This document shows positions 1 through 16,802 of a stretch of DNA of 16,802 bases, in pieces. The stretch lies in the NCBI GenBank assembly GCA_023129115.1, contig JAGMCR010000007.1, positions 1 to 16,802 of the forward strand, read 5' to 3'. This stretch comes from Candidatus Iainarchaeum sp. GTDB lineage: Archaea > B1Sed10-29 > WALL01. Numbering within the stretch: position 1 is the stretch's first letter; each line of letters begins with the position of its first letter. Position numbers and translations under genes: made by a program. The notes under the pieces were generated by a model that saw only the letters and a program-made list of their open reading frames with translations, was not told where the DNA came from and did not search any database.

Positions 1-27
1 CCGACAATCCTTTGGGATTCGCCAGCT
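1..27. repeat. Dispersed REP-like hairpin repeat (copy at window edge, may be truncated)
   Basis: ccgacaatcctttgggattcgccagct matches 10099-10125 (ccggcaatcctgtgggattcgccaggt) at 24/27 positions; internal aatcc/ggatt inverted repeat. Confidence 0.7.
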
Positions 28-72
28 GCGGGCACACCGAATTAAGCCTAAGTGCAGGAAGAATTGTCCATT

Positions 73-336
73 TTAGTAAATGTCATCATGGTGCCCATAA
101 TCAAGCAATCTAACAATCTTTTTTTCTTCATTAATTTCATAAAGTAAAATAAATGGTTTGTGTACGTGCACTCTTCGCGACCCTTTCATATCCCCACGTA
201 ATGGCTTGAAATGATATGGGTTTTTGAGGATTTGCCGGACTTTCTTGCCAATGGCCTTAATCTGTTGTTTGTCCTTCTTTGCGAGTTTGGCAAGCTTTTT
301 GTCAAGTTCTTTAGCAATTTTTAGCTTGTAGTCCAT
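73..336 (-). CDS. relE: Type II toxin, RelE/StbE (YafQ-like) mRNA interferase
   Basis: 87 aa, basic; KNPYHFKPLRGDMKGSRRVHV...FILLYEI...VRLLDYGHHDDIY is typical of archaeal RelE-family toxins; lies 3 nt downstream of a small RHH gene. Confidence 0.88.
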   Translation of the reverse strand: MDYKLKIAKELDKKLAKLAKKDKQQIKAIGKKVRQILKNPYHFKPLRGDMKGSRRVHVHKPFILLYEINEEKKIVRLLDYGHHDDIY

Positions 337-339
337 ACC

Positions 340-561
340 CTAAGCCCCATATCTCTCGGTAAAGTTCTTGACAGTAATGAACTCTCCTTTCTTGATTCTA
401 TCTAGCTTTTTCAGATACTCTTTTTTCGCCTCTGGCTCTTTTTCAATCATTGACTCCATGAACATGCTTACTTGTTTGCTCATGCTAATCCCATGTTCCT
501 TGCAGAACTGGGAGAATTTTAGGTATACACTTTCTTCGACATTAAATGTTTTTAACACCAT
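340..561 (-). CDS. Putative antitoxin with ribbon-helix-helix N-terminus
   Basis: MVLKTFNVEESVYLKFSQFCKEHGISMSKQVSMFM shows a strand-helix-helix pattern; ATG at 561 preceded by GGTGAT RBS; upstream of and co-oriented with relE. Confidence 0.75.
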   Translation of the reverse strand: MVLKTFNVEESVYLKFSQFCKEHGISMSKQVSMFMESMIEKEPEAKKEYLKKLDRIKKGEFITVKNFTERYGA

Positions 562-573
562 CCATATCACCAA

Positions 574-608
574 TTAAATAACCTTATTTAACATTAAATA
601 GTATTTAA
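574..608. promoter_or_regulatory. TA promoter/operator: two adjacent inverted repeats with TTAAATA half-sites
   Basis: ttaaataa-cc-ttatttaa (574-591) and ttaaata-g-tatttaa (594-608), overlapping TATA-like sequence just upstream of the antitoxin start. Confidence 0.6.
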
Positions 609-671
609 ATGTTTGCTTGGCCAATTTTTCTTCGTTTATTGGCTAACATGGTTTCGTCAGTTTTTACGTCA

Positions 672-691
672 ATAACCGAAACCTTTATAAA
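672..691 (+). promoter_or_regulatory. BRE-TATA promoter with no convincing downstream CDS
   Basis: aataaccgaaacc-TTTATAAA resembles other promoters in the window (e.g. 7910-7921). Confidence 0.55.
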
Positions 692-859
692 CCAAGTGCG
701 TGATAACACTGATTGTCGCCACAGTGGCTGAAACCCTATGGGTTTTCGGCCATTTTCTTTTTTGATCTTGCGCCGGCTTTCGACACTGGCGCGCCCATTT
801 TTACTCGCTGCAGCGGGAGCCAGGAAAAGGTTATATATGCCCCTGCTTTTGTTGTTGGT

Positions 860-1297
860 ATGCTCCCAATCATTGGCAGAAGAATGGCCTGGTTTTTTGG
901 GCTGGTGCTGCTTGTATACGCCTTTTCTTTCATAGTGTTTTCTGCAGTTGGGGGAGTGGACCCCATCGTGGTGCAGCTGCTGCACGTTGCGCTGGGCCTT
1001 GGCTTCGGCATAGAGCTGGCGAGGGGGGGCTTTAAGTTGGATGCCCTGGCGCTGTACTCTGTCGCCTACGCCGTGTTCGCGGTGGTCACGGACGTCGTGG
1101 TGCTCTTTGCCTTCCCGTCCCTGTTGCCGAGAACGGACGTGGGCGGCCTGATGTCTGGCTCGGCCCTCCTGGCTGGGTTTTACTTGGTGGCCTTTGCTGT
1201 TGGCGGCCTAGCCGGCTGGCTCTTGACAGATTTTGTTCGGCGCCAGGTTGCCAAGGCATTCAGAGCCAAGAGGCGCAGGCCCAAAAAGCGCCGCTAA
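860..1297 (+). CDS. Hypothetical membrane protein (about 4 TM helices, basic C-terminal tail)
   Basis: Hydrophobic segments begin at MLPIIGRRMAWFF; ggaaaaggTTATATA promoter at 823-837 fits the ATG at 860 better than the TTG at 713; tail KAFRAKRRRPKKRR. Confidence 0.7.
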   Translation: MLPIIGRRMAWFFGLVLLVYAFSFIVFSAVGGVDPIVVQLLHVALGLGFGIELARGGFKLDALALYSVAYAVFAVVTDVVVLFAFPSLLPRTDVGGLMSGSALLAGFYLVAFAVGGLAGWLLTDFVRRQVAKAFRAKRRRPKKRR

Positions 1298-1403
1298 TCA
1301 CCAGTGAAGCTTAGCCTGCCAGCGGACTAACGCCATTTTCCATCGACGCTTTTCCCCCGAGCAGCCGCTAGGCAAAGTGGCTGTAACAGAAAAAGGGTCG
1401 AGG

Positions 1404-1522
1404 CGAACAGTGCAGGGTGTTTCCCAAGCCCTTTCGGAGCTTAGTACAGCACCCTACGCAGGAGGGCTTAACTTCCGGGTTCGGGATGTTACCGGGTGTG
1501 ACCCCTCCGCTATGACCGTTCT
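1404..1522 (-). rRNA. rrf: 5S ribosomal RNA, stand-alone (ends approximate)
   Basis: Reverse complement gaacggtcatagcggaggggtcacacccggtaacatcccgaacccggaagttaagccctcc...actgttc has the conserved 5S motifs (CAUAGC, CCGAAC, GAAGUUAAGCC); terminal helix gaacggt/actgttc; T-run after the 3' end. Confidence 0.95.
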
Positions 1523-1545
1523 GGGCATTATTGCGAATAACCGGG

Positions 1546-1560
1546 TATTTAAAGGTTACG
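1546..1560 (-). promoter_or_regulatory. TATA box of the 5S rRNA gene
   Basis: Minus strand cgtaaccTTTAAATA, about 24 nt upstream of the 5S 5' end. Confidence 0.7.
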
Positions 1561-1572
1561 CCGAAAACGGCG

Positions 1573-1842
1573 TTATCTCTTTATAAAAGCCGATATTTCC
1601 TCGACAGTCTTGTCAACCGCCCTGTACACTTCCGCCTCGCTTTTGGCGCCCGTGCAAATCATCTTGCCGTTCTTGAACAGGAGCAGGCTCGTCTTCGGCT
1701 TCTTGAGCTTCAGAATCGCGCCGGGAAACTGCTCGGGCTCGTACTCCACGTTGTCCAGCTCGTGCGCAATCGCGTACAAGTCAAGCTCTGCGTTCAAGTT
1801 GGCCGAAGCGACTATGTTCTCTATGTTAAACTTGGCTTCCAT
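1573..1842 (-). CDS. tbp: Single-repeat (monopartite) TATA-box-binding protein homolog, 89 aa
   Basis: IENIVASANL..ELDLYAIA..LDNVEYEPEQFPGAILKLKKPKTSLLLFKNGKMICTGAKSEAEV is exactly one TBP repeat; ATG at 1842 lies downstream of TATA boxes; stop follows the last helix. Confidence 0.92.
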   Translation of the reverse strand: MEAKFNIENIVASANLNAELDLYAIAHELDNVEYEPEQFPGAILKLKKPKTSLLLFKNGKMICTGAKSEAEVYRAVDKTVEEISAFIKR

Positions 1843-1852
1843 AGAAACACCA

Positions 1853-1883
1853 TTTATAAAGGACACCCCGTTCTTTATAAAGG
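1853..1883 (-). promoter_or_regulatory. Tandem TATA boxes upstream of the half-TBP gene
   Basis: tttataaagg at 1853-1862 and 1874-1883: an exact 10-bp direct repeat with 21-bp period and palindromic TTTATAAA core. Confidence 0.7.
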
Positions 1884-1907
1884 TTATTACTCTTGGGCCA
1901 AAAGAAG

Positions 1908-2237
1908 TCACAAAGCCAATGCAAAGATGCCCACCACAAGGGTCCAAATCAGGTTCAGGAGAAACGTCACCGAGTTCACCGCCACGCCCGCCTGGCCGTA
2001 AATCAGCACCACGACCGTCAGGATTGCGAGCCCGTTCCACCAGTCGTCCCTCCGGCTGCCGCCGAAGCCCATGACGCCAGAGACAATCCTGGACAGCACG
2101 CCCCACACAAGGTAAAACGCGCCGACCATGGCCACGAACGGGAGCAGGGTCGCGAACAGCTTTGGATAGGCCGCAAGTGCAACTATCCCTACACCGAAAA
2201 GCATGTACAAAAACTCTACGAGCTCACCTTCGTCCAT
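1908..2237 (-). CDS. Hypothetical small membrane protein (about 4 TM)
   Basis: MDEGELVEFLYMLFGVGIVALAAY... with hydrophobic segments; minus-strand TTTTTATA at 2263-2270 is about 25 nt upstream of ATG 2237. Confidence 0.7.
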   Translation of the reverse strand: MDEGELVEFLYMLFGVGIVALAAYPKLFATLLPFVAMVGAFYLVWGVLSRIVSGVMGFGGSRRDDWWNGLAILTVVVLIYGQAGVAVNSVTFLLNLIWTLVVGIFALAL

Positions 2238-2347
2238 GTAGTTACTGTTGGGTAGTAACACATATAAAAAGTTTTTGCCATGGCGTCCTATATATAAAGG
2301 GGAAGCTTCATAACCATGGGCACGCATTGATTTTAGGAGTGTGAAAA

Positions 2348-2632
2348 ATGCGAAAGAGCAAGGGCAAGATGCGGGGCACGAGGGGCCTCCGCAAGGGCCA
2401 CAGAGAGAAGGGCATGAAGCCCGTGAACCAATACCTGCAGGAATTCGCGGTGGGCGACAGCGTCCACATATCGTTAGTGGTCTCCGAGCCGTCCGGCATG
2501 CCGTACCCCCGGTTCAACGGGAGGACGGGCGTCGTGGAGGGCAAGCAGGGCAATGCTTACAAGGTAAAAATCAAGGACGGGGACAAGGACAAGGTCCTGC
2601 TGATAACCCCGGTCCACCTCAAGAAGGCGTGA
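2348..2632 (+). CDS. rpl21e: 50S ribosomal protein L21e (eL21)
   Basis: MRKSKGKMRGTR..LRK..REKG...LQEFAVGDSVHI...GMPYPRFNGRTGVV..KQGNAYKVKIKDGDKDK.L.I.PVHLK; conserved position before rpo4. Confidence 0.97.
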   Translation: MRKSKGKMRGTRGLRKGHREKGMKPVNQYLQEFAVGDSVHISLVVSEPSGMPYPRFNGRTGVVEGKQGNAYKVKIKDGDKDKVLLITPVHLKKA

Positions 2633-2635
2633 ACC

Positions 2636-2974
2636 ATGATAGGCAAAAAAATCATCGAGGAAAAGGACATCACGGTCAGTGACGTCAAGAACATACTCAC
2701 GAAGCGGAAGAAAGAGGGCGAGCTCTCGTACGAGCAGAAGCTCTCCTACGACTATTCCGCGGAGTTCGGGGGGCTCACGGTCACCAGGGCACGCGAGCTC
2801 GTCGATGGCCTCATGAAGATTGAGGGCCTCGACAGCCCCACCGCGGTCCAGATTGCGGACAACCTCCCCGTGGACAGGGACGACCTGATGGTCATCCTGG
2901 AGAAGCGCAGGAAGGGCCTCGAGGACGCGGACATAAAAAAGGTCCTGGACCTCGTGGCAAAGGCACAGAAGTGA
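2636..2974 (+). CDS. rpo4: DNA-directed RNA polymerase subunit Rpo4 (RpoF)
   Basis: MIGKKIIEEKDIT..VK.IL..RKKEGELSYEQK...DY..AVQIADNLP.D.DDL; synteny rpl21e-rpo4-DUF655-rsmA. Confidence 0.93.
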   Translation: MIGKKIIEEKDITVSDVKNILTKRKKEGELSYEQKLSYDYSAEFGGLTVTRARELVDGLMKIEGLDSPTAVQIADNLPVDRDDLMVILEKRRKGLEDADIKKVLDLVAKAQK

Positions 2975-2981
2975 ACCGGAA

Positions 2982-3554
2982 ATGAAGGAAGAGCAGGCAA
3001 TTGTGCTGGACTACCTCTCCCGGGGGTATTCCTCGTCCTATACGGGCGAGCCGATAGCGCAAGCCGTGGGCACCACCCGCTTCACCCTGCTCGAGCTGGT
3101 GCCGCGGGACGGCGTCTTCCTGTCGCTGCGGCAGCAGGTCTACATCGGGCCTGACGAGCGGAAGGAAGTCAAGTTCATCAAAGGCCGGCTCGAGTACGCC
3201 AAGCTCACGAACGCGGCGCGGAACGAGCTGCCGCTCGTGATTGAGGAGACCATCACGGCCAACGAGGCGAAGTACGTCGAGTTCTTCAACAAGGCCGGCC
3301 CAATAAGCATCCGCAAGCACTCCCTGGAGCTTCTCCCCAGCGTGGGCAAGAAGCACATGGAGGCCATTGTGGACGAGCGGGAGAGGAAGCCGTTCGACTC
3401 TTTCAAAAACTTGACCGAGCGAGTGAACCTGATGCCGAACCCGGTCCGCGTCATCCAGGAGCGCGTGCTCGAGGAGCTCCAGGGCAACGGGATAAAGTAC
3501 TACATCTTCACAGCGCCGCCCAAGCGCGACGACGCTCCGAGGCGTTACCGGTGA
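2982..3554 (+). CDS. DUF655 family protein (putative nucleic-acid binding)
   Basis: EEQAIVLDYL..G...PIAQAVG..FTLLELVP...FFNKAGPISIRKHSLELLPSVGKKHM..I..ER..KPFDSF; conserved synteny. Confidence 0.93.
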   Translation: MKEEQAIVLDYLSRGYSSSYTGEPIAQAVGTTRFTLLELVPRDGVFLSLRQQVYIGPDERKEVKFIKGRLEYAKLTNAARNELPLVIEETITANEAKYVEFFNKAGPISIRKHSLELLPSVGKKHMEAIVDERERKPFDSFKNLTERVNLMPNPVRVIQERVLEELQGNGIKYYIFTAPPKRDDAPRRYR

Positions 3555-4246
3555 ACCTGCTCACCGAGGCAGCCTATTTTTTGCAGACCAGCGCCCGTCA
3601 CAGGGACCAGCACTTTTTGGTGAACGAGGAGCTGCTGCACCGCGAGGCCGGCTACGCCCAGCTAACCAAAAGCGACGTTGTCCTCGAGGTCGGCGGCGGC
3701 CTCGGCTTCCTCACGCGCGAATTGGTCAAGCACTGCAAGACCATAGTCGTCGAAAAGGACATCCGCTTCATCGGCACCCTCCAGAAGCTCGGCGCCGAAG
3801 TAATCCACGGCAACGCCCTGAAAATAGGGTTCCCGGAATTCACCAAGTTCGTGTCCAACATCCCCTACTCGATTTCCCTGCCCTTGACGCTAAAGCTCCT
3901 CCGCACCGACTTTAAGCTGGGCGTCATAATCGCCCAAAAAGAGTTCGCCAAGAAGCTCGCGGCGAAGCCCGGCTCAAACGAGTACGGCCGCGCGTCGGTA
4001 ATCGCGCAGTACTACGCCGACATCGAGCTCCTCGACAAAGTCAGGAAAAGCGACTTCGAGCCCAAGCCAAAGGTAGAGTCGCGCGTCGTGTTCTTTCGCA
4101 AGCGCCGCGGGGAAGACCGCGGGTTCGAGGGCTTCGCCACTTCGCTCTTCCGCCACCGCCGCAAGAAAGCCGCTGGAACCGACAAGCGGCCCGAACAATT
4201 AACGATTGACGACTTCATTCGCCTTTATAAGCAACAAAAGAGTTGA
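3551..4246 (+). CDS. rsmA: 16S rRNA adenine dimethyltransferase RsmA/KsgA
   Basis: DQHFL, VLEVGGGLGFLT (SAM motif), SNIPYSIS, QKEFA, F.P.PKVES, F.HRRK; GTG start overlaps the DUF655 stop. Confidence 0.93.
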   Translation: MNLLTEAAYFLQTSARHRDQHFLVNEELLHREAGYAQLTKSDVVLEVGGGLGFLTRELVKHCKTIVVEKDIRFIGTLQKLGAEVIHGNALKIGFPEFTKFVSNIPYSISLPLTLKLLRTDFKLGVIIAQKEFAKKLAAKPGSNEYGRASVIAQYYADIELLDKVRKSDFEPKPKVESRVVFFRKRRGEDRGFEGFATSLFRHRRKKAAGTDKRPEQLTIDDFIRLYKQQKS

Positions 4247-4253
4247 TTTACGC

Positions 4254-5084
4254 ATGAAAATCTCGTTCATCGGCGCGGGCCGTGTCGGCAGCTCCGCGGC
4301 ATTCTCTGTCCTCCACTCTGTCGACGCCGCCAAGGAAATCGTTTTGGTCGACGTCGAGGGCGGCCTCGCGGAGGGCGAGGCACAGGACCTGACGCACGCG
4401 GCCTTCGCGATGGAGCGCGGCGACGTCAAAATCACTGGCTCGGAAGGCTATTCCGCGGCGAAGGGCAGCGACGTCTGCGTCGTGACCGCGGGAATCGCGC
4501 GGCAGGAGGGCCAGTCGAGGGACGAGCTGCTCAAGACCAACGCGGGCATAATCCGGTCCGTGGCCGCCGAGCTGAAGAAGGCCGCCCCGAACGCAATCGT
4601 CATCACTGTCACGAACCAGGTCGACGCAATCAACTACTTGATGTGGAGAGAGACGGGCTTCCCGCGCGAGCACGTGGTCGGCATGAGTGGGGTGCTCGAC
4701 ACCGCGCGGCTGCATTCCCTGGGGTTCGACGGCTTCGTGGTCGGGGCGCACGGCGACTTGATGGTCCCCACGGAAGAGGTCCCGCCGGACAAGCTGGAGG
4801 AGCTCCGCGCGACTGGCGCGAGCGTGATTGCCAAGAAGGGCGCGACGTTCTATGGGCCGGCGGTGTCAATCAACCGCATGGTGTACGCGGTCGCGAACGA
4901 CACGCAGGAAATCCTGCCGTGCTCGTGCGTGCTTGACGGCGAGTACGGGCTCACCGGGCTTTCCATCGGCGTGCCGGCGTCCATCCGGAAGGGGGGCGCT
5001 GTGCCCGTCGAGATGGACATGCCGCCCGAGTTCTCCGAGGCAGCCGAGCACATAAAGAAGCAGATTGCGTCGCTTGGGCTATAG
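4254..5084 (+). CDS. mdh: Malate dehydrogenase, LDH-like family
   Basis: KISFIGAGRVG Rossmann motif; TAGIARQEGQSRDEL has Arg at the MDH specificity position; LDTAR and GAHGD catalytic motifs. Confidence 0.85.
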   Translation: MKISFIGAGRVGSSAAFSVLHSVDAAKEIVLVDVEGGLAEGEAQDLTHAAFAMERGDVKITGSEGYSAAKGSDVCVVTAGIARQEGQSRDELLKTNAGIIRSVAAELKKAAPNAIVITVTNQVDAINYLMWRETGFPREHVVGMSGVLDTARLHSLGFDGFVVGAHGDLMVPTEEVPPDKLEELRATGASVIAKKGATFYGPAVSINRMVYAVANDTQEILPCSCVLDGEYGLTGLSIGVPASIRKGGAVPVEMDMPPEFSEAAEHIKKQIASLGL

Positions 5085-5984
5085 CTACTTGTAGGCCGAG
5101 AGGTCCTGCTTTTTCTCGAGCAAGCGGTAGCTCGCGAACCCGCCCACGAGCCGCGTTATTTCCCACACCACCACGGCGAGGAACACTGCCGCGGCGTTCG
5201 CGCCCGCGAGCGGCAGAAGAAGCACTGCCGCGATTTCCATCCACCCAATTCCCATGACCGAGGACGGCGCGAACGAGAACAGCCAGACCAGTGCATACAA
5301 GAGAAACACGGCAATCATGTTCGCGTCGCTGCCGAACGCCTTCATCACGACGAGCCACTGCACCGAGTACAAAAGCCACGCCGCGATTCCAGCGGCCGCG
5401 ACCGCTGCAATCAATTGCTTCGCCTTCCCCGTGTACGAGTTCAGCGGCACGAAGCTCTGGCTGACGAGCCCGAACGCGAAGCTGAAGAAGCCGCTCATCT
5501 TCATGAGCGCGGTGACCGCGAGCGTGGCAAGGATTATCCACAGCCCGAGCGCGAACGCCGGGTCCAGCCCGATGAACCCTCCGGCCAGCAATGCAATCCC
5601 GCAGAGCGCGGCGATTGCTTTTACAGCAACTTCAACAACTTTTTCGAACGCGAGCAATGACTTGCCCATCGCCTTGGTCATCCGCTTCTGGAGGCCGAAC
5701 ATCATTTGCTCGGCCATTTGCATGCCGAGCACGCTTTGCCCGCCCATCGGGGTTCCGTACGCCACGGAAATTGGCTTCTGGACGCTCATGTACTCGACAG
5801 TGCTCTTCGCGCCCTCTTCGATGAGCACCTTTATCCGATAAGAGTCAATGAACGCCGCGAGCAGCCCCGCCGCGACCGCGGCAGCGAGATACGCTGCGCT
5901 AACAAGCTGCGGCACTCCGCTGCCGAGCGCCATGAAGCCCGCGACAGCAATCAAAAAAGCAGTGACTGCGTACTCTGTGTTCAC
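5085..5984 (-). CDS. UPF0104 / lysylphosphatidylglycerol-synthase TM-like (flippase-like) membrane protein
   Basis: Multiple TM helices; C-terminal FAPSSVMGIGWMEIAAVLLL resembles the family P..GGLG..E motif; GTG start with upstream TATA-like sequence. Confidence 0.6.
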   Translation of the reverse strand: MNTEYAVTAFLIAVAGFMALGSGVPQLVSAAYLAAAVAAGLLAAFIDSYRIKVLIEEGAKSTVEYMSVQKPISVAYGTPMGGQSVLGMQMAEQMMFGLQKRMTKAMGKSLLAFEKVVEVAVKAIAALCGIALLAGGFIGLDPAFALGLWIILATLAVTALMKMSGFFSFAFGLVSQSFVPLNSYTGKAKQLIAAVAAAGIAAWLLYSVQWLVVMKAFGSDANMIAVFLLYALVWLFSFAPSSVMGIGWMEIAAVLLLPLAGANAAAVFLAVVVWEITRLVGGFASYRLLEKKQDLSAYK

Positions 5985-6017
5985 GGCTAGGGTTTAGCGC
6001 GCGGGGGAATAAAAGGG

Positions 6018-6803
6018 TTATCTATTCATGCCCTTTGGGAAGAACTTGATGCCCTCTTTTGTCATCTCAAAATGGCCGATTGCCGCGCCAGTGTTGTCAA
6101 GGCCGGTGTAGAACTTCGCCCCTTCCTTCTTGTACTTTTCCGGCTCCGCCTTTTTTTCTTCCTTGTACTTATCGAAGCTTTTCTTGTCGACGTACACGAA
6201 CCGGCCGTCGGCGAGCTCGTGGCCGCCGATGTAATTCTTGAATGGGTCCTTGCCGGACTTGGCCAGTGCCTTGACCAGGTCCGTCTGCTCCTTGGGTATG
6301 CCAAGTCCGCCAGCCACCAGCATCCCGAACGTGCCAAAAGCGCTTTTGTCTATTTGGCTGGCCCCAACCTCATACTCCTGCTTCTCCGGGCCCTCGCCGA
6401 GTTCCAGCTTGTACACCCGGCCTTTTTTGTGGGACAGAATCCCATTAACCCGCAGGCTCAGGCCATCTATTGTGTTGATGTGGAGTATTGTTTTCCCTCC
6501 GGGCGTTAGCCGAATCCCGTGGAACGTGGTGTGCTTGTGGTCAATGTACTTCTGGACCAGGGCTTTTTCCCCCGTCATCACAGCGCCGGGTGCATTGCCC
6601 TCAAGTATGTTTTCGATTACCCTCTCGATTGGCTGCCCCATCATTTCCGGTCTTGGCCCAAGCGGCGCCGGCCCTCTACGCCCCGGTGGCTCTGGCCCGC
6701 CACCGCCAATGTCTACACGGGCGGCCCCGGGCACTTCCGGGCCTTCACCTATTCCCGCCTTCCTTTTCTTTATTTCTCGTCTCTTTGCCGGAGATTTCCT
6801 CAT
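6018..6803 (-). CDS. Hypothetical protein (basic, Gly/Pro-rich N-terminus; globular C-terminal part)
   Basis: 261-aa ORF with natural Lys/Glu/Gly composition; aaaagcTTAAAAA promoter-like motif about 35 nt upstream; no family recognised. Confidence 0.75.
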   Translation of the reverse strand: MRKSPAKRREIKKRKAGIGEGPEVPGAARVDIGGGGPEPPGRRGPAPLGPRPEMMGQPIERVIENILEGNAPGAVMTGEKALVQKYIDHKHTTFHGIRLTPGGKTILHINTIDGLSLRVNGILSHKKGRVYKLELGEGPEKQEYEVGASQIDKSAFGTFGMLVAGGLGIPKEQTDLVKALAKSGKDPFKNYIGGHELADGRFVYVDKKSFDKYKEEKKAEPEKYKKEGAKFYTGLDNTGAAIGHFEMTKEGIKFFPKGMNR

Positions 6804-6858
6804 TCCAAAACACCTGCTTTATTTATCGAGTTCCGCCTTTTTAAGCTTTTTTGCACGG

Positions 6859-6972
6859 CTATACCATCAGCTCTGCCATCCAGCCCAGGACGCCAAAGAA
6901 GTAGAGCATCGCGATTATCACGAACAGCCCGATTATCGCCACGATTGTTTCCATGAATTCCCCGCTCTTCAT
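6859..6972 (-). CDS. Small single-TM protein, 37 aa (not in the ORF track)
   Basis: MKSGEFMETIVAIIGLFVIIAMLYFFGVLGWMAELMV*; fills the intergenic gap; TTTTAAATA ends 26 nt upstream. Confidence 0.65.
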   Translation of the reverse strand: MKSGEFMETIVAIIGLFVIIAMLYFFGVLGWMAELMV

Positions 6973-6997
6973 CCCAGTCTCTTATTCGAGGCCTGCT

Positions 6998-7006
6998 TAT
7001 TTAAAA
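6998..7006. promoter_or_regulatory. TATA box between divergent genes
   Basis: tatttaaaa lies 26 nt from ATG 6972 (-) and 23 nt from ATG 7029 (+). Confidence 0.55.
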
Positions 7007-7028
7007 CCTGCCGCCCAAACTCCCAACC

Positions 7029-7910
7029 ATGGTTTGGGCGGCGTACGCAATCATCGCCTCAGTGTTTTGGGCGCTTAGCAACGTCCTCGACAAGCTCATC
7101 ACGGAAAAGTATTCGCGCGACCCACTGTTCTTGACCAGCTTCATGTGCTTGTTTTATTTGCCGGTGCTCTTGGCCTTGCCCTTCCTGGTCGAAATCGAAT
7201 TCTCGCTGGAAGTCGTGGCGTGGTCTCTTGCCACAGCAGTCTTCATGTTCACTTCGTACGTGTTTTACTTCAAGGCCATTAATCTTGAAGAAATCTCCCG
7301 CTTAATCCCATTGTATTCGCTAAGCCCTGTGCTGGTCGCGGTGATGGCGGCAGTGCTGCTCGGGGAAATCCTTGCTTTGGCACAGTACGCGGGCATTCTC
7401 CTCGTGGTGAGTGGGTCGGCCCTTTTGTTGATGAACCGCTCCTTCAAGTTCAGGTCAGGCAAAGCGTTTTGGTTCCTCATGGTCTCGATAATCGCTTACC
7501 CCATTTATTCCGTGATGTCCAAGCACGTCATGTCGTTCACGTCGTACTGGACAATGTTTTTTTGGCTGACGGCCGCGTTCACCGCGTATTCAATGATTGC
7601 CCTCTCACAAAAAAAGAAAGAGCTCAAGAAAGCGCTCCGCGGCAGCCCCCGGTTCATTGGCCTGGCCGTTGTGTCCAGCGCGGCGGGATTCGTTGCCGTC
7701 CTCTCGTTCATTTACGCGGTGTCGATTGGGCCCGTGTCGCTCGTGACCTCACTGGGTGAAATACAGTCGTTCTTCGTGCTGTTGATTGCCACTGGCCTGT
7801 CAATTGTTTTGCCCGGAAGCATTCCCGAGCAAGTGACAAGGAAAACACTTGCGCAAAAAACAGTGGCCGTTGTGCTGATGTTCCTCGGCGCGCTGCTCGT
7901 CACCAGCTAA
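7029..7910 (+). CDS. EamA / DMT family transporter
   Basis: About 10 TM helices in two repeats; YFKAI..EEISR..PL..LSPV.VA..A..LLGE and YAVSIGPVSLVTSL motifs. Confidence 0.9.
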   Translation: MVWAAYAIIASVFWALSNVLDKLITEKYSRDPLFLTSFMCLFYLPVLLALPFLVEIEFSLEVVAWSLATAVFMFTSYVFYFKAINLEEISRLIPLYSLSPVLVAVMAAVLLGEILALAQYAGILLVVSGSALLLMNRSFKFRSGKAFWFLMVSIIAYPIYSVMSKHVMSFTSYWTMFFWLTAAFTAYSMIALSQKKKELKKALRGSPRFIGLAVVSSAAGFVAVLSFIYAVSIGPVSLVTSLGEIQSFFVLLIATGLSIVLPGSIPEQVTRKTLAQKTVAVVLMFLGALLVTS

Positions 7911-7954
7911 ACCTTTATAAACAGAAACCGTTTTGTCCTCCACAGGTGGGCTCT

Positions 7955-9934
7955 ATGGACAAAGGCGTTTCTCCGGTTATTGCTGTTGTGTTGTTGATTG
8001 TTGTTGCGGTTATTGGTGGGACTGCAGTGTATTTTTTTGCGGCGGGCTTGGCTACGACTAAGCCTGGTACGCCTGAGCCCGCGCCGTTGAGCATTTCGCC
8101 GATTGGTGGTGGCAAGATTTTGGTGGCGAATTTGGGGCAGGACGTGTTCAATACCAGTGGCTTGGAGACGACTGAGACTGATGTCTTGGTCGAGTGTTTG
8201 CTTGAGCTGCTTCCTGCGAATGAGCAGACACAGTGTACTTTGGTTGGGCGCAATCCCCCATTGGACCGGGACGTTGTTGTGTATGGCCCGGGCGGTGGCT
8301 CGGCTATGGTGAACCCGCTTGCCTCTGGTTATCGGGATCCGAATTGTGGTGATGGCTTGTTGCATCCGAATCCCCCGGACAACGAGGAGTGTGACGACGG
8401 GAATACTGAGGCGCAGGACGCTTGCACCAATTTTTGTTTGAACGCGACTTGCGGTGACTTTATTGTGTGGACTATTAACTGTGGTGGCTTGTGCGAGGAG
8501 TGTGATGATGGGGAGGACGGCGACAACCACGACTCGTGTGTCGTGAATTGTACTGACGCCACTTGCGGCGACGGCTATATCTGGAACACTGACGGCGGCA
8601 ATGAGGAGTGCGACAACGGCACCGCGCTCAACAACGACACGGTCCCGGACGCGTGCCGCACCAACTGCAAGAACCCGTGGTGTGGTGATAATGTTATTGA
8701 TACTGGGGAGGAGTGCGACGATGGCGGTGCGAACAGCGATGTGAACCCGGACGCGTGCCGCACTGACTGCAAGAACCCGTGGTGCGGCGACGGCGTCACG
8801 GACAGCGGAGAGGGCTGCGACGACGGCAACAGCTGCAACGGCGACGGGTGCTACAATTGCCAGGTCGAGGACTGGGTCGAGACGTACGGCACCGGAAGCC
8901 TTGAGAGCATCCGCGCCGTTATTGACGCTGGCGGCGGAAACATCACTTTCGCTGGGAAGTCCAACGATAACTATTGGATTGTGAAACTCAATTCCACTGG
9001 CAGCGAAATATGGGGCCAGACACTGGACAGGGACTCCGCAGCCGATGACGCGTACGACGTCGTGAAAGCTGCTAGTGGCCACTACGTGGTGACGGGCAGC
9101 AGCACCAAAAGCGGGAGCCCAGGCGCATGGACAGTGATGCGCAACTACACTGATGGCACCGCCGTATGGGCAAACGAGTACGAAGGTGGCTCTACCACGC
9201 GTGGCTATGCCCTTTTCAAAGCAAGCGACGGCCACATAATCGTAAGTGGCGTCACCAACGGCGCCACAGAGAGGGTTTTGGCCCTTAAAATAAACAAGAC
9301 GGACGGCACCCAGCTTTGGGCCAACAACTTTAACGTGAGCGGCGACGCTATCGGCGCAGGAATCGCCGAGCACTCCGACGGCAACTATGTCTTTGCGGGC
9401 GAGGCGCAGACCACTGACGACGCGTTCGTGGTCAAGGTGAACTCCAGCGACGGCTCCAGGCTAGCGGGCTGGGGCGGCACGTTTGACTATAACATCCGCC
9501 AAGACATCTTCCACGACATCATCAGCACGGGCGACGGCCACTTCCTCGCGGTCGGCGAGGCAGACACAGGCACCGCCACAGGTGTTGACGTTTGGGCAGT
9601 AAAGATTAACAGCACCGACGGCAGTGCAATATGGAACTACACGTTTGATTCTGGCGGCAACAGCTACGACAAGGCCTACAAAGTAGTCGAGCACAGCGCG
9701 GGCGGCTTTGTCATGGCTGGCTGGGCAAACAATGGCGTTGACTACGACGGGTGGGTGCTCAAGATTGACGCGGCTGGCTCCGAGGTGTGGAACTACACCT
9801 ATGGCTGCACTGGCAACTATGTGCTTTCCTACGTTGACGAGATGAGCACTGGCGGCTTTGTTGCCGGCGGCTACATGCCCGACAACTCGAACGACGGCTG
9901 GATACTGCGCCTAGACGCGAACGGCTTGCTGTGA
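7955..9934 (+). CDS. Surface protein: archaeal type IV pilin N-terminus, Cys-rich (DUF4215/Myxococcus-type) repeats and C-terminal beta-propeller
   Basis: MDKG|VSPVIAVVLLIVVAV class III signal peptide; five CGD...E.CD.G repeats; repeated W..K....G...W blades; many N-x-S/T sequons; TATA at 7914-7921. Confidence 0.88.
   Translation: MDKGVSPVIAVVLLIVVAVIGGTAVYFFAAGLATTKPGTPEPAPLSISPIGGGKILVANLGQDVFNTSGLETTETDVLVECLLELLPANEQTQCTLVGRNPPLDRDVVVYGPGGGSAMVNPLASGYRDPNCGDGLLHPNPPDNEECDDGNTEAQDACTNFCLNATCGDFIVWTINCGGLCEECDDGEDGDNHDSCVVNCTDATCGDGYIWNTDGGNEECDNGTALNNDTVPDACRTNCKNPWCGDNVIDTGEECDDGGANSDVNPDACRTDCKNPWCGDGVTDSGEGCDDGNSCNGDGCYNCQVEDWVETYGTGSLESIRAVIDAGGGNITFAGKSNDNYWIVKLNSTGSEIWGQTLDRDSAADDAYDVVKAASGHYVVTGSSTKSGSPGAWTVMRNYTDGTAVWANEYEGGSTTRGYALFKASDGHIIVSGVTNGATERVLALKINKTDGTQLWANNFNVSGDAIGAGIAEHSDGNYVFAGEAQTTDDAFVVKVNSSDGSRLAGWGGTFDYNIRQDIFHDIISTGDGHFLAVGEADTGTATGVDVWAVKINSTDGSAIWNYTFDSGGNSYDKAYKVVEHSAGGFVMAGWANNGVDYDGWVLKIDAAGSEVWNYTYGCTGNYVLSYVDEMSTGGFVAGGYMPDNSNDGWILRLDANGLL
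8345..8869 (+). repeat. Five tandem Cys/Asp-rich coding repeats
   Basis: CGD(G/F/N)...(E/G)CD(D/N)G units; 39-nt segments at 8644-8682 and 8746-8784 match at 37/39 (102-bp period). Confidence 0.85.
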
Positions 9935-9952
9935 AGCGGCTTAAACTAAGCC

Positions 9953-10242
9953 GGCACGTTCGACTAAAGCGGGGCCAAAAGGCCCCGCGAATAGGCATGC
10001 ACTTTTCCAACTAATGAAAAAAGAGTTTGGCGCCCAGCTGAAACTCAGCCCAGACGAGAATCCCCCGGCGTTTTCATTTGGGAAATTCGCCAGGTGCCCC
10101 GGCAATCCTGTGGGATTCGCCAGGTCCTGCGGGATTCACGTCATGGCACGTTAGACTTGGGGGGCGTCAACTGACGCCCCCCAGAGGCATTTTTCTCGTG
10201 CACACTTTTCCAACTAACAACAGAAAAGAGTTTGGCGCCCAG
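9953..10242 (-). repeat. tRNA-linked direct repeat: two units (9953-10037 and 10145-10242), each including the 3' 10 nt of tRNA-Asn
   Basis: Both units read ggcacgtt(c/a)gact - GC hairpin - aggcat - cacttttccaactaa - aaaagagtttggcgcccag. Confidence 0.8.
10063..10140. repeat. Cluster of about 2.5 REP-like units
   Basis: ccccggc...gggaaattcgccaggt, ccccggcaatcctgtgggattcgccaggt and cctgcgggattc in tandem; related copy at 1-27. Confidence 0.7.
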
Positions 10243-10308
10243 GAAGAGATTTGAACTCTTGACCTTTCGGTTAACAGCCGAACGCTCTACCGACTAAGCT
10301 ACCTGGGC
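10233..10308 (-). tRNA. tRNA-Asn (GTT), intronless, CCA encoded
   Basis: gcccagg-tagcttagtcggtagagc-gttcggctGTTaaccgaa-aggtc-aagagttcaaatctctt-cctgggc-gcca; 76-nt cloverleaf. Confidence 0.97.
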
Positions 10309-10337
10309 ACGGTAAAATCAGGAAGTGGTTACTCACT

Positions 10338-10724
10338 TCACTTATTGTTTTTCAAATGGTAATAGACAGTGCGGAGCGGAATGTTCATCTGCTTCGCAAT
10401 CTCTTTTACGGGAACCCCGTTGTTGCGCATCTCCATTATTTTGCCGATGGACTTCTTGTTGTACTTCTTGGGCCGGCCGACGCCGACCTCGTGGTGCTTA
10501 ATCACCACGCCCTTGTTGTCGAGCGTCTTGAACACGCGCGTGCTCGTCTGCTTCAGCAGGCTCGGGGGGCACGCAAGCAATTCCAGGTTGGGGGCGCTCT
10601 CGAAGATGGTCATGACGATGTCCATCGAGGGCCGGGCATTGATGTAAAGCTCCCTGGTCTCGGCGCTAAGGTTGCCAATTTCCCTCAAAAGCTCGTTCTT
10701 GTTTCGGGTTTGGATCATTTCCAT
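10338..10724 (-). CDS. DUF1699-like protein with C-terminal resolvase-type HTH
   Basis: YINARPS...APNL...CPPSL...S..V...L; GRPKKY then GVPVKEIAKQMNIPLRTVYYHL (HTH). Confidence 0.75.
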   Translation of the reverse strand: MEMIQTRNKNELLREIGNLSAETRELYINARPSMDIVMTIFESAPNLELLACPPSLLKQTSTRVFKTLDNKGVVIKHHEVGVGRPKKYNKKSIGKIMEMRNNGVPVKEIAKQMNIPLRTVYYHLKNNK

Positions 10725-10783
10725 GCACTAAGCCCCCTAATTGACCTCAGCGAATATTTTATGCACGGTTCCTTTAAAAAGCT

Positions 10784-13555
10784 TTACGGCAGGAACTCCT
10801 TATTTCCTATCTTTTCGGGCAAATAAGTCTCTGTGATGAACCTCAGGCCCTTGGACGACAATGCCTCCAGCTCCGCCTTCCGCTGGCCCTTAATCATCTT
10901 GTCAATCTCCTTCTGCCACTCCGGGTCCTGGAACCACGGGTAGTTCTTCAGCTCCTTCGCCCGCTTGATGTCCAGGTCCTTCGCCTTGATTGTGTAGTTC
11001 CCCAGCTCGTACTTCTCGATGTCCGTCATCGTCAATCCAATGAACTTCGCGTTCGGCGTGCCGAGCCGGTCACTCACGTGCGCAAGGTTCATCGACCCCC
11101 ACTTAATCACCGAGTAAATGTACCACCCGTACGCGTCACCGTCAGTGTTGTGCAGCAGGAGCGGCCCAACACCACCAACAAACGTGTGCGTCGGGTTCAC
11201 TTCTATATCATACACAAAACCATTAGTGGCACTTACCGGCTCTATGCTCTTCACCGGCAGCAGCGCGATTTCGTTGTCCCCCAGGTTTTTCAGTGCCTTT
11301 AGTTTTGCGAGAGCATGCGCAGACACTGCTTTCGTTGGCGTCCCTGACCACCAGACCCTTTTGCCACCCCGCTTTTTGCTCTTGGCAAGGCCGGCCTTTT
11401 CCAGCCGCTTAAGCGACCTGTACGCCGTAATGTACTTGATGCCCAGCCTTTGGGCAAGAACCTGTGTTGGGAGTGGGCTATTGCTCAATGCCTCCATCAC
11501 ACGCGCCTTCTTTTCCAGCGGCTCCCAAGAGCCCACCCGCGAAAAGAGTTCCCGCAGCTTTTTTAGTGGGACTCGCTTCTGGTTGTTCACAAGCGGCCCA
11601 ATGCCCCGCCCAGTGATTAGCCGAATTTCGTTTTGCAGCGGCTTCAACAGTTTCGAGGGAATAGACTTGTGGAGGGGGCTTTTTTCCACTTCGTTTCTTT
11701 TCAGGTAGGGCAATGCCCCCTGGTCCAAGTCCAGTACAATATCCCTCAACATCCGGAGCGTGTGCTTGTTGGATATCACAACGTGGTAATACCTGCCCCC
11801 TGAAATCACTTGCCCGGTTTTTGCCATCACGTGGCCTTCGTTAAGCTTCTTTTCTATCTGTGCCCATCCCCCAAGCTGGAGCACCAGCAATACAACGTCT
11901 GCCGCAAGCTTGCGGCTCACAGTGCCCGCCCAAAGAGAGCAGCCTTTCTTTCTTACGCGCATGTTGCCGTCCCCCCTGAAGTACCCCAGCAAAAACTCTT
12001 TCTTGAGGCGGTTTGGGACGTTAAAGACCAGGTCCGGGACTTGCTTGTTCCTGGCCCCTTTTCCGACCACTAGCGCTTTTTCAAACAACGCCTTGACGAG
12101 CTTCCCACCAAACTTTACCTGCACCTCTGTTGGGTGCGGGGAATGGCAATGGGCTTCACAGCCGAACACTTTTTCGATGCACTGCACAGCATCCTGTATA
12201 TGCTTTTTTTCGTGGGCGCCAAAGCTAAGCACTACTTCACCAGCAGACAAATGCCCTTCTGCTGCGTAGTAGCCGAGCAACCTGCACAGCCGCTCCCCCA
12301 CTTTTGTTCTGCGGGGAACCCTTATTTTTGACGCCTTCCAGCGAATGGAATCCTTTGTTTTGGTAATGTTATGCAACAACTCTGGTCGCGTCTTCTGAAT
12401 CAAAGACACCCAATCGACTTCTTTTACTGACTCGTTGTTGGGGACCCCGCACGGCGAAACCATGAGACTCCCATTCTCCAACTCACTCACTTTTTTGGGC
12501 ACAATCTGGTAGTCCTCAAACACCATCACGCTATGCGACCCTGTCACGCGCACGCTGAACCCTGGCTCGGTGGTTACCTCCTCCAAGTCCTCGTAAATGG
12601 GGTGTCTCACGACGTTCAGGATGCTCCCAGTTTCAGTATTTCCGTCACTGCTGACTTCCAGTGCCTTTTCACTGCAGCCGCTGCCGCGCTCATACACGCC
12701 AGTATCCATCTTCCCGTACTTGTCCATGTGGCCATCCACGTACTCTCCAATCGCAGTATTGTGTACCCAGCCATCCTCGTCTATGGTGACAATTGGCTCT
12801 CCAGCATCCACGCTGAAGATGTAAAGCGGAATCTTGTGGTCGACCGAAAGCTTGTTCGCCAACCGCCTGATCCCGCGCGCGGCCTGCCCCTGCGAAGTCA
12901 TCAGCACGCACTTCTGTGTCTCCCAAAACCTGTCCTCGTGCAAGCGCTCGAACGCCGCGTTTTTCTCAATCAGCAAAATGTATTCCGCGTCGACTTTTTT
13001 GATTTCAACGTTCTCGACGTTCGACGGGATTGACCAGCCACCGGAGCCAAGCTTCGACCAGTCGACAGTGTCGCCCCGGTCCTTAATCACAACGTTGCCG
13101 ACAACGCGCCCGCGCACGTCCGCGTTCAAGTGCAATTCCTCGCGCAAGACGTCAAGCATTGTCTCGATGTCGACGACAATCGGGTCGCTCTCCGACTGCT
13201 CCTCGAGAGTGTTTTCCTTCGTCCCCGGAATCGTGCGCTTCAAGGCGTAATACATGTCACGAAGCGAAGTCGTAATCCCCTCTTCCACAAGCTCTTTGCA
13301 CACCCAGTTCGACACCAGCATGGTCTGCATGAACTTCCTCGAGTGCGCCACGTTCATGAAGCTCCGCTTGCTCTTCGCGGTCCCGAGCTCGAGCTGCTGC
13401 TTCTTCTCGTTGAAGTGAATGTTCGAGAGCGAGCGCACCGGCATCTTCACGTTCGGCGGCTGGCTCTTCTTTATTTCGTCGGCGACCTCCTTGCCCATCT
13501 CGCGCAGGCGCTTCGCCACTTCCTTGTCCCGCTTGCTGACATTCTTATTTGCCAT
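10784..13555 (-). CDS. top6A: DNA topoisomerase VI subunit A, intein-containing
   Basis: SLRDMYY (catalytic Tyr), EQSESD, LLIEK and TDGD.YG Toprim motifs, KAELEAL; about 367 aa after intein removal; ATG overlaps the top6B stop (TGATG). Confidence 0.96.
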   Translation of the reverse strand: MANKNVSKRDKEVAKRLREMGKEVADEIKKSQPPNVKMPVRSLSNIHFNEKKQQLELGTAKSKRSFMNVAHSRKFMQTMLVSNWVCKELVEEGITTSLRDMYYALKRTIPGTKENTLEEQSESDPIVVDIETMLDVLREELHLNADVRGRVVGNVVIKDRGDTVDWSKLGSGGWSIPSNVENVEIKKVDAEYILLIEKNAAFERLHEDRFWETQKCVLMTSQGQAARGIRRLANKLSVDHKIPLYIFSVDAGEPIVTIDEDGWVHNTAIGEYVDGHMDKYGKMDTGVYERGSGCSEKALEVSSDGNTETGSILNVVRHPIYEDLEEVTTEPGFSVRVTGSHSVMVFEDYQIVPKKVSELENGSLMVSPCGVPNNESVKEVDWVSLIQKTRPELLHNITKTKDSIRWKASKIRVPRRTKVGERLCRLLGYYAAEGHLSAGEVVLSFGAHEKKHIQDAVQCIEKVFGCEAHCHSPHPTEVQVKFGGKLVKALFEKALVVGKGARNKQVPDLVFNVPNRLKKEFLLGYFRGDGNMRVRKKGCSLWAGTVSRKLAADVVLLVLQLGGWAQIEKKLNEGHVMAKTGQVISGGRYYHVVISNKHTLRMLRDIVLDLDQGALPYLKRNEVEKSPLHKSIPSKLLKPLQNEIRLITGRGIGPLVNNQKRVPLKKLRELFSRVGSWEPLEKKARVMEALSNSPLPTQVLAQRLGIKYITAYRSLKRLEKAGLAKSKKRGGKRVWWSGTPTKAVSAHALAKLKALKNLGDNEIALLPVKSIEPVSATNGFVYDIEVNPTHTFVGGVGPLLLHNTDGDAYGWYIYSVIKWGSMNLAHVSDRLGTPNAKFIGLTMTDIEKYELGNYTIKAKDLDIKRAKELKNYPWFQDPEWQKEIDKMIKGQRKAELEALSSKGLRFITETYLPEKIGNKEFLP
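11147..12814 (-). mobile_element. Intein in Top6A (556 aa) with LAGLIDADG homing endonuclease and an extra winged helix
   Basis: Junctions YIF|SVDAGEP ... VTGSHS (block B) ... LLGYYAAEG and FLLGYFRGDG (blocks C/E) ... VYDIEV.PTHTF...LLHN|TDGD. Confidence 0.93.
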
Positions 13556-15861
13556 CACTCACCACCCCCGTTCTCGACAATTTTTTCGTCCGGCAGCTGC
13601 TCTTCCTCCGGCTCGTCGTCGCCATTGGCTTCCTCGTACTTCTTGTTCACCAATTCAAGCAGCTTCAGTTCCAGGTCCTTCTTATTGTCGCCCGACAGGC
13701 CCGAGACCGCCCCGGCCACTTCCGGCACGTACCTGAGCAGCGTAGCGCGCTTCGCGGCCTTCTCGCCCTTCTTTACCTTGCGGCGGATGTAGCTGCTAAC
13801 GTTCCGCCCGACCTCCATCAGCGCCAGGGCGATTTCCTTGCGAATCTCTTCTTCATCACTAATCGCCTGCTTGCCCGCCGAAGTGTAGGGCACGTAAGCA
13901 GACGTCACGTTCACGAGTATGGTCACCGGGGTCTCCTCGAGCTTCCTCAGCGAGTACCGCTTCCAGTCAATGTCGTTGACCACCTTTGTAATCACGTCGC
14001 CGCCCGCGTCGAACAGCAGTGGCGCGCGGTTCGCGAACCGCATCACCTCGGCCTTCGCGGACTCGCCGCTGCCCCTGCCCGCTTTCCCGCCGAACGCAAT
14101 CCCGACCTCGACAATGAACGGGACGCCGCCGCGGTAGACGCTTGGCGTCCTGGTCCTGACGGAGTGGAACTCCGGCTCCAGGACATTGAGCACTGCCTTT
14201 TCAATCTGCTTCTCGCCAATCGGGTAAAGGTTCGCGGTGTTCGGCGCGAGGAACTTCACTTTCTTGATTGCGTCGACGATTTCCTCTGCGTCGCGCCACG
14301 AGATGCTGTCCGGCTTGCGCTTGAAGTCGATGCTCGTGAGCTTCTCGACCTCGTCCGCCTTCGCCGAGCTCATGCGGTCGAACGTCTGCGTAAGGAAGCT
14401 TTTAATCGTCCGCTCCTTCGCGTGCTGCGCGTACTCCAGCAAATCGTCCACCGTAATGCCCCGCGGGTGGGGCTTCGACGGCTTGGGCTGCTTCGGCAGG
14501 ATGTGCACGGCGCGCTCGTAGACAAACCTTTGCTTGTCCGGCGCAGTGAAAACAATTTTGGCGTGTGGGTTCGCGACCGCAGTGCGGCGGATGTATTCCG
14601 CGGGGCTGTACTCGCTCCAGTTGAAGGTGACGTCCTTGAACTCGGCGATGACTTTGGTGCCCTGCATGTCGCCGGCGTACTCGACCTCTTTCGACACGAG
14701 GGCGCGGTTGTTCTTGACGTCGAACATGACCTCGGCCTCGTAAATCTTGCCCTTCTTCGGAGACGTGATTATCTTGGTCGGCTTTCCCGTCGTGATTTGG
14801 CTGTACATGGTGCAGCCTGAGTTGTGGACCAGTACGTTATTGGCGATGAAGTTGTGTCCCTTTCCTATTTCCAGGTCGTAGACCGGGTCGCGGCCGTTTC
14901 GTTTTTGTTTGACTGACTTGACTTTTGCCCACTTCACGTCGCTTGAGGCAATGGTGTCAAGCCACTCGATTACGCCTTCTTCAACGCCGTTCTTTTGGAG
15001 TATGGCTATTGCGTCGAGGAAGCTGTTCCTGGACAGGCCATTGTAGAGCCCGCTGTAGACGTTGGGTGGCAAGTCAGAGTTGAGGGGTATGCCCGCTTCT
15101 TTGAACAGGGCTTTCAACGGCTTGTGAATTGTTGGAATACTGTCTGCCTTTTTGTCAAAGTAGTCAATCAAGGGCTTAGGCTTTTTGCCTGGCTTTGAAG
15201 AAGGGATTTTGTTGGGGATTGCAATGAAATCGCCTTCCCGTAGTTCTTGAGCCTCTTTCCAATCAATTGCCCCCCCACTGATGCACAACACGGGGTTCTC
15301 TGGAGTAAGTTTAATTTCCCGCCCGTAAGAAGTTTTTATGTCAATTAGCTTGTTGTTGTTAAGCTTCCAACACTTCGTGATTTTTTCTTCTTCAATTTTG
15401 AGTGTTTCCGGGTTGAGGGCCCACACCATTTCTCCCACTGCATTATCTTCTACAAGCTGCTTTATTGGGAGGACCCTGCCATCAACCATCGGCACTTGAA
15501 CGTCACCAGGCATGCACGCCCCAATCCCCTGCTGGCCGCGCTGCTGCACGAAGCGGTGGAACTTCGTGCCCGCAAGCATCTGCGCGAACACGCGCCCCAC
15601 GTGCATCTTGGGGATGCCGGGCCCGTTGTCCGTGGCCGTCACGCGGTAGTGCTCGTTCCCGAGCTGCTCTATCTTGACGTGGACTTCGGGGAGGATGCCT
15701 GCTTCTTCACAGGCGTCAAGCGAATTCGTGCAATACTCGTGCACAATCGTTGTCAGGCTCCTTATCTTCCCCGAGTAGCCAAGCATCTGCCTGTTCTTCT
15801 TGAAGAACTCTGCGACGCTGTGCTCCCTGAATTCCTTGAAAATCGTGTCTGCCTTGGTCAT
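13555..15861 (-). CDS. top6B: DNA topoisomerase VI subunit B, intein-containing
   Basis: SVAEFF.KN.QMLG, VHEYCTNSLDACEE, DNGPGI, RGQQGIG (GHKL), RFANRAPLL, VPYTSAGKQAI; start at 15861 (ATGA overlap) or 15867. Confidence 0.96.
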   Translation of the reverse strand: MTKADTIFKEFREHSVAEFFKKNRQMLGYSGKIRSLTTIVHEYCTNSLDACEEAGILPEVHVKIEQLGNEHYRVTATDNGPGIPKMHVGRVFAQMLAGTKFHRFVQQRGQQGIGACMPGDVQVPMVDGRVLPIKQLVEDNAVGEMVWALNPETLKIEEEKITKCWKLNNNKLIDIKTSYGREIKLTPENPVLCISGGAIDWKEAQELREGDFIAIPNKIPSSKPGKKPKPLIDYFDKKADSIPTIHKPLKALFKEAGIPLNSDLPPNVYSGLYNGLSRNSFLDAIAILQKNGVEEGVIEWLDTIASSDVKWAKVKSVKQKRNGRDPVYDLEIGKGHNFIANNVLVHNSGCTMYSQITTGKPTKIITSPKKGKIYEAEVMFDVKNNRALVSKEVEYAGDMQGTKVIAEFKDVTFNWSEYSPAEYIRRTAVANPHAKIVFTAPDKQRFVYERAVHILPKQPKPSKPHPRGITVDDLLEYAQHAKERTIKSFLTQTFDRMSSAKADEVEKLTSIDFKRKPDSISWRDAEEIVDAIKKVKFLAPNTANLYPIGEKQIEKAVLNVLEPEFHSVRTRTPSVYRGGVPFIVEVGIAFGGKAGRGSGESAKAEVMRFANRAPLLFDAGGDVITKVVNDIDWKRYSLRKLEETPVTILVNVTSAYVPYTSAGKQAISDEEEIRKEIALALMEVGRNVSSYIRRKVKKGEKAAKRATLLRYVPEVAGAVSGLSGDNKKDLELKLLELVNKKYEEANGDDEPEEEQLPDEKIVENGGGE
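14821..15516 (-). mobile_element. Intein in Top6B (232 aa), no recognisable endonuclease
   Basis: Junctions GQQGIGA|CMPGD ... LTPENPV (block B) ... VYDLEI..GHNFIANNVLVHN|SG; visibly more AT-rich than the exteins. Confidence 0.93.
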
Positions 15862-16382
15862 ATCCATCCGCCCTGTTTCTTTTGGATGTCCTTGTAAACG
15901 TCCCCGTGCGGCGTGCCGGTCGCGATTTTGGCGACCGACTCCGCGGCAAGCTCCACCGCCATTGCATCGCCGATTATGGCGACTGTCTTGCCCTGAATGC
16001 TAATGTGCGTCCCGGTGTACTCCTCAAGCATGTGGCGCGCTTTCCCCTTGGTGCCGATGAGCCGGGCCCTCTGCCGCAGCAAGTCCTTGTCGTTCCGCAC
16101 CAGGTCCCGGAGCTCGACCTCGCGGAGGTAGATGTCGTCCGAGAGCAGCTCGAGCGCGTCCCCGAGCGGAAAGCCCAGCGCAATGGCCTTGACCACGTCC
16201 ACTGCCTTGAGTGCCATCGAAGCGTTTTCATCAGTCCTTTTTATCCTTACCTCGCCGGTCTTGCTGTCGATTTCAAGATTAAGGCCTGTACGCTCTTCGA
16301 TAAGCTTTTTGGTCTTTCCCTGTTCCCCGATAAGTGCGCCCAGCCGTTCCTGGGGAACAAGAACGATTTCCTCGTAATCCAT
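15858..16382 (-). CDS. KH-domain pre-rRNA processing protein (archaeal Dim2/Pno1-like)
   Basis: Two KH domains: ERLGALIGEQGKTKK and ARLIGTKGKAR..LEE.T; VKAIALGF and G.PHG.VY motifs; usual position upstream of top6B. Confidence 0.9.
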   Translation of the reverse strand: MDYEEIVLVPQERLGALIGEQGKTKKLIEERTGLNLEIDSKTGEVRIKRTDENASMALKAVDVVKAIALGFPLGDALELLSDDIYLREVELRDLVRNDKDLLRQRARLIGTKGKARHMLEEYTGTHISIQGKTVAIIGDAMAVELAAESVAKIATGTPHGDVYKDIQKKQGGWI

Positions 16383-16519
16383 ATCCCAAATTCCACCTGT
16401 TCCCTTGTATATTCCTTTTCTCTTTGTGCCTTTATATACCTTTCGGCTCTAAAATGCCGAGAAAAGCAGGTTTTACCACAGAATTCGGCGATTTCGCCCG
16501 GCTGGTCCCTGGTTTTGTA

Positions 16520-16545
16520 ATATCCGATAGATATATATAGGATAT
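16520..16545. promoter_or_regulatory. Imperfect 26-bp palindrome over the TATA-like region of the RHH gene
   Basis: atatccgatagat|atatataggatat, 11 of 13 positions symmetric. Confidence 0.45.
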
Positions 16546-16561
16546 AGCCATTTATAAACCC

Positions 16562-16774
16562 ATGTCAAAAGTCCTTGTTTCCATGCCCAAGCAAATGCTT
16601 GACGCGGTGGACCGGCTGGTCTCGATGGGCTACTACGCGTCGAGGTCAGAGGCAATCCGGGACGGGCTGCGCCTGCTGTTCCAGTCGCACGAGGGCGAGC
16701 CCCCGCTGTCTGGCGACGAGCTGATGGACTTTGTGGAGGCCATGGGCGGCCCGAGGGACTTCAGCTATAGCTGA
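16562..16774 (+). CDS. Ribbon-helix-helix (CopG/Arc/MetJ family) transcriptional regulator
   Basis: KVLVSMPKQMLDAVDRLVSMGYYASRSEAIRDGLRLL is a canonical RHH signature. Confidence 0.88.
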   Translation: MSKVLVSMPKQMLDAVDRLVSMGYYASRSEAIRDGLRLLFQSHEGEPPLSGDELMDFVEAMGGPRDFSYS

Positions 16775-16802
16775 GGGCTAGTGTACTACCCACGCCCCTA
16801 TC

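Follow-up and report, generated by a model that had tools for sequence, protein, structure and literature searches.

The window, by which we mean the whole 16,802-nucleotide stretch of archaeal DNA that was analysed, carries on its minus strand a short gene for a stand-alone TBP repeat, lying 49 nt upstream of a 5S rRNA gene. The features of this part of the window are as follows:

1402–1523 (read from 1523 to 1402), minus strand: stand-alone 5S rRNA gene (Rfam, 84.3 bits)
1546–1553, minus strand: putative 5S TATA box, TTTAAATA, 20–27 nt past the TBP stop and 23–30 nt before the 5S 5' end
1573–1842, minus strand: single-repeat TBP gene (paralog A), 89 aa, coordinates including the stop codon
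1853–1860, no strand assigned: second palindromic box, TTTATAAA, 11–18 nt upstream of the TBP ATG
1874–1881, no strand assigned: palindromic TATA-like box, TTTATAAA, 32–39 nt upstream of the TBP ATG
1908–2327, minus strand: upstream ORF of 139 aa, hydrophobic and without a Pfam match

The TBP ORF runs from an ATG at 1842 to a stop codon at 1575–1573. The 139-aa ORF ends at 1908, 65 nt ahead of this ATG, and because this ORF and the 5S rRNA gene bound the TBP gene, the locus has no room for a second repeat. An earlier sequence-only reading of the window had said as much, placing a 5S TATA box about 20 nt past the stop and the end of another gene about 65 nt before the start, and the coordinates agree with it on each point. 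It had also given the ORF a TATA box and an ATG of its own, and both are indeed there. Judging from spacing, TTTATAAA at 1874–1881 is likely the promoter box of the TBP gene, and from its position we infer that TTTAAATA at 1546–1553 is the promoter box of the 5S rRNA gene. The window holds six TTTATAAA boxes where 0.06 would be expected, and genome-wide this is the most frequent enriched upstream 8-mer, found ahead of 31 of the 543 ATG-start genes (15-fold enrichment, median position -34). We considered the palindromic form of the box as evidence for a symmetric TBP and set it aside: assessed in this genome without a comparison genome, it is consistent with such a protein and does not discriminate, since archaeal TATA boxes are generally near-palindromic. 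A longer in-frame ORF starting at a GTG (177 aa) was also rejected as a gene model, as it is not conserved; the stop-to-stop frames of orthologs measure 88–124 aa, with an ATG 0–30 codons before the domain and a stop directly after it.

A single, intact TBP repeat

The 89-aa protein matches Pfam PF00352 with an E-value of 2.8e-30 and 104.4 bits (curated cut-off 22.9), and its residues 4–84 cover profile positions 1–83 of 85, i.e. exactly one repeat, as had been read from the translation. NCBIfam models for full-length TBP give only half-length matches, to their first or second half, that fall far below the whole-protein cut-offs. The best PDB match is 1mp9_A (E-value 4.4e-45), and against both 1MP9 and 1AIS the protein (P0001) aligns to either repeat with similar scores; identity to either repeat of solved canonical archaeal TBPs is 44–48%. 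The motifs NIVAS, EYEPEQFPG, LLLFKNGK and CTGAK are all present in the translation, bearing out the earlier remark that NIVAS, the phenylalanines of QFPG and LLF.NGK, the EYEPE stirrup and CTGAK have been retained. An alignment of 48 single-repeat homologs has 35 invariant columns, among them F39, F56 and the stirrup V32-E-Y-E-P-E-Q-F-P-G41, which is the same motif as in the C repeat of 1AIS. The acidic stirrup of the C-terminal repeat of canonical TBP binds TFB/TFIIB. F39 (in QFPG) and F56 (in LLFKNGK) form the paired phenylalanines that the alignment equates with those of solved TBPs, and which we take to be the DNA-intercalating residues.

The AlphaFold2 monomer has a mean pLDDT of 94.3 and places strands at residues 10–15, 32–34, 42–46, 51–55 and 60–66 and helices at 22–28 and 69–86; this order, strand-helix-four strands-helix, is that of a TBP repeat. 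In a Foldseek comparison with 44 solved TBP chains the model superimposes onto one repeat, with TM-scores of 0.84–0.92 when normalised to the query and of about 0.45 when normalised to the target, and the first match outside TBP is mouse OGG1 (E-value 0.23, TM 0.48). By sequence match and by repeat fold the protein belongs to the same Pfam family, PF00352, as the canonical archaeal TBPs of S. acidocaldarius (1MP9), P. woesei (1AIS/1PCZ) and M. jannaschii (2Z8U). These, however, are about 180 aa long with two repeats per chain, whereas the chain here holds one and stops after helix 2, so that a saddle needs two chains; and where each canonical repeat is of N or C type, the repeat here is neither. 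Sequence and fold place the 89-aa protein in the TBP family, but it lacks the family's hallmark of two fused, differentiated repeats.

Could such a gene be an artefact or a decaying remnant, i.e. the product of a broken assembly, a TBP with a frameshift or a pseudogene? Accidents of this kind do occur among its relatives, one repeat in genome G020 being split over two contig ends and the second repeat of the two-repeat gene L071 being spread over two frames. In the window, however, the start and stop are clean and the locus cannot accommodate a second repeat. Contigs of two further runs (X2 and X3) from one cold-seep study either tile the locus or bridge it, with zero differences, and one of these contigs, 526 bp long, spans 1512–2037, which speaks against the assembly break that the sequence-only reading had named as a risk; run X1 is a possible source of the window DNA and so not independent, and X2 and X3 belong to the same study. 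The same single-repeat architecture occurs at 46 of 80 fetched loci, one of them in a single-cell genome. Compared with a same-genus ortholog from a single-cell genome (96% identical), the gene has a dN of 0.029, a dS of 0.633 and a dN/dS of 0.046; most ortholog pairs are saturated (median pS 0.88), and the informative values are those of the closest pairs only. The gene is under strong purifying selection, and the relaxed selection that had been proposed as a check is not seen. We give an artefact or remnant almost no credence.

TBP genes in the genome and its relatives

Archaea and eukaryotes need TBP to initiate transcription, and the question is whether a two-repeat TBP accompanies the lone repeat. 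The genome to which the window belongs comprises 1.25 Mb on 19 contigs and is 88.6% complete. A six-frame search with PF00352, of the kind the sequence-only reading had called for, gave five matches that make up four genes, three with a lone repeat and one with two weak ones:

Paralog A: positions 1842 to 1573 of the window, minus strand; 89 aa; closest to the consensus of all copies
Paralog B: G000:C15; 223 aa; one repeat and a Lys/Ala-rich tail
Third lone repeat: divergent and fast-evolving
Two-repeat orphan: G000:C1:23787-24440; 217 aa; Pfam 68 bits, with weak repeats of 27 and 44 bits

A scan of 22,287 open frames with N- and C-repeat HMMs returned the same four genes and nothing further, so that neither search found a canonical two-repeat TBP in this genome. 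TFB is encoded by one ordinary gene (G000:C18). No counterpart of the orphan, which starts with a hydrophobic segment resembling that of a lipoprotein, turned up in the 30 relatives searched, and among 5.8 billion proteins it retrieves only itself and four distant TBPs at 28–34% identity.

Because the genome is 88.6% complete, the case for the absence of a two-repeat TBP has to be made from relatives and from genomes of another phylum that lie on a single contig. Of 30 related genomes, 23 contain only lone-repeat genes (counting G020, whose repeat is the broken one), four have two-repeat genes (G014, G016, G018 and G019) and three gave no usable match; two lone-repeat genes are present in G004 (98% complete) and a single one in G007 (96% complete). 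A wider census covered 121 genomes of at least 80% completeness, centred on a genome titled Micrarchaeota and grouped as a phylum neighbouring that of the window. The classes were read by hand from the sizes of stop-to-stop frames, among the matches listed (with 56 others besides):

Exactly one lone repeat: 34 genomes
Two or three lone repeats at separate loci: at least 32 genomes
Two-repeat gene: 36 genomes
Mixed: 1 genome; ambiguous: 2 genomes; no match: 3 genomes
Without a class among the matches listed: 13 genomes

At least 66 of the 121 genomes thus have lone repeats only, or at least 65 of 120 without G063, which is counted here and is flagged as unpublished. All 35 loci then fetched from the census are single repeats, in frames of 101–142 aa. 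Five genomes are essentially whole on one contig:

G120: 1,302,862 bp, one repeat
G136: 1,178,830 bp, three lone repeats
G076: 852,977 bp, one repeat
G067: 814,439 bp, two lone repeats
G072: 771,545 bp, one repeat

At Iainarchaeota loci, that of the complete genome AR10 among them, the TBP genes are of the ordinary two-repeat kind.

The position of the gene links the two forms. In all seven scanned loci of families f1 and f2, the TBP gene is followed downstream by a 5S rRNA gene on the same strand; at the 13 other scanned loci, some of which are short contigs, no 5S rRNA gene was seen behind TBP. In a second set of 20 loci the order TBP-then-5S occurs in four, namely AR10, where a two-repeat TBP lies directly upstream of the 5S rRNA gene with a gap of about 35 nt, L063, another Iainarchaeota TBP, and G120 and G040, both single-repeat genes. 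From the shared order in the f1/f2 loci and in AR10 it follows that the window gene is the positional ortholog of canonical TBP. The sequence-only reading had regarded a full-length TBP at this locus in relatives as a point against an intact half-TBP. Such genes exist, in distant relatives only, and what they show is orthology, not truncation.

With no normal TBP found in the genome or in most relatives, and with the gene at the syntenic TBP-then-5S position, paralog A would be the primary TBP. We think it probable that in this lineage the 89-aa protein serves as the general TBP, in the form of a dimer of single repeats; its dimerisation is predicted from modelling (see below), and its binding to DNA and TFB and its general role we infer.

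The role first suggested for the gene was a different one, that of an alternative initiation factor or TATA-occluding regulator beside a normal TBP, and this we do not favour given that no normal TBP was found and that the gene holds the TBP-5S position. In its fuller form, this explanation would have an accessory half-TBP modulate or occlude TATA boxes, with the canonical TBP either missing from the assembly or represented by the two-repeat orphan as general factor. The completeness of 88.6% leaves space for a missing gene, a two-repeat ORF with 68 bits does exist at G000:C1:23787-24440, and there are precedents for coexistence. In Brindefalk et al. 2013 (PMC3597702), Thermococcales are described as having monopartite TBP-domain proteins of 91–97 aa that are strongly diverged, form their own cluster and occur beside one or two full-length TBPs; the same source describes a halobacterial TbpA with one TBP domain, close in sequence to TBPs, which is non-essential and accompanied by several full-length TBPs. 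Relatives that are 96–98% complete, and the single-contig genomes of the neighbouring phylum, nevertheless lack a two-repeat gene; the orphan, with its lipoprotein-like start, has no counterpart in the 30 relatives and only distant TBPs among the 5.8 billion proteins; and it is the 89-aa gene that is nearest to the consensus of all copies and sits at the syntenic position. An accessory role is very unlikely on this evidence.

The comparison with these known single domains is instructive in its own right. The sequence-only reading had mentioned monopartite TBP-like ORFs in some euryarchaea, and this matches what is described in PMC3597702, but the situation there is different, the ORFs standing beside full TBPs. 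The Thermococcales proteins are likewise stand-alone single TBP domains of about 90–100 aa; going by the descriptions, they are diverged and have a full TBP alongside, while the protein here is near-consensus and without a full-length TBP. TbpA is likewise a single domain near genuine TBP, but, again by its description, it differs from the gene here, where the single-repeat gene is the conserved, syntenic copy. The TBP-like domains inside RNase HIII and DNA glycosylases, mentioned in the same text, also lack a fused twin, but are distant in sequence and embedded in enzymes. DPANN surveys list TBP simply as present. The full-text literature covered, in part, lies outside most subscription journals and supplements and includes PMC3597702, PMC12917281, PMC7221094, PMC8407392, PMC7289017, PMC8204110 and 10.64898/2026.10.09.758139; within it we found no description of a canonical single-repeat TBP as sole TBP, and the supplementary tables of Brindefalk 2013 or of DPANN comparative-genomics papers could list such genes. 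The new point is a near-consensus, conserved, syntenic single repeat without a two-repeat TBP, in two phylum-level groups.

Paralogs, repeat types and the dimer model

Many of these genomes have two lone-repeat paralogs, which raises a further alternative, namely that A and B are a 'two-gene TBP', an obligate heterodimer in which they act as the two repeats and A alone is non-functional. In the tree, the copies of the window's phylum fall into a clade A (11 rows, SH-aLRT 96) and a clade B (98). The two paralogs are 60% identical and both under purifying selection, and they occur together in each f1 and f2 genome scanned, as an obligate pair would require. In Micrarchaeota proper, all 12 sampled two-paralog genomes have one alpha and one beta copy (support for the beta clade 99), which fits the same idea. 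The genomes with a single copy do not: in G007, G010 and G011 the copy is A, no genome with B only was seen among the scanned genomes of the window's phylum, and in G037, G072, G076 and G109 the one copy present is alpha. Lone A or alpha genes in G007 (96% complete), G010, G011, G015, G120, G076 and G072 thus speak against obligate pairing.

If A and B stood for the two halves of a canonical TBP, they should differ as N and C repeats do. We scored them with N- and C-repeat HMMs built from 119 reference TBPs, 10 of 129 with an N-C identity of at least 48% having been dropped as probable DPANN-like TBPs; repeats below 60 bits or with fewer than 65 query positions, as well as identical duplicates, were left out of the repeat set. 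In cross-validation, 113 of the 119 N repeats and 117 of the 119 C repeats were assigned correctly, with median N-minus-C differences of +10.6 and -12.9 bits. The 89-aa protein scores 119.6 bits with the N model and 115.8 with the C model, lacking by these scores the differentiated N- or C-type character of canonical repeats, and the medians are +4.5 for A, +0.2 for B, +2.1 for alpha and -1.1 bits for beta. On the HMM scores, neither the A/B nor the alpha/beta pair corresponds to the universal N/C split, and A and B, being neither N-like nor C-like, make a poor match for the proposed two-gene TBP.

A separate observation concerns L048 and L062, two-repeat TBPs whose N repeat groups with clade B (in three trees, with SH-aLRT 98, 95 and 92) and whose C repeat lies elsewhere. 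The arrangement resembles a B-A fusion and in that respect would suit obligate pairing, but the two proteins come from a phylum other than that of clade B, and the tree is built on no more than 89 columns; in short-alignment trees across phyla, a B-A fusion is a hint only.

Modelling bears on whether A could manage alone. The 89-aa protein modelled as a homodimer scores 0.51 against 0.02 for the best of three controls, a result that may reflect likeness to solved two-repeat TBPs. The dimer-score mark is reached by 20 of 30 proteins solved as one-chain pairs and by one of 23 solved as single chains, counts that give only a rough calibration here, with our own alignment used as input. At least 94% of the contacts recur between runs, the partner pLDDT is at least 88, and the modelled interface is symmetric, comprising residues 3–14, 16, 61–63 and 69–80. 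Residue 10 contacts 10, 11 contacts 8 and 12 contacts 6, as in antiparallel first strands, with helix 2 behind; this S1-S1' pairing presumably corresponds to the pseudo-dyad seam between the two repeats of TBP. The model supports dimerisation of the 89-aa protein but does not show it, and makes plausible the symmetric homodimeric TBP that the sequence-only reading had proposed. An A homodimer that reaches the mark in modelling also tells against obligate A:B pairing, which taken together we regard as unlikely.

Under the reading we prefer, a general TBP made of two single-repeat chains, the chains would pair through their first beta-strands (residues 3–14, antiparallel) and helix 2 into a ten-stranded saddle, which would replace the saddle of two fused repeats in a normal TBP. 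Each half would contribute two DNA-kinking phenylalanines (F39 and F56), four in a homodimer, and an acidic stirrup of the TFB-binding type (E33-Y-E35-P-E37-Q38), giving two identical ones. In one-copy genomes the dimer would have to be a homodimer, which must suffice there because those genomes keep only A or alpha; in the window's genome A:A, A:B or both would be possible. The saddle would be exactly two-fold symmetric and would suit near-palindromic TATA boxes such as TTTATAAA, and the direction of transcription would then have to come from TFB reading the BRE. Contacts between BRE and TFB reportedly set the polarity of the archaeal pre-initiation complex. If the reading is right, natural proteins would allow a test of whether a perfectly symmetric TBP can drive directional initiation with polarity from TFB and BRE only, and the contribution of N/C asymmetry in normal TBPs would become testable as well.

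Two-repeat relatives and the origin of the single repeat

Textbooks derive the two-repeat TBP saddle from a homodimeric one-repeat ancestor, which to our knowledge has never been observed in action. To place the single repeats, four trees were built with quick IQ-TREE runs; these are unrooted, have 89 columns and SH-aLRT support only, and their reference rows are random subsamples (36+12 of the 129 usable proteins in one tree, 24 in another). The 48 reference TBPs form an N clade (42 of 45 rows) and a C clade (41 of 43 rows). A third clade (SH-aLRT 91, and 90 in a second tree) unites all the repeats, whether single, N or C, that come from the window's phylum, Micrarchaeota and Iainarchaeota. 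A phylogeny against N- and C-terminal repeats had been proposed as a check, and its outcome, in these unrooted trees, is that the single repeats lie outside both reference clades, in the third one.

The two-repeat proteins of these groups differ from reference TBPs in how alike their halves are. N-C identity is 29–54% (median 36%) in reference TBPs and 49–62% in Iainarchaeota-type TBPs, and in four two-repeat proteins of Micrarchaeia type (L107, L013, L014 and L016) the halves are 70–79% identical. The synonymous difference between halves is 29% in L107, below that of a same-genus ortholog pair (43%), 44–52% in L013, L014 and L016 and 67–68% in AR10 and L063. The halves of the high-symmetry proteins are undifferentiated to the same degree (+1.6 and +1.8 bits), and in the Iainarchaeota repeats a faint N/C polarity of the expected sign persists (+2.9 and -2.7 bits). 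There are also proteins with four repeats (L108, of 716 aa and 237 bits, P0242 and P0255). The sequence identity of 70–79% between halves suggests re-duplication, and the simplest reading is that a single-repeat gene was duplicated in tandem and fused more than once, with gene conversion as an alternative explanation for the similar halves.

These data could be taken further, to a common ancestor of the window's phylum, Micrarchaeota and Iainarchaeota that had a one-repeat homodimeric TBP, with two-repeat forms arising anew on several occasions as that gene was duplicated in tandem and fused, a replay of the presumed origin of TBP; in the extreme version, the single repeat would be a relic from before the universal N/C duplication. 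The clustering of DPANN single, N and C repeats in one clade (SH-aLRT 91 and 90), the single repeats being neither N- nor C-like, the 70–79% identical halves of L107, L013, L014 and L016 and the existence of four-repeat proteins are all in line with this. The trees, however, are unrooted with 89 columns, the Iainarchaeota repeats do have their faint polarity, and the same pattern would result from gene conversion, or from the loss of one repeat followed by convergence under a symmetry constraint. We therefore consider this history possible but rather doubtful.

If the single-repeat protein is the general TBP, the long-hypothesised ancestral form would be the main TBP of a small archaeon and many of its relatives. 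The course of duplication and fusion would also become testable, with single-repeat, two-paralog, freshly fused and four-repeat forms coexisting in related genomes. Many of the single-repeat genes carry the NCBI names 'hypothetical protein' or 'TBP, partial', and given such names surveys that rely on marker genes may count TBP as absent or truncated in these lineages.

Further TBP-domain genes of the genome

Besides paralog A, the 89-aa single-repeat TBP of the window, the genome encodes three further proteins with TBP repeats:

G000:C15:27478-28167 (locus L003 1486-2157), minus strand: paralog B, a 223-aa protein
G000:C1:64178-64612 (locus L002), plus strand: third lone-repeat TBP gene, on a long branch
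G000:C1:23787-24440 (locus L004 1093-1746), plus strand: orphan two-repeat TBP-domain ORF of 217 aa (Pfam, 68 bits in total)

In paralog B, a tail of Lys/Ala-rich repeats, approximately 130 residues long, precedes a single TBP repeat. The tail has a weak, sub-threshold likeness to the histone H1-like HC2 family (17.9 bits; cut-off 40). Paralog B may be a TBP half that carries its own non-specific DNA-binding tail. The tailed form is also present in G002, a genome of the same genus, and other family members have a tail-less B. The third lone-repeat protein is equally distant from A and B (43% identity to each) and has a branch length of 1.31 changes per column in the tree, where one copy from G009 clusters with it.

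The orphan ORF has a hydrophobic N-terminus that closes with LLAGC and resembles a lipoprotein signal; two weak TBP repeats come after it. The ORF is closest to ordinary TBPs, with which it shares 28-34% identity, and a counterpart is absent from the 30 relatives searched. It would either encode a secreted TBP-fold protein or have a wrongly set start codon.

Repeat number and placement of TBPs in relatives

TBPs with other repeat arrangements or a discordant placement were found at the following loci:

L108 (G014:C8) 2494-4641: four-repeat TBP protein (237 bits in four stretches)
L071 2968-3599 (record titled Iainarchaeum UBA10036): split two-repeat TBP, second repeat across two reading frames
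L008/L090 (G003:C127, a 3.6-kb contig): single-repeat TBP, then 5S rRNA

The four repeats of L108 are followed by about 300 more residues, and four tandem TBP repeats are also present in proteins P0242 (376 aa) and P0255 (702 aa). Genome G014 encodes, in addition to L108, a two-repeat TBP (L107, G014:C3) with halves that are 79% identical. Including this protein, the halves are 70-79% identical at the protein level in the two-repeat TBPs of G014, G019 (L013/L113), G016 (L016/L110) and G018 (L014/L112), and the synonymous difference between the L107 halves is only 29%; such similarity points to a recent tandem duplication or to gene conversion. A 5S gene lies downstream of none of these four two-repeat TBPs (0/4) within the fetched flank. 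The two-frame second repeat of L071 is a frameshift or assembly error of that record.

G003, the source of L008/L090, is placed in the family of the window. The L008/L090 repeat nevertheless groups with both repeats of the G014 TBP (SH-aLRT 92-98) and not with clade A; the short contig may have been mis-binned, or the gene may have been transferred.

Promoter-like motifs and other genes of the window

Further features of the window are:

1580-1587: third TTTATAAA palindrome, within the last codons of the paralog A ORF
73-573, minus strand: ParE/YafQ-like toxin ORF (Pfam ParE_toxin, 38 bits) and the ORF preceding it
2348-4246, plus strand: information-processing cluster conserved in archaea
10236-10308, minus strand: one tRNA gene (Rfam, 76 bits)

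The palindrome precedes the 5' end of the 5S gene by 57-64 nt and is additional to the 5S TATA box at 1546-1553. In the whole genome (G+C 56%), the 8-mers enriched upstream of genes are all TATA-like (TTTATAAA, TTTAAATA, TTTATATA and TTTTTAAA), exceeding expectation 9-19-fold. Their median positions, -30 to -41 from the ATG, suggest that 5' leaders are mostly short or absent.

The toxin ORF (87 aa) and the 77-aa ORF ahead of it, which is without a Pfam match, form a probable type II toxin-antitoxin pair. A small ORF that looks similar adjoins the third TBP paralog (L002 1924-2226). The cluster, divergent from the TBP side of the window, encodes ribosomal protein L21e, RNA polymerase subunit Rpo4/F (Rpb4 family), DUF655 and the rRNA adenine dimethylase KsgA.
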